Shown here piece after piece: positions 1-64,000 of a DNA stretch of 64,000 nt. Below the pieces are notes generated by a model. That model saw only the letters and a list, made by a program, of their open reading frames with translations. It made no database searches and was not told the origin of the DNA. How positions within the stretch are numbered: the stretch's first letter is position 1; each line of letters opens with the position of its first letter. The DNA comes from Acidobacteriota bacterium. Its GTDB lineage: Bacteria; Acidobacteriota; UBA6911; JACQSX01. The translations under genes and the position numbers were made by a program. The stretch covers positions 12,519 through 76,518 of the forward strand of contig DASXQR010000187.1 of assembly GCA_036507075.1 (NCBI GenBank). Reading direction: 5' to 3'.

Positions 1-920
1 ACGACAAAGCGGCTGCCGTCGGGAACCAGAGCACTGTCAAACGTGTCGATTCCGACAGGAAGGCGCTTCAGAACGCTGCCCGTTTTAGTATCGAAGATGT
101 ACACGACATCCACGCTCAGCAGACCCTTGTTCCCGTCGTCTGACACAATCCCTTTGCTGTCGTCCAGGGTCAGGGCCACTCTGTGAGTCCCCAAAAAATC
201 GTGAACTTCGGTTGGGGCTACAGAGGCGCGCAATTTGAAGCCGGACACTTCAATGATGGAAATCGAATCCTTGGTGGTGCTGAACTGCTGATCGGAGACG
301 TTTACCGACGTGAAGAATGATCCATCGTGCGCCATGGTCAGCGACACGGGCCGCGTTCCCGTCGGCAGCTTGAGACGCGCCGCTTCTGTCCCTTCCGGAA
401 TGTTCAGACGGAGGATTTCGTCCGATCCCGTCGATGCTACAAATCCAGATTTACCGTCCGGCGTAAAAACCATGTTGCTGCCAAGGCTGAAGTCAACCTT
501 GACGGGTGTTACCGTTCTTACGGCAAGCGTTTCCACATCAATGAAGGAAATACTCCCGAGGTTCTGGCTTGCGGTTAACTTGTCGGCAAGATGTGTATTC
601 ACCACGGCTATGGTCTTGCCGTCGGGCGTCAGCGACAAAGACGCCGGGTTTTTTCCCACCGCCAGCGTCGCAATGGGTTCCATAGTCTCGGCGTTGAAGA
701 CTTCAACAGAGTCCGAGCCGGGAAAATTCACGAATGCTTTTTTGCCGTCAGGCGAAAAGACAATGGAGGGTGAATAGAAATTGTCGGTCAGGACCGTGTT
801 GGTGTCAAACTTCAGGGTAAGACCGGCGGCAGAGGGATCGAAGGTTGACGCCACCCTGTCGGCATGAGCAAAAACCGCCAAAGATGCCAGCAGAAACAGG
901 GAGACAAAAAAACATTTCAT
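1..920 (-). CDS. Secreted beta-propeller repeat protein (YVTN/YncE-like), partial, runs off left edge
   Basis: Manual translation from ATG at 920: MKCFFVSLFLLASLAVFAHA signal peptide, then repeats such as IVFSPDGKKAFV and AVGKNPASLSLTPDGK; absent from ORF track because no stop in window. Confidence 0.75.
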   Translation of the reverse strand, partial: MKCFFVSLFLLASLAVFAHADRVASTFDPSAAGLTLKFDTNTVLTDNFYSPSIVFSPDGKKAFVNFPGSDSVEVFNAETMEPIATLAVGKNPASLSLTPDGKTIAVVNTHLADKLTASQNLGSISFIDVETLAVRTVTPVKVDFSLGSNMVFTPDGKSGFVASTGSDEILRLNIPEGTEAARLKLPTGTRPVSLTMAHDGSFFTSVNVSDQQFSTTKDSISIIEVSGFKLRASVAPTEVHDFLGTHRVALTLDDSKGIVSDDGNKGLLSVDVVYIFDTKTGSVLKRLPVGIDTFDSALVPDGSRFV

Positions 921-1002
921 GGAGACTGTATCCCTCCGGGAATTCGACAAAAACATTGATTATAAGCCACCTGAGTCTAGAACGGAAATCCTAAGGCAAG
1001 GT

Positions 1003-1287
1003 TCAAGTTTTTTGAACGAACTGAATTCGTGTCACGATCTCTTTTTCAAAGAAGCCGTTGAGCCGCCGGCGGATCTCGTCGGAAAGATTGTTCAACTCCG
1101 CGAGCCATCGTTCGTCGGACACTTGCACCAGCAGTGTGCCCTCATCAAAGCTCACCGGAAGTGAATTATTGCTGATGCGATCGCCTACCAGGGATTTCCA
1201 CTGCCCCTTGATGATCACCTCCACGACAATTGGTTGATTCTGAAAGTCTTTCGCCAGCTGCGCGAGAAAACTGCCGATAGGCTTCAT
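1003..1287 (-). CDS. DUF721/DciA-family protein
   Basis: MKPIG start with GGGAG SD; WKSLVGDRISNNSLPVSFDEGTLLVQVSDERWLAEL pattern typical of DUF721. Confidence 0.7.
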   Translation of the reverse strand: MKPIGSFLAQLAKDFQNQPIVVEVIIKGQWKSLVGDRISNNSLPVSFDEGTLLVQVSDERWLAELNNLSDEIRRRLNGFFEKEIVTRIQFVQKT

Positions 1288-1622
1288 GTTAATCTCCCAA
1301 CGACTCAATACTAGCATTTGAGAAGCGGCCAGATGTAGCCCGCCCCCGGTTCGGAGCCCGAACGCAGCCTCCAGCCACGGCTTCGCCGCGGCTGATGTAA
1401 GGAAGAAGCTCTTTTCAGAGTATGTTTGGTTTCAACGACTTGCAAGAAGAGCTTCTTAGAAGTGAGGGGCCATCCAGATCGATACTGCGGTATCCTGTAA
1501 TCCGGGCTCGTTCCTGACTAACTCCGGAGGGTCGCTCACTCCGGTCGCGCTCTGACATTTTTAGATATCCGGGCGTCTATCCGAGAGTTCTAACGGGGCT
1601 ATCATCCTCTGCCAGCCATCCA

Positions 1623-2174
1623 ATGCAAAACAACGTTGCTCTTGCGTCTCAAAGCCCTAGAAGGCTGCAGATCCTGAAGCGCTTTGGGTTTAATCCGGTT
1701 ATTGTGCAAACCACATTTCAGGAAAATCTGCTTTCTGGGGCGCTGGACGCGGAGAACTATGCGGTTTTGGCGGCGCGCAGGAAAGCTGAAGGCGCGCTCA
1801 GCGATCTTCCCATTGTTGCAGCAGACACGATTGTTGTTTTGGGTCGCACGATCTTTGGAAAACCCCCGAATGCGGACTCCGCGCGGCAGTTCCTTTCGCA
1901 CTTGTCCGGGCGCTGGCACACGGTAATCTCCGCAGTAGTACTCAAAGAGGGTGAACGGCAGGTTCAAACAGTTGACCACAGTCGCGTTCTTTTCAAGGAC
2001 CTGTCGGCAACACAGATTGACCGGTACGTAGCCAGCGGCGAACCCGAGGGGAAAGCAGGCGCCTACGCCATCCAGGGTCTGGGTTCGGAGCTGATAGCCG
2101 AATTCCAAGGATCCTTCTGGAATATCGTAGGCTTTCCCATCGAGTCGTTCTTTAAGCTCTGGCAGTCCTTTTGA
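1623..2174 (+). CDS. maf: Maf family nucleotide pyrophosphatase
   Basis: LASQSPRR, AADTIV, GKP, KAGAYAIQG, NIVGFP motifs. Confidence 0.93.
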   Translation: MQNNVALASQSPRRLQILKRFGFNPVIVQTTFQENLLSGALDAENYAVLAARRKAEGALSDLPIVAADTIVVLGRTIFGKPPNADSARQFLSHLSGRWHTVISAVVLKEGERQVQTVDHSRVLFKDLSATQIDRYVASGEPEGKAGAYAIQGLGSELIAEFQGSFWNIVGFPIESFFKLWQSF

Positions 2175-2191
2175 AGAATCAAAAAGCCGGA

Positions 2192-2329
2192 ACCGCGAAG
2201 GCGCGAAAGTGCGAAATGAATAAGATCCCTTGACTAACCAAATGGCACTAAGCCCTGAAATGTCTGCGGTTCTGGCCACTCTGAAAAACTAGAGCAATTT
2301 TTGCTTTCGCGCCTTCGCGCCTTCGCGGT
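2192..2329. repeat. Inverted 9-mer tandem repeat element (ACCGCGAAGGCGCGAA type)
   Basis: accgcgaaggcgcgaaagtgcgaaa (2192-2216) pairs with tttcgcgccttcgcgccttcgcggt (2305-2329) around a unique spacer. Confidence 0.85.
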
Positions 2330-2475
2330 AGATTTTTCTACATGTTCGAAGCCCTGGTGTCCTTCTTTGTGGCCCCTGCACTTGACTCCGCTGGTTCGCC
2401 TGTATTTCAATAATGCGAATTTTTGCACAAGCCTCCGTGGGGCACTTTTTTAGGTTTTTGCGGGTTTAAGCAACG

Positions 2476-3012
2476 ATGGAACAGACGCTGCTTTTGAATG
2501 CCACTTACGAACCGCTGCAGGTTATCAACTGGAAGAGAGCTGTCACACTGCTGTTTTCCGGCAAGGCCGAAGTCCTGGCCGAATACGAAAAGGAGATCCA
2601 CAGCGTTAGTTTTTCTGTGAAACTTCCCTCGATCCTGCGGCTTTTGAAGCTGGTAAGAATCAGCCAAAAACACCAGCGGGTGAAATTCTCACGCGCCAAT
2701 ATTTATGCCCGCGATAACTATCGATGCCAGTACTGCGGAACGAAATGCCGCGCCGATGAATTAACTTTCGATCACGTGATACCGATTGTTCAGGGAGGCG
2801 GCAAGAGCTGGGATAACATCGTAACGTCCTGCATCCGCTGCAATCACAAAAAGGGTGGACGAACTCCGCAGGAAGCCGGCTTGAGATTGATCCGCCGGCC
2901 CATCGTTCCACAGTGGGTTCCCACGCGCATCATTTTCAGCATCGGCTATCGCAAAGCGCCGGACAGTTGGCGCGACTATTTGTACTGGAACGTCGAGCTC
3001 GATTCTGAATGA
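2476..3012 (+). CDS. HNH endonuclease (McrA-like)
   Basis: LLLNATYEPL, RDNYRCQYCG, TFDHVIP..GG..WDNIVTSCIRCNHKKG. Confidence 0.92.
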   Translation: MEQTLLLNATYEPLQVINWKRAVTLLFSGKAEVLAEYEKEIHSVSFSVKLPSILRLLKLVRISQKHQRVKFSRANIYARDNYRCQYCGTKCRADELTFDHVIPIVQGGGKSWDNIVTSCIRCNHKKGGRTPQEAGLRLIRRPIVPQWVPTRIIFSIGYRKAPDSWRDYLYWNVELDSE

Positions 3013-3671
3013 GCGGCCCCAGGTTGCCTGCGATCGCGGTCTTTTGCAGAACTCCGATCGCGGGCAAAGTGAAGACCCGTCTTCAACCCCCGTTGAGTCC
3101 GGAACAGGCGTTGTTGCTGCATGTTGCCTGCATTGAGGACGTGTGCGCCCACCTGCTTCCTCTGCGGCGCGATTTTGACGTTTTCATTTTTCAAAGCGAG
3201 CCGGGCAAGCTGCCGCGGGCTTGCGCCGCATTCCAGGGACGCCTTCAGCAGGGAACCGATTTGGGGGAACGGATGCTGACAGCGGTAACCTGCCTTCTCG
3301 AGGAACAGCATCCCTCCGTGTTGTTGTTTGGAACGGACCTGCCGCACCTGGATGCGAAAAACCTGTACCAGGCGCTCGAATGGCTCAGCCGCGTTGAGGT
3401 CGTCATTGGTCCCTCCAGGGACGGAGGTTATTACCTGTTGGGACTTTCCAGTTCGCTTCCATTTCTCTTCCGACGAATGGTGTGGGGAAGTGATGCAGTG
3501 CTGGCTGAGACTTTGCACAGGCTGAAGAAACATGAGTTGACTCACTACCTGATGGAAACGTGTTTCGATCTGGACCGCGCGGACGATCTGAAGCGACTCT
3601 TATCCAGCCCCGACGCGGCGCGCGCACCCAGGACCGTGGCTTTCATCGAGCAAATCAAATCTTTGCTGTAA
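3009..3671 (+). CDS. TIGR04282/DUF2064 family glycosyltransferase-like protein
   Basis: PIAGKVKTRL, QQGTDLGERM, GTDLP, GPSRDGGYYLLG, DLDRADDL motifs; ATGA overlap with HNH gene. Confidence 0.85.
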   Translation: MSGPRLPAIAVFCRTPIAGKVKTRLQPPLSPEQALLLHVACIEDVCAHLLPLRRDFDVFIFQSEPGKLPRACAAFQGRLQQGTDLGERMLTAVTCLLEEQHPSVLLFGTDLPHLDAKNLYQALEWLSRVEVVIGPSRDGGYYLLGLSSSLPFLFRRMVWGSDAVLAETLHRLKKHELTHYLMETCFDLDRADDLKRLLSSPDAARAPRTVAFIEQIKSLL

Positions 3672-3680
3672 CTTCTTTTC

Positions 3681-3748
3681 TCACCACAAAGACACAAAGG
3701 ACACAAAGCCCCTCGTCTCCCTTTGTGTCCTTTGTGTCTTTGTGGTGA
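3681..3748. repeat. Perfect 28-bp inverted repeat element (CACCACAAAG 9-mer family)
   Basis: tcaccacaaagacacaaaggacacaaag / ctttgtgtcctttgtgtctttgtggtga with 12-nt loop cccctcgtctcc. Confidence 0.92.
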
Positions 3749-3844
3749 AAAGATTCTTACTCGGATTCTGGAATTCGTGGCGGTTCAATTTTTTAACGCT
3801 TCGACTCGTGTTATATTTTCCCTCCTTTACCGGAGAAGCCGGAC

Positions 3845-6646
3845 TTGACCACTGTCGATGTAAAGCGGACCATCAATTTGCCCAAAACAGCTTTCTCAAT
3901 GAAAGCCGATCTCCCGCAGAACGAGCCCAGGATGCTCGCCCGCTGGGAAGAAATGGGGCTTTATAAAAAAATTCTGCAGTCACGACAGGGACATCCGGTG
4001 TTCATTCTGCACGATGGACCTCCCTACGCAAACGGCAACATTCATCTCGGCCACGCTCTCGACAAGATCCTGAAAGATCTGGTTGTCAAATCCAAAACAA
4101 TGGCCGGCTTTTGCGCGCCCTACGTTCCCGGATGGGATTGCCATGGTTTGCCGATTGAAATCAAGGTCGAGCACCAGCTCGGGAAGAAAAAGGCGTCCAT
4201 GAGCCCGGTTGGGATCCGCCAGGCGTGCCGAAAATACGCGGAAAAGTACGTGCAGATTCAGAAAGAGGAGTTCAAGCGTCTGGGGGTTTTCGGCGACTGG
4301 GACAACCCGTACTTGACGATGAGCTACAGCTATCAGGCGACCATTACCCGCGCATTGGGCGACTTTGTGGGGCGCGGTGGCGTCTACCGCGGTCTGAAGC
4401 CGGTGCTGTGGTGCATTCACTGTCGCACCGCGCTGGCCGAAGCGGAAGTGGAATACGAGGATCACCGGAGCCCTTCCATCTATGTGAAGTTCCCTATGGT
4501 CAGCTCCATGGCCTCGCTCAGTCCCGCAGCCTCAGAACTGCCCGCCTTTGCCGTGATTTGGACGACGACGCCCTGGACGCTTCCGGCAAACCTCGCAATT
4601 GCCGTGCATCCTGACTTCGATTATTCACTAGTCAGGACAGGAGAAGAATTGCTCTGGCTTGCCGCCGAGCGCGTGGAAGCCGTGATGAAGGAATGCCGCA
4701 TTTTGGAATGGGCAGTGCTTCTCACTGTGAAAGGGTCCGCGCTGGAAAATCTGGTCGCGCGGCATCCCTGGATCGAACGGGACTCACGGTTCATCACAGC
4801 CGATTATGTGACACTGGATCAGGGAACAGGCCTGGTTCACACAGCCCCCGGCCACGGGCAGGAGGATTATCTTTCCGGTGTGAAGCACGGACTGGAGATT
4901 TACAACCCGGTCGACGACGAAGGAAGATTCAAACCGGACGTTGATGTTTTTGGAGGCCAGCAGGTATTTGAAGCCAATCCGCATATCATCGAGCTCCTTC
5001 GCAGCAGGGGACTGCTGCTGTACGCCTCCGATTTTACGCACTCGTATCCTCATTGCTGGCGCTGCCACAACCCGGTCATCTTCCGTGCTACGCCGCAGTG
5101 GTTCATTTCGATGGATTCCAACGATTTCCGCCCCCGTGCGCTGCGCGAAGTGAAGAATATTCAGTGGATCCCTGAGTGGGGTGAGGAGCGGATCTCAAAC
5201 ATGATTTCGAGCAGACCGGACTGGTGCATTTCACGCCAGCGTATCTGGGGCGTACCGATCGCGACCTTCTACTGCGGCGCCTGCAACGAATTGCTGGTAA
5301 ACCGTGATGTAATTCATCATGTCGCCGCCATTTTTGAGCGCGAAGGCGCCGACGCCTGGTATGCCCGACCTGAATCGGAGCTTCTTCCTCCGGATACGCG
5401 CTGCGCGTGCGGCAGCGCCGAATTCCGCAAGGAATTCGACATTCTCGATGTGTGGTTTGATTCCGGTTCGAGCCATCTGGCGGTTCTGGAAGGTCGGAAG
5501 GATCTCGCCTGGCCGGCAGACATGTATCTGGAAGGCAATGATCAGTATCGCGGCTGGTTTCAGAGCTCGCTGCTGATTGGAGTGGGAGCGCGCGACGCTT
5601 CTCCATACCGCATCGTGGTCACGCACGGGATGACGCTGGACGCCGAAGGACGCGCCATGTCCAAGTCGCTCGGTACCGGCATTCCTCCGCAGGATATCAT
5701 CAAGCAGAGCGGTGCTGAGATTCTGCGACTGTGGGTGTCTTCCATAGACTATCGTGAAGACGCGCGGCTTTCCGAGGAGATTCTCTCTCGTCTTCGGGAT
5801 GCCTATCGCAAAATTCGCAACACGGCGCGTTACATTCTGGGAAACATCCACGACTTCGATTCGGAGCGTGATCGTATCGCTGCAGACGACCTGCTGGAAT
5901 TGGATCGATGGGCGCTGGCAAGCCTGTTTGAGATTTCAGAGAAGGCCGGGGCCGCCTACGAAAAATATCAGTTTCACTCCGTGTATCATCTGCTTTATCA
6001 GTTCTGCGCGGCGGACTTGTCATCTTTCTACCTGGATGTGCTCAAGGACCGCCTTTACATTTCGGCTGCCCGCTCGCAGGCAAGGCGCTCGGCGCAAACA
6101 GCGCTGTTCGAAATCCTGGATTGCCTGTGCCGGTTGATGGCGCCGCTTGTGCCGTTCACAGCCGATGAAATCTGGCGGTACTTACACCAGGGCAGGTGCG
6201 CGGAATCCGTGCACATGGCCGTGTTTCGCGACATGAGCGCGTTCGCGAATCGAACTCTGCTGCTCCGGTGGGAGACGCTCTTGCAAGTGCGCGAGGAGGT
6301 ATCAAAGAGGCTGGAAGAAGCACGGCAGGCCAAGACAATCGGAACCTCGCTCGAGGCGCAACTGGTACTGCGGTGCGGCGAGCATCGTTTCGAATACCTG
6401 AAAAGCTTTGCTTCGGATCTGCGCTACATATTCATCGTTTCTGAGGTGGCGCTGGAAAGGGCCGAGGGCCTCGGACCCGAAGACCTGGAGATCAAGGTTG
6501 AACCCGCCACCGGCGAAAAATGCGAGCGTTGCTGGAACTACTCCTCGGACGTGGGCGCCAACGACATTTACCCCACTCTCTGTTCACGCTGTGTTGCCGC
6601 TTTGAATGAGCTGGCCAAAGACGGCTTGCTCGGCCCGGTCGCATGA
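3845..6646 (+). CDS. ileS: Isoleucine--tRNA ligase
   Basis: LHDGPPYANGNIHLGH, PGWDCHGLPIE, WTTTPWTL, WCISRQR, AMSKS, C-terminal KCERCW zinc site; TTG start. Confidence 0.98.
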   Translation: MTTVDVKRTINLPKTAFSMKADLPQNEPRMLARWEEMGLYKKILQSRQGHPVFILHDGPPYANGNIHLGHALDKILKDLVVKSKTMAGFCAPYVPGWDCHGLPIEIKVEHQLGKKKASMSPVGIRQACRKYAEKYVQIQKEEFKRLGVFGDWDNPYLTMSYSYQATITRALGDFVGRGGVYRGLKPVLWCIHCRTALAEAEVEYEDHRSPSIYVKFPMVSSMASLSPAASELPAFAVIWTTTPWTLPANLAIAVHPDFDYSLVRTGEELLWLAAERVEAVMKECRILEWAVLLTVKGSALENLVARHPWIERDSRFITADYVTLDQGTGLVHTAPGHGQEDYLSGVKHGLEIYNPVDDEGRFKPDVDVFGGQQVFEANPHIIELLRSRGLLLYASDFTHSYPHCWRCHNPVIFRATPQWFISMDSNDFRPRALREVKNIQWIPEWGEERISNMISSRPDWCISRQRIWGVPIATFYCGACNELLVNRDVIHHVAAIFEREGADAWYARPESELLPPDTRCACGSAEFRKEFDILDVWFDSGSSHLAVLEGRKDLAWPADMYLEGNDQYRGWFQSSLLIGVGARDASPYRIVVTHGMTLDAEGRAMSKSLGTGIPPQDIIKQSGAEILRLWVSSIDYREDARLSEEILSRLRDAYRKIRNTARYILGNIHDFDSERDRIAADDLLELDRWALASLFEISEKAGAAYEKYQFHSVYHLLYQFCAADLSSFYLDVLKDRLYISAARSQARRSAQTALFEILDCLCRLMAPLVPFTADEIWRYLHQGRCAESVHMAVFRDMSAFANRTLLLRWETLLQVREEVSKRLEEARQAKTIGTSLEAQLVLRCGEHRFEYLKSFASDLRYIFIVSEVALERAEGLGPEDLEIKVEPATGEKCERCWNYSSDVGANDIYPTLCSRCVAALNELAKDGLLGPVA

Positions 6647-7152
6647 GACTTCCATCCGCCCTTCTCTATGGGCTGATCACGGTGGCTTTGGACCTTGGGA
6701 CCAAAAGCTGGGCCCTGCAAACTCTGCGTCTCCGCGACATCGAGGTTATTCCTTATTTCTTCCGTCTCAGCCTGGTGCATAACTACGGGATCGCGTTTGG
6801 GTTTTTCAGCTACCAGAGCAGCAGCAGGTTGAAGTCGATTCTGCTGATCTCGGTGGCTGTTCTGGCGTTGATCTCGGTGGCCGCATATGCCTTCAAACCC
6901 TCATCGCATCGCCGGCTGCAACAGCTCGCTTTAGGCCTGTTAATGGGTGGAATCCTGGGGAACCTGGCGGACCGGGCGCTGCATTCTTATGTCGTCGATT
7001 TCCTGGAGTTTAACCTCTATTTCTTCAAGTTTCCCACCTTCAATATTGCGGATTCCGGAATCACCGTCGGGGTGGGCCTGCTGCTTTTGGAAACTTTCCT
7101 GGAGAAACAGAATCCTGAAGAAGAGCGGGGGACTGATGCGGAGCCTTCTTAA
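6643..7152 (+). CDS. lspA: Lipoprotein signal peptidase II
   Basis: NYGIAFG, GGILGNLADR, VVDF, FNIAD; follows ileS. Confidence 0.95.
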   Translation: MRLPSALLYGLITVALDLGTKSWALQTLRLRDIEVIPYFFRLSLVHNYGIAFGFFSYQSSSRLKSILLISVAVLALISVAAYAFKPSSHRRLQQLALGLLMGGILGNLADRALHSYVVDFLEFNLYFFKFPTFNIADSGITVGVGLLLLETFLEKQNPEEERGTDAEPS

Positions 7153-7873
7153 ATTCACCACCAAGACACAAAGAACACTAAGATCTCTTTGGCGCTCTTT
7201 GTGCCTCGGTGGCGCTTTTTTCTTCGGAGGCACGGCGCCATTTGCCTTATTGATCCTGCTGGCTGTTCCCCCTCCGGCTGCGCAGGCGACTGGCGACCGC
7301 GTCGATCGCCTGATCGAGGCCATTCAGAACCGCTACAGCTCGATGCGCAGCTTTAGAGCTGGTTTCGTGCAGTACTACCACAGCGGTGTGAGCGAAGAGC
7401 AGGAATCGGGAATTCTTTTGATGAAAAAGCCGGGAAAAATGCGTTGGGAATACCAGGCACCCACGGTGAAGTTGTTTTTATCAGACGGCCGCAAAACCTA
7501 CTTTTATGTTCCCCGTGACCGGCAGGTAACCATCAGCACGTTGGAAACGGATTCCGCCTCCACTCCGCTTCTTTTTCTACTTGGGCAAGGGAATCTCAAA
7601 AAGGACTTTTCGGCTGCCGAAACCAGAAAGGACGCCCCCATGGCCGGCGGGGACATGGTTCTCCAACTGACAGCGGTCAGAGAGCAGACATCATTTAAGG
7701 AAGTGTTTCTGGAAGTGAAGGAAGGCAACGCCGATATCGTCCGGATCTCAGTTGTAGAACACACCGGCAATCGCAATGATTATGTCCTGAAGGGACTGCA
7801 GCCGAATGTACCGTTGGGCGACGACCAGTTCCGTTTCAAAATACCCAAGGGTGTCGAGGTAATTCAGCAGTAA
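7136..7873 (+). CDS. lolA: Outer-membrane lipoprotein carrier protein LolA
   Basis: KKPGKMRWEY, LFLSDG, TPLLFLLG, FRFKIPKGVEVI; start placed at ATG 7136 (G-rich SD), start uncertain. Confidence 0.85.
   Translation: MRSLLKFTTKTQRTLRSLWRSLCLGGAFFFGGTAPFALLILLAVPPPAAQATGDRVDRLIEAIQNRYSSMRSFRAGFVQYYHSGVSEEQESGILLMKKPGKMRWEYQAPTVKLFLSDGRKTYFYVPRDRQVTISTLETDSASTPLLFLLGQGNLKKDFSAAETRKDAPMAGGDMVLQLTAVREQTSFKEVFLEVKEGNADIVRISVVEHTGNRNDYVLKGLQPNVPLGDDQFRFKIPKGVEVIQQ
7154..7212. repeat. Degenerate CACCAC 9-mer palindromic element inside the 5' end of lolA
   Basis: ccaccaagacacaaagaacactaag pairs with ttggcgctctttgtgcctcggtgg; same family as 3681-3748. Confidence 0.75.
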
Positions 7874-7885
7874 ACACTGAAATAA

Positions 7886-8461
7886 AATCACCACAAAGAC
7901 ACATCCCGGAAAAGCCGCAACCAAGAATAGGATGTTCCCGCTTGGCAGCCTGATCGTCATATGCTGATGTGGAAAGTCACATTCCTTCACCGCAGAGGCG
8001 CAGAGAACTCAGAGGTTGCGCAGAGACATACAAACGAAACTCTGCGCATTCTCTGCGTCCTCTGCGCCTCTGCGGTGAAGGAATGCAGGTGCCAGACAAA
8101 ACTTTGTTAAAAAAGCGAGAAGTTGCCAACCTGTAACACAGCCCGGCTGTAGGCCGCAGCCAAAAAAGCCGCCCACGAGCACGATCACGTCAACGTCCAC
8201 GTCCTACGTTCACGACCACACCAACGTCCCGGGTCCACGATTACGACAACATTCAACTTCAATTCTCTGCAACCTGGGCCGCACCGGACAAGATTGTAGA
8301 TGTAATCGTAGACGTGGTCGTCGCCGTGGACGTGGGACGTTGACCTCCTCGTGCTCGTGCTCGTGAACGTGAGACGCGGTCGTTGACGTGAACGGCTTTG
8401 AAAAACTTTGCCAAAAAAACAAGAAATGCGGCTGTTCCGCCCGTGTCCTTTAGTGGTGATT
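7886..8461. mobile_element. Nested non-autonomous element: CACCACAAAG host carrying two tandem GCCGCAACCAA passengers
   Basis: Host arms 7886-7903 and 8443-8461; passenger 1 at 7904-8140 contains CGCAGAG 9-mer IR 7980-8085; passenger 2 from 8141 contains inverted CACGNN hexamer arrays. Confidence 0.7.
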
Positions 8462-8482
8462 CTTTCACCCGACCGCTAAACG

Positions 8483-8878
8483 CTAATAGATCGACCAGAC
8501 TCCGGGAGTCGCCAACTCAAGGAGGTGCTGGTCGGGATCCCGAAAATACAGGCTGCGTCCGCCGCGGTCCCACGTTTTCCGCTCTTCGATGACCACGTTA
8601 TGCTCCCGCAGCCATTTTTCCCAGGCGTCTAAATCCGCAGTGGAGATGGCAAACGCCAGGTGCAGCCTCCCGTCTCCATCGTGCGGGGTTGAAGGCAGGT
8701 TCGCCGACGCTCTCTTCTTGAACAACAGCAGGATTTGTCGATCTGTCACGCCCAGCGCGCATAGCCTCTGGTCGGAAGCAATGACCTCAAAGCCGAAAAT
8801 GTCCTGATAGAACCGGACAGATCTGTCCAGATCGTCCACGTACAGTGACGTTTCCAAAACGCCGTCCAGCTTTGGCAT
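8483..8878 (-). CDS. VOC/glyoxalase family protein
   Basis: GVLETSLYVDDL, HLAFAI, GGRSLYFRDPDQHLLELATPG. Confidence 0.9.
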   Translation of the reverse strand: MPKLDGVLETSLYVDDLDRSVRFYQDIFGFEVIASDQRLCALGVTDRQILLLFKKRASANLPSTPHDGDGRLHLAFAISTADLDAWEKWLREHNVVIEERKTWDRGGRSLYFRDPDQHLLELATPGVWSIY

Positions 8879-8883
8879 CCCTT

Positions 8884-10548
8884 TCAATTTCCGGCCGCCG
8901 CCTGCGTGAGCAGGCGCAGGCGGCTTACGCCATCAAGTTTTTCCGGCGTTTTCACACCCAGCAGCTCTGCCAGTGTGGGGGCGATATCTGTAGTGTGCAC
9001 CTCTTCAGGAATGGTCTTGTGCCCCGTCGCTCTTTTGAAAAGAACCAGGGGCACCCAACTGTCGTAACGGTACGGAGAGCCGTGCGTGGTTCCCGTGGTG
9101 CCGGTAGAAGGAATGTAATTCTCGCGAAATTGAATAATGACGTCGCCGCTGCGCGCCTCGTTGAAGGCATTTCGCAGCAATTTCAATATCGGGTCCGGGT
9201 TCTTAACGGCAAGGTGAATGTCTGACCGCCCGTAGACGGCAGCCACCGCAGGAAGCCCAAGTAAATACTCCTTGGCGGCCGCCTCCACTTCAGATCGTTT
9301 CAGGTCGTGCTGCCCGAGCGCTGGGTAGTTCAAGTAAATATTGGTGCTGTAATAACCCAGGATCCAGTTTTCCTTGAATCCAAGTTTTCTGCTCAGATGA
9401 TCGTTCAGCCTCTGAAACAACAGTCTATCCTGCTTTGTCAGGCGCGACGCCCTGGTTCCATGAGAAGACAACTCCTCGGGCAACGGCAGCACTCCATGGT
9501 CCGCACTCAGAACGATCACCAGATTCTCAGCACCCACTTCAGCTTTCAAGAAGTCAATGAATTGCTGCAGGAATAGGTCCAGACGCAGTAACTGATCCGC
9601 CATTTCATGGCTGGAGGGCCCAAAGGCATGCCCGATGTAGTCTGTCGCGCTCAATCCGACGCACAGCACGTCGGTGACATCGCGCTTGCCCAACTGATTC
9701 GCAGTCACGGCCTCGCGCGCCGCGGTAAGGACCACTTCATCCAGAAAAGGCGTCTCGATAAATGAGGAGTAGAAGGACGCGTTGGCGAGGGCAGTAAAAC
9801 CTCCGATCACATGCGGAAATGTCCGATCCGAGCCGCCCTCGTTGGGCGCGTCGTCCGGGCCGAATTGACGGTAAAACTCCGCCGGCTTCAGGTAATCCCA
9901 GGTTTTTCCAAAGTAGGAAACTGGAAGCTGCCTCTTGTTAAAGGAATCGACCCACTTTGCATAACGCCGCTGGTAGTAAGTGCTGGTTTCCATCCGGCCG
10001 TTTTGCTCGTTATACCAAAGGACCTCATCCGCATCCTGGCCAGCCATTAAGATGGCGCTGCGATCTTTCCCCGCCAGCGACACGACGCGGGACTGCGGCG
10101 ACTGGGCCTTGATCCAGTCTCCGAGCGTCGTGGCCCTCAAACTTCGCGGAGAACGACCCTCGGCCTTTGCATTGTCAAGGATTGGATACGCGTCATCCGC
10201 AGTGCAGTAAACCAACGCTCGGCGATCCCGGTCGTACCAGTAATTTGCCACGATTCCGTTGCTGCCGGGATTCAGGCCGGTAAGCAGAGTCGAGTGACCG
10301 GGAGCCGTCTCGGTCAGGAAATGATTCTGATGCGCATCCTGAAACACCACGCCGGAGTCATGAAGCCATTTGAAGCCGCCGGAGAAATATTTCTGGAACT
10401 TGGTCAAGTAATCGGCGCGCATCTGATCGACACTGATGGCGACGACCAGCATGGGTTTGGCCGAGGCGCCGGGCGCTGCTGCAGCAAGAAGAGTGAATGA
10501 GAGAAAGAAAATCAGGCCGATTCTGATTCGAAAACAGTTCTTATTCAT
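8884..10548 (-). CDS. Alkaline phosphatase family protein (PhoK/PafA-like), secreted
   Basis: Signal peptide; VDQMRADYL, TETAPGH, KDRSAI, DYIGHAFGP, SADHG, THGSPY. Confidence 0.9.
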   Translation of the reverse strand: MNKNCFRIRIGLIFFLSFTLLAAAAPGASAKPMLVVAISVDQMRADYLTKFQKYFSGGFKWLHDSGVVFQDAHQNHFLTETAPGHSTLLTGLNPGSNGIVANYWYDRDRRALVYCTADDAYPILDNAKAEGRSPRSLRATTLGDWIKAQSPQSRVVSLAGKDRSAILMAGQDADEVLWYNEQNGRMETSTYYQRRYAKWVDSFNKRQLPVSYFGKTWDYLKPAEFYRQFGPDDAPNEGGSDRTFPHVIGGFTALANASFYSSFIETPFLDEVVLTAAREAVTANQLGKRDVTDVLCVGLSATDYIGHAFGPSSHEMADQLLRLDLFLQQFIDFLKAEVGAENLVIVLSADHGVLPLPEELSSHGTRASRLTKQDRLLFQRLNDHLSRKLGFKENWILGYYSTNIYLNYPALGQHDLKRSEVEAAAKEYLLGLPAVAAVYGRSDIHLAVKNPDPILKLLRNAFNEARSGDVIIQFRENYIPSTGTTGTTHGSPYRYDSWVPLVLFKRATGHKTIPEEVHTTDIAPTLAELLGVKTPEKLDGVSRLRLLTQAAAGN

Positions 10549-10572
10549 GGAAGTGATCCTGCACCGTTTATG

Positions 10573-10624
10573 CTAGTAGTTAATTCCAAAGATTCGAGCA
10601 AGAATTTTTGAAACTAAGTACTAG
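10573..10624. repeat. 52-bp CTAG-bounded miniature inverted-repeat element
   Basis: ctagtagttaattccaaa ... tttgaaactaagtactag imperfect IR; related sequence at about 60340-60375. Confidence 0.6.
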
Positions 10625-10627
10625 CTA

Positions 10628-11620
10628 TTACATTTCCCACTGCATCAGGATACCACCCGAGGTGAAGCCCGCTCCAAAACTGGCCAGCAGCACCAGGTCT
10701 CCATGCTTTAGCCGCTTGCTTTCCAGGGCTTCCGCGAGACCGATGGGAATGGTTGCAGCCGTGGTGTTGGCGTATTTTTGAATATTGATCAGCACCTGGT
10801 CCTCGCACAAGTTCAATTTCTGCATGCTCGCCTGGATAATCCTGAGATTGGCCTGATGTGGAACGTACAACGCCAAGTCTTGCGGGGTGTAGCCGTTTTT
10901 CTGCAGGATTTCGCGTGAGATGTCCACCATTCCCTTCACGGCAAACTTGAAAACCGTCTTGCCATCCTGATGCACGAAATGCATATTTCGATCGACCGTT
11001 TCGTGCGAGGAAGGGTGAAGACTTCCACCTCCCGGCATGTAAAGGAATTTTCCGCCCCTGCCATCGCTCTTGAGGACAAAATCAAAGATCCCACGTTCGC
11101 CATCCTCAGCCGGCTCCAGCAGCACGGCGCCCGCGCCGTCGCCGAACAGAACGCACGTAGCTCGATCCTTGAAATTCACGATAGAACTCATCACGTCGGA
11201 GCCGACCACGAGAACCTTCTTATGCGCGCCGGTGGAAATGAATTGAGCGCCGCTGGCGAGGGCGTAAAGGAATCCGGAGCAGGCGCCGGACAGGTCAAAG
11301 CCCCACGCGCGTGTAGCCCCGATCTTTTCCTGGACGACACAGGCCGTTGAGGGAAAAAACATGTCAGGGGTAACCGTCGCCACGATGATCAGATCGATCT
11401 CGTCGGCACTGATATCCCGCTGTTCAAGAAGCTGCTTTACAGCCAGCGCGGCCAGGTCGCTGTTGGCCTGTCCGTCGCTGACCACGCGCCTCTCGGAAAT
11501 GCCGGTGCGCTCCAGTATCCAGGAGTCAGAAGTTTCAACCATCGTTTCCAGGTCTGAATTGGTGAGACGCTTCTCAGGCAGATACTTCCCGATGGCCGTA
11601 ATCTTCGCGTTGCGAAACAA
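10628..11620 (-). CDS. fabH: Beta-ketoacyl-ACP synthase III
   Basis: ACSGF catalytic Cys, [26 protein letters not shown]. Confidence 0.95.
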
Positions 11621-11684
11621 TTCAACTCCCGTGGGTTAAACTAAAAACAGATATCTGTAACATGTTCGAGTAAATAGTTGCAAG

Positions 11685-11948
11685 GTTGTCGGTAGTCCGT
11701 GGTCAGTGGTCAGTTGGCCAGTGAGTTACGGGTTTACGGGTTTACGGGTTTACGGGTTCCGGGTTACGGGTGCCGGGTTACGCGTTTCGTTCCTATTTTC
11801 AAATTACGGGTTCAAAATTGAAAATTCCTTAGGTGTGGCTGTCGGGCACGTTGAATTTTAAATTTGCAATCTCCCAACCCGGAACCCGTAAACCCGTAAC
11901 TCGCTGGCCAACCGACCACGGACAACTGACAACGGATAACGGACAACG
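11685..11948. repeat. Nested inverted heptamer arrays (TGGTCAG/GTTGTCC outside, GGGTTAC inside)
   Basis: G/T-rich repeats on left, complementary aacccgt and gacaac repeats on right, AT-rich spacer. Confidence 0.8.
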
Positions 11949-12029
11949 CCAAGCTATAATGATTTGGAGCCACATCAATGATATGGATAAGGAATAACGA
12001 GTTTTAAGGCACGACAGGAGGAAACACCT

Positions 12030-12374
12030 ATGGGCAGGAATAACGGCAGAGCAAGCGGTCTGGTCCTCTTTCTCGGCGGAGCCGTCGCCGGCGCAACGCT
12101 GGCGCTTTTGTTCGCTCCCCAGTCTGGAGAAAAGACCCGTAAAGAAATTCAAAAATTCGGCAGGCGGGCGCTCAATCGAGCGGACGCTTTTCAGTCCGAA
12201 TTGCGCGAGCAGGTCAACGACCTGATCGAAAGTGTAGTGGAAACCAGCAGCCACGGAATGGAAAGGGGAAAAGCGCTTACTGAAAAGATCCGAAGTGAAG
12301 TAGTTGATATTCTGGATACCGGCCGCAAGGTACTGGAAAACGAAAAGAACCGCGTGCAGCAGATCTTCCGGTAA
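12030..12374 (+). CDS. YtxH domain-containing protein
   Basis: GGAVAGATLALLFAPQSGEKTR; GGAGG SD. Confidence 0.85.
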   Translation: MGRNNGRASGLVLFLGGAVAGATLALLFAPQSGEKTRKEIQKFGRRALNRADAFQSELREQVNDLIESVVETSSHGMERGKALTEKIRSEVVDILDTGRKVLENEKNRVQQIFR

Positions 12375-12390
12375 CCGAACTATTCAAAAA

Positions 12391-12553
12391 ACTGAACCGC
12401 CAAGGCCGCCAAGAACGCTAAGAACAGCGCAAGGGACGGGGCTTAGACTCCGGTGTCAGGTACACAAACTTGAAATGGCGTCAAATTTGCAAACCTGACA
12501 CCGGAGTCTAAGCCCCGTCCCTTGCGCTATCTTGGCGCTCTTGGCGGTTTAGT
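12391..12553. repeat. ACCGCCAAG 9-mer element with perfect 36-bp inner stem
   Basis: agcgcaagggacggggcttagactccggtgtcaggt (12426-12461) is exact reverse complement of 12493-12528; lies between convergent genes. Confidence 0.92.
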
Positions 12554-12571
12554 CTTCTCGAATACTCCGGA

Positions 12572-13093
12572 CTAGATGAACATCTCTTCATCCTCGGCAG
12601 AGCGTGCATCCATCCGGTCCCTTCTCCTGGAAAACAGATAGTCGAAGCCGGACCGGACTGCCTTTATAAAGGATGAAATTTCCATGGCGGGAACGAGCAC
12701 GTCACGCTGGATGCTTGCTGTGGTTTCCTCGAATTTTTGAACGGTGTCGGTGACGACATAATCGAGTTTGGTCGCCTGCACCTTCACCGTCTCTGTAATT
12801 TCCTGAACAAACGAATCGAGCTTTTTGGCTCTTAGGCGCGCAATTTCGACAATTTCCGAAATATTGTTGCTTACGGTCTGCGACACGCGGCCGAGAGGCC
12901 TGAGCGACTCAAGCAGGCTTCCGGCCTGGGAAATCAAATGATTCGCGCGTCGCTCCAAATCATCCGTGAGCTTCTGCACCCGTGTCGTGACCAATCCTAT
13001 ACGCCGGGCGATTAAAAACAGCGCGATGCCCTGCAAAACAAACCCGGTTGCTGTCACAGCAACCAGAATCAGCATCCAGATCGTGTTCTCCAC
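12572..13093 (-). CDS. Membrane-anchored coiled-coil protein (DUF948/YtxG-like)
   Basis: N-terminal TM helix, helical body, EDEEMFI end; directly downstream of a YtxH gene. Confidence 0.6.
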   Translation of the reverse strand: MENTIWMLILVAVTATGFVLQGIALFLIARRIGLVTTRVQKLTDDLERRANHLISQAGSLLESLRPLGRVSQTVSNNISEIVEIARLRAKKLDSFVQEITETVKVQATKLDYVVTDTVQKFEETTASIQRDVLVPAMEISSFIKAVRSGFDYLFSRRRDRMDARSAEDEEMFI

Positions 13094-13108
13094 AGATACT
13101 CTTCGACC

Positions 13109-13441
13109 TCACTCTTCCTGGAGCTTGGACTTCTCGTCGCGGTATGCCTGTTTGCCCGCCTCGATAGCGGCGCTCAGTTGCTCTTTCTGCCGGCCCAGCA
13201 CCTCGACGCTTCGATCTTTCAGGCCGCTGGCCTGACTCTGCAGGCCGCGAGTGCCCGCACCGACGCGTTCGGCAACTTCGCGGCTCCTGGTCGAAAGGAA
13301 ATCCGCGCCTTCTTTCGCCTTCCCGGCAATTACGTCACGCGTTTCTTTCCCGGACTTGGGCGCCATCAACAAAGCCACTGATGCGCCGACGAAGCTTCCG
13401 ATCAAAAAGTACAAAAAATTTTCACCTGATTTATTCGCCAT
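13109..13441 (-). CDS. YtxH domain-containing protein
   Basis: FLIGSFVGASVALLMAPKSGKETR, AAIEAGKQAY; GGAGG SD. Confidence 0.88.
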   Translation of the reverse strand: MANKSGENFLYFLIGSFVGASVALLMAPKSGKETRDVIAGKAKEGADFLSTRSREVAERVGAGTRGLQSQASGLKDRSVEVLGRQKEQLSAAIEAGKQAYRDEKSKLQEE

Positions 13442-13552
13442 GGTGATCTTCCTCCAACCACTTTAGTTAGTGGTAAGCTACCATTGACAACCATCGAAGT
13501 CAATTCGCCGTGGTTATTTCAGGAGCTACGTAACTACCTAGGAATCAAGAAT

Positions 13553-14326
13553 TTGGGAAAACCTAAGACGGCTCTCAGCATTGCCGGGTCGGACAGCGGC
13601 GGCTGCTCGGGGATTCAGGCGGACCTGCGTACGTTTGCCCGTTTTGGAGTGCATGGAGCCTCGGCAATCACCTGCATCACCGCGCAGAATACTCGCGGCG
13701 TTCAAAAGGTCGTTCCCCTCTTACCGGCAACCGTGACCGGGCAGATTGAATCGGTCCTCTCCGACATCGGGTGTGACGCCGCAAAGACCGGAATGCTGGG
13801 TACCGGCGAGATTATCCGGGCCGTGGCGCGCTGTTTGAGAAAATGGAAGGTACGCAATCTGGTTGTCGATCCGGTAATGGTCTCGACTTCCGGGGTCGAA
13901 CTGCTGCAAAGAAGTGCCATTTCCACGCTGTGCGAGAAACTCATACCTCTCGCTCGTCTGGTCACGCCCAATCTGCTTGAAGCCGAGCGCATACTCAAAC
14001 AACCGGTTCGAAGTATCAGCGACATGGAATCTGCTGCCAAGCGCCTGTACGACTGGACCGGTTGCGCGGTGTTAATCAAAGGCGGGCACCTGGATGACAA
14101 ACCGACAGACGTGCTGTATGCCGGAACGAGATGTGTTCGCTTCACATGCGCTCGAGTGCGAACCCGCAACACCCGCGGGTCCGGGTGCAGTCTTTCGGCG
14201 GCCATCGCTGCCAATCTGGCGCGACATGTCGGCTTGGAGGACGCCATCGCAAAGGCCAAAGACTATGTCACAGAGGCTCTGCGGAAGAGCTACAGAATAG
14301 GAGCCGGGCCGGGCCGGTTGGGTTAG
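13553..14326 (+). CDS. thiD: Hydroxymethylpyrimidine/phosphomethylpyrimidine kinase
   Basis: LSIAGSDSGGCSGIQADL, TAQNT, KTGML, VDPVM, TPN, KGGH, TRGSGCSLS; TTG start inferred. Confidence 0.93.
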   Translation: MGKPKTALSIAGSDSGGCSGIQADLRTFARFGVHGASAITCITAQNTRGVQKVVPLLPATVTGQIESVLSDIGCDAAKTGMLGTGEIIRAVARCLRKWKVRNLVVDPVMVSTSGVELLQRSAISTLCEKLIPLARLVTPNLLEAERILKQPVRSISDMESAAKRLYDWTGCAVLIKGGHLDDKPTDVLYAGTRCVRFTCARVRTRNTRGSGCSLSAAIAANLARHVGLEDAIAKAKDYVTEALRKSYRIGAGPGRLG

Positions 14327-14752
14327 CGGGTTACGAGTTGGCGAGTTGCGGGTTGATGAGTTGCGGAAGACGGAAAGCAGGAGGCAGGAGGCAGGAAGCA
14401 GCAAGCAGGCGTATCGTCCCAGTACATATCTGGAAGCCGGCCACAAAAGCATTCACCGCCGAGGCGCAGAGTACGCTGAGATTTCGCGGAGGCTGGACTG
14501 CAACTCTGCGAGACCTCGGCGATCTCGGCGACTCTGCGGTGAAAGCACTATGACCAATCGGCAGCCGGCAAATATAAGCACCACGCTCTTGCAGGCATGG
14601 TTGGGGTTGCAGTTCGTTGTCCAGTTTATGAATAATCCGGGCTTACGCGCGCGGTTCGACTGGGAGCTATGCCTCCTGCCTCCTGCCTCCTGCCTCCTGC
14701 CTCCTGCCTTCCGCCTCCTGCCTCCTGCCTTCCGCCTTCCGCCAACCCGCTG
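14327..14752. repeat. Multi-layer inverted repeat element (GGGTT, GGAGGCA/CTCCTGC heptamers, inner 9-mer IR)
   Basis: gcaggaggcaggaggcagg left and long (ctcctgc)n right; inner caccgccgaggcgcagag...ctctgcggtg about 14453-14543; gaataatccgggct MITE end near 14631-14644. Confidence 0.8.
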
Positions 14753-14755
14753 CCC

Positions 14756-15799
14756 TTACTCCCCGGTCTCGAATTCCAATCTGACCATATCGAGAATGGT
14801 CACCAGAAATACGATGATAACCGGGCCGAGAATAAGTCCTGAGAATCCGAAAATGGCAATGCCCCCCAGAATTCCAAAAAAAATCAGAAGCGCGTGCATC
14901 CCCTGAGAGGTTTTATGAATTACAAACGGACGCACAATGTTGTCCAAGGTTGAAATCACCAAAGCTCCATAAAGGGCCAGTACCAGGGCCCTGCCCCAAG
15001 ATTCGGTCAGCAGAAGATAAAGAGTTGCCGGCACCCATACCAGGCCGGTTCCTACCATCGGCACCATCGAAGTAAACGCGGCCATTGATGCCCACAGAAA
15101 CGCATTATGAAAACCGAGCAACCACAGTATCAGTCCGGTCGCTATCCCCTGAGCGAGCGCTGTGATAAAGGTTCCAAAGAATGTTGCGCGGATCATTTCC
15201 TCGAGCCTGTCCACCATCAGATTCTTGTGAGAGCGACTGAGCGGGATCACTTCCTTGATTTGCCTGAGGAACGAGTGCCCGTCGCGGAACAGGAAAAACA
15301 AAGTGAAGATCATGATGAAAAAGTCAGCCACAATGCCGGCAAAACCGGCCAAAATGGTGGAGCTGTTACGCACCAGAAACATCCCTCCTTCATGGACCGC
15401 CGTATCGATGCTGCTGCGCAGATCGGTCTGGGGGAGTCCAAGAATCCTCCGTGCCCGGTTCCATGCCGCGATCGTTTTCGCGCTCCCGGCAACCTGGACA
15501 TTCCATTTCTGGTAGTCACCCATGGCGCGCTGTATCTCCGAGACCAGGGTGTTTGCCAGAAGAAATGTGGGAATAATGATCAGGATCGTGAGCGAAAAAC
15601 ACATCACAAACGCCGCCAGGTTGCGCCTGTCGCCCAGTCTACGTTTGAGAGCATCATAAAGCGGATGGAATAACGTGACTGCAACCACAGCAAGCAGAAT
15701 GGGCGTGATGAAAGGGGATAAAATCAAAAAAAACAGCGCCAGCACCACTCCGAAACAGGCCAGCAGAAACGTTCTGGACGATTTGGAACTATCGGCCAC
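14756..15799 (-). CDS. AI-2E family transporter (UPF0118)
   Basis: Multiple TM helices, FFLFRDG, PMVGTGLVWVP, DNIVRP, GILGGIAIFGFSGLILGP. Confidence 0.9.
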   Translation of the reverse strand: MADSSKSSRTFLLACFGVVLALFFLILSPFITPILLAVVAVTLFHPLYDALKRRLGDRRNLAAFVMCFSLTILIIIPTFLLANTLVSEIQRAMGDYQKWNVQVAGSAKTIAAWNRARRILGLPQTDLRSSIDTAVHEGGMFLVRNSSTILAGFAGIVADFFIMIFTLFFLFRDGHSFLRQIKEVIPLSRSHKNLMVDRLEEMIRATFFGTFITALAQGIATGLILWLLGFHNAFLWASMAAFTSMVPMVGTGLVWVPATLYLLLTESWGRALVLALYGALVISTLDNIVRPFVIHKTSQGMHALLIFFGILGGIAIFGFSGLILGPVIIVFLVTILDMVRLEFETGE

Positions 15800-16526
15800 G
15801 AATCACCTCACGGTAGTAATCACAGACGGCAGTGAGATTGCACCTATCGCATAATGGCTTGCGTGCCTGGCATACCTTGCGACCGTGCCAGATCATCTGG
15901 TGACCAAAGGAGATCCATCGCTCCCTTGGAATCTTTGCGGTCAGATCCTGTTCAATCTTTTCGGGGTCTTCATTTTCGGTGAGCCCCAGCCTTTGGCTGA
16001 CCCGACGCACGTGAGTGTCGACCACAATCCCTTCGGCGATTCCAAAGGCGGTTCCCAGCACCACGTTGGCAGTCTTGCGCGCAACGCCCGGCAGCGTCAG
16101 AAGCTGGTCCATCCGCCGGGGAACTTTGCCTCTGAACTCCCTGTCAAGAATCGTGGCTGCACCTTTAATGCTCTTGGTCTTATTTCTGAAAAACCCTGTG
16201 GTTTTGATCTCTTCCTGGAGAATCTCCGGATCTGCTTTTGCATAGTCTCCGACAGTCTTGTATTTCTTGAACAGATGCGGCGTGACTTTGTTGACGCGCG
16301 TGTCTGTGCATTGCGCCGACAGGATTGTCGCGACCAGCAGTTGGAGGGGGTTTTGAAAATCCAAGGCGCACCGGGCGTCCGGGTAAGCTTCGTCCAGGCC
16401 CTCGAGAATCTTCGCGACTTTCGCGGGCGTGCTGAGGTTTTTAGTAGAAAGCTGTCGAGGAGAGGGCGGCTTGCCCGACCTTTTGCCGGGGCGGACTTTC
16501 GACTGTACCTTTGCCATTGCTGTCAT
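15789..16526 (-). CDS. nth: Endonuclease III
   Basis: LLVATILSAQCTD, LPGVARKTAN HhH, VDTHV, C-X6-C-X2-C-X5-C Fe-S motif. Confidence 0.96.
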   Translation of the reverse strand: MTAMAKVQSKVRPGKRSGKPPSPRQLSTKNLSTPAKVAKILEGLDEAYPDARCALDFQNPLQLLVATILSAQCTDTRVNKVTPHLFKKYKTVGDYAKADPEILQEEIKTTGFFRNKTKSIKGAATILDREFRGKVPRRMDQLLTLPGVARKTANVVLGTAFGIAEGIVVDTHVRRVSQRLGLTENEDPEKIEQDLTAKIPRERWISFGHQMIWHGRKVCQARKPLCDRCNLTAVCDYYREVIRGR

Positions 16527-16698
16527 CCTGCTGATAATTCTCCATTTAGAGTACCTGAAAAACTCATCAACTTCCCATCCAGAAGTGTATCTTTAGAAGT
16601 AGCAGGCAGACAGGGGTAAAATTTACCTGCGTGCTCTGTCCGTGGTTTGTCGCATCCAGCAGAAGGGCTGCGAGCCGACGAGAGGATGGTGGAAAGCA

Positions 16699-16953
16699 AT
16701 GAAATATAGAGTTTTACAGTGGCTCTCGCTGTTTATTGTTGCGGCCGGGGTCCTGTTTTTTCTCACTTTCGAATCGAAGGCGACCCTCAAGTACACAAAA
16801 GAGACCGAAAAGAACTGCGCGTTCTGCCATACCGGTATTCCCCGCAAGGGAGATGAGAACCCGCAACTTACTGAAGACGGAAAGCGTTTCAAGGAAAACG
16901 GCTACAAGCTGACAGACGCGCAAAAAGAAAAGCCTAACCCGCAGAGGGATTGA
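16699..16953 (+). CDS. Small exported monoheme c-type cytochrome
   Basis: Signal peptide followed by CAFCH heme-binding motif. Confidence 0.7.
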   Translation: MKYRVLQWLSLFIVAAGVLFFLTFESKATLKYTKETEKNCAFCHTGIPRKGDENPQLTEDGKRFKENGYKLTDAQKEKPNPQRD

Positions 16954-17020
16954 GGGATTGAGGGATGGAGGGTAATCGCATGTCCCTCCGTCCCTTCATC
17001 CCTCCATCCCTCCATCCCTC
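16944..17020. repeat. Inverted octamer arrays (GAGGGATT / ATCCCTCC)
   Basis: (gagggatt)n left and (tccctcca)n right between two convergent genes. Confidence 0.85.
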
Positions 17021-18260
17021 AGTCGAAATAGGTGCCACTCGGGATCACCACTACGCCGTTTGCGCTTAAGGTAAATCGGCTGCCGTCTTCGCCCTGATCG
17101 ACGCCAATCTGCGTGCCGTCGGGGATCCGCACTCCTTCATCAATGATCACTTTGCGAAGGTTGCAGTTTCGGCCCACCTCAACGTTCTCCATCAGAATTG
17201 AATCGGCCACCTTCGAATAACTTCGGACGCGCACGCCCGGCGAAAGAATACTGCGGCGCACCAAACCGCCGCTGATAATGCAGCCGCTCGAGATGATCGA
17301 ATCCAGGCAGGTTCCAACGCGAGACTGGTCAGGAAGATCGAACAGCATCTTTGCCGGAGGGCGCTGAGGCTGCAGCGTTCGAATGGGCCATTCCGGATCG
17401 TATAGATTGAACGCCGGATTCACTGATACCAGATCCATGCTCGCGTCATAATAAGAGTCGAGCGTCCCGATGTCGCGCCAGTATTCACTCGCCTGACGGT
17501 TTTCGTCCAGAAAGGGATAGGCGTAAATCCCGGCTCCGGAAGAAACCAGACGCGGCATTACGTTCTTGCCAAAGTCGTGGTCCGTAGATTCCTGTTTTGC
17601 GTCCTCTATGACGGCGCGCACCAGTTCCGCCGTGTTGAAGATATAGACTCCCATATTTACAAACAGCTCGGGTTCCGTGGTCAGTGTCTCCGGATTTTCG
17701 GGTTTTTCCACAAACCCGGTTACCCGCCAATCATCCGAGAGTTGAAGCACCCCGAAGCGTCGAGCCTCCCGTGCCGGCACATGCACCGCTCCGATCGTGA
17801 CACTGGCGTTATGCCCGATGTGCGCGTCCAGCATCAGCGAATAATTCATTTTGTAGATGTGATCGCCTGAGAGAACCACAACATGCCCGGGCTGTTCCTC
17901 TTCCAGCAGATCAATATTCTGGTAGACAGCATCGGCGGTTCCACGATACCAGCTGCCTGCAAAATGCTGCTGCGGAGGCACCGTGAAGATAAATTCATCC
18001 TTGTCATGATTGAAAATGTTCCAGCCCAGGCGGATGTGCTTATCAGTGGAAAGAGATCGGTATTGAGTCAGAACATAAATTCGGCGCAGTCCTGAATTGA
18101 GGCAGTTGGAAAGCGTAAAATCCAGAATGCGGTAAACCCCGCCGAACGATACAGACGGCTTGGCTCGCCATTTCGTCAATGGATAAAGCCGCTCCCCCTG
18201 ACCGCCCGCCAAAATCAGGGTGAGTGTCCCGCGGAGCAGATGGGTTCGGTCTGGAATCAT
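17019..18260 (-). CDS. glgC: Glucose-1-phosphate adenylyltransferase
   Basis: ILAGGQGERLYPLT..RAKPSV.FGG.YR, WYRGTADAV, SGDHIYKM, DFGKN, YWRDIGT. Confidence 0.96.
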   Translation of the reverse strand: MIPDRTHLLRGTLTLILAGGQGERLYPLTKWRAKPSVSFGGVYRILDFTLSNCLNSGLRRIYVLTQYRSLSTDKHIRLGWNIFNHDKDEFIFTVPPQQHFAGSWYRGTADAVYQNIDLLEEEQPGHVVVLSGDHIYKMNYSLMLDAHIGHNASVTIGAVHVPAREARRFGVLQLSDDWRVTGFVEKPENPETLTTEPELFVNMGVYIFNTAELVRAVIEDAKQESTDHDFGKNVMPRLVSSGAGIYAYPFLDENRQASEYWRDIGTLDSYYDASMDLVSVNPAFNLYDPEWPIRTLQPQRPPAKMLFDLPDQSRVGTCLDSIISSGCIISGGLVRRSILSPGVRVRSYSKVADSILMENVEVGRNCNLRKVIIDEGVRIPDGTQIGVDQGEDGSRFTLSANGVVVIPSGTYFD

Positions 18261-18321
18261 GAAAGCATGGGCAGCGCCGGTCCGGCCTGCTGTTACCCCG
18301 GATTGTTCACGAACCTAAGCA

Positions 18322-18540
18322 CTAGCCCGGATTATTCATAATCTTTAACCGCGAAGAGCGCCAAGAACGCTAAGACCAGCGCGCGGTGATGGCCTGGAGC
18401 TCAAAGCATGAAGGCCAATAAAGATTGCGTGCTGTTTTTTTCCGTTGGCCTTCATGCTTTGAGCTACAGGCCGTCACCCCGCGCCATCTTGGCGCTCTTA
18501 GCGTTCTTGGCGGTGAAGATTAATGAATAATCCAGGCTAG
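18322..18540. mobile_element. CTAG-bounded MITE-like hairpin element (CCGGATTATTC family)
   Basis: ctagcccggattattcat / atgaataatccaggctag terminal IR enclosing 9-mer IR and a stem of about 38 bp. Confidence 0.8.
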
Positions 18541-18583
18541 CCGCCGATTACGCGACCTACGCCGATTGACAGGGGAGCGGAAA

Positions 18584-18967
18584 TCAGGCTGAAGCGAATC
18601 CCTTCTTCACCAGTACTTCTTCAACTTTCGACTTGAGGACTTCGATGTCGGAAGACTTCACGACATAAGCATCGGCCGCCCAGCTCATGAAATTGTTCTG
18701 ATAGCTGGTGTAAGCGGTATTCAGGATGACAGGGATGTCCCGCTTCTTGCCTAAAATCTTTCCCAGCGCTTCAATACCATCCATCCCCGGCATGCGAATA
18801 TCCAGAATGACGAGATCGGGGCCTTCACTCTCAACCTTTTCCACCGCTGAGGCGCCGTTCTCCGCCAGCAAGACTTCATATCCATACTGTTTAAAGGCTT
18901 TCTCATACAAACGACGTATGTTCTTTTCATCGTCAACAATCAACAGCTTTATCGGCCTGTCTCGCAT
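18584..18967 (-). CDS. Single-domain response regulator
   Basis: LIVDDE, LDIRMPGMDG, TAY, K; no output domain. Confidence 0.93.
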   Translation of the reverse strand: MRDRPIKLLIVDDEKNIRRLYEKAFKQYGYEVLLAENGASAVEKVESEGPDLVILDIRMPGMDGIEALGKILGKKRDIPVILNTAYTSYQNNFMSWAADAYVVKSSDIEVLKSKVEEVLVKKGFASA

Positions 18968-19026
18968 GGCACCTCCTTACCGCAAAAGCTGGCGCTCGAA
19001 TAAGACCGTTTTTACCATGAATACAA

Positions 19027-20766
19027 CTAAGCCCCGTAATCACTCGCGGGCAGGAGAATCGAAAACTCCGTTCCTCTTCCTTCTTCGCTTGAGACTTCAA
19101 TGCTGCCGCGGTGGGCGTCGACTATTTGCGCAACAACGGCAAGGCCCAAACCCGCCCCGGACTGCTTGGTGCTGAAAAAGGGCGTAAAAATCTTGTTAAG
19201 GTGCTCCACCGGGATTCCACACCCAGTGTCTCGCACCTTGATCAAAATGTTCTCTCCGGTTTTCTGAGTGACCAGATCTATCGTACCGCCTCTTTCCATA
19301 GCCTGCAATGAATTCATCAGAAGGTTGTAAAACACCTGAGTCAGTTGGCCGGAATCGGCGGAAATAACCGGCACATCGGAACAGAACTCGCGCACCACAT
19401 TTACTTTGCGCTCTTCTATTTCCAGACGCAGCGCCTCCAGGGTTCTGGCCAAAACCAGGTGCAAATCGGTGGGCTGCAGGCTTGCTTCCTGTGCCGTAGA
19501 GTACTGTAGAATATTTTCCACGATCTTCTCCAGGCGCATCACCTCGGCGATCACAATTTCAATGTCCTCACGCATCGGGTGGGAACCGGACATCTCCTTT
19601 GCCAGCAGCCGGGCGAAACCGCCGATCGCCACCAGCGGGTTGCGTATTTCGTGGGCCACGGTAGCGGCCATTTTGCCGACTGTAGACAGGCGTTCCGCGC
19701 GAAGCAGCTTCTGTTGATTTTCCTGCAGCTTTTCTCTCGACCTTTCAAGCGCGCGAATCTTCTCCTGCAGATCGCGGTAGAGCTGTGAAGTTTCAATGCC
19801 CGAACTTGCATGGCTGGCGAAGATTTCAAGCAGTTTAACCTGTGTCGATGTAATCGATCTTCTATTAATCAGATTGTCGACGATCAAAACTCCGATTTCG
19901 CGCTTCTGCGTATACAGCGGTATTACAGCAAACGTGTCCGAACCAAGAATGTCAGCCAGATCAGGATCAGAAATCAATCCCTCCTCGGCCATTCCCCGGA
20001 TCACATTGAATGATTTCTTTTCCGTAAGAGCGCGAACCAGGAGACTGTTGATATTTTGGAGAGATAATTCGACGGCGCGAATTTGCGCGCTGATGGCCGT
20101 GTCAACCAACGGCCGGGCGGGATCATAGGCGCCCAGAATATCTCCCAGCGTCCAGGCTTTCTCGCTCAGATCGGCCCAGATCCTGCCTGCTTCATGCGAA
20201 TCGCAGGGACCGATGGCGGCTCTTCCCTCGAGCTTTTGAGTCTGGGGTGAAAAGAGCAGGAGGAAGGCCCGATTGAACTGTAATCCCTGCTGTGCAGTTA
20301 CACCGACCAGGGTTATGTAAAGGACCTCATTCAGGTCGGTGGTACGCTGCAGCGCTTTACTGAACTCGTTCAGCGTAGCCAGTTCATTGACACGCCTGCT
20401 GAGGTCGGCTTCGAAGCGTTTCTTCTGGGTGACATCCCGCCCCAGCAAAACTATTTCACGGACCCGCTGCTGCGGATCCAGCATCGGATAACTGACCAGT
20501 TCGACCTGGACATCGCTGTCGGTTTCACTCTGGAAGGAAATATTCAGCTCTCCTTCGAGCAGGCGGTCGGGAGGCAGGAAGCTGAATATATCGAACTCGC
20601 CGAGCGCAAGCTGATACTTGGCCAGTTCATACCAGGTGCGCCCCACGATTTTATCGGAGGGGATTCTGAGCAACTGCAGCATCTCCGGATTCACCGAGAT
20701 AATCCGGAAATCGCTCGGGTTCACCACCATCATCCCGTCGCGCATTTCAGCCGAACTTTCCGGCAT
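19027..20766 (-). CDS. Cytoplasmic PAS/GAF sensor histidine kinase
   Basis: VAHEIRNPL H-box, NLLMNS, DTGCGI, PFFSTK, GAGLGL; N-terminal PAS-like and GAF-like regions, no TM helix seen. Confidence 0.92.
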   Translation of the reverse strand: MPESSAEMRDGMMVVNPSDFRIISVNPEMLQLLRIPSDKIVGRTWYELAKYQLALGEFDIFSFLPPDRLLEGELNISFQSETDSDVQVELVSYPMLDPQQRVREIVLLGRDVTQKKRFEADLSRRVNELATLNEFSKALQRTTDLNEVLYITLVGVTAQQGLQFNRAFLLLFSPQTQKLEGRAAIGPCDSHEAGRIWADLSEKAWTLGDILGAYDPARPLVDTAISAQIRAVELSLQNINSLLVRALTEKKSFNVIRGMAEEGLISDPDLADILGSDTFAVIPLYTQKREIGVLIVDNLINRRSITSTQVKLLEIFASHASSGIETSQLYRDLQEKIRALERSREKLQENQQKLLRAERLSTVGKMAATVAHEIRNPLVAIGGFARLLAKEMSGSHPMREDIEIVIAEVMRLEKIVENILQYSTAQEASLQPTDLHLVLARTLEALRLEIEERKVNVVREFCSDVPVISADSGQLTQVFYNLLMNSLQAMERGGTIDLVTQKTGENILIKVRDTGCGIPVEHLNKIFTPFFSTKQSGAGLGLAVVAQIVDAHRGSIEVSSEEGRGTEFSILLPASDYGA

Positions 20767-20780
20767 GCAAAATTACCCCC

Positions 20781-20937
20781 TTTCACCACAAAGACTCAAA
20801 GGACACAAAGTGTGACGAGGGTCAGACAGAGGCCGGTCAGCCGTGCAAGCTGAGTTGTGGCCGCAAACTATTGAAGCGGACCGGGCCTCTGTCTGACCCT
20901 CGTCTCGCTTCGTGTCCTTTGTGCCTTTGTGGTGAAA
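20781..20937. repeat. CACCACAAAG 9-mer element with GACGAGGG inner stem
   Basis: tttcaccacaaag... / ...ctttgtggtgaaa arms; gacgagggtcagacagagg / cctctgtctgaccctcgtc inner stem. Confidence 0.9.
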
Positions 20938-20971
20938 ATTCCCTAATCAAACTTTACATCTGAATACAGGA

Positions 20972-22447
20972 TTATCGCATTTTACCGATGACAAGCTGAT
21001 AGAGCTCTTTATATCGGACCGCGCTTTTCTTCCACGAGAAGTCCTCTGCCATGCCGCGCCTCATCAGCGCTCTCCACCCTGTTTTGTCCTGAAAGGCGAA
21101 CATGGCGCGTCTCATTGCTTCGAGCATTTCACGACTGGAATAAGAAAAGAACTTGAATCCGTTACCCTGAGGATCCTGATGGTAATCTTTGACCGTATCG
21201 GCCAGTCCGCCGGTATGCCGCACAATAGGAACCGTGCCATAACGAAGGCTGTACATTTGGTTTAGCCCGCAAGGCTCGTAGCGCGAGGGCATTAGAAACA
21301 TGTCGCTGCCCGCCTCAATCCAGTGCGCCAGCTTGTCGTCGAAACCAAAGTTTGCGCTCAACCGCTGGGGGAACCGCCTGGCCGCATCCTGGAAGGCCTG
21401 GTGGTACTTTTTCTGCCCCGAGCCAAGCAGAACCATTTGCACATTCATATCAGTGATCTGCGGCAGCGCTTCCAGCACCAGATCCAATCCTTTCTGATCG
21501 ACCAGCCGCGAAATGATGCCTATCAACGGAATCGCGCTGTCCACGGGAAAACCGCAGGCTTGCTGCAGTTCCGATTTGTCCTTCGCCTTTCCCGCCAGCC
21601 GGCCCGCACTGTAGCGGGCCGGAATGAACTCGTCGGTCGCCGGATTCCACTGCTGATCGTCAACCCCGTTCAAAATGCCGTGGAGATCACCCCGCCTGCT
21701 GTGCAGCACCGTCTCAAGCCCGTGCCCGTACTCGGGGCTATATTGGATTTCGCGGGCGTAGGTGGGACTGACCGTGTTGATCACATCGGCGAACAGGATA
21801 CCCGCCTTCATCATGTTGAGGTCTCCGAAATACTCGAAGGGTCCATTGGGGTAGGTGAGATCGCGCGGAAGATCGGTGAGCTTGAAAAGGTCCATTCCGA
21901 CGCGTCCCTGATAAGCCAGGTTGTGAATGGTATACAGAGACCCTACCCGCGCCAAATCCTTATCGGCTCGAAAAACAAGCTTGAGGTATGCCGGTATCAG
22001 AGCCGTGTGTGAATCGTTGCAGTGTATTACGTGGGGCAACCAGCCTATCCTGCGGCACGCGACAAATACAGCTTTCATAAAAAACACAAACCGCTGGAAG
22101 TTGTCCCAATACCCTTCGCCCGAAACAGGGTCGTCGTAAATTCCCGGACGCGAGAAAAAATCCGAATTGCCAACAAAGTAAATAGGGACCGAGGATCCCG
22201 GCAGTTCGGCTTCCCACAGGTCGGCGCCAAAGGTATAAATCTCCAGCGGGATCCGGCCTAAATCCGCCTTCCAGCGGATCCGTTCTGCTTCACGCAGGTC
22301 TCCATAGCGGGGGACGATGACGCGCGCATCTACATCAAGTTTTGCCAGCGCCGCCGGCAGGGCGCCAACCACGTCGGCCAGACCGCCCGCCTTGGCAAAA
22401 GGCGCAGCTTCAGCGGCGGCGATTAGAACACGCAACTTCTCGGCCAT
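20972..22447 (-). CDS. glgA: Glycogen synthase
   Basis: KAGGLADV, HCND, TIHNLAYQG, SRLVDQKG, PSRYEPCGLNQ; TAATG overlap with galT. Confidence 0.96.
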   Translation of the reverse strand: MAEKLRVLIAAAEAAPFAKAGGLADVVGALPAALAKLDVDARVIVPRYGDLREAERIRWKADLGRIPLEIYTFGADLWEAELPGSSVPIYFVGNSDFFSRPGIYDDPVSGEGYWDNFQRFVFFMKAVFVACRRIGWLPHVIHCNDSHTALIPAYLKLVFRADKDLARVGSLYTIHNLAYQGRVGMDLFKLTDLPRDLTYPNGPFEYFGDLNMMKAGILFADVINTVSPTYAREIQYSPEYGHGLETVLHSRRGDLHGILNGVDDQQWNPATDEFIPARYSAGRLAGKAKDKSELQQACGFPVDSAIPLIGIISRLVDQKGLDLVLEALPQITDMNVQMVLLGSGQKKYHQAFQDAARRFPQRLSANFGFDDKLAHWIEAGSDMFLMPSRYEPCGLNQMYSLRYGTVPIVRHTGGLADTVKDYHQDPQGNGFKFFSYSSREMLEAMRRAMFAFQDKTGWRALMRRGMAEDFSWKKSAVRYKELYQLVIGKMR

Positions 22448-23475
22448 TAAACTTCTGCTTCGCGCAGGAATCGCGCCGCTTCCTCGGGAGCAGCGGGATT
22501 GACATAAAAGCCTGTGCCCCACTCAAAACCTGCCACCCGGGTCAGCCGCGGAAGGATTTCTATGTGCCAGTGAAAGTCCTGTTCAATCGTTTGCCAATAC
22601 GTCACCCGCCGGGCGCCCGCTTTCGTGTTGGGCGACGTGTGGAGCACGAAGTTGTAGGGCGGATCATTCAACGTTACTTTGATACGGCGCAGCGTCTCGC
22701 TGAAGATTCCGGCAAGAGAGCGAATCTGATCGTCTGTGATGGCGGCAAAATCGTGGCGATGGCGCCTGGGCGCCAGAAAAACTTCAAAGGGAAAGCGAGA
22801 AGCATAGGGCGTGATAACCACAAAGTCATCGTTAAGGGCGACCACGCGCGTACCGGCCTCAAGTTCATCCTGGATGATATCGCAGTAGATGCATCTTTCC
22901 TTCAGATTGAAGTGCTCCATTGCTGACTTCAATTCCATGGCAACGTTCTTGGGCGTCACAGGTGTGGCGATCAACTGGCTGTGCGGATGCGCCAGCGTAG
23001 CGCCTGCGGCAAGACCGTAATTCTTGAAAATCAGGACATAGCGAAGTCTCCGATCATTCATCAGATCATTCAACCGGTCGCGATAGGCTCGCAAAACCAG
23101 TTCCACCTGCGAAAGCGCCAGATCCGGCAGGTTGACTTCGTGATCCGGACTTTCCACGATCACTTCGTGGGCTCCCACCCCGTTCATCGCATCATACAAG
23201 CCGTGACCGCGTCGTTTTAGCTCGCCTTCCACTTTCAGCGCCGGAAACTTGTTGGGCACGACACGCACCCGCCATCCGGGGGTGTTCGGCGCGGAACCAT
23301 TCGTCCTGATGGAATAGATCTCCGCAGGCGCCTTGGCTTCGTTTCCTTCGCAAAACGGGCAGAAACCGCCGTCCGGCATGGTGTTGTCAACGACAAAGTC
23401 GTCAGGCCTTCGGCCCCGTTCCGTAGAAATAATCACCCAGCGATGCTGCAGCGGGTCATGCCGCAATTCGGGCAC
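22447..23475 (-). CDS. galT: Galactose-1-phosphate uridylyltransferase-like protein
   Basis: CPFCEGNE, VVPNKFPAL, GAHEVIVE, HPHSQ catalytic motif, HWHIEILP, GFEWGTG. Confidence 0.9.
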   Translation of the reverse strand: MPELRHDPLQHRWVIISTERGRRPDDFVVDNTMPDGGFCPFCEGNEAKAPAEIYSIRTNGSAPNTPGWRVRVVPNKFPALKVEGELKRRGHGLYDAMNGVGAHEVIVESPDHEVNLPDLALSQVELVLRAYRDRLNDLMNDRRLRYVLIFKNYGLAAGATLAHPHSQLIATPVTPKNVAMELKSAMEHFNLKERCIYCDIIQDELEAGTRVVALNDDFVVITPYASRFPFEVFLAPRRHRHDFAAITDDQIRSLAGIFSETLRRIKVTLNDPPYNFVLHTSPNTKAGARRVTYWQTIEQDFHWHIEILPRLTRVAGFEWGTGFYVNPAAPEEAARFLREAEV

Positions 23476-23493
23476 AGATTCCTCCTGTCAATG

Positions 23494-23710
23494 CCAGCCC
23501 GGATTATTCATAAATCTTCACCGCCAAGACCTCTAAGAGCGCTAAGAAAAGCGCCAAGGACGGGGGCTGAAACTTGAAGCATGAAGGCCAGCAACCCTTT
23601 CTTCCGTCTGCGCAGTGTCTTCATGCTTCAAGTTTCAGCCCCCGTCCTTGGCGCTCTCTTGGCGTTCTTGGCGGTCTTCGCGGTTAAGTTTTTTGGGAAT
23701 AATCCGCTAG
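23494..23710. mobile_element. MITE-like hairpin element (CCGGATTATTC family), copy 2
   Basis: cccggattattc...gaataatccgctag ends; gcgccaaggacgggggctgaaacttgaagcatgaag stem. Confidence 0.85.
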
Positions 23711-23754
23711 TCCTGTGGAATGGTATTCCAACCGCGGCTTTGTCGCCAAAAGAT

Positions 23755-25866
23755 TCATACAAACCAGGTGCTGCGTTCTTCATCGAGCGCCAGTCTCATT
23801 TCAAATGAGTCGTCTCTGGGCCAACGCTCCAACTGCCGGTCTTCTCTCCAAACCTGCAGGAACCAGCGGACCTTAGATCCCGGCACGACGGACAGGACCG
23901 ACATCGGCATTCCAATTTCCATCACTTTATGAAAAGCGAAGGTGAGAAGTGGCCGGCGCTCCCCGTGCTGAGAAACCCAAGCGGCAAAATTCTTTCCTTC
24001 GCCTTCAATTTCAAATACGCAGAATTCCGGTTGCTGAAACGAGATCTCAAATTTCAGCTTTCCCGTTGTTTTCTCGATCAGAGCGCCTTCCACGTCCAAC
24101 CGCAGAAAAAAATATTCTTCGTTAAAGCCAAACCAGATCTCACGGATAACCGGTTGCGCGGCGTGCATCGCTCCGCCAATTGCGGCCGCTGTAATTCGCC
24201 CCGCCCCCAACCACTCAAAATAACTGCTGACCCGGCCGTCAAACCGGGGGTTCAGGCGGCTGGCCGGCGGTTCGATGGCCAACGTTCCCCGCCCTTTGAG
24301 GATCGGTTGCGAGAGCTCGGCAGGCGGCTGCAGCTTCAGCTTCTGATATACGCTCTGCAGGTGCGACCGGAACAGGCGGTCAAAGTCATCCTTATAGTCG
24401 GAAGCATGATCGTCGCCGTACCACCAGAACCAGTCGCTTCCTTCCGTGACATAAATATGCTCCCAGATCTCCGGATCGGTCTCCGGGGTTGAAAGCCGGG
24501 CCGCAACCTCGCGGGTCGCCGCCAGCAGCTCCCATGCATGATTCTTTTCAGGATGGCCGATCCAGACTTTGAAGTCCGCATGAATCCATGAGCCGGTATG
24601 CAGTGACTTGAGTTCCTTCCGAGGCGCGTGTCTTCTCAGGTACTCGGAAAAGGTAACAGTCTCGACACTCGACTGGGACTGCAGCAGGGCCAGCACGTTT
24701 TCCCAAAAATGAACGCCATTCTGCGGATAGTACTCCCACGCGTTTTCACCATCCAGAATCACGGAAACTACCGAGTCCTGCGGCAGGCGCCGCGACATTT
24801 GGCCGAGCTGGTCGACGAAATCCCTGGCCGCGGCTTCGGCAGGCCAGCGCGAGTAAGTAAAGCCGACCAGATCGGACAAAGTGCGGTCCCGAAAGAATAC
24901 CGCAACCGACTTTCCATGCACCGTAAACAGGTAGGGATAGAAATGAGACTCCGTACTGGTGTCCTGCAACGACAACTGCAGCACCGCTTCATCCGAGGCG
25001 GTCCAGGCAAGACCTGCATCGATCATCATTGAGGCGACCTGGGGACTTACGGATCCTTCTGATGGCCACATCCCCGATGACACCGCGCCAAACACCTGCT
25101 CAAACCGCCGCATCCCTTCGATAATCTGATGCCGCGCATCCTCGGGACTGCACAGCATTACCGAAGGAAGCGGAAGATCCGGCCGGGCGACGCGCGCAGA
25201 CCGGGTGTCGCACAGCAAGGGAAGAATGGGATGGTATAACGGACTGCAGCTTAACTCGATTTGTCCAGTTTGATGAAGCCGGCGGTAGAGCGGAATGATC
25301 TGTGCTAAAAATTTCTTCTGTAAGGATAACAACTCGAGCTTTTCGTCTTCGGTAAAATCCTTTCCCTTGGATATCAACTGGTGAACCAGTGGCTGTTGCT
25401 GCAGGAACTGCCCTGACCAGGCGAGCTGAAACCAGACCTGCAGATCGCGATAGTCTCGTTCCAGAAACTGTTCGATTTTCCAGCTTCCTCCCGGCCGAAT
25501 CGCGGACTGTCGCATCTGGAGCAGCGACCGGTAGCGCGGATACGGTAAAACCATGTTCTGCCAGTTGAGTGAAAAAAAGTTCTTGAGCAGGAATTCTTTT
25601 TCGTCGTCCTGCAGATCGGCGGCGGGTTTGGAAGCAAAGTAAAGAAAGTAATCCGAAACCTCGGTACCAGTGTAATCCTGTAACTGCATCAGGAGCGACG
25701 GGGCCACATTGACGGTACAGCGGAAACCCGGAAAAGCCTCTACCCTGGCCACCATGTCGAAATAATCCTTGAGGGCGTGCAGGCGCACCCAGGGCATCGC
25801 ATAAGTCCCGGTATGCGGATCCTTGTAGTAGGGCTGGTGCATGTGCCACAGAAATGCCAGGTACAT
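23755..25866 (-). CDS. Glycoside hydrolase family 57 (amylase/amylopullulanase-like)
   Basis: WHMHQP, WVRLH, HPILPLL, GMWPSEG, LDGENAWE, EGSDWFWW. Confidence 0.93.
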   Translation of the reverse strand: MYLAFLWHMHQPYYKDPHTGTYAMPWVRLHALKDYFDMVARVEAFPGFRCTVNVAPSLLMQLQDYTGTEVSDYFLYFASKPAADLQDDEKEFLLKNFFSLNWQNMVLPYPRYRSLLQMRQSAIRPGGSWKIEQFLERDYRDLQVWFQLAWSGQFLQQQPLVHQLISKGKDFTEDEKLELLSLQKKFLAQIIPLYRRLHQTGQIELSCSPLYHPILPLLCDTRSARVARPDLPLPSVMLCSPEDARHQIIEGMRRFEQVFGAVSSGMWPSEGSVSPQVASMMIDAGLAWTASDEAVLQLSLQDTSTESHFYPYLFTVHGKSVAVFFRDRTLSDLVGFTYSRWPAEAAARDFVDQLGQMSRRLPQDSVVSVILDGENAWEYYPQNGVHFWENVLALLQSQSSVETVTFSEYLRRHAPRKELKSLHTGSWIHADFKVWIGHPEKNHAWELLAATREVAARLSTPETDPEIWEHIYVTEGSDWFWWYGDDHASDYKDDFDRLFRSHLQSVYQKLKLQPPAELSQPILKGRGTLAIEPPASRLNPRFDGRVSSYFEWLGAGRITAAAIGGAMHAAQPVIREIWFGFNEEYFFLRLDVEGALIEKTTGKLKFEISFQQPEFCVFEIEGEGKNFAAWVSQHGERRPLLTFAFHKVMEIGMPMSVLSVVPGSKVRWFLQVWREDRQLERWPRDDSFEMRLALDEERSTWFV

Positions 25867-25902
25867 TCTGCGCTATGGTAGCAGAGTGACTAACGCAGAA
25901 AA

Positions 25903-26236
25903 TGGGGATTCCGGAATGCGGAATGGGGATTCCGGAATGCGGAGAAGACGAGTGGACTGTAACATGTGAATCACTACCCCGGATTATTCACAAAATACTT
26001 AACCGCGAAGACCGCCAAGAACGCCAAGAGAGCGGCAAGGACGGGGGCTGAAACTTGAAGCATGAAGACACGAAGCAGATGAAAGAAAGGGTTGATGGCC
26101 TTCATGCTTCAAGTTTCAGCCCCCGTCCTTGCCGCTTTTCTTAGCGCTCTTAGCGTTCTTGGCGGTGAAGCTTTATGCATAACCGGGGTAGTGATTCACA
26201 TGTTACAGTCCACTCGTCTTCCGCATTCCGCATTCG
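25903..26236. mobile_element. Multi-layer palindrome containing MITE copy 3
   Basis: CGGAATG heptamers > perfect 39-bp IR (25944-25982 / 26183-26221) > 9-mer IR > inner stem; core is an inverted near-copy of 23494-23710. Confidence 0.88.
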
Positions 26237-26245
26237 AAGGCATCG

Positions 26246-27358
26246 TTAAAGCTTGACGGTCTTCCCCGAGCGGGCCGCCTCATAAATGCCCATCATGATC
26301 TTCAGGTCGCGCAAGCCCTCTTCGCCTGGCGTAAGAGGTTCTGCTCCGTTCATTACGCACTCGGTGAGATGGTCCATCTCAAGAGTAAAGTGGTTTTCCT
26401 GGGGCAAAACACGCTCCTCGGTCACATTGCCCTTCTTCACAAACATGCGCAAACCCGTGTATGAGGTGGCCGGTTCCAGCTCAAACCATCCTTGATTGGT
26501 AACGACACGATAGCGATTCTGGCCCGCATAACCGTAGCTGGAAGTACAGTTGGCGAGCACCCCGCTGGGAAATCGCAGCTGGAAATTGATGGCCTCCTCG
26601 ACTTCACGGAAGCGACTGTCACCGGGCGTGCTGTACATCATGGCATTTACTTCGGCCGGCTCTTCGCCCGTGATATAGCGAGTCGCCTGAAGGCTGTAGA
26701 TGCCAATGTCCATCAGCGATCCTCCGCCCGCGAGAACCTTGTTCAATCGCCACTGTGCGGGGTCACCGATGTTGAATCCGTGGTCTCCCACGATTACCTT
26801 GATCGGGCCCAGTTCCTTGTCACGCGCCATCTTGATCATTGCGCGATTAAACGGCTCGTACCGGCATCGATAAGCCACCATTAGTTTTCGATTGGCTTTG
26901 CGGCTCGCGTCAACCATTTCCTGACAATCCTTTGGAGTGTTTGCCATCGGCTTTTCGGTCAGGACGTGCTTGCCGGCTTGTGCCGCGCGGATGGTGTACT
27001 CGGCGTGCATGCCGTTGGGCAGTACCACGTAAACAATGTCGATTTCAGGATTGTCGCGGATGCTATCGTAATTCTGGTAGTTGTAAATATTCTTTGGGCT
27101 GACGCCGTATCGAAGCGCCAGCTTGTTGGCCTTGTCCGGATGGCCGCTCACGAAAGCCGAGATCTTTGATTTTTCACACTTGGCGAAAGCGGGAAGAATC
27201 TGATTGATGGCAAGATTCCCCAGCCCGACTATCGCCCAGCCGAGCTTCTTACCCGGCGGCTCAGGTACCCGCTGAGCCTGCAACGGCGAAATTAAAGCGC
27301 TGCTGACGCCTGCGGCAGCCAGCTTCAAAAAATCACGTCGGGCACTTTGGCTAGTCAT
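26246..27358 (-). CDS. Gfo/Idh/MocA oxidoreductase (glucose-fructose oxidoreductase-like), Tat-exported
   Basis: ARRDFLK twin-arginine signal, VGLG, EKPMA, AYRCRY, GGGSLMDIGIY. Confidence 0.92.
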   Translation of the reverse strand: MTSQSARRDFLKLAAAGVSSALISPLQAQRVPEPPGKKLGWAIVGLGNLAINQILPAFAKCEKSKISAFVSGHPDKANKLALRYGVSPKNIYNYQNYDSIRDNPEIDIVYVVLPNGMHAEYTIRAAQAGKHVLTEKPMANTPKDCQEMVDASRKANRKLMVAYRCRYEPFNRAMIKMARDKELGPIKVIVGDHGFNIGDPAQWRLNKVLAGGGSLMDIGIYSLQATRYITGEEPAEVNAMMYSTPGDSRFREVEEAINFQLRFPSGVLANCTSSYGYAGQNRYRVVTNQGWFELEPATSYTGLRMFVKKGNVTEERVLPQENHFTLEMDHLTECVMNGAEPLTPGEEGLRDLKIMMGIYEAARSGKTVKL

Positions 27359-27379
27359 TTAGACCTCCAAACAAGATAT

Positions 27380-27662
27380 GGGTTATCGCGTTCGCGGGTT
27401 ACGGGTTCCGGGTTATCGCGTTCGCGCGTTACGGGTTCCGGGTTTCCGGGTCGCGGGTTTGCGGGTTACGGGCTAAGGTGCGATTGGAAATTCATAACGA
27501 AAATTCCGCAGTCCTGAGATTCAACAATTTCTTAATTTCGACAATTTCTTAACAAGAGGAACCCATGACCCCTAACACACTACCCGTAACCCGCAAACCT
27601 GTAACCCGTAACCCGCTAACCCGTAACCCGTAACCCGCTAATCCGGAAACGCGCAACGCGCG
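27380..27662. repeat. Inverted GGGTTAC heptamer arrays
   Basis: (gggttac/gggttcc)n left, (aacccgt)n right, AT-rich spacer. Confidence 0.85.
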
Positions 27663-27663
27663 T

Positions 27664-28317
27664 TTAGCGCGCGCGCCGGTATTGCGCCAGCAGCGGATCG
27701 ATGACCTGTCTCCAGTTGTCCAGTGTCCATTCCTCGCTCGCCTGGATGCCGGCCCCGTTGATGGCAAACGACGGAGTTCCGTTCATCCCGCGCCCTGCGC
27801 CGAATTTCCACGACTGGCGAACGCGAGTGTTGTAGTCGCGATTGTCCATGCCTTTGGTAAAGAATTCACGGTCTACGCCTATGCTCTCGGCATATTCAGT
27901 AAATTTGCCCAATACTTCTTTCTTGTCTGTCAACTTGTTCCAGTCATCCTGCTTCTCATAGAGCAGTTCGGCCATCTCCCAGAACTTTCCTTTTTCGTGC
28001 GCCACCTCGGCCGCCTGAGATGCGTCAAACGCGTTTCTGTGATAGGGAAGCGGCAAGTGATGCTGGATGAAGCGCAGATTCTCGCCATAATGCGCCATCA
28101 ACTGTTTCATCACCGGCCAGGCCTTCTTGCTGTCGGGACACTGAAAGTCAGCAAATTCCTCAAGGGTCAACGGGGCGGCCGTCGATCCTTTTACATGGGC
28201 CCCGGGAACCACTGCTGCCGTGAGCATGCGCCGGAACTCCGGAGTCAGTTCCTGACTCATCGCTTCCCGCGCTCCAACAACCATGATCGCTACAGCGAGA
28301 ATTCTGTGGATTATCAT
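27664..28317 (-). CDS. DsbA-family thioredoxin-fold protein, CxxS variant
   Basis: Signal peptide; EFADFQCPDS, GKFWEM..LLYE.Q, GTPSF cis-Pro loop. Confidence 0.85.
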   Translation of the reverse strand: MIIHRILAVAIMVVGAREAMSQELTPEFRRMLTAAVVPGAHVKGSTAAPLTLEEFADFQCPDSKKAWPVMKQLMAHYGENLRFIQHHLPLPYHRNAFDASQAAEVAHEKGKFWEMAELLYEKQDDWNKLTDKKEVLGKFTEYAESIGVDREFFTKGMDNRDYNTRVRQSWKFGAGRGMNGTPSFAINGAGIQASEEWTLDNWRQVIDPLLAQYRRAR

Positions 28318-28333
28318 ACATTTCCTTTCGCAC

Positions 28334-28475
28334 TTCGGAATGCGGATTTGTCAAAATGCGGATTTCGGAATGCGGAATGCGGAATAAAGAAGTTATTTTT
28401 TTTTCAGATTCGAACAATCAATTCAGATATATTCCGCATTCCGCATTCCGTATTCCACATTCACCATTCCGCATT
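28334..28475. repeat. Inverted CGGAATG heptamer element
   Basis: atgcggatttcggaatgcggaatgcggaata / tattccgcattccgcattccg. Confidence 0.88.
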
Positions 28476-28489
28476 TTGAGAAATTCGCC

Positions 28490-30304
28490 TCACTTTCCAA
28501 ATATCCGGTTGAACTCTGCCGGGTCGGCCTTGGGCTTGCGATCATAAGTCATCAATCCGTTGATTTCCTGCTCCACATCGGTAAGCTGCGTGTAACAGTA
28601 ACCGGCAAACAACGTATTGGCTCGCAGCGCTTTAAGCAGGCCTTCCAGCCGTTGGAGCATCGATTCTTTGGTCGGTTCAATGCCTGAATACCCCCACTCG
28701 TTTTCGCGCAACGGCACTCCCATACGGTAAGCAACGCCGCCGAATTCGGACAGAATCACCGGGGCGCCGTTGTATTGATATCCAAAAGCCAGCGCTTCCC
28801 TGCCGTTGCGCGGGATCCTGTTGCGATCCGCCTCCGCGTCTTTGTACCGGGCAGCCAGCACCTCACCGGTGCGGGCATAGTCATGAACGGTGAAAAGATC
28901 GGTTTCATCCGTGTGCTCCCACCCGTCGTTGTCCACCACGAGGCGTGTGGGATCGAGCGAACGAATCAGATGGTACATGGTCTTGGCGTGCTGCTGCTGG
29001 GCCGCGTCCGTCAAAATTCGGGGGACACCCCAGCTTTCATTAATAGGGACCCAGACGATGATGCAGGGGTGATTGAAATCCCTTGCGACAATCTGCTGCC
29101 ACTCGTCCGTGAATCTTGAGACGTAGGTGTCGTTGAAGGCCTGAGCGTTTGCCATTTCGCCCCACACCAGGAAACCTAATTTGTCGCACCAGTAGAGCCA
29201 TCGGGGATCCTCGACCTTTTGATGTTTGCGCGCCCCGTTGAAGCCGAAAGCTTTTGCCATTTTGACATCAAACTGCATTGCTTCATCGGTCGGCGGTGTC
29301 AGAATCCCTTCGGGCCAGTAACCCTGGTCTAGGACCAGCCTCAAATAGTAAGGCGCATTGTTGAGAAAGACCTTCCCGCCATGCACCGCAATTTTCCGCT
29401 GCCCGAAATAGCCGTCCACCTTGTCCAGTACGCGGTTGTCGGAGGCAACCAGTTCCAAAGTGAGGTCATAGAGCGTCGGCCTCTCCGGGCTCCAGAGCTG
29501 CTGGCCCGTCAATTTCAGGATGGCCACGGGCTGCTCATTCTGGGTTGTGATCTCCGATTGAGCCTGCAAGGCTCCGTTAAGGCGCACCGTGGTGCGGAGC
29601 TTCGAAACAGGAGCGGAGCGACTTAATAAGACCTCCACGCTTACCTGTGAGCGATCCACATCGGGAATGACGCGGAATCGGGTAATATGCACCGGATCTA
29701 CGGCTTCCAGCCAGACCGGCTGCCAGATGCCGGTCGTGCGCGTGTACCAGATGCTCTCGGATTTCGGTTTCCAGTACTGTTTTCCTCGGGGAATGCTCAA
29801 ATCGGTGGAAGGATCAAAAACGCGCAGCATTATGGTATTGTCGCCCGGCCTCAACCGATCCGTGATATCGGCGGAAAACGGCACATGCCCCCCGCGGTGC
29901 AGCGTCACCTGATCCCCATTGACCCATACTATGGCCTCATAATCGACCGCGCCGAAGCTCAAAATTGTGCGCCGATTCCGCCATTGTTCGGGAATCTGGA
30001 TGACACGCCGGTACCAGACGACATCGTGATACGAGGTGTCCTCGATACCGCTCAATTTGCTCTGGAAACAGTAGGGCACGATGATGCTCCTGGAGAACTT
30101 CTTCGATCCCGCATACCACCTTTCGCCCATGCCCCGGTCGGAATCGTCAAACTCAAATTCCCATCTCCCGTTGAGCGCAAGCCAGTCAGATCGAACGAAG
30201 TCGGGGCGGGGGAATTCCGAACGAGGAACGGCCGCAGATTGTGCCCAGAGGCAGAGGGGTAAAGACGATATAAACAGCAGGCAGAAGCGCAGTAGTTTGA
30301 TCAT
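28490..30304 (-). CDS. Glycoside hydrolase family 2, secreted
   Basis: LNGRWEF, FGAVDY, TTGIWQPVWLE, LDQGYWP, RKHQKVE, NHPCII.W.PINESWG, SEFGG, YTQLTDVEQE. Confidence 0.92.
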   Translation of the reverse strand: MIKLLRFCLLFISSLPLCLWAQSAAVPRSEFPRPDFVRSDWLALNGRWEFEFDDSDRGMGERWYAGSKKFSRSIIVPYCFQSKLSGIEDTSYHDVVWYRRVIQIPEQWRNRRTILSFGAVDYEAIVWVNGDQVTLHRGGHVPFSADITDRLRPGDNTIMLRVFDPSTDLSIPRGKQYWKPKSESIWYTRTTGIWQPVWLEAVDPVHITRFRVIPDVDRSQVSVEVLLSRSAPVSKLRTTVRLNGALQAQSEITTQNEQPVAILKLTGQQLWSPERPTLYDLTLELVASDNRVLDKVDGYFGQRKIAVHGGKVFLNNAPYYLRLVLDQGYWPEGILTPPTDEAMQFDVKMAKAFGFNGARKHQKVEDPRWLYWCDKLGFLVWGEMANAQAFNDTYVSRFTDEWQQIVARDFNHPCIIVWVPINESWGVPRILTDAAQQQHAKTMYHLIRSLDPTRLVVDNDGWEHTDETDLFTVHDYARTGEVLAARYKDAEADRNRIPRNGREALAFGYQYNGAPVILSEFGGVAYRMGVPLRENEWGYSGIEPTKESMLQRLEGLLKALRANTLFAGYCYTQLTDVEQEINGLMTYDRKPKADPAEFNRIFGK

Positions 30305-30415
30305 ACGTTTAACCGAGGTTGAAAGTGAATTTTACGACAGATGATTCCGTTTTCACCACAAAGACCACTACCTGAATTTGACAGGAACCGCTCAATGGTC
30401 GACAATTTTCAGGAG

Positions 30416-31108
30416 ATGACCAAAGAACAGGAAGCGATTTTGGGGGAGTCAACCCCGGCGGCTGTCGCCGACAAACTCACCGTCCACGAGATTTTTTACA
30501 GTATTCAGGGCGAGTCCAGTTACATGGGCTTGCCGTGCGTCTTTGTGCGCCTGACAGCCTGCAATCTTCGCTGCGCTTACTGCGACACGGAATACGCCTT
30601 CTACGAAGGCCGGGACATGACTATCGAAGAAATACTGTCCCGGGTGACCTCTTTTGGCTGCGATCTGGTCGAAGTCACCGGAGGCGAACCGCTTCTGCAG
30701 TCGGCGGTGATTACTTTGATTCGCGAGCTGATTAAAAACGGGAAAGAAGTGCTGGTGGAAACAGGCGGAAGCCTGGATATCTCGTCTCTGCCCCGGCAAA
30801 CCGTCATTATTCTGGATATCAAGACACCCGGATCAAAGATGGAGCATAAGAATCTGTGGTCCAATCTCGACCATCTGAAAGCTTCTGACCAGATCAAATT
30901 CGTGGTCTGCGATCGCGGGGATTATGAGTGGTCGCGGGACATCATACGACAGCACCGGCTGGACGAAAGATTTCACCTTCTGATTTCACCGGTGCACGGC
31001 GGCAACTTGTCAGATCTTGCGAGCTGGATTCTGGAGGATCAGCTGAAGGTCAGGCTCCAGATTCAATTGCACAAATACATCTGGGGCGCCGATGCCCGCG
31101 GCGTCTAA
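30416..31108 (+). CDS. queE: 7-carboxy-7-deazaguanine synthase-like radical SAM protein
   Basis: EIFYSIQGE, CNLRCAYCDT, TGGEP, QLHKYIW. Confidence 0.9.
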   Translation: MTKEQEAILGESTPAAVADKLTVHEIFYSIQGESSYMGLPCVFVRLTACNLRCAYCDTEYAFYEGRDMTIEEILSRVTSFGCDLVEVTGGEPLLQSAVITLIRELIKNGKEVLVETGGSLDISSLPRQTVIILDIKTPGSKMEHKNLWSNLDHLKASDQIKFVVCDRGDYEWSRDIIRQHRLDERFHLLISPVHGGNLSDLASWILEDQLKVRLQIQLHKYIWGADARGV

Positions 31109-31110
31109 AA

Positions 31111-31292
31111 AACTGAACCGCCAAGAGCGCAAAGAACGCCAGGGATATCTTTTCTGTTAGAAGCAAGCTTTGCGGAGCCTGACAATTGGCACGCCGCACA
31201 CACTTGATGCTCTTCGCCTGTTGAAATAATCAGGCCAAATCAGAGACTTGGCGTTCTTTGCGCTCTTGGCGGTTCAGTTTTGGCGGTTCAGT
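31111..31292. repeat. ACCGCCAAG 9-mer inverted repeat element with duplicated right end
   Basis: aactgaaccgccaagagcgcaaagaacgcca / tggcgttctttgcgctcttggcggttcagtt; extra ttggcggttcagt. Confidence 0.88.
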
Positions 31293-31293
31293 C

Positions 31294-32280
31294 TTAAGGA
31301 ATGGCGAATTCCACATCCCGTAGTTCTGCCAGTTCATCCTTCATATATTTCTTCAGGCGATCAGCCACCTTCTTTTCCGCAACGCGGATCGCTTCGCGGG
31401 TTACGCCAAATTTGTCGGCAATCTCCTGAAGTGTTTTGGGATTTTCCGCCACCAGGCGTTCCAACAGGATAACCCGGTCACGCTCCTTCAAGTCTTTCGC
31501 AAAAGCGGTGAGCTTCTCGTTTAGAAGCTTTTTCAATTCACCCTGTGCCAGTCTTTCATCGATTAATTCCTCCGCGCTCGCCAGTCGATCCATAACTCTG
31601 GTCTCATTATCGTCGCCGACGGGCTGCTCGAGCGAAACATCAGTGGAATTGAGCGCCTTTTCTACTTCAATCACATCTTCCTCCCTGACGCTCAGGCGTT
31701 TGGCCAGCAACTGGGGCGTCGGGTCGAATCCTTCCAGGCGAAGGCGCTCCTTTTCACGGCGCAGGTTGAAAAGCAGTTTCCGGCGGTCATTGGTGGTGCC
31801 CACTTTGACAATGCGGTAATTGTCCAGGATGAACTTGATGATGAACGCCTTGATCCAGTAGCTTGCATAGGTGGGAAGGCGTGTCCCTTTTCCGGGATCA
31901 TAATGCTTCACCGCCTGAATGAGGCCTATGTTTCCTTCCTGAATAAGATCCATCAGATTGGCGTAGACGCGGTGGTAGATCATTGCGATGCGAACCACCA
32001 GGCGAAGATTGGCCGTAACCAGGCGGAATCCCGCCTGGGAATCGCCCGTTTCACGGAACAGCCGCGTCAACTTCTGCTCTTCTTCTGGGGTGAGCGGCTC
32101 GTAGTCGCTGATCTCCAACAAGTAACGGCGAAGCGGATCAAGCCGGGCGATCTCCTTCTTATCCGCCAGAACCTTATCCTTGGGTTCGACTTCACGCGGC
32201 AGTATTTCGTCCATCGACTGCAGCGCGAAATCATCAGGCTGCGGGCCCTCAACCAGTTCGTCATCCATATTCATTTTCAT
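31294..32280 (-). CDS. RNA polymerase sigma-70 family factor, RpoH-like
   Basis: ANLRLVV, DLIQEGNIGL, TYASYWI, RpoH-box-like RRKLLFNLR, region 4 TLQEIA..FGVTRE.IR. Confidence 0.88.
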   Translation of the reverse strand: MKMNMDDELVEGPQPDDFALQSMDEILPREVEPKDKVLADKKEIARLDPLRRYLLEISDYEPLTPEEEQKLTRLFRETGDSQAGFRLVTANLRLVVRIAMIYHRVYANLMDLIQEGNIGLIQAVKHYDPGKGTRLPTYASYWIKAFIIKFILDNYRIVKVGTTNDRRKLLFNLRREKERLRLEGFDPTPQLLAKRLSVREEDVIEVEKALNSTDVSLEQPVGDDNETRVMDRLASAEELIDERLAQGELKKLLNEKLTAFAKDLKERDRVILLERLVAENPKTLQEIADKFGVTREAIRVAEKKVADRLKKYMKDELAELRDVEFAIP

Positions 32281-32329
32281 TCTTTCACAACACGCGACTA
32301 CAGTGCCAAAAACCCCCAGGCCGCGAGTT

Positions 32330-32463
32330 TGCCACGAAGCCACGAAGGCACGAAGATGTAAACTGGTCTTAGAGTGTCACTTCAAAGAACATGATTGTGG
32401 ATTTCGTAATGTGTCACTTCGGAGTAAATACGAAGACCTTCGTGTCTTCGTGCCTTCGTGGCA
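32330..32463. repeat. Inverted CACGAAG 9-mer element
   Basis: tgccacgaagccacgaaggcacgaag / cttcgtgtcttcgtgccttcgtggca. Confidence 0.88.
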
Positions 32464-32499
32464 GCTGGTCGCGGCTCTGAAGTTTGCGGACTTATCCAT

Positions 32500-32970
32500 T
32501 TACTGCTGCTTTGGCCATAGGTCTCCTCTGAGTTGGCGCAGGGCTTCAAACGCGACTACGCCCACGGCGGTGGAAAGATTTAAGCTTCGAACCGGTCCAT
32601 CCATTGGTATGTAGGCCGTTCGGTCGGCGAACGCGGCCAGCAGGTCCGCGGGCAGCCCGGCGGTCTCCCGACCGAAGACAAGATAGTCTCCGTCCTGATA
32701 ACGGATGGCGCTGTAAAGCTGACGGCCGCGAGTGGAGAAGAGGTAAAAATTCTTGCCTTCGAGCTCATTCCAGAATTTCTTCGCTTCCGGGTGGCGCACC
32801 AGTTGAACATGCGACCAGTAGTCCAGACCCGCCCGCTTGAGCGTGCGATCAGTGATGCGAAATCCCAAACGACCCACCAGGTGCAACACTGAGCCTGTAG
32901 CGGCACAGAGCCGCGCGATGTTTCCCGTATTAGGCGGAATTTCCGGTTCGATCAAGACAATGTGGAGCAT
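32500..32970 (-). CDS. trmL: tRNA (cytidine(34)-2'-O)-methyltransferase
   Basis: PEIPPNTGNIAR, RAGLDYW, FGRETAGL, RSLNLS. Confidence 0.95.
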   Translation of the reverse strand: MLHIVLIEPEIPPNTGNIARLCAATGSVLHLVGRLGFRITDRTLKRAGLDYWSHVQLVRHPEAKKFWNELEGKNFYLFSTRGRQLYSAIRYQDGDYLVFGRETAGLPADLLAAFADRTAYIPMDGPVRSLNLSTAVGVVAFEALRQLRGDLWPKQQ

Positions 32971-32991
32971 GGCGGTCGTTGCAGGGTTTTA

Positions 32992-33197
32992 GTTATGAAG
33001 GTTTATGAAGAGTTATGAAGAGGAATGAAGGGGAAGGAAGGAGCCGGCATCCGAACCGCGCGCGTAAGCAAGCGGACCCTCCCAAGTAACGATTAACATC
33101 AAATTAGTGAGAAGTCCTGCATCCAGTGTCCGCTTGCTTACGCGCGCGGTTCGGATGCCGGCTCCGTTCCTTCCCCCCTTCTTCCCCTTCATAACCC
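32992..33197. repeat. Decamer (TTATGAAG) inverted arrays enclosing a REP-doublet-like perfect 38-bp stem
   Basis: ggagccggcatccgaaccgcgcgcgtaagcaagcggac (33040-33077) is exact reverse complement of 33128-33165. Confidence 0.9.
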
Positions 33198-34097
33198 TAG
33201 AGCTTCCAGGCGATTTTCCAGCACAAGCTCCGAAGAGAAATTCTCGACCTGTAGGTAATTGGCTGCCGCCTGAATCAACGCCTCCTGAGGAACCAAGCCA
33301 ACGATCTCAGTTGAAGCGACTTGAACTCGGCGGCTGGCGGCCTCTTCTCGTACCCGGTCAAATACGCGCTGGATGGGCGTCGCGCGGTAGTTTGTAAGAT
33401 TCATTGATACCTGCGTCTGGCGCCGTTCCGGGATTGGCAATCCGAGCGCCCTGACGAATTCGAGTCCGCCGCTGCTGAAGCGAACCGCCCTGGCAATGTC
33501 TTTGGCGATGGTCAGATCTTCCGTCTGCAGAAAAACGTTGAATGCGATTAATACCTCGCGGGCTCCAACCACCGTCGCACCCGCCGTGGGGTGGACTTTG
33601 CGCTCGCCAAAATCAGGCACTCGTGAATCGTCCGTCGAGATTTGATCACGGAGCTGCTCGAATTCTCCTCTACGGATGTCGGCGAGATTCTTTCTTTCCG
33701 GACGGTTAGCTGCCGCCTCATACAAATAGACGGGGATTCCGAAATCACGTGCGATCCTCTTTCCCGTGCGCCGGGCAATCTGCGCGCATTCCTGGAGAGT
33801 GATGTTTCGAATGGGAACGAATGGAATCACGTCGGTGGCTCCTAGCCGCGGATGCGCTCCCTGGTGCCGACTCAGGTCGATCAATTGTGCCGCTCTTCCG
33901 GTGGCACGGACGGCGGCTTCCTCAACCGACGCGGGAGTGCCGGCAAAAGTAATAACAGAGCGGTGATGCGCAGCGTCTTTGTGCTGGTGCAAAACAATCG
34001 CCTGCGGAACGTCGCTAATGGCGGCAACGATCCGGTCGATGACATTCTGGTCCCGCCCTTCGCTGAAATTCGGGACGCATTCAACAACCGGAGGCAT
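33189..34097 (-). CDS. ftcD: Glutamate formimidoyltransferase
   Basis: VECVPNFSEGR, HHRSVIT, HQGAHPRLGATDV.PFVP, HPTAGA..VGAR, QVSMNL. Confidence 0.93.
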   Translation of the reverse strand: MPPVVECVPNFSEGRDQNVIDRIVAAISDVPQAIVLHQHKDAAHHRSVITFAGTPASVEEAAVRATGRAAQLIDLSRHQGAHPRLGATDVIPFVPIRNITLQECAQIARRTGKRIARDFGIPVYLYEAAANRPERKNLADIRRGEFEQLRDQISTDDSRVPDFGERKVHPTAGATVVGAREVLIAFNVFLQTEDLTIAKDIARAVRFSSGGLEFVRALGLPIPERRQTQVSMNLTNYRATPIQRVFDRVREEAASRRVQVASTEIVGLVPQEALIQAAANYLQVENFSSELVLENRLEALGL

Positions 34098-34131
34098 GCG
34101 CTTAGGTTATCACCGGCCAACATCGGCCAAT

Positions 34132-34494
34132 AGTCATTGGTCATTAGTCATGGTTTTCGGGTTACGGGTTGGCGGGGTTACGGGTTTTCGAGTTACGGGT
34201 TGGCGGGTTACGGGTTGGCGCGTTGCGGGTTGGCGCGTTGCGGGTTGGCGGGTTCCGGGTTGGCGGGTTACGGGTCGGCGGGTTGCGGGTCGGCGGGTTG
34301 GCGGGTTACAGGTTGGCGCGTTGCGGGTTGGCGGGTTAGTGGTTGGCAGGTTACGGGTTATCCAAAATTGCGATGTCAGGCCGCGCCTATAATTTCCGGA
34401 AGACCCGTAAATTGGAAACCTGTAACTTGGAAACCCGGAACCCGAAAACTCGTAACTCGAAAACCCGTAACCCGAAAACCCGTAACCCGAAAAC
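34132..34494. repeat. Long inverted GGGTT-type arrays (alternating 7+8 nt units)
   Basis: (cgggttggcgggtta)-like units for about 200 bp on left, (aacccgaaaacccgt)n on right. Confidence 0.88.
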
Positions 34495-34521
34495 CATTAC
34501 GACGATTCCGAGTGGAAACCG

Positions 34522-34902
34522 TCAAATCCGTGGAGACGGCGGAGGCGTGGAAATCTGAGCCTGTTGTCTTTCGCGCACGAAGACGTCAATCAGAGCGGCG
34601 TCTTCCCTGCTGATGTCGAGGAATTTCAGCCCCATCCCGGGTTTGCGGGAAGTCTTCGAGTCGTATTCCTTGCTCCAGACTACTTCGGCGGCGCATTCTA
34701 GCGTCTGCTTATTGCCCGGAAGATTGAAGCGCAGACGCACACTTAGCCCCGGTTGCTTGGGATTGATAGTCTGTATATAGATACCGGTGCTGCTTATGTT
34801 TGTGGCGTACCCGAAAAAGACCTCGTGCGCAGCTTCTACGCGTATTTGCCGGATAAGGATCGGGTAACGGAGCCCTACCCGGCGTGTTGTTTGCTGCACC
34901 AA
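34522..34902 (-). CDS. PilZ domain protein (TIGR02266-like)
   Basis: NISSTGIYI, AEVVW, PGMGLKF motifs; start uncertain. Confidence 0.8.
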   Translation of the reverse strand: MVQQTTRRVGLRYPILIRQIRVEAAHEVFFGYATNISSTGIYIQTINPKQPGLSVRLRFNLPGNKQTLECAAEVVWSKEYDSKTSRKPGMGLKFLDISREDAALIDVFVRERQQAQISTPPPSPRI

Positions 34903-34977
34903 AACGGACTCCCGTCAGGCTCACCAACCGTCATAAATTTCCATTATCATATGAATCTTTAACTTCTTTTCAATTCA

Positions 34978-35979
34978 ATGCCCGTGATTGAAGTTACAAA
35001 TGTGACCAAAGTTTTTAAGACTTTTGAGCGCCGCGAGGGCGTCTGGGGCGGAATTCAAAACCTCTTTGTGCGGGATTACCGCGATCTGAGGGCCGTCGAC
35101 GACATCTCCTTCACGATCGAGGAGGGCGAAATGGTCGGTTACATCGGCGCCAACGGGGCGGGAAAGTCAACCACAATCAAGATGCTGACCGGCATCCTGG
35201 TCCCCACATCGGGCAAAATCGTCGCTAAAGGCTTGGTACCATTTGAGAACCGGGCTCGCTACACCCGGCATATCGGCGTGGTTTTTGGCCAGCGCACCCA
35301 GTTATGGTGGGACATTGCGGTAGTGGAATCTTTCAAGCTGCTCAAGAAAATCTACGGCGTGTCGGACCAGGATTACGAGCAGCGCATCAAGATCTTCGAT
35401 AACGTTCTGGACTTGAAACCCCTGCTGAACAAGCCCGCCCGCAAACTGAGTCTCGGGCAGCGCATGCGCTGTGATCTCGCCGCGTCTCTGATTCACAACC
35501 CGAGCATACTCTTTCTGGACGAGCCTACCATCGGCCTGGATGTAGTCGCGAAAGAAAAGATCCGGCAGTTTCTACGACACATCAACCGCGAATTCAAAGT
35601 GACGCTTTTGTTGACCACGCACGACTTGTCCGACATTGAAGAACTTTGCCGGCGCATCATGATCATCGACAGGGGAAAACTGCTTTTTGACGGCCAACTG
35701 GCATCGCTCAAGAGCAGGCTGGCGCACACGTCCCAGATTGTCTTCGAACTTAAGGAGCCTGCTCGTGTCAATGTGGGAGAACTTGGCCTGAAGGAGGATG
35801 TGGAGTTCGAGCAACTGGACGAGATGCGCTGCCGCCTGATATTCAACAAACGGACCATTTCATCCGCAGACCTGATCAAGACGATCGTTAATTCCTTTCA
35901 GCTGCGTGACCTGGTTCTGGAAGACGCGTCGATCGAAGAGGTGGTGCGGGATATTTACAATCGGGGCATCGCCGAATGA
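34978..35979 (+). CDS. ABC transporter ATP-binding protein
   Basis: GANGAGKS Walker A, FGQRTQLWWD, LSLGQRMR, LDEPTIGLD. Confidence 0.95.
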   Translation: MPVIEVTNVTKVFKTFERREGVWGGIQNLFVRDYRDLRAVDDISFTIEEGEMVGYIGANGAGKSTTIKMLTGILVPTSGKIVAKGLVPFENRARYTRHIGVVFGQRTQLWWDIAVVESFKLLKKIYGVSDQDYEQRIKIFDNVLDLKPLLNKPARKLSLGQRMRCDLAASLIHNPSILFLDEPTIGLDVVAKEKIRQFLRHINREFKVTLLLTTHDLSDIEELCRRIMIIDRGKLLFDGQLASLKSRLAHTSQIVFELKEPARVNVGELGLKEDVEFEQLDEMRCRLIFNKRTISSADLIKTIVNSFQLRDLVLEDASIEEVVRDIYNRGIAE

Positions 35980-36770
35980 TCGCCGCCTACGCCGCATTCG
36001 CCCGCGTCTCTTTTCTTCAGATCCTTGCTTATCGAATGCGCTACTTTATCGGGATTGTCACCTATCTGGTTAATGTGACAGTGTACTACTTCATCTGGAA
36101 AGCGCTCTATCGCAACGGCGGCGTCATCCAGGGCTTCACGTTCGGCCAGATGGTGACCTACGTGGCGGTGGGCTGGATCATTCGGACTTTTTATTTCAAT
36201 AACATCGATCGGGAGATGGCCAATGACATCCAGCAGGGCCACATCGGGAGCAAGCTGGCACGCCCCGTCAACTATCAGTGGATGCATATTTCCCAGGCAG
36301 CAGGGGAGTCGCTGTTTCGAATAATGCTTTTCACGGTTCCTACGGCCGCTGTAATCCTGGCGGTTTACCCTGTTCAAGCTCCCGCGTCATGGCTTGCCTT
36401 CACCGCCTTTCTGTGTTCACTGCTCTTCTCGTTCCTGATTTTTGCTTCTGTGAATTTTCTGGTCGGTATCTGCTCGGTTTACCTGCATTCAATTCTGGGG
36501 TTAATACGAGCAAAATATTTCCTGATCGAGATCTTGTCAGGCCTGATAATTCCGATCAGCTTCTTTCCTGCCTCGCTGGTCCGCCTGTCTCAATGGCTTC
36601 CCTTTCAGCACATCAGTTACACTCCGTTGCTGATCTACATGGGCAAAATCACCGGATTGGGATTGGGCCGTACGATTCTGATTGAGTTCGCGTGGGCATC
36701 GGCTCTGATACTCGCCGGACATCGCGCCTGGAATCGAGCCGCACGAAAAATAGTTGTGCAGGGAGGCTGA
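35976..36770 (+). CDS. ABC-2 family transporter permease (DUF990-like)
   Basis: About six TM helices, LARPVNY, SGLIIPISFFP; operonic with ATPase. Confidence 0.88.
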   Translation: MIAAYAAFARVSFLQILAYRMRYFIGIVTYLVNVTVYYFIWKALYRNGGVIQGFTFGQMVTYVAVGWIIRTFYFNNIDREMANDIQQGHIGSKLARPVNYQWMHISQAAGESLFRIMLFTVPTAAVILAVYPVQAPASWLAFTAFLCSLLFSFLIFASVNFLVGICSVYLHSILGLIRAKYFLIEILSGLIIPISFFPASLVRLSQWLPFQHISYTPLLIYMGKITGLGLGRTILIEFAWASALILAGHRAWNRAARKIVVQGG

Positions 36771-36804
36771 GGCTGAGTCCGAGGCGGTTAGTCAGGATTT
36801 ATTC

Positions 36805-36935
36805 CGGGTTACGGGTTCCCGGGTTACGAGTTGCGAGTTAGGCTGGCTTGGCGCCTTGGTGGTCGATTCCTTTTGAACCACCAAGACACCAAGGCACCAA
36901 GCCAACCTGACCTGTAACCCGAAAGACCCGCAAAC
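36805..36935. repeat. GGGTTAC element enclosing an inside-out ACCACCAAG 9-mer pair
   Basis: ggcttggcgccttggtggt ... accaccaagacaccaaggcaccaagcc (36845-36903) within gggttac/gtaaccc arms. Confidence 0.75.
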
Positions 36936-36959
36936 TGCCCGGGTAAGGAATGCGGTCGG

Positions 36960-37748
36960 ATGAGATATCTCGGAATTCTGGCGCATTATTTCTTTCAGTA
37001 CCTGAAAACGCGGCTGGCGAACCGCGGCGATTTTTTCATCGCCGTGATTACAAGCTTTTCCGCAACCGCGGCCAGCTTTGGTTTCCTGTACATCCTGTTC
37101 TTCCGCGTCAGCTCGCTGTCCGGCTGGAAATTTGAGGAGTTGATTTTTATTTATGGTTTCTCCCTCACCTGCCTCGGGTTGTTCAATGTTGTGAGCCTGA
37201 ACCTTTATGAGTTCGGGGAGCGCTATGTGATTGAGGGAAGATTCGACCAGGTTTTGCTTCGTCCATTGCCGTCTCTTTTTCAGGTCCTGTTTGAGGCGTT
37301 TCGGATTGAATCCTTTCAGGAAGTTGTCACCGGCCTGGCAGCCATCTTTTACGCCGCGTGGAAGCTGCATCTCAGAGCCGGGACACTGGACGTGCTTCTC
37401 TTTGTATTCATGGTTTTATGCGGTGCGCTAATCTACACCAGCATTTTTGTGATTCTCACCAGCTTCAGTTTCTGGTTCGAAGACAGAATCGGGATCATTC
37501 CACCCGTATACAACATGATTCCGTTCGGCCGCTACCCGACCACCATCTATAATTTGTTTATCCAGTTCGTGCTGAGTTGGATTATTCCTTTCGCCTTTGC
37601 TTCTTTTTATCCTACGACCCTGTTTCTGGGCCATTCGGAATACCGGTTCTTTTTCACGCTCGTACCCCTGATCGCGGCTGTCTTCGGGTCGCTGGCACTA
37701 TTTCTGTGGAAAAGGGGCTCGCTGAATTATCAAAGCACGGGGACTTGA
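36960..37748 (+). CDS. ABC-2 family transporter permease (DUF990-like)
   Basis: GRFDQVLLRP, RYPTTIY, PFAFASFYP, YQSTG. Confidence 0.9.
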   Translation: MRYLGILAHYFFQYLKTRLANRGDFFIAVITSFSATAASFGFLYILFFRVSSLSGWKFEELIFIYGFSLTCLGLFNVVSLNLYEFGERYVIEGRFDQVLLRPLPSLFQVLFEAFRIESFQEVVTGLAAIFYAAWKLHLRAGTLDVLLFVFMVLCGALIYTSIFVILTSFSFWFEDRIGIIPPVYNMIPFGRYPTTIYNLFIQFVLSWIIPFAFASFYPTTLFLGHSEYRFFFTLVPLIAAVFGSLALFLWKRGSLNYQSTGT

Positions 37749-37802
37749 GCGGCCCCCGCTCCCCCACACTCCCACTCGGTGCTCGTAGTACAATGAAATC
37801 GA

Positions 37803-38303
37803 ATGACGAAATTCAATGGTCTGATTGTCCTTGCGTTGATCCTGGTCACACAGACAGCCGAGCAGGGGAGTTGCAAGATGATGGAGACTGAGATTCCAAG
37901 ATCCACTTCAACCGCGCTGGGCGGTCAGGTTGAGGCCAAACTGGAAATCAATCGCGCTGAGTACACTAATGACCCCGCCAACATCACTGTAGTGCAGGCA
38001 AAGTTTACTTTGCGAAATCTGACCGCGCAGCCGATATCGTTCCAGTTCAATTCCGGACAGATTTTTGACTGGTCGATTCTGGATGCCCAGGGGCGCAAAG
38101 TCTGGAGGTGGTCTGAAGGACGCGTGTTTGTCACCATGATGTCAGAGCGCCAACTGGGCGCAACCCCCTGGAATTTTGAAGAAGAGATTCCGCTCGCGTC
38201 GGAAGACAATATTCCCTATCCTGCCGGCAATTACACGCTGGTCGCCGAACTGGCGGCTGACAAGAAAGCTAGTGCCAGCGTTCCATTCCGCATTGTGCCC
38301 TGA
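37803..38303 (+). CDS. Exported protein with BsuPI-like (intracellular proteinase inhibitor) domain
   Basis: Signal peptide; LRNLT.QPI.FQFNSGQIFD..I.D.QG..VWRWSEGR.F pattern. Confidence 0.7.
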   Translation: MTKFNGLIVLALILVTQTAEQGSCKMMETEIPRSTSTALGGQVEAKLEINRAEYTNDPANITVVQAKFTLRNLTAQPISFQFNSGQIFDWSILDAQGRKVWRWSEGRVFVTMMSERQLGATPWNFEEEIPLASEDNIPYPAGNYTLVAELAADKKASASVPFRIVP

Positions 38304-38344
38304 CCACGCCAAAAAAACTTCGCAGTTTACCCCAGTGGCCAGTT

Positions 38345-39052
38345 ATGTCCGGCATGGACTTTCGGAGCTTGATTTCTACTTTGCTGGCGCCCAGTTTCTG
38401 CCTGTTTTGTGGCCTTCCGGTGACAGAATTCTCCCTCGGGTCGGTCTGCGCTAGCTGCTGGAACAAGTTGGAGCCGATGAGCGCGAATTGCTTTCATTGC
38501 GGACAACAGTATCCGGCAGGGGACTGTTCGCGATGCGCGCAGTGCGGCCGCCTGCCCGACGTAGACATGGCCCGCAGCTTTGGAATCTATCGCCGCGAAC
38601 TAAGTACCGTAATCCGCCAGTACAAATACCGCGCCGATCAAAGTCTGGCTCCGGGACTCTGTCGATTGCTTCGGAATACATTTGAGCGGTACTGGAAATC
38701 AGAGCAGTGGGACGTTGTGGCCACCGTCCCCACGCATTCCTCCCGACTGCGCGAACGAGGGTTCGACCATGTGCAACTACTGGCTCGGCTGTTCGCAAAA
38801 GAGACCGGGGTACCCGCAGTTTCCGCTCTGATCAAGCGAGTCCCCACCAAAACACAGGCAGGGCTGTCAGAGGTCCAGCGGCGGCGGAATGTCAGGCGAA
38901 CGTTTCAGTCCGCCCGGACATTCCCTGGCATGCGTGTCCTGCTGCTGGACGACATCCTGACAACCGGCGCTACTGTCAACGAGTGTGCGCGAATGTTGAA
39001 ACGGGCGGGGGCCTCACACGTAGGCGTGCTTACCGTTGCGCGGGCAGAATGA
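38345..39052 (+). CDS. comF: ComF family amidophosphoribosyltransferase-like protein
   Basis: N-terminal CxxC zinc motifs, RERGFD, RRRNV, LLDDILTTGAT. Confidence 0.88.
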   Translation: MSGMDFRSLISTLLAPSFCLFCGLPVTEFSLGSVCASCWNKLEPMSANCFHCGQQYPAGDCSRCAQCGRLPDVDMARSFGIYRRELSTVIRQYKYRADQSLAPGLCRLLRNTFERYWKSEQWDVVATVPTHSSRLRERGFDHVQLLARLFAKETGVPAVSALIKRVPTKTQAGLSEVQRRRNVRRTFQSARTFPGMRVLLLDDILTTGATVNECARMLKRAGASHVGVLTVARAE

Positions 39053-39057
39053 ATCGA

Positions 39058-39487
39058 TGTGGTCCGTGGTCAGCGGTCAGTTGAGGGATTGCGGGTTTTC
39101 GGGTTACGGGTTTTCGGGTTACGGGTTTTTGGGTTACGGGTTGCGGGTTACGGGTTTTTGGGTTACGGGTTTTCGGGTCACGGGTTGCGGGTTACGGGTT
39201 TACCGGTTTCGTGTTCGGGCTTAAGAATTGATGAATTCCAATATTCAAAAAGTCTCGGAATCGGCAGTCAGGCACATTGGATTTTGGATCTGCAATCTGC
39301 GAACTCAAACTCGTAACTCGTAACCCGAAAACCCGCAACTCGTAACCCGAAAACCCGTAACCCGTAACCCGAAAACCCGTAACCCGAAAACCCATAATCC
39401 GTACCCCAAAACCCGCAACCCGTAACTCGAAAACCCGTAACCCGTAAACCAGAAAACCCGTAACCCGTCAACTGACCGCGACCACGA
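39058..39487. repeat. Long inverted GGGTTAC/GGGTTTTC arrays with TGGTC outer arms
   Basis: About 115 bp of gggttac/gggttttc units left and about 160 bp of complementary units right. Confidence 0.9.
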
Positions 39488-39534
39488 CTATTGAGTTGAA
39501 ATTCGATGATCGGGTGGTATCATACAGCGCTTCA

Positions 39535-39996
39535 ATGAAGCTCGTGCTTGTCTGGGTTGGGCGTACCCACGACTCCCGACTGCAAGCCCTCCAGAGGGAT
39601 TATTTAGGGCGCCTGGAAAAGTTTACCGGCGTCGAGGCGAGGGTTGTGAGGGAATCACCGCGCCGGGAATCTTCGCTGGCTCAGGCGGAGGAAAAGCGCT
39701 GGCTGGAAGAAAAGATTCCAGCCGCTTCCATACTGGTCGCCCTTGATGAGACCGGCAGGCAATATTCCTCGCGCGAGTTTGCCAGATTTCTGGAAACATT
39801 GAGCGCTACGGGAAGACGCAGCGTTACCTTCGTCGTTGGCGGAGTTCACGGTTTGAGCCGGGAATTCACGGCGCGGGCGGATTACGTGCTTTCCTTGTCG
39901 CCAATGACATGGACGCATGAGATGACACGGGTGCTGTTGCTGGAACAACTGTATCGGGCATTTTCAATCAGTCGAGGATATCCCTACCACAAATAA
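39535..39996 (+). CDS. rlmH: 23S rRNA (pseudouridine1915-N3)-methyltransferase
   Basis: LDETG, FVVGG..G, LSPMTWTHEMTRVLLLEQLYRA, YPYHK. Confidence 0.95.
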   Translation: MKLVLVWVGRTHDSRLQALQRDYLGRLEKFTGVEARVVRESPRRESSLAQAEEKRWLEEKIPAASILVALDETGRQYSSREFARFLETLSATGRRSVTFVVGGVHGLSREFTARADYVLSLSPMTWTHEMTRVLLLEQLYRAFSISRGYPYHK

Positions 39997-40061
39997 AGGC
40001 AGCCTGACGCGTCGCCGTATCCATGGATGACGGTCCTGGCCGCCGCTGCGAATGAAAACTG

Positions 40062-40436
40062 ATGTCTATGGATGCACGGAAGCTAAAAAAATTCAGAGAT
40101 AAGCTGGAAGAAAAAAAAGAAAGCCTGGTAGATGCCGTTCAGCGAAATGAAGCCTATGGACGCGAGGCCAATGTGGAAGTCGAAACGATGGACACGGGAG
40201 ACAAAGCTTCCAGTTCCTATACAAAGGAATTCATGTTCAGCCGGTCCAACACCGACCGCCAAGTGCTCAAGCTGATTCAGGATGCCATGGAAAGAATGGA
40301 AGAAGGCACCTACGGTGATTGCGTTAACTGCGGAAAGCCCGTGGAGCCTAAACGTCTGGAAGCCGTTCCCTGGACGCCTTACTGCATTGCCTGCCAGGAA
40401 CTGGAAGAACGAGGTCTTCTTTCCGGCGAGGCCTGA
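40062..40436 (+). CDS. TraR/DksA family transcriptional regulator
   Basis: DTGD coiled-coil tip, GTYGDCVNCG..V...RLEAVPW..YCIACQE zinc finger. Confidence 0.9.
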   Translation: MSMDARKLKKFRDKLEEKKESLVDAVQRNEAYGREANVEVETMDTGDKASSSYTKEFMFSRSNTDRQVLKLIQDAMERMEEGTYGDCVNCGKPVEPKRLEAVPWTPYCIACQELEERGLLSGEA

Positions 40437-40460
40437 GATTTTCACCACAAACCCAGGCCG

Positions 40461-40672
40461 TGAATGCGGAAGGCGGAATTTGGAATGCGGAATGCGGAAT
40501 AAAAAGCTATCAGTGGTCCGTTGTCAGTGATAGTCAGTGATGTGTTATCAATTAGCAGCTAGCAGTTAGTTGTCGTGATCGATATTCCGTTCTCGGACAA
40601 CAACGAACAATGGGCCACTGGCAACTGACAGCTTTTTATTCCGCATTCCGCATTCGGCATTCCGCATTCACG
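40461..40672. repeat. CGGAATG heptamer element with nested TGTCAG/GACAAC arrays
   Basis: tgaatgcggaa...gcggaataaaaagct / agctttttattccgcattccgc...cattca. Confidence 0.85.
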
Positions 40673-40676
40673 GCCA

Positions 40677-41030
40677 TCAGCCGCCCGCCGACATACGCAC
40701 CCGCTTTCCGTCACTCCAAAGCTTTTCCAGATTGTAAAAGCTCCGGTGCGCGGGAACAAAAACGTGAACCAGAAAGTGGGTGTAGTCAATCAGAATCCAC
40801 TCTCCCTTCTGGTAACCTTCGACGTGGTCGGCTCTAAGACCATTCTCCTTGAGCCGTTCCACCACCGCGTCCGCCATTGCCTGCGTCTGGCGTGTATTCT
40901 GGCCGCTGGCGATCAGGAAATAGTCGGCAAAACTTGAGACTGCCGACACGTCCAGCAGGACCAGGTCCTGACCCTTTTTATCTTCCAACGCCTGCCACGC
41001 GGTTTTCAGGTCTTCCTTAACGTCTCTCAT
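40677..41030 (-). CDS. rsfS: Ribosome silencing factor
   Basis: DKKGQD, ADYFLIASG, WILIDY, VHVF, FYNLEKLW. Confidence 0.95.
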   Translation of the reverse strand: MRDVKEDLKTAWQALEDKKGQDLVLLDVSAVSSFADYFLIASGQNTRQTQAMADAVVERLKENGLRADHVEGYQKGEWILIDYTHFLVHVFVPAHRSFYNLEKLWSDGKRVRMSAGG

Positions 41031-41658
41031 AAAGTCTTTGCTTCTCGATGTACTGATAGACTTTCGCCGGTATCCACTTTTTCATTTTACGCGCGCCGCA
41101 AAGGCGAATCTCCGTGGAGGATACGTCCGGAGCATGCACATCGATCAGAAAACTGCCCTTTTCCCATGGCGCATCCTTTACGTTGTAGGCCCTGACATAT
41201 GGCAGAACTGAAGGGTGAATCTTCACTGGCAGGCTTGCGCGGCGCCCTTCGCGCCTTTGCACAAAGATCACGTGAAACTCGCGCAGTATGTCTTCGTACT
41301 TGTGCCAACTGGGAAAGTCGCGCAGCGCATCGCCTCCGGCGATGAAATAAATCCGAATTCTCGACGGAGACTGCCGCTTGAGCGCACGCAGGGTATCGAT
41401 GGTATAGCCGGACCCGGTCCGGAGCTCAAAGTCGCAGAGACGGAAACGCCCCTGATCCTGAATCGCAAGCGCCACCATGCTGCATCGATGCCATTCGGGA
41501 GAGATCTTATTGCGGCGCTTGTGCGGCGGCGTGCGGGCCACCAGGAACCAAACTTCGTTCAGCCGGAAAAGACGTCGCACCTCGCGCGCGATGTGCAGAT
41601 GCCCTTTGTGAATGGGATCGAAGGTGCCACCCAGGATTCCGACGCGCAATTTTTTCAA
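41017..41658 (-). CDS. nadD: Nicotinate-nucleotide adenylyltransferase
   Basis: [27 protein letters not shown]. Confidence 0.94.
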
Positions 41659-42662
41659 GCAACCTGCTGTAGTCTCAAGGCAAGCAAGTCGACCAGCTCT
41701 TTGATTCCCTCGCGTGTGGCAGCGGAGATCGCGACAAAATCGAGCCCCCTCCTTCGCGCCAGAGCTTCGACCGCCCGCAGACGCTCCTTATTTTGCAGAA
41801 TATCTATTTTACTGGCCACGAGAATCTGTGGTTTTTCCGCCAGCAAGGGATTGAAGAGCCCGAGTTCCCGCTGGATAACATCGTAATCCTTGAGCGGATC
41901 ACGCCCCGAATGTTCGGAGACGTCAATCAGATGCGCCAGCAGCTTGGTCCGCTCCACATGGCGGAGAAAACGGTCGCCCAGTCCCGTTCCGCCGTGTGCG
42001 CCCTCGATCAGACCGGGAATATCGGCTACTACAATATGCTGATCATCGCTGTATTCGACCACTCCCAGATGTGGCGTTAAAGTAGTAAACGGATAATCCG
42101 CGATCTTGGGGCGCGCGGCCGAAATTACCGAGATGAGCGTGGATTTTCCAACATTGGGAAACCCGATAAGGCCCACGTCCGCCAACAGCTTCAGTTCCAG
42201 GCGCAGGGTCTTTTCTTCGCCCGGCAGGCCGTCTTCAGCTCGCTTGGGAGCCTGATTGGTAGACGACTTAAACGCAGCATTCCCTCGGCCTCCTTTACCG
42301 CCGCGAGCGACCAGAACTTTTTCAAATGGCTTCTGAAAATCATAAAGCAGGCGCCTGTCGTTGTCCTGCTCCTCGAACACCTGCGTTCCCACGGGCACTT
42401 CAATGACCAGGTCCCACCCGTCTCTGCCATGGCAGTCACTACCCATGCCATGCTGACCACGCTCGGCCACGAAATGCTGGTTGTAACGAAACTGCAACAA
42501 TGTATTTAGCTGCGGATTGCCGGCAAAGTAAACATCTCCTCCCTTGCCGCCATCCCCGCCGCTGGGGCCGCCGCGCGGGACAAACTTCTCCCTGCGGAAG
42601 GCAATGCAGCCCCTGCCTCCGGCGCCGGCCTTCACATAGATCTTTGCGGTGTCAATGAACAC
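41655..42662 (-). CDS. obgE: GTPase ObgE
   Basis: [35 protein letters not shown]. Confidence 0.97.
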
Positions 42663-42728
42663 AGTGTCAGCGGGTGGTCATGAGCCACAGTCATCGGCCA
42701 TTGAATAATGCAGTATGACTGACGTCGC

Positions 42729-42839
42729 AAATGCGGAATTCGGGAATGCGGAATGCGGAATAAAAAGAGGTCGATTGCTCTCGGCTTCCGAGATTAAACG
42801 TCGACATACTCCGCATTCCGCATTCCGAATTCCGCAATT
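42729..42839. repeat. Inverted CGGAATG heptamer element
   Basis: aatgcggaattcgggaatgcggaatgcggaata / tactccgcattccgcattccgaattccgca. Confidence 0.88.
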
Positions 42840-42862
42840 TGGTGGTGGAACGCAGGGTGAGC

Positions 42863-43129
42863 TTACTGAGCGGAAGGTGTTGTCTGGATATGGACCACTC
42901 TGCCGCGACGGCCACGATTCTGGAATTTGACAACCCCATCTATTCTGGCAAACAGCGTGTCATCCCTGCCCACACCGACATTCAGACCGGCCTTGATTGG
43001 AGTGCCGCGTTGGCGAACGAGGATCGACCCGCCTGTCACAAACTGGCCGTCAAAACGCTTCACACCGAGACGCTTCGACTGGCTGTCCCGTCCATTTCTT
43101 GAACTTCCTACACCCTTCTTATGAGCCAT
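42863..43129 (-). CDS. rpmA: 50S ribosomal protein L27
   Basis: [30 protein letters not shown]. Confidence 0.98.
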
Positions 43130-43138
43130 GATCCCTGG

Positions 43139-43732
43139 TTACCTCTTTTTCTTTTTCGAATCTGAAGCCTTTGCAGATTTCGACTTCGGAGCCGCTTTTT
43201 TCTTGCCTGAGGCAGTCTCAGGTTTTCTAGCACCGGCCGATTTCCTGCGCGAAACCGCCGCCCGCGGCGCGGGTTTCTTGGCAGGGGCTGCTTTTCGGGC
43301 CGCCTTGGCCTCTTTTGGTGGAACGACACCCGGCTTTTCCGCGGCTCCTTCCGCCGGCTTACGCGGTCCGGGACCGGGAGTGAGCGGAGGCCTTTCTTCA
43401 GGCGTCCTCTTTCGCTCGGTGTACAGACCCATTTCGTCGATCCGTACCCTCATCAGATACTGGCGATGCCCGCGAGTGCGGCGATACTGTTTGCGCCTCT
43501 TCTTCTTAAAGACGAGGACCTTTGACGAACGAATGACGTCCAGCACTGTGGCAAAAACATTCGCTCTCGCCACCAACGGGGTGCCGACATTGAGGTTGTC
43601 AGTGTCCGAAAACAACAAAACGTCGGCGAAAGTGATGCTGTCTCCGGGCTTGGCCTTCTGCGTTTCCATCTGGATGATGGCGCCTTCGGAAACTCTCAAC
43701 TGTTTCCCTCCGGCACGAATCACTGCGTACAC
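43139..43732 (-). CDS. rplU: 50S ribosomal protein L21 with long basic C-terminal tail
   Basis: MYAVIRAGGKQ, FKKKRRKQYRRTRGHRQ; about 90 extra K/A/P-rich residues. Confidence 0.95.
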   Translation of the reverse strand: MYAVIRAGGKQLRVSEGAIIQMETQKAKPGDSITFADVLLFSDTDNLNVGTPLVARANVFATVLDVIRSSKVLVFKKKRRKQYRRTRGHRQYLMRVRIDEMGLYTERKRTPEERPPLTPGPGPRKPAEGAAEKPGVVPPKEAKAARKAAPAKKPAPRAAVSRRKSAGARKPETASGKKKAAPKSKSAKASDSKKKKR

Positions 43733-43850
43733 GACGTTTCCTCCGCCTCACAAAAATAACCATTATACGAGTTGTGATTAGCCGAAGGCAATAATGGAGT
43801 GGATGAACATTCGCGTCAAGCCACGCGTCCCCACCGGCCCAAAGGCCGGT

Positions 43851-43904
43851 GGAGGTGAGGCGCACCTGTGCTGCGCCGAGGCGCCCATGTCAGGCCGCCC
43901 CTAC
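43851..43904. repeat. Degenerate REP-like doublet
   Basis: Minus strand GTAGGGGCGGCCTGACATGGGCGCC (5' GTAG plus GC hairpin) facing ggaggtgaggcgcacctgtgctgcgcc. Confidence 0.5.
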
Positions 43905-43908
43905 GGAT

Positions 43909-45969
<2,061 letters not shown>

Positions 45970-46040
45970 TCTCAATAATTGTTCACTCTACAGGAGAATT
46001 CGAGAGCGGGGACCATGCGCCAACGACACCCTGGCGCATT

Positions 46041-46149
46041 GTCCCACTCTCCCGCTCTCCCACTCTCCCGCTCTCCCACTCTCCCGCTCTCCCGCTCCCC
46101 CACTCCCCCACTCCCCCACTCCTCCACTCCTCCGCTCTCCCACTCTCCC
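46041..46149. repeat. One-sided pyrimidine-rich octamer array (CTCTCCCR)n
   Basis: About 13 tandem units with no full complementary array nearby. Confidence 0.85.
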
Positions 46150-46220
46150 AATTGAACAATGCCATTCTATCCTGCTTCCATTTGACAGGCCGATAAGGTT
46201 TCCCGTAGGTTGAATTTGAA

Positions 46221-47168
46221 ATGCACGAAGTGACCAGGCTTTTTCAGACGCACGGATTGGTCATCCTGTTCCTTGCGGTCTGGTTGGAAAACATGGGAGT
46301 GCCGCTTCCCAGCTTTCCATTTTTGCTGGGCGCCGGTCTGCTTGCTCACTCCGGTCATAGTTCTCTGCTCTCCGCCGTTTTGACGGCTGCAGCAGCCGCT
46401 CTGATTGCAGACACGGTCTGGTATTACCTGGGGCGCGCCGTGGGACGACGCATTCTGGCATGGATCTGCTTTATTTCCTTGAATCCGGAGAGCTGTGTAA
46501 ATAAGACCGAATCGGCATTCTTGCGCCACGGCCTCCGTTCTTTGCTGGTGGCAAAGTATGTTCCCGGTTTGAACACCATTGCTCCACCCCTTTGCGGGCT
46601 GCTCCACGTCCCGATTGCCAGATTCCTCTTCTACGACTTTGCTGGTTGTATTTTCTGGGCGACGCCCTTTATCGTCGCAGGTTTCTTATTCTCAAAACAG
46701 TTGGAGGCACTGGTCGGTTACCTTGAGCGCTTTGGGAATTTTGCGCTGCTCGTGATTGCTTTGCTGGTTGTCGCGTTTATCGGTTACAAGCTGCATGAGC
46801 GCAGGAAGTTTTACCGGCATCTTCGCTCGGTGCGAATCAAGCCCGAAGAACTGCATCAAAGAATGCAGAGCGGCGAGCCGGTGACCGTAGTAGACCTGCG
46901 AAGCCCGCTGGCATACTCGACTGACCGATTCTCAATTCCCGGTTCCGTCCGCATTTCTCCCGAGGAACTGGAGCGCCGTGCTTCCGAACTGCCGATCGGC
47001 AGCGAGCTGGTCCTGTATTGCACCTGACCAAGTGAAGCGACCAGCGCCAGGATGGCGCGGCGGCTGATGGACAGCGGCGTGCTGCATGTTCGGCCTTTGC
47101 TGGGAGGCTTGGACGCGTGGATTGAAGGAGGTTTTCCGGTGGAGGAGAAGTTGGTGGAGATTCCCTAG
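46221..47168 (+). CDS. DedA/VTT membrane protein fused to rhodanese domain, probable selenoprotein (UGA 47025-47027 = Sec)
   Basis: DedA motifs (GVPLP, AKYVPG); after YCT-TGA the frame continues PSEATSARMARRLMDSGVLHVRPLLGGLDAWIEGGFPVE to TAG 47166-47168. Confidence 0.85.
47036..47066 (+). promoter_or_regulatory. Candidate bacterial SECIS element
   Basis: GCGCCA-GGA-TGGCGC stem-loop (47044-47058), loop 22 nt 3' of the in-frame UGA and starting with G. Confidence 0.65.
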
Positions 47169-47171
47169 ATT

Positions 47172-47524
47172 TGGTCCGTTGTCCGTTGTCCGTGGTCAAT
47201 TGTCAGTTAACGAGTTGCGGGTTTCGGGTCTTCGGTTGTGGATTTCGGGTTTCGGGTTTTCGGGTTGCGGGTTTCGGGTTTCGAGTTGCCGCATTGCCGA
47301 TTTTGCGTCGCCGGGTTGCGGGTTTGGAGTTGCCAAGTTACGGGTTAGAGTTTTTCGGGTTGCGCGGTTTGTTGTTGAAGTCATTAGAAATTCAACTTGT
47401 CAGCTCATTATTTTGAGACTTAATGGGTTTTAAGCTTTCAATGAATCCACGAATCTATCTTCTGAGCTGCAACTTGGAACGCGAAACCCGGCAACTCGAA
47501 ACCCGTAACACGAAAACCCGAAAC
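47172..47524. repeat. Inverted GGGTTTC/GGGTTGC arrays with TTGTCCG lead-in
   Basis: G/T-rich heptamer units left, gaaaccc units right, between convergent genes. Confidence 0.8.
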
Positions 47525-48424
47525 CTATTTTGCTTTGGGATGCGCTTTTCGATAGACGGAGCGAAGCTCTTCGATCGAAACATGCGTGTACTTCTGCGTC
47601 GTCGAAAGACTTTCATGCCCAAGCAGTTCCTGTATCACGCGCAGGTCCGCTCCTGCGTTCAGAAGATGCGTGGCAAAGGAATGGCGCAGCACATGGGGCG
47701 AGATCTTAAGCTTCAGAGAAGCTTCGAGAATGTACTTATCCACCAGCCGCCCGACCGATCTGGGAGTCAACCGGGTCCCGGTTCTGTTTAAGAACAGTGC
47801 GTCCGGAAGCAGCCGTCCCGGCGCAATTCGATTTCTGGCTTTCCAGTAACCGCGAAGCGCCGACTCCGCCTTGGTTCCGAAAGGGATGATTCTTTCCTTT
47901 CGCCCTTTCCCGACCACCCTGACAAACCGTTCGTCAAGCTGAACATCATCTTTTCTCAGGCCGGTAAGTTCGGACACTCGCATCCCTGTCGCATAGAGCA
48001 GCTCAAGAATGGCGCGATCCCTGAGGCCGAATGTCGAACCGGCATCGGGCGTGGTGACAAGAGTCTCCACTTCTGAAAGCTGCAACACGCGTGGAATCCG
48101 TTTTTCTTTGCGAGGCGAAGCGACCAGCTTGGCAGGGTTTGATTGAACGTAACCTTCCTGGTGCAGGAACTTGAAAAAGGAGCGAAGCGTCGCCACCTTC
48201 CTGCCGGCAGTCGACTTCTTCTGATTCCGATCGTGCAGAATTCCCAAAAAAGCGCGGATTGCGATATGGTCGATCCGGCCAGGATCAATGTTCTGCACCT
48301 TCCATTCTGAACACAGGAACTCCTGAAACTGATTCAGGTCACTTCGGTAAGCGCGCAGCGTCTCCGGCGAACAGCCCTTTTCGCCCTCCAGATACTTAAG
48401 AAAGAGCCGCGTTAAAGCACGCAT
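47525..48424 (-). CDS. xerC: Tyrosine recombinase XerC
   Basis: RDRAILELLYATGMRVSEL, GKGRKER, PHVLRHSFATHLL, LLGHESLSTTQKYTH; downstream of trmFO. Confidence 0.92.
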   Translation of the reverse strand: MRALTRLFLKYLEGEKGCSPETLRAYRSDLNQFQEFLCSEWKVQNIDPGRIDHIAIRAFLGILHDRNQKKSTAGRKVATLRSFFKFLHQEGYVQSNPAKLVASPRKEKRIPRVLQLSEVETLVTTPDAGSTFGLRDRAILELLYATGMRVSELTGLRKDDVQLDERFVRVVGKGRKERIIPFGTKAESALRGYWKARNRIAPGRLLPDALFLNRTGTRLTPRSVGRLVDKYILEASLKLKISPHVLRHSFATHLLNAGADLRVIQELLGHESLSTTQKYTHVSIEELRSVYRKAHPKAK

Positions 48425-48443
48425 CGCGAATCATCGCCACCTG

Positions 48444-48503
48444 AAAAAGGGGGACAAAAAGGGGGACAGACCCCATTTAAACCACCAAGACACCAAGACA
48501 CTA
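48444..48503. repeat. Repeat remnants (GGGGACAGACCCC plus solo ACCACCAAG arm)
   Basis: aaaaagggggac x2, ggggacagacccc hairpin, accaccaagacaccaagacactaa. Confidence 0.6.
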
Positions 48504-49928
48504 AACTGCTCTTTCCAGTAGTTGCAGAAAATTGAGCATCGCTTCGCGGGCGGCCTGGATTTGGCGGGCTCTTCTAGTTTCACGTGTGCCCCGCATCGGC
48601 GCTGCCGGCAGCAGCCCGAAATTGATGTTCATCGGCTGGAAGTTTTCCGGGTCGGCCTCGCTGATGTAGTGCAGCAGGCTCCCTATGGCCGAGCACCGTG
48701 GAAAATCAAGCGGTCCTTTTCCCGCCAGCGACCGCAAGGCGTTCCAGCCGGCCACCAGGCCGGCAGCGATTGACTCGACGTAACCTTCGACGCCGCAAAT
48801 CTGGCCGGCAAAGTAGATATGAGGCCGCTTCTTCAGTTGCAGGCTTCGCGTCAACAGGCGCGGAGCATTGATGAAAGTGTTGCGGTGAATCTGGCCGAGC
48901 CGGATGAACTCGGCATTTTCAAGCCCGGGGATCAACCGGAATATCCGCTGCTGTTCGCCGTATTTCAGGTGATTCTGGAATCCCACCAGGTTAAACGCGT
49001 CTGCCAACAGATTCTCCTGACGAAGCTGCACTACCGCATAAGGAATCTGTCCGCTGCGCGGATCACGCAGACCGACGGGTCGCATCGGACCGAAACGCAG
49101 CGTGTCGACGCCGCGCCGGGCAAGTTCCTCGATCGGCAGGCATGCCTCAAAGTACATTGATTTCTCAAATTCCTTGATGGGAACCGACTCGGCATGGATC
49201 AGCGCCTGGTAAAAACGAAGGTACTGCTCACAGCTCATCGGGCAGTTGACATAGTCGCCATCCTCGGTCGATGCAACGGCGTCCTCGCTTGACCGCGTGC
49301 GCGCCGTTGGTGCTCTCTGCGACTGTTTCGGACTCACGGCAGCCATGTCCGCCTTTTGGGGGCCCTGCCCGGACACCCGCTTTCCGTAGCGTGAGAGACA
49401 AAATACCTGGTCCCAATCAATCGAGTCGGCTTCCACAATCGGACTGATCGCGTCGTAAAAGTAGAGCGCATTCTCAGCCGTGATTTCCCGGATATATGCC
49501 GCCAGCGCGGGCGAAGTAAGCGGGCCAGTGGCAATGACCGCGGTCTGAGTGTCGGCAATTTCCGATATTTCGCGGCGCTCGACGACAATGCGCGGGTGCT
49601 GTTCCAGTTTTTCGGTGATCCGGGCGCTGAACCTTTCGCGATCCACCGCCAGCGCGGCGCCCGCAGGAACACGCGTCTGGTCGGCGATTGAAATCAGGAG
49701 TGAACCACACTGGCGCAGTTCCCATTTGAGCTGGTGGGGAGCACTGCCGTCGATATCGGACTTAAAGGAGTTGCTGCAGACCAGTTCGCCGAGGCCTGAG
49801 GTCTGGTGAGCGGGAGTCGGAACGCCGGGCCGCATTTCAAAGAGGCGCGCCCGGCCTCCATGCTCGGCGATCTGCCAGACGGCTTCCGATCCGGCAAGTC
49901 CTCCGCCAATCACCCAGATTTCGTGCAT
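48501..49928 (-). CDS. trmFO: FADH2-dependent tRNA (uracil-5-)-methyltransferase
   Basis: GGGLAGSEA, ELVCSNS, FYDAISP, FGPMRPVGL, VGFQ, HRNTF, GVEGY. Confidence 0.95.
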   Translation of the reverse strand: MHEIWVIGGGLAGSEAVWQIAEHGGRARLFEMRPGVPTPAHQTSGLGELVCSNSFKSDIDGSAPHQLKWELRQCGSLLISIADQTRVPAGAALAVDRERFSARITEKLEQHPRIVVERREISEIADTQTAVIATGPLTSPALAAYIREITAENALYFYDAISPIVEADSIDWDQVFCLSRYGKRVSGQGPQKADMAAVSPKQSQRAPTARTRSSEDAVASTEDGDYVNCPMSCEQYLRFYQALIHAESVPIKEFEKSMYFEACLPIEELARRGVDTLRFGPMRPVGLRDPRSGQIPYAVVQLRQENLLADAFNLVGFQNHLKYGEQQRIFRLIPGLENAEFIRLGQIHRNTFINAPRLLTRSLQLKKRPHIYFAGQICGVEGYVESIAAGLVAGWNALRSLAGKGPLDFPRCSAIGSLLHYISEADPENFQPMNINFGLLPAAPMRGTRETRRARQIQAAREAMLNFLQLLERAV

Positions 49929-51280
49929 TAAAAGTCCAGATCGTACAGCTTGAGCTTCTTGTACAAATTGCTCCGCTCGACTTTGATCGCCTCCGCCGTT
50001 TTGCTCACATTGCCTTGATGTTCGATCAACTTGCGCAGGATATATTCTTTCTCAAACTGCTCGCGCGCTTCCTGCAGGGACCTGTGTTCGTAGGGGCTGG
50101 CGGAAAGAGCCGTTGACTCCAGAATATTGGTCGGCAGCGCGTACACGTCGATGCGATTTCCTGGAACCATGATTACCAGCCGCTCGATGACATTCTTCAA
50201 TTCACGCACGTTACCCGGCCAGTGATAGCGCTGAAATTTCTCCATCACGTCGGGCGTGATTTCCTTCTTTTTGCGGCCATAGCTCAGCGAAAACCGGCTA
50301 AGAAAATGGTCCACCAGCAGCGGGACGTCTTCTTTCCTCTCGCGCAGCGGCGGGACCTGAAACGGAATCACGTTCAACCGATAATAAAGATCCTCACGAA
50401 AATGTCCGCGCTCAATTTCCCCGTCGAGATTCTTGTTAGTGGCGGAAATAATTCGCACGTCAATCTCGATTTCGTCATTGCTTCCTACCATGTGAAAGCG
50501 CTGTTCTTCCAACACCCGGAGAACTTTCGACTGGGTGCGCAAGCTCATGTCTCCGACTTCGTCCATAAACAACGTCCCGCCGTCGGCGAGCTGAAACTTC
50601 CCCTTCTTGCTCTCGGTAGCGCCGGTAAATGCCCCTTTGACATGGCCAAACAGCTCGCTTTCGATTAAATCCTCTGGAATGGCGGCGCAGTTTACCTCGA
50701 TGAAGGGTTTGTTCCAGCGCAGGCTTTGACGGTGGATATGTTTGGCAACAAGCTCCTTGCCCGTTCCGTTTTCACCGTAAATAAGAATGCGGCCGCTGGT
50801 GGGAGCAGCATAGGCAATCTGCTGCCGCAGCGCTTTCAGGGGAACGGAGTTCCCTATCATCGCAGCTTCGGCAAACAGCTGGTCCCGAAGATTCTCATTC
50901 TCCTCTTCCAGCTTCTTTTGCCGGAGCGCATTGTTGACAACCAGCAGCGTCTTTTCCAGTGACAGTGGTTTCTCGATAAAATCAAACGCTCCCAGCTTTG
51001 TGGCCCGCACCGCTGTCTCGATCGTGCCATGCCCGGAGATAATCACCACAGCGCACCGCTTATTCATGCCTCGGATGGCCTCGAGCGCCTGCAGCCCGTC
51101 AATCTCCGGCAGCCACACATCGAGCAGAACCAGATCGAACTCCTTCTCTGCCAGCCTGTCCAAACAGTGCTCGCCGCTTTCCACCGCCTCCACCTTGAAG
51201 CCTTCATCCTCCAGAATGGCGACCAGCGACGTCCTCACTCCGCTTTCATCGTCGACCACGAGAATATTTTCCTTAGCCAT
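49928..51280 (-). CDS. Sigma-54-dependent response regulator (NtrX-like)
   Basis: Receiver domain, GENGTGKE, ESELFGH..GAFTGA, WPGNVREL, C-terminal HTH. Confidence 0.93.
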   Translation of the reverse strand: MAKENILVVDDESGVRTSLVAILEDEGFKVEAVESGEHCLDRLAEKEFDLVLLDVWLPEIDGLQALEAIRGMNKRCAVVIISGHGTIETAVRATKLGAFDFIEKPLSLEKTLLVVNNALRQKKLEEENENLRDQLFAEAAMIGNSVPLKALRQQIAYAAPTSGRILIYGENGTGKELVAKHIHRQSLRWNKPFIEVNCAAIPEDLIESELFGHVKGAFTGATESKKGKFQLADGGTLFMDEVGDMSLRTQSKVLRVLEEQRFHMVGSNDEIEIDVRIISATNKNLDGEIERGHFREDLYYRLNVIPFQVPPLRERKEDVPLLVDHFLSRFSLSYGRKKKEITPDVMEKFQRYHWPGNVRELKNVIERLVIMVPGNRIDVYALPTNILESTALSASPYEHRSLQEAREQFEKEYILRKLIEHQGNVSKTAEAIKVERSNLYKKLKLYDLDF

Positions 51281-51302
51281 TTTGAAAATCTCTTAGTTGT
51301 AA

Positions 51303-51407
51303 GTGGTCAGTGGTCAGTTGTTGTTTAGCAGTTCACCTAGTTTGACTGCCCAAGTTCAACGGCTTACCGACGATTGGCCACGAACAACGGACGCCGAACC
51401 ACTGACA
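51303..51407. repeat. Degenerate inverted TGGTCAG heptamer element
   Basis: gtggtcagtggtcagttg left; acaacggac..aaccactgaca right. Confidence 0.6.
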
Positions 51408-51410
51408 AGC

Positions 51411-53705
51411 TTACAATTTCAAAGGCATTTCCTGCGCGCCCGCTTCGGCGCGCTCGGCTGCGCCCGCCGCCGGAACCTCAATAACAAACCGCGACCCGCG
51501 CGGATGGTTGACTTCCGCGCGGATATTGCCATGATGCTCGAGCACGATCTGGCGCACAATTGCCAGACCCAGTCCGGTTCCCCGCCTCTTGGTGGAGAAG
51601 TAGGGAAGAAACAGTTTCTCCTGATCCTCGGCTGAAATTCCCGGGCCGGAGTCGCTCAACTCCACCTGCACCGATTCGCGATTCTTGTGCACGGCGGTCC
51701 GAATTTCAATCACCTTGGCACCGGTAAGGCCTTCCATCGCTTCCAGGGAATTATCTATCAAGTTCACAAACACGCGGCGCATCTGTTCCGGATCGATACT
51801 CGCGTCGGGCATATCGGAAGAATACTTTTTCTCAATGCAAACGTCCTCGAACCGCCCTTCATACAGAGACACGGTCTCATCGATCACCTGATGGATATTC
51901 ATCAGCACCGGCTTGCTCAAAGGCAGGCGCGCAAAACGCGAAAACTCATCTACCATCTCTTTCAATACCTGGCTTTCGTGCGAAATGATCCGCGCTGATT
52001 CCTCAATCAGCCGGGAAAAATCTGCATCGCGCAGGTTCTGGTTGGGCATAAGCGGGGTTTGTCTTCCCTTTGGCGCCATGCCATCACCCTGTCCGGCAAG
52101 TTCCGGCGCGCCGCTCTGAAGCTGTCTGTATTTTTTGAGCAGTCGCTCGGCAGTGAGTTGAATGGGCGTGAGCGGATTCTTGATTTCGTGCGCCAGTCGC
52201 CGCGCCACCTCCTGCCAGGCTGCGAATTTCTCGGCCCGTATGAACTCCGTGAAGTCATCGAGTACGACCAGATAGCTGATCTTCCCGGTGGAAGGATCGA
52301 TATAGGAATTTCCTGTTACGGCTACGTGGCGCTGTGAGACGTGTTGCGATAACGTGACCTCGCTGCGCTGCGTGCCAAACCAGCGAGTGCGCTTCAACAA
52401 GGATTCAACCTGCAGATGCCCTTCTCCGGTGATGATTTCAAACAGCCTCCTGCCCTGGAGCTGGCCGTTATCACGATTGAACATGCGGCATGCCGCGAGG
52501 TTTGCCGTCTGAATCCGATAATGATCATCCAGCGAAAGCACACCGGTGCCGATGTTCTGCAGAATAGTTTCGATGAAGTTCTTTCGTGTCTCCAGTTGCG
52601 CATTGGCTAACTGCACGGATTCACTGGAGATTTCCAGCTCTTTCCGATTTGCTTCCAACTGGGCGGTCATGCGATTAAAGGAGTCGACCAGCATTCCCAA
52701 CTCGTCCATTGCAGGACAATCGATGCGATAATGCAGGTTCCCTTCAGACACCTGCTGCGAGCCTTCTGCCAGAGCTTCAATCGGAACTGTGATCTTCTTG
52801 GCCGTGTAAAGTCCCACCCAGGTGAATCCGAACATCACAATCAGTGTGGTCAGACCGAGAAGCATGAAGTAACTCTTCTTCAGGCTCTGCAGCTTACCGC
52901 CGGTTTCTTGCGAGAGATTACCCGCCTCGCGCACTTTACTCAGGCTGTAAGCAACCGAGAGCGGAACCGTGGCGGTGGCGGCGAGAACGCCGTCGCTGCC
53001 AGGCAAGACGGTAACAAAGCTCTCCGATGTCGTCTTTGAGGGATCGCTGCTTCTGCCGAAGAAAGGTACCTGGGAGTTCAAACCCCGGTCCCACAAACTT
53101 TGCCCGATCAAACGGCTGCGCTTCCCCGCGGATTCCGTTTTTCCCTTATGCGCCCAGTAAACGTAATCAAACCCGCCTTGGTTTATGCTTTCTCGCAGCA
53201 GGGCAGAAGACCTCTCGGGATGCTCCAGAAGTTGCCCGCTCAGCGTCTGCAGCGCCAGTTTGCTTTTCTCTTCCACCTGCTGGTAGTAGCTTTCGGCGAT
53301 GGCCCAGGAGGATTGAATCATCTTTTCGCCCGGGGCGTTGAACCACCGTGTCAGGGTGCTGTTGATCAAAACATAGGCGATCAGGAACAGCATCACGGAG
53401 GGAAGCAATGACAGGGCGATCTGCACGGTGACCAGCTTCACCTTGATCTTGGAACCGATTCGCTCGTGCCGATATTCAAAGAACAACTTGATCAGATTCC
53501 GGAGCAGGACAAAGCAGAGAGCCAGGACGATCAGGAAGTTGATCGCCCAGACGGCGGCCCACAACATGAAGTTGAACAGGAAGTTTTCGTTGCCCACGTC
53601 AGACGGATGCAGCAGTAGCTGGCTGACGAGAAAGAGCAGCAGGAAAAAGACGAGCAATCCGCTCAACCATTGGATCTGCCGGTGAATGCGCCTTTTTTCG
53701 GGCAT
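51411..53705 (-). CDS. Membrane sensor histidine kinase (NtrY-like, HAMP-PAS)
   Basis: TM helices, HAMP (DELGMLVDSFNRM), AAWQEVARRLAHEIKNPLTPIQL, GTGLGL. Confidence 0.93.
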   Translation of the reverse strand: MPEKRRIHRQIQWLSGLLVFFLLLFLVSQLLLHPSDVGNENFLFNFMLWAAVWAINFLIVLALCFVLLRNLIKLFFEYRHERIGSKIKVKLVTVQIALSLLPSVMLFLIAYVLINSTLTRWFNAPGEKMIQSSWAIAESYYQQVEEKSKLALQTLSGQLLEHPERSSALLRESINQGGFDYVYWAHKGKTESAGKRSRLIGQSLWDRGLNSQVPFFGRSSDPSKTTSESFVTVLPGSDGVLAATATVPLSVAYSLSKVREAGNLSQETGGKLQSLKKSYFMLLGLTTLIVMFGFTWVGLYTAKKITVPIEALAEGSQQVSEGNLHYRIDCPAMDELGMLVDSFNRMTAQLEANRKELEISSESVQLANAQLETRKNFIETILQNIGTGVLSLDDHYRIQTANLAACRMFNRDNGQLQGRRLFEIITGEGHLQVESLLKRTRWFGTQRSEVTLSQHVSQRHVAVTGNSYIDPSTGKISYLVVLDDFTEFIRAEKFAAWQEVARRLAHEIKNPLTPIQLTAERLLKKYRQLQSGAPELAGQGDGMAPKGRQTPLMPNQNLRDADFSRLIEESARIISHESQVLKEMVDEFSRFARLPLSKPVLMNIHQVIDETVSLYEGRFEDVCIEKKYSSDMPDASIDPEQMRRVFVNLIDNSLEAMEGLTGAKVIEIRTAVHKNRESVQVELSDSGPGISAEDQEKLFLPYFSTKRRGTGLGLAIVRQIVLEHHGNIRAEVNHPRGSRFVIEVPAAGAAERAEAGAQEMPLKL

Positions 53706-53740
53706 GGTTGCGGATCTATTGTAAGCCAGAGCGGCCCCAA

Positions 53741-53848
53741 AAATGCGGATTTCGGAATGCGGAATGCGGAATTAGGCATAGGGACCTTGGTTTTGGCTTG
53801 GAAAGAAGCAAGCTGCCTATATTCCGCATTCCGCATTCCGCCTTCGCA
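53741..53848. repeat. Inverted CGGAATG heptamer element
   Basis: atgcggatttcggaatgcggaatgcggaat / attccgcattccgcattccg. Confidence 0.88.
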
Positions 53849-53930
53849 GTCGGAGCCATTAGAATACGGTGAATTCGTGACGGTTGCGTTATTGTTCCCG
53901 GCGCCCCCAGTTAAGCTACAATGCCGGCTG

Positions 53931-54389
53931 ATGGCCCGATCCAACAAGCTCCAGAGACAGAACCTGATCCGCAGGATCGTTTCCGAGCAGGAGATCTACA
54001 GCCAGGAGGAGCTGCGAAATGAGCTGGCGAAAAGATCCGTCAGCGTCACGCAGGCCACCCTGTCACGGGACATCCAGGATCTGGGACTTGCCAAGCTCTC
54101 GTCTTCAGGAACTTACCGGCTCCCCACGCCGCTTCCCGAACAGGCCGAGGCACATAATTTCATCGAAAGAATCCGGCGCCTGGCGGGCGAGCTGGATTAT
54201 TCGGGAAATCTGGTGCTCGTCAAAACAGCTCCTGGAGATGCGCAGGCGCTGGGAATCGCATTTGATAAGCTGAATTTCAAGGAAGTTACCGGCACCATCG
54301 CCGGCGACGACACCCTGCTGGTGGTGATACGAGAGGCTTATAAGGCCGCCAGGTTTGTAGAAAAGCTGCAGCGGTTGATCGCGGAATAG
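53931..54389 (+). CDS. argR: Arginine repressor
   Basis: SQEEL, TQATLSRD, VKTAPG, GTIAGDDT; start moved to ATG 53931. Confidence 0.95.
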   Translation: MARSNKLQRQNLIRRIVSEQEIYSQEELRNELAKRSVSVTQATLSRDIQDLGLAKLSSSGTYRLPTPLPEQAEAHNFIERIRRLAGELDYSGNLVLVKTAPGDAQALGIAFDKLNFKEVTGTIAGDDTLLVVIREAYKAARFVEKLQRLIAE

Positions 54390-54607
54390 GGATTGGGGGA
54401 CAGAAGATAGAGATTGAAAATGAGTGGCAGCCACCTCAAGTTCGCTTGGTGAGAGCATGAGAAAAAATCGAATGTGAGTTGCGGCTTCGCCGCCCGCTCT
54501 GGCGGAAAGGCTCCGCCTTTCCGGCTGGTTCACCAAACATTCTTATTTCCTAAACTTTTCGGTTTTTTCACACCTCCTGACGCGCGCGGCTCGGATCGTT
54601 TCGCCTT

Positions 54608-55567
54608 CTACTCCCGCCGGAGCGCCTTCAGCAATATCGCCTTGTGGATGTAAAGCCGGTTCTCTGCCTGCTCGTAAACCAGCGAGCGAGGACCATCGAT
54701 GACCGAATCGAGCACCTCGTCGCCTCGATGGGCCGGCAGGCAGTGCATAAAGAACGCCTTTTTGCCGGCACGGCTCATCAACTGCGGCGTCACACGATAG
54801 GATGCAAACGCGGGAACCTTCTTTTCGGCATCATTTTCCTGGCCCATGCTGATCCAGGCATCCGTATAAATGGCATCCGCGCCAAAGAGCCGTCCCACGT
54901 CATGCGATAACTCCACTGTACTGCCGCTTGCTTTTGAGAGCTCCACAGCCTGCCGGCAGGAAGCCGGGTCGCACAGATAACCGGGGGGCGAAATCAGAGT
55001 GAAATGAACACCCAACATGGCGCAAATCTGCATCAACGAGTTGCTCACGTTGTTGGGATCACCCACGTAAACCAATTTGCGGTGCTTCAGATCGGCCCAG
55101 CGCTGCTGCAGCGTGAGCATGTCGGCCAGCGCCTGGCAGGGGTGCTCGAAATCACTGAGCGCGTTGATCACCGGGATGGACGCATGCCGCGCCAGTTCCT
55201 CAAGAGTGGCTTGCGCAAACACACGCGCCACAATTACTGAACACCAGCGCTCCAGGTTCTTGGCCATATCCTTGATGGATTCCCGCTGGCCGATCTTCTG
55301 GTTCTGGCAGTCGACATAGGATGCATCGCCGCCCAAGCTTTTCATTCCGATCTCGAATGTGAGACGCGTGCGCAGTGACGGTTTTTCAAAAAGCAGCACT
55401 GCCTGGGCCCCCGACAACACATTTCGGTAAGCCTCAGGCGTGTTTTTCACCTGCTGCGCCAGGCGCATCAGATCCCGAACTGCGGCGGGAGTGAGATCCG
55501 CCATGGCGAGAAAGTCTTTGGGCCAATCGGACGCTGTCTGAGTTTTAGCTTTCTTGAAGTTCTTCAT
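54608..55567 (-). CDS. argF: Ornithine carbamoyltransferase
   Basis: FEKPSLRTR, INALSD.EHPCQ, WISMGQE, HCLPAHRG. Confidence 0.93.
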   Translation of the reverse strand: MKNFKKAKTQTASDWPKDFLAMADLTPAAVRDLMRLAQQVKNTPEAYRNVLSGAQAVLLFEKPSLRTRLTFEIGMKSLGGDASYVDCQNQKIGQRESIKDMAKNLERWCSVIVARVFAQATLEELARHASIPVINALSDFEHPCQALADMLTLQQRWADLKHRKLVYVGDPNNVSNSLMQICAMLGVHFTLISPPGYLCDPASCRQAVELSKASGSTVELSHDVGRLFGADAIYTDAWISMGQENDAEKKVPAFASYRVTPQLMSRAGKKAFFMHCLPAHRGDEVLDSVIDGPRSLVYEQAENRLYIHKAILLKALRRE

Positions 55568-56942
55568 CGATTTCCTGAATCCTGGTCCTGACGTAATCAG
55601 GGTTTGGGCTTCCCAACGTCTTCTTCCGCTGCAGAGAACTGTCGACTGCAAACAGTTCAAACACGTCGGAATGGAAGTCGGCATGGTATCGCTTGAATTC
55701 TTCCAATGTCCAATCCTGCCAGGGCTTGCCGCTGTTCAGGAATTCCTGCACCATGCCACCCACAATCCCGTGTGCTTCTCTGAAAGGAACCCCGTGAGAA
55801 ACGAGATACTCTGCAATGTCGGTGGCCAGCAGCAGCGGATCAGAAGCCGCGCGGCTCACATTCTCCTGATTGACGCTGACACCGGAAATCACGCGCTCCA
55901 ATACCGGCAACATCGCCAGCAGGGTTTCGGCGCTTTGAAACAGGAAGAGCTTGTCCTCCTGCATGTCGCGGCTGTATCCGCTGGGCAGTCCTTTCATCAG
56001 TGTAAAAGCCGACATCAAACTGCCCAGAATTCCGGCAGTCTTGCCGCGCATCAGCTCCAGCGCGTCCGGATTCTTTTTGTGAGGCATCAGGCTCGATCCG
56101 GTGCACAGAGAATCTTCCAGCCGAATGAAGTTGAATTCCGACGAGCACCACAAGATCAAGTCTTCACAGATGCGGCTGATGTGAATACCCAGGATTGCCG
56201 CGTGGCCCAGGAATTCCAGCAGCCAGTCGCGATCGCCTACCGTATCGATGCTGTTGCTGGTGGGAGCGCGAAAACCGAGCACCTTGGCGGTGAACTTTCG
56301 GTCGATAGGAAGCGTGCTTCCCGCGATGGCCCCCGAGCCCAGCGGCGAAAGCTGCAATCGCTGCTCCAGATCCTTGAAGCGCAAGCGATCACGCTGCAGC
56401 ATCTCGTAGACCGCCAGCCAGTAATGCGCCAGGCTGACCAGTTGGGCGCGCTGCAAGTGCGTGTAAGCGGGAATGGTCACAGAAACATCCCGCCGGGCCG
56501 ACTGCAACAAAACACGCTGTACATCGCGCAATCTCCAGTCGATCAAGCGAAGCTGGTCGCGCAGGTACAGAATGGAATCCAACGCTACCTGATCATTGCG
56601 GCTTCGACCGGTGTGCAGCTTGTCGGCCACCGGGCCAAACATTTCCTTCAGTCTGAACTCCACGAAGGTGTGAATATCTTCATGCTTTTCCACTTCCTTC
56701 CAGTCATTCTCGGCTTCACAGCGCACCATTTCCTTATGCAGGAAACTGATTCCGTTGAGGAGCTGCTCGGATTCGGCGGGCGTGAGCAGACCCTGCTGCT
56801 CAAGCATCAACACATGAGCGCAGCTCCCCTGCAGATCGTAGCGCCACAGCTTGCGGTCAAAAAACGAGGACCGTGTGAAGTTGTCTATGATCTCTTCCAG
56901 GGGACTCTGGAATCTGCTAGCCCAAAGTTTTTGAGATGCCAT
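55545..56942 (-). CDS. argH: Argininosuccinate lyase
   Basis: [35 protein letters not shown]. Confidence 0.96.
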
Positions 56943-58209
56943 CGACACTGTCTTCCTCTTCCTCTCGCTTGACTTGCGAATTTTCCTCTTCACCCAGCAG
57001 CGACGCCGGTCGCAGGCCGGCGTTTACGCGCAGCCGGGTGGCCTGCAGGCGAATAAAACCCTCTGCATCCTTCTGGCGGTACACATCGTCTTTCTCGAAG
57101 GTGGCAAACTCCTGGGAATAAAGACTGTAAGGCGAGCGTCTCCCCACCACCGAGCAGGAGCCCTTGTACAGCCGCACCTTCACCTCGCCCGTGACCTTGT
57201 CCTGGCTCTCCCGAATGGTCTGCTGCAGTAACCGCATCTCCGGCGAAAACCAGAATCCGTAGTATGTCCATTGCGCGAATTTCAAACTAAGTTCTTCCTT
57301 CCAGCGCTGAATTTCACGATCGAGAGTGATCGATTCCAGCCCCCGATGGGCGTGCCACAGAATGGTCGCTCCCGGTGTTTCGTATATTCCTCGGGACTTC
57401 ATTCCGACGAAACGATTCTCCACCAGATCGACGCGCCCGATGCCGTGCACGCCCCCCAGCCGGTTTGCTGCTTCCAGCAGCGCGACCGGGTCAAGCGCGT
57501 GTCCATCGATAGCAACCGGGATCCCCTGTTCGAAAGTGATCACCACTGTCTGCGGCCGTTCCGGCGCGTTCAGCGGGCTGGCGGTAAGGAGGAAGATATC
57601 TTCGGGCGCCTCAGCCCACGGATCCTCGAGAATGCCTCCTTCATGGCTGCAATGCATCAGGTTCCGATCGGTACTGTACGGCTTCTCGAGGGTCGCCGTC
57701 ACCGGCAGGGAATGCTTCCTGCAGTAGGCGATCAGATCAGAACGCGACTTCATCTCCCAGTCGCGCCACGGGGCAATGATTTGAATGCCGGGAGAGAGCG
57801 CGTAAAACGTCAGCTCGAATCGAACCTGATCGTTGCCTTTCCCGGTGGCGCCGTGAGCTACAAAGAGAGCTTGTTCTGCCTCGGCGACCTTCAACTGGTG
57901 CCTGGCGATTACGGGCCGCGCCAGCGAGGTACCAAGCAGGTAGTATCCTTCGTAGAGAGCATTGGCCTGAATGGCAGGAAACACGTAATCGCGCACGAAT
58001 TCTTCGCGCACATCGGCAACATAGCTGCGCGAGGCACCCAGGTTCCGCGCCTTCTGTTCCAGGCCCTCCAGCTCTTCGGCCTGGCCCACATCGGCAGTGA
58101 AAGTGACCACGTCATAGCCTTTGGCGTGTTTCAGCCAATGAAGCATGACCGTGGTGTCCAGACCTCCGGAATAAGCCAGGACTACTTTCTTTGAATTCTC
58201 TTGAGCCAT
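56917..58209 (-). CDS. argG: Argininosuccinate synthase
   Basis: LAYSGGLDT, LGTSLARP, HGATGKGNDQVRFE, KSRGIYETP. Confidence 0.97.
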   Translation of the reverse strand: MAQENSKKVVLAYSGGLDTTVMLHWLKHAKGYDVVTFTADVGQAEELEGLEQKARNLGASRSYVADVREEFVRDYVFPAIQANALYEGYYLLGTSLARPVIARHQLKVAEAEQALFVAHGATGKGNDQVRFELTFYALSPGIQIIAPWRDWEMKSRSDLIAYCRKHSLPVTATLEKPYSTDRNLMHCSHEGGILEDPWAEAPEDIFLLTASPLNAPERPQTVVITFEQGIPVAIDGHALDPVALLEAANRLGGVHGIGRVDLVENRFVGMKSRGIYETPGATILWHAHRGLESITLDREIQRWKEELSLKFAQWTYYGFWFSPEMRLLQQTIRESQDKVTGEVKVRLYKGSCSVVGRRSPYSLYSQEFATFEKDDVYRQKDAEGFIRLQATRLRVNAGLRPASLLGEEENSQVKREEEEDSVDGISKTLG

Positions 58210-58218
58210 AAGGTTTTA

Positions 58219-58247
58219 ACGATACGGTTAAAGGGGCGCTGTGTCAA
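58219..58247 (-). promoter_or_regulatory. Sigma-70 promoter of argG operon
   Basis: TTGACA (58247-58242), 17 nt, TATCGT (58224-58219) on minus strand. Confidence 0.7.
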
Positions 58248-58283
58248 TGTATTTTTATGCATTCTAGTGAATAATTATGCATT
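58246..58283. promoter_or_regulatory. Tandem ARG boxes (ArgR operator)
   Basis: aatgtatttttatgcatt (58246-58263) and agtgaataattatgcatt (58266-58283), 18-bp AT-rich palindromes 2 bp apart upstream of argG. Confidence 0.85.
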
Positions 58284-58291
58284 CAAAGCAC

Positions 58292-58360
58292 ACCGCCAAG
58301 AGCGCCAAGAACGCAAGGAACGGGGGTTACGTGTTGCCGTTCTTTGCGTTCTTGGCGGTT
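58292..58360. repeat. ACCGCCAAG 9-mer inverted repeat element
   Basis: accgccaagagcgccaagaacgcaaggaacgg / ccgttctttgcgttcttggcggt. Confidence 0.85.
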
Positions 58361-58389
58361 CAAGCTTTTCCTGATAGTTTTCAGAAACA

Positions 58390-59898
58390 ATGGTGCGAGT
58401 GCGATTTGCCCCCAGTCCTACCGGTTTTCTGCACGTGGGAAACGTGCGCACGGCTTTGTACAACTGGCTGTTTGCCCGGCAGAAAAAAGGGGCGTTCGTG
58501 CTGCGCATCGAAGACACAGACGCAGAAAGGTCGGCACTGGAATACGAGCATCAGTTGTTATCCGATCTTCGCTGGCTCGGCCTCGACTGGGATGAGGGCC
58601 CCGACTGCGGCGGCAAATTTGGTCCCTACCGACAGACAGAACGGTTCGGTCTTTACCAGAAACATGCCGAAGAGCTCTTAAACGACCAGAAAGCCTACTA
58701 TTGCTTCTGCACCGCGGAGGAACTCGAAAAGGAGCGGCAACTGCAACTCGCCTCGGGCGGCCAGCCCCGGTACTCCGGGAAATGCCGGAGCATCGCCCCG
58801 GGGGAAGCTCAGCGGCGGAAATCGGCGGGCGAGCCGGCCACTATCCGGCTCAGAGTACGTGCAGGACAAGTCGGTTTCCAAGACCTCGTCTTCGGGGCAA
58901 TCGAAATCGACTGTGCTGTGGTCGGCGATCCGATATTGCTGCGCTCGGACGGTTCTCCCAATTACAATTTTGCTGTCGTGATTGACGACGCTCTCATGGA
59001 AATCACGCATGTGATCCGCGGCGAAGGACATATTTCAAACACGCACCGCCAGGTCCTGCTTTACGAAGCGCTGGGATGGAAGATTCCCGAATTTGCGCAT
59101 CTTTCAACGATCCTCGGCAGCGACGGCGCAAAGTTGAGCAAGCGTCACGGCGCGACATCGATTGCGGAGTTTCGCCAGCAGGGCTTCTTGCCGGAGGCTT
59201 TAAGCAACTATCTGGCATTGCTCGGATGGTCACCTCCCCAAGAGGGACAGGAGATTCTCAGCGTGCCGGAGATGATGAATTTGTTTTCGCTGGACCGAGT
59301 TTCCAAAAGCCCGGCCACTTTTGATCCTGAAAAGCTAAACTGGGTCAACCGCTCCCATCTGAGACAAAGGCCGATCTTCGAGCTGGTCGAGTTGATCCGC
59401 CCCTTTCTGATTGAGGCGCGGCGCATTCCGGCCCGCACGCAGGCGGAAGGCAAGAGTGAGATTGACCGGTTCATCGAAATGCTGATCGAAGCGACCCTGA
59501 GCCACCTGGACACGCTGCCGCAGATCGTGCCCGAGTCGCGGCTGGTATTTGATTTCCCCGCCGGCAATCTGGCTCCCGGTAGAGCGCTGGCCGAATCGAT
59601 CACGCCCGAGGCGCTCGCCGTGATCGAGAGCTTTTATCGCCACATCGAACCGCTTGAGGATCTCGACCTGGAGCACTACAGGCAGGCGGTAAACGCCGTA
59701 AAAGCAGAGACAGGACAAAAAGGCAAAAACCTGTTTCACCCGATCCGCGTGGCGCTTACCGCCGAGCATTCCGGCCCTGAATTGGATAAGCTGATTCCCA
59801 TTTTGGAGCTGGGAAAGAAGCTGAATCTCCCCAGCCCGGTCTTAGGATGCAAGGATCGCCTCCGCCTGGCGCTCGAGACCATCGGCCGAAAGACTTGA
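58390..59898 (+). CDS. gltX: Glutamate--tRNA ligase
   Basis: RFAPSPTGFLHVG, LRIEDTD, YYCFC, HVIRG, KLSKR. Confidence 0.97.
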   Translation: MVRVRFAPSPTGFLHVGNVRTALYNWLFARQKKGAFVLRIEDTDAERSALEYEHQLLSDLRWLGLDWDEGPDCGGKFGPYRQTERFGLYQKHAEELLNDQKAYYCFCTAEELEKERQLQLASGGQPRYSGKCRSIAPGEAQRRKSAGEPATIRLRVRAGQVGFQDLVFGAIEIDCAVVGDPILLRSDGSPNYNFAVVIDDALMEITHVIRGEGHISNTHRQVLLYEALGWKIPEFAHLSTILGSDGAKLSKRHGATSIAEFRQQGFLPEALSNYLALLGWSPPQEGQEILSVPEMMNLFSLDRVSKSPATFDPEKLNWVNRSHLRQRPIFELVELIRPFLIEARRIPARTQAEGKSEIDRFIEMLIEATLSHLDTLPQIVPESRLVFDFPAGNLAPGRALAESITPEALAVIESFYRHIEPLEDLDLEHYRQAVNAVKAETGQKGKNLFHPIRVALTAEHSGPELDKLIPILELGKKLNLPSPVLGCKDRLRLALETIGRKT

Positions 59899-60391
59899 AC
59901 CGCCAAGAGCGCCAAGAACGCCAAGATTTTCACGTATGAATTTGCACCACACAGGCTTAGCGCGGCGAAGCCGCAACCAAAAGTCAAGGAGAGACGGCCT
60001 GAGGGCCGTCTCTCTGCGGTGTCCAGCCAAGCTGCGACGGCCCTCAGGCCGTCTCTCCGCTCCCGAATAGTTTGCGCAGGCCGCGAAAATTCTCATGGTT
60101 AGTAGTACAAAGCGAGACGAGGGGCAGGCAGAGTCCGGTCAGGTCTCAAAGTCAAAATATGGCAGCGTGTTATGGGAACTGACCGGACTCTGCCTGCCCC
60201 TCGTCTGACTTCGTGCTCTTTGTGTAACCTGTCGGCGATTTCTTGTTTTTTTACCAAGATTCTTGAACTAATCACCAATGACTGATGACCAATGACGCGT
60301 TTGGTTGCGGCCTGCGGCCAGGCTGTGCCTTTGTGGTGCAAAAACTCTTGCTCGAATTCTGGAAATAAGTACTAGCGTTCTTAGCGGTTCA
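59896..60391. mobile_element. Deeply nested composite of non-autonomous palindromic elements
   Basis: ACCGCCAAG outer arms; CTAG-element end; CACCAC host with 28-bp perfect stem (60115-60142/60179-60206); two GCCGCAACCAA passengers; REP-like doublet 59988-60058; TGACCAA heptamers. Confidence 0.8.
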
Positions 60392-60403
60392 GACTTTTTA
60401 AGC

Positions 60404-61132
60404 ATGCAATACGTCTTCGGTATTCATCCGGTCCTGGAGTTGCTGCGGAGCGATCCGAAAAAAATCGAGCGGTTGTGGGTTGCCCAGGATCCGGATAACT
60501 CACGATTGAAAGGCTTGGCGAGCGAAGCTCGTCGCCTCGGAGTAACGGTCCATTTCGAGCCCAAAGCGGGAATTCAACGGCGGGCGGGTTCCGAACACCA
60601 CCAGGGTGTGGTTGCCGCTGTCGCCGAGCTGAAATTGCTGGATGAAGACCAGGTTTTGGAAAGATGCGGGCCCGCAGCGCTGGTTCTGATTCTCGATGGC
60701 ATCTCCGATCCTCACAATCTGGGCGCCATCCTGCGAACGGCCGAAGGGGCCGGCGTCGAGGGCATCTTTCTTCCAGAGCGCCGCACCTCGCCTGTTTCAC
60801 CCGCTGCGATCAAGGCAAGCGCCGGCGCCGCACATCATCTTTCCATCGCCCGCATCGGAAATGTCTCCTACTTTCTGGAGAAACTAAGGCAAAACAATTT
60901 CCAGGTGATCGGCCTGGATGCCGCCGCCCCGCAGTTGTGGACTGATGTGGACTTGCGCCGCCGTGTGGCGCTTGTCTTTGGCAGCGAAGGAGAAGGTCTG
61001 CGCCGGCTGGTCAAGGAGCATTGCGACCAACTGGTCCGCATTCCCATGGCGGGACGTGTTCAATCGCTGAATGTTTCGGCGACGGCCGCTGTGGTGTTAT
61101 TCGAGGCGGTCCGGCAAAGAAGTGGCACCTGA
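60404..61132 (+). CDS. rlmB: 23S rRNA (guanosine2251-2'-O)-methyltransferase
   Basis: GIHPV, HQGVVA, LDGISDPHNLGAILRT, GSEGEG, IPMAG.VQSLNVS. Confidence 0.95.
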   Translation: MQYVFGIHPVLELLRSDPKKIERLWVAQDPDNSRLKGLASEARRLGVTVHFEPKAGIQRRAGSEHHQGVVAAVAELKLLDEDQVLERCGPAALVLILDGISDPHNLGAILRTAEGAGVEGIFLPERRTSPVSPAAIKASAGAAHHLSIARIGNVSYFLEKLRQNNFQVIGLDAAAPQLWTDVDLRRRVALVFGSEGEGLRRLVKEHCDQLVRIPMAGRVQSLNVSATAAVVLFEAVRQRSGT

Positions 61133-61136
61133 CCGG

Positions 61137-61262
61137 ATGCGGATTTCGGAATGCAGATTTCGGAATGCGGAATGCGGAATGCGGAATAAGAGAGTAATTT
61201 GATTTCAGCCCTGAAGACTTAACCTGGACTTATTCCGCATTCCGCATTCCGAAATCCGCATT
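61137..61262. repeat. Inverted CGGAATG heptamer element
   Basis: atgcagatttcggaatgcggaatgcggaatgcggaataag / cttattccgcattccgcattccgaaatccgcat. Confidence 0.9.
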
Positions 61263-61323
61263 TGAACGTACATCTTCCAAAGAAGCAGGGGCTGCAGAGG
61301 CGCTACACAAAGCACAGTGAGTT

Positions 61324-62931
61324 TCACTTAGGAAGACGGTAGTCGAACGCTACATCTACCGGGATCGAAGTCAGTGAAATCAGTTTTCGCTGGATGCCTG
61401 AAGGCACGCCGGTTCTCTCGTCAAGAAATTTCCGCGCCGCAAGAAAATCCGCCCGGAATTCAATTTCGCGCACCCGCTCGAGCAGCGGCCGCAGGAAGGA
61501 ATCGAGTTTCTCGATCTTAAGCTGAAACACGCCTCTCTCCAGACGAAGCGCGCCGCTTGCAGTCAACCCGTTTAAAGCCAGCGCGCTCGCCTGAGCATAT
61601 TCGCTGCCCGGCCCCAGTCTGAGCGCCCGCAATACTCCCGCGATGTAACTGGTCTGCAACTGCCGCAGTTCCGGCATGGAAATCAATCTGTCCTGCGACG
61701 CGCGCGAGGCCACGTAAAGAGCCAGCAGGTCCGCTTTGAGCTCATCCAGCACGGTGATAGTGCCACCCAGTGCCTGGCGGTTTCCGCCTCCCTGGAATGG
61801 ATGGCAGCTTTCATGCAGTAAAGCCTGCTGGAAGAGCGATGACTCGGTCACATCTCGCGAGAATTGCGGCGCGAGCAAACTCTCCGCCAGCGGCCGGAGT
61901 ATTCTCTGAAATTTCGCTCGCAGCACATTTGAAAAGATCAGCTTTCGAGTTCCAAGTTCCTTTCTCACCTCTTCGTCGTTGGGAAGAGTTGTGGCTACCG
62001 TCTTCACCCCGGCATCAAGCTCACCGGCAAACAACGCCACCTGCCACACCTCTGTGCTCTGCCTGTTTGCGTCGAGGCGTCGAAACCCGGCTTCGGGCGC
62101 ATAACGATCGGCCCAACCGGCAAATCTGTTTAAATCCTGTGTCGATTTCACATCGCGCACCAGGACGGCCGCTTCATAAGCAGCTTTTATTCCCAGGAGC
62201 TGATCCTCGGAAACCTCAATCGGGCCGATGATGATGTCCAGCGGTTCATCACGCAACAGCACCCACTGGCGGTCGCTCTCGCGATACCGTCCCCGAACGA
62301 GCGCTCGGGATCGCGACTCCAGATAGGCGGAGAAAGGAGTGCCGCGGGTCAATTCAGCCGCTTGCTTGAGCGAAGCGGCAGATTCCTCCAGCTCGGCGCG
62401 AAATGCCGACTCGTAGGAAAGCGCTTCGAAACCGCGCGAGGTCCGCTTCACCATCGTGGTGGGACTTTCCAGTACCGATTTTAACTGCGGATGTTTGACT
62501 ACATACTCTTCAAATTCCAGGCTGGTCAGGTCTGCCGGATAAAAAGCCACTCCGGGCGGTCGCGGCGGACCCTCAAGAAAATTTCGGAAATCGTACAGCC
62601 GATCATAAGGACCGTAGTTCACCAGGAAATAACCAAGCCTCTTCTTGTCGTCCGGCTTGGAGGAACTCTTAAGCCGCTGCTGCACTCCATCCTTGTCGGG
62701 GAATACCTGCTTCCAGAAAATGGAGTTTATCGGGGCCGCTGCTTCCGAGAGTCGTTTGAGGACAGCGCGATCTACCTCCGTCAGTTCGCCCGTGTCGTAG
62801 TCGAGAGCCACGCGTGCATACCTTCGCACCAGCGTATCCGCCGTATCCTTGTCGGCGGTGCACGAAATACCCGACAGTCCGGCGATAATCAGAACTCCGG
62901 CGGCGAGTTTTGTGAAAGCCTGATTGCTCAT
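61324..62931 (-). CDS. Putative lipoprotein zinc peptidase (M49/dipeptidyl peptidase III-like)
   Basis: Lipobox-like GISC; NYGPYDRL, FYPAD, IGPIE, LPNDEEV, HESCH, DELKAD. Confidence 0.75.
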   Translation of the reverse strand: MSNQAFTKLAAGVLIIAGLSGISCTADKDTADTLVRRYARVALDYDTGELTEVDRAVLKRLSEAAAPINSIFWKQVFPDKDGVQQRLKSSSKPDDKKRLGYFLVNYGPYDRLYDFRNFLEGPPRPPGVAFYPADLTSLEFEEYVVKHPQLKSVLESPTTMVKRTSRGFEALSYESAFRAELEESAASLKQAAELTRGTPFSAYLESRSRALVRGRYRESDRQWVLLRDEPLDIIIGPIEVSEDQLLGIKAAYEAAVLVRDVKSTQDLNRFAGWADRYAPEAGFRRLDANRQSTEVWQVALFAGELDAGVKTVATTLPNDEEVRKELGTRKLIFSNVLRAKFQRILRPLAESLLAPQFSRDVTESSLFQQALLHESCHPFQGGGNRQALGGTITVLDELKADLLALYVASRASQDRLISMPELRQLQTSYIAGVLRALRLGPGSEYAQASALALNGLTASGALRLERGVFQLKIEKLDSFLRPLLERVREIEFRADFLAARKFLDERTGVPSGIQRKLISLTSIPVDVAFDYRLPK

Positions 62932-63641
62932 CGATCTTCGCTCAACGCCGGAAGGAATTGAAAGACATATCGCGCCAGGATGGAAGAATATCGCTTGAAA
63001 TCAATGCGCTCTTTGTCAACGCAGTCGTCGGAAACAATCCGGATCGCCAGCGATCTGCTTCGAAAGCGCTGCATCACAACGTAAGTTTCCATATCACAAA
63101 TTAATGCGCCGGGGAATTTCCGGTGTACCCGCACGCGCTCGGCGGCGCTTAGCGCAGGCCTGTCAACTGTCACCGCCGCGCCGCCGATCGATACAGCCGG
63201 ATCCTCACCCAGAGCCCGTTTTGCCGACCGCAAAAGGCGCGGGCAGCAACTCAGGGTCTCCGCCTGGCTTTCCGATCTCCACTCCTGGGGGATGATCACG
63301 CTGCCCGTTCTGATGGATCCCTGCAGAGATCCCGCCAGCCCGAACACCAAAACCGCGTCGGGCCTGCCACCTGGATCGTGATCCTGCCGCTGCAAACCAT
63401 CGCTATCGTGCCTTGAGCCGCTGCCGGGCCGGTCCGAAAAACCGGAAGTCGGGCGATTCCATTGCCTGAGCGCTTCTGCCGTCGCTCTCGGGGATATTCC
63501 GGTGCGCAGCAGCTCGAAACGATTGTTGCCGCGCTCCCAGATCCAGCTCTTTCCGAGGCGCTGCGCGACGGCGACTGATGAAAGCAGTTTCCGCAGCGGT
63601 TTGGCTTCCGTCGGAGTGGCGCAGGTTAAAAGGATATGCAT
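62928..63641 (-). CDS. Divergent nucleoside phosphorylase/MTA-SAH nucleosidase-fold protein
   Basis: TGIS, FGLAGSL, CDMET, RIVSD motifs. Confidence 0.65.
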   Translation of the reverse strand: MHILLTCATPTEAKPLRKLLSSVAVAQRLGKSWIWERGNNRFELLRTGISPRATAEALRQWNRPTSGFSDRPGSGSRHDSDGLQRQDHDPGGRPDAVLVFGLAGSLQGSIRTGSVIIPQEWRSESQAETLSCCPRLLRSAKRALGEDPAVSIGGAAVTVDRPALSAAERVRVHRKFPGALICDMETYVVMQRFRSRSLAIRIVSDDCVDKERIDFKRYSSILARYVFQFLPALSEDR

Positions 63642-63645
63642 TCAG

Positions 63646-63713
63646 GTGACAAGTTAACAGGAGCAAGAGTTACCAGTACAAGTGACAAGTTGACAGGAGC
63701 AAGAATCACCAGT
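63646..63713. repeat. 32-bp direct repeat, two copies
   Basis: gtgacaagttaacaggagcaagagttaccagt (63646-63677) and 63682-63713, 3 mismatches. Confidence 0.75.
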
Positions 63714-63723
63714 TGGCGTGAAT

Positions 63724-63863
63724 CGTCATTGGTCATCGGTCATTGGTCATCGGTCATTGGTCATTGGTCATGCAGTATGAAAGTTCCGAGGCTTGACAAG
63801 TCAGATGAGCAACGACCTAATGACCGATGACCAATGACCGATGACCAATGACCAATGACCGAT
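63724..63863. repeat. Inverted TTGGTCA/TGACCAA heptamer arrays
   Basis: (gtcattg/gtcatcg)n left and (tgaccaa/tgaccga)n right. Confidence 0.9.
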
Positions 63864-63864
63864 A

Positions 63865-64000
63865 GGGGTATTTACTTGACTCCACCACGTACTACAGGTT
63901 GTGGTTTGATCAGAGTTGAAAATGGAGCTGGCTCGACCTGCACGGCCTGCTGGACGAGACGGTAGAAAAGTTTCCCGCGCGACGCGGATTTGCGCCGGTT
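63865..64000 (-). mobile_element. Right end of IS1595-family insertion sequence (partial)
   Basis: Candidate terminal IR ggggtatttacttgactcc at 63865 overlapping the transposase stop. Confidence 0.7.
63872..64000 (-). CDS. IS1595-family transposase, C-terminal fragment
   Basis: Manual translation NRRKSASRGKLFYRLVQQAVQVEPAPFSTLIKPQPVVRGGVK*, resembling the FNRR..SRGKLFYRL tail of ISXO2-like transposases. Confidence 0.75.
   Translation of the reverse strand, partial: NRRKSASRGKLFYRLVQQAVQVEPAPFSTLIKPQPVVRGGVK

Follow-up and report, generated by a model that had tools for sequence, protein, structure and literature searches.

A DedA-rhodanese fusion protein with a predicted selenocysteine residue in Acidobacteriota

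The locus described here raises two questions, namely whether a TGA codon at which an open reading frame ends is a stop or is read as selenocysteine (Sec), and what kind of membrane protein would result from its read-through. The locus lies in a window of 64,000 nucleotides (positions 12,519 to 76,518 of contig DASXQR010000187.1 from an Acidobacteriota bacterium; assembly GCA_036507075.1), to which all coordinates given without a contig name refer. On the forward strand, a reading frame opens with an ATG at 46221 and runs through 268 codons to the motif LYCT, where it meets a TGA (47025-47027); the same frame then continues through 46 sense codons (PSEATSARMARRL...GFPVEEKLVEIP) to a TAG at 47166-47168. 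With the TGA read as Sec (U269), the gene (46221..47168) encodes a protein of 315 amino acids. Both the in-frame TGA and the length of this product agree with what a first-pass annotation of the locus had proposed, and its further suggestion that the 46 codons complete a rhodanese fold is borne out by Pfam. The read-through protein contains a VTT/DedA membrane domain (PF09335; residues 29-154, 46305..46682; 61.4 bits, cut-off 33.9), which is all-helical and well modelled, and a rhodanese domain (PF00581; residues 208-301, 46842..47123; 39.3 bits, cut-off 22.2) that spans the TGA and is interrupted by it under translation table 11. The active-site loop is formed by Cys267-Thr268-Sec269 (47019..47027). 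From 46157 to 47250, the DNA is identical, letter for letter, to a contig of sequencing run X2, which is possibly the source of the DNA. No sigma-70-like promoter was detected upstream of the gene, and no terminator above shuffle level downstream of it.

Reading of the TGA codon

All four components of the Sec machinery for which the first-pass annotation had advised a search are encoded in this genome: selA (529 bits, cut-off 268), selB (380 bits, cut-off 242), selD (347 bits, cut-off 125) and selC, a typical tRNA-Sec that is the sole tRNA with a UCA anticodon among 44. TGA ends 1251 of the 2502 long open frames and is the commonest stop, which indicates a genetic code without reassignment. 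The selD gene (C59:4836-5753) itself contains one TGA and likely encodes a selenoprotein; two other TGA frames of this genome, one FdhA-like (QARV-U-HGP; C157 near 5243, minus strand) and one peroxiredoxin-like (GGW-U-PYC; C88 near 38391, plus strand), presumably do so as well.

Among the best 119 other homologs, 115 have Cys at position 269 (C-x-C-P-[NS]-[ED]), and the homolog motif YCxCPNE.SA given in the first-pass annotation was hence correct; the remaining four, which are the closest ones, end at LYCT. The fusion was found in 53 of the 301 genomes sampled from the phylum (E <= 1e-40), and in 36 of them the best match contains a single TGA. One unpublished genome, G063, is counted in both figures (52 and 35 without it) and in the tally of selA given below, and is excluded from the other counts. 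Two genomes of the same family were added to the sample, giving 37 TGA loci from genomes whose fusions share 32-64% identity. In each of the 37 loci, the TGA is the sole internal stop and is located at residue 269 (the locus in G184 is cut by a contig end 10 codons later). The codon is thus shared with 36 other genomes and is not unique to this assembly, a circumstance that had been named at the outset as one that would speak against Sec. The 23 non-TGA loci, which come from 17 genomes, carry TGC (18), TGT (3), CGC (1) or TCC (1), so that the search for orthologs yielded 21 TGY loci next to the 37 with TGA.

The selA gene is present in 37 of 37 TGA genomes and in three of the 17 genomes with only non-TGA copies (G281, G135 and G157, which keep Cys). 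TGA is never used by the 14 fusion-bearing genomes that lack selA; in the absence of the Sec machinery, Cys takes the place of Sec. A selB gene scored above cut-off in 34 of the 37 TGA genomes; in the others, the match was partial or the genome 63% or 84% complete. The selA tally is weaker than it appears, because selA is common in the phylum (232 of the 301 sampled genomes, far above the 36 carriers of the Sec fusion) and because kin are not independent: at least 13 of the 14 selA-negative genomes fall within one family, f40, in which seven TGA genomes have selA, 14 Cys-type genomes lack it and one Cys-type genome has it. In a quick, unrooted tree (90 rows, 29 database proteins sampled), the TGA/Cys state changes at least four times on starred branches and, at fewest, 10 times overall; since the tree is unrooted, gain and loss are indistinguishable. 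When the phylum of a proteobacterial locus was sampled, 14 of 301 genomes gave a match and a stop was present in none of the 16 matches; seven of ten loci inspected from this phylum could be parsed, all of them CxC. A search of genome contigs for related loci yielded one Cys-type locus only. Second copies of the fusion in G309 (L106) and G197 (L107) have neither Cys nor Sec at residue 269 and read CNR and CSS, respectively.

The machinery, the shared TGA codon and the hairpin kept among relatives (see below) uphold the proposal that UGA encodes Sec at this site, and we consider this predicted decoding of codon 269 very likely. Beyond the TGA, the 46 codons show conservation at the protein level (G295, G296 and W300 in 35-36 of 37 loci), genomes without selA carry Cys and not a stop, and a stop would, according to the structure model, sever the rhodanese fold ahead of its active-site helix. 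These observations make it very improbable that the TGA acts chiefly as a genuine stop, with a 268-residue product as the main form and Sec read-through as a minor event or a selenium-dependent switch, even though Sec insertion in bacteria is inefficient, the 268-residue form is the one found in sequence collections and a DedA-only relative exists. Hardly credible is an altered code in which UGA stands for Cys or Trp, or a TGA that arose by nonsense mutation or assembly error, for which the Cys of the homologs is the sole support: reassignment is effectively ruled out by the use of TGA as a stop together with the tRNA-Sec, and an error or nonsense allele by the same codon in 37 genomes and in at least 61 metagenome fusion loci.

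The SECIS-like hairpin

A hairpin resembling a bacterial SECIS element, GCGCCA-GGA-UGGCGC, is located at 47044-47058 on the forward strand. The first-pass annotation had reported this element 16-31 nt downstream of the TGA; the hairpin is present as described, and its start is at nt 17 rather than 16 (17-31 nt after the TGA). It has a 6-bp stem, a GGA loop closed by an A-U pair, a spacing of 22 nt and a folding energy of -14.6 kcal/mol (40 nt). The bSECIS model demands a loop of 3-9 nt, a stem of 4-16 bp, a spacing of 16-37 nt, a G within the first two loop positions and an energy of -7.5 kcal/mol or lower (PMC13188914), and the hairpin agrees with the model, as quoted there, in all of these respects. 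Taken alone, it stands modestly above chance (z = -2.0; six of 200 shuffles were equally stable), and of 32418 TGA codons taken arbitrarily from open stretches in this genome, 2289 (7.1%) pass a loose SECIS-like rule; a genome scan by motif and hairpin was too noisy for defining the selenoproteome. What exceeds chance in the evidence for this putative element is its conservation across relatives and not the stability of a single hairpin.

This conservation was scored in a fixed register with a 5-nt loop at nt 22-26, a register chosen from the TGA genes themselves. At least three pairs and a G at loop position 2 are found in 37 of 37 TGA genes versus none of the 21 TGY genes; at least four pairs are formed in 33 of the 37, and only three pairs in the other four. 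Synonymous shuffles of the TGA genes retained the hairpin in 15.7 genes on average and in 26 at most (n=2000), against the 37 observed. The Ala codon at +7 is GCC in 36 of 36 TGA genes (background 39%), and the Arg codon at +8 is CGC in none of 36 (background 45%). As judged from these sequences, silent sites in the hairpin region are constrained. The three inner pairs are kept in all 36 aligned rows, yet they are almost invariant, and the covariation score of 0.111 (36 aligned rows) lies above that of shuffles and below that obtained when the partners are slid by +3 (0.137). Part of the hairpin conservation is a consequence of the encoded SARV, which counts against the hairpin argument.

The CxU rhodanese domain, its relatives and its database record

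In a structure model of the fusion (pLDDT 84, pTM 0.76), the membrane domain is helical and is accompanied by a rhodanese domain, which matched 3gk5 in a fold search (Z 16.5; 100 residues at rmsd 1.6). In the model, a strand (262-266) ends at Cys267 and a helix starts at residue 272, placing Cys267 at the usual position of the rhodanese catalytic Cys. Cys267 is present in 354 of 354 aligned family members, residue 269 is not invariant, and profile alignment puts the catalytic Cys at 267 (3tp9, 6pfz) or at 269 (6mxv), depending on the template. Thiosulfate sulfurtransferases carry a CRxGx[R/T] loop pattern; it is absent from the loop of the fusion, which has a conserved Glu272 instead.

The CxU rhodanese is a known type of predicted selenoprotein domain, of which the first-pass annotation made no mention. 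It is catalogued as rhodanese-like selenoprotein form 3 (NF041203, rhodanese_LYCAU) in a table of 119 families (PMC13188914, 2026), and the sequence of its representative TKB26178.1, LYCAUPNEYTSAR (accessible portions of the PMC12013277 supplement; Table 1 of PMC13188914), has the same motif and Sec position as LYCTUPSEATSAR in the fusion. NF041203 is the best NCBIfam match of the fusion (residues 203-310), but it describes a small protein (a 126-position model), whereas the domain considered here sits behind a DedA membrane domain in a protein of 315 amino acids. The fusion scores 84.3 bits against this model and four other Sec fusions score 80.1-94.7; with a cut-off of 115 and a model that covers only residues 203-310, membership in NF041203 proper was rejected. 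The same table contains a rhodanese-type selenoprotein that is likewise fused to another module, NF045694; its motif is UxxxxU with two Sec residues and its partner is DsbD-like, in contrast to the CxU of the present fusion, and NF045694 is not among the NCBIfam matches of the latter. Three stand-alone CxU rhodanese paralogs with the hairpin in the same register are encoded elsewhere in this genome (C69:37409-37741 and C177:34145-34477 on the minus strand; C191:2635-2919 on the plus strand, with a signal-peptide-like N-terminus). A fourth rhodanese paralog (C104:802-1119) reads YCDG and is devoid of a second Cys or Sec.

The fusion also has a known Cys-type counterpart (PF09335 plus PF00581; 'DedA family protein/thiosulfate sulfurtransferase GlpE'; PA1209 in P. 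aeruginosa) of the same architecture and length, with 42-48% identity in the best full-length matches, the same Cys83/Cys92 pair (see below) and a CxC loop. The TGA form differs from it by Sec in place of the second Cys and by the SECIS-like hairpin. The Sec DedA-rhodanese fusion does not appear in the 119-family table of PMC13188914, and a search of mostly open-access literature found no paper that joins selenoprotein, DedA and rhodanese. In the accessible portions of PMC13188914, of the PMC12013277 supplements, of the BSepDB text with part of its supplement, and of the main text of bioRxiv 2022.07.06.499078, the word 'DedA' occurs 0 times. BSepDB or RefSeq may list such genes under a rhodanese label. 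What appears to be new is the predicted combination of a known CxU selenoprotein domain with a DedA membrane domain of unusual residue set, and its wide occurrence; the surprise for specialists is limited, as the catalogues contain the CxU rhodanese domain.

The first-pass annotation had further held that standard gene callers would truncate the protein, and the databases show this to be the rule. Among the best 120 database matches to a profile of the cut-short forms, 109 stop at this codon with [YF]C-x and 11 are full-length CxC proteins; U is shown in none of the 120, in a collection that may not display U. Sec DedA-rhodanese fusions are hence routinely stored cut short, a systematic annotation error that is corrected here. 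Source names among the best matches include Blastocatellia, Candidatus Binatia (HET8564383.1) and Methylomirabilota (HEY7649869.1); for the two accessions, the truncation of the protein was observed and not the TGA codon itself.

A degenerate pattern of TGA plus hairpin retrieved at least 120 stretches from metagenomes; the 80 listed comprise 61 DedA fusions, eight stretches that are cut and 11 others, and five of these 11 carry a different membrane protein. The predicted Sec fusion would extend the bacterial selenoproteome by an integral-membrane architecture, and would do so from soil bacteria rather than from the anaerobes by which selenoprotein catalogues are dominated. Aerobic bacteria are reported to keep selenoproteins only rarely (PMC13188914). 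In five metagenome loci (L143, L154, L163, L167 and L188), a cation/proton antiporter is fused in frame to a CxU rhodanese whose TGA and hairpin follow the same pattern; the two that were scanned belong to PF00999, the Na+/H+ exchanger family. These fusions would represent a second, predicted membrane-transporter architecture among selenoproteins.

The DedA domain and possible roles of the fusion

The DedA domain contains a Cys83-x8-Cys92 pair (46467..46496, forward strand) on two helices, H76-85 and H89-113, with a short, less confidently modelled turn between them. Of 350 aligned family members, a partly redundant set with about 200 clusters at 80%, 348 have both Cys residues, and betaproteobacterial-type Cys forms have them as well; they are absent from nine of ten DedA-only controls and from both stand-alone DedAs of this genome. 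The exception among the controls is a DedA of G007 (L029, G007:C87), a 42% relative that keeps Cys83/Cys92 and the motif KFVPG and ends near residue 209; it is a close relative after loss of the rhodanese domain. The many invariant core residues of the DedA domain include P28, P30, D64, G71, G75, K112, P115 and G116. [quoted passage not shown] Lys112 is found in 351 of 351 family members, and position 118 is S, N, G, T or A, with no Arg among its commonest letters. Glu23 is kept in 322 of 346, and column 32 is I, V, L, A or T versus D or E in the stand-alone DedAs.

Two acidic residues and two basic ones have been tied to the flipping of undecaprenyl phosphate (UndP) (PMC10127716). When these were mapped via the stand-alone DedAs of this genome, and not via YghB itself, the DedA domain of the fusion had neither the acidic residue of PGD/PGE nor either of the arginines. 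With the UndP flippases of COG0586 (UptA, YghB/YqjA, PA4029), the fusion shares the DedA core, the Glu of the first re-entrant helix, Asp64 and the glycines; it differs from them in lacking the second acid, in replacing the two arginines by Lys and Asn/Ser, and in adding the Cys pair and a C-terminal enzyme domain. UptA/DedA models scored 49.8 of 250, 46.6 of 300 and 52.6 of 236 bits, far below their cut-offs, the first two being those of the NCBIfam UptA models; membership in UptA was rejected. The matches returned by sequence and fold searches with the whole protein were all filled by the rhodanese domain, and no solved DedA-domain structure was among them.

Four conserved thiol/selenol positions and the missing UndP-binding arginines suggest a cargo other than the lipid carrier. 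Among the readings considered, the favored one, tentative as a whole, is that the protein acts as an inner-membrane thiol/selenol relay between Cys83-Cys92 and Cys267-Sec269. SelB, together with the downstream hairpin, would with high probability insert Sec at codon 269. Both centres would face the cytoplasm, on the same side of the membrane, if the positive-inside rule is applied to the basic stretches GRAVGRR (71-77) and KLHERRKFYRHLR (190-202). The CxU loop would then carry a sulfur or selenium atom as a persulfide, perselenide or selenenyl-sulfide and exchange it, or electrons, with Cys83/Cys92; such an exchange would link the membrane domain with chalcogen or redox traffic, and the cargo of the DedA domain would be something other than undecaprenyl phosphate.

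The near-invariance of Cys83, Cys92 and Cys267 across the family counts in favor of this relay, as does G197b, a copy in which residue 269 and Cys92 are both lost; the conserved pair also lends plausibility to some coupling of the transporter-like domain to sulfur/selenium transfer, as suggested in the first-pass annotation. Other copies complicate the picture: the DedA of G007 has the pair without a rhodanese domain and G309b keeps it without residue 269, so that a structural or metal-binding role of the pair is conceivable, and the CxU domain, which also occurs alone and on antiporters, needs no such Cys pair. Mean-field coupling across 347 sequences (effective number 194) gave noise and no usable inter-domain contacts, and a complex prediction for the DedA and rhodanese domains of the Cys-type homologs (alignment A4) returned a score of 0.00, which speaks neither for nor against the relay.

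If Sec is inserted, the DedA domain could still be a lipid flippase, for undecaprenyl phosphate or a phospholipid, that is gated by the CxU rhodanese as a redox or persulfide sensor. Rhodanese fusions have been placed in COG0586, with the link between the rhodanese and UndP unclear and the Cys fusion devoid of an assigned function (PMC10127716). The best whole-family models of the fusion are of the COG0586-type DedA/UptA kind, Glu23, Asp64 and the basic Lys112 are kept, and the CxU domain resembles a portable regulator in its occurrence on Na+/H+ (K+/H+) antiporters in five of the 80 listed metagenome loci. We nevertheless regard a gated flippase as rather unlikely, given the low UptA/DedA scores, the missing second acidic residue and arginines, and, in P. 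aeruginosa, the assignment of the UndP role to PA4029 rather than the fusion PA1209, the deletion of which left growth in rich medium unaffected (PMC12893004, in its accessible portion). It is likewise unlikely that the protein is a membrane-anchored, Sec-containing sulfurtransferase in which DedA mainly serves as an anchor and Cys83/Cys92 are structural. The clear rhodanese fold, the stand-alone CxU paralogs and the position of Cys267, usually that of the catalytic residue, are consistent with such an enzyme; the many invariant DedA core residues go beyond the needs of an anchor, and the conserved Glu272 and the loop without the CRxGx[R/T] pattern do not fit it.

A further reading would be a DedA subfamily of chalcogen transporter-reductases, which would pass selenite, polysulfide or related species through a Cys83/Cys92 gate to the Cys-x-Sec centre of the rhodanese. 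We consider this reading improbable; if true, it would constitute a selenium-dependent step of selenium or sulfur uptake that is common in soil bacteria. The Sec fusion provides a handle on the role of DedA-rhodanese fusions in general, since it suggests specific mutants. A dedA gene of Cupriavidus metallidurans has reportedly been linked to selenite uptake. The same species encodes a Cys-type fusion (NZ_CP046333.1, L237:6001-6897) with C-x8-C and YCACP.

The genomic context offers no lead on a substrate, and neighbours are not conserved across the phylum. Clustering of the genes within 1.5 kb of 61 loci revealed synteny at the level of genus or family only and no recurring sulfur or selenium gene. 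In the window, the fusion gene is flanked by an integrase-family gene and by a divergent gene for a DUF255/thioredoxin-domain protein with a CHWC motif (43909-45975, minus strand), which adjoins the fusion in this genome (G000), G001 and G003 only. Low-complexity intergenic repeats lie on both sides of the gene, namely, upstream, a tandem of 8-nt pyrimidine units (46042-46150) and, downstream, TGTCCGT-type and GGGTTTC-type units (47172-47208, 47199-47375 and 47466-47525). The GGGTTTC-type units have an inverted counterpart about 200 nt further on, the genome contains similar micro-repeats at other places (47, 111 and 8 runs), and the repeat unit of 47172-47208 matches many other soil contigs.
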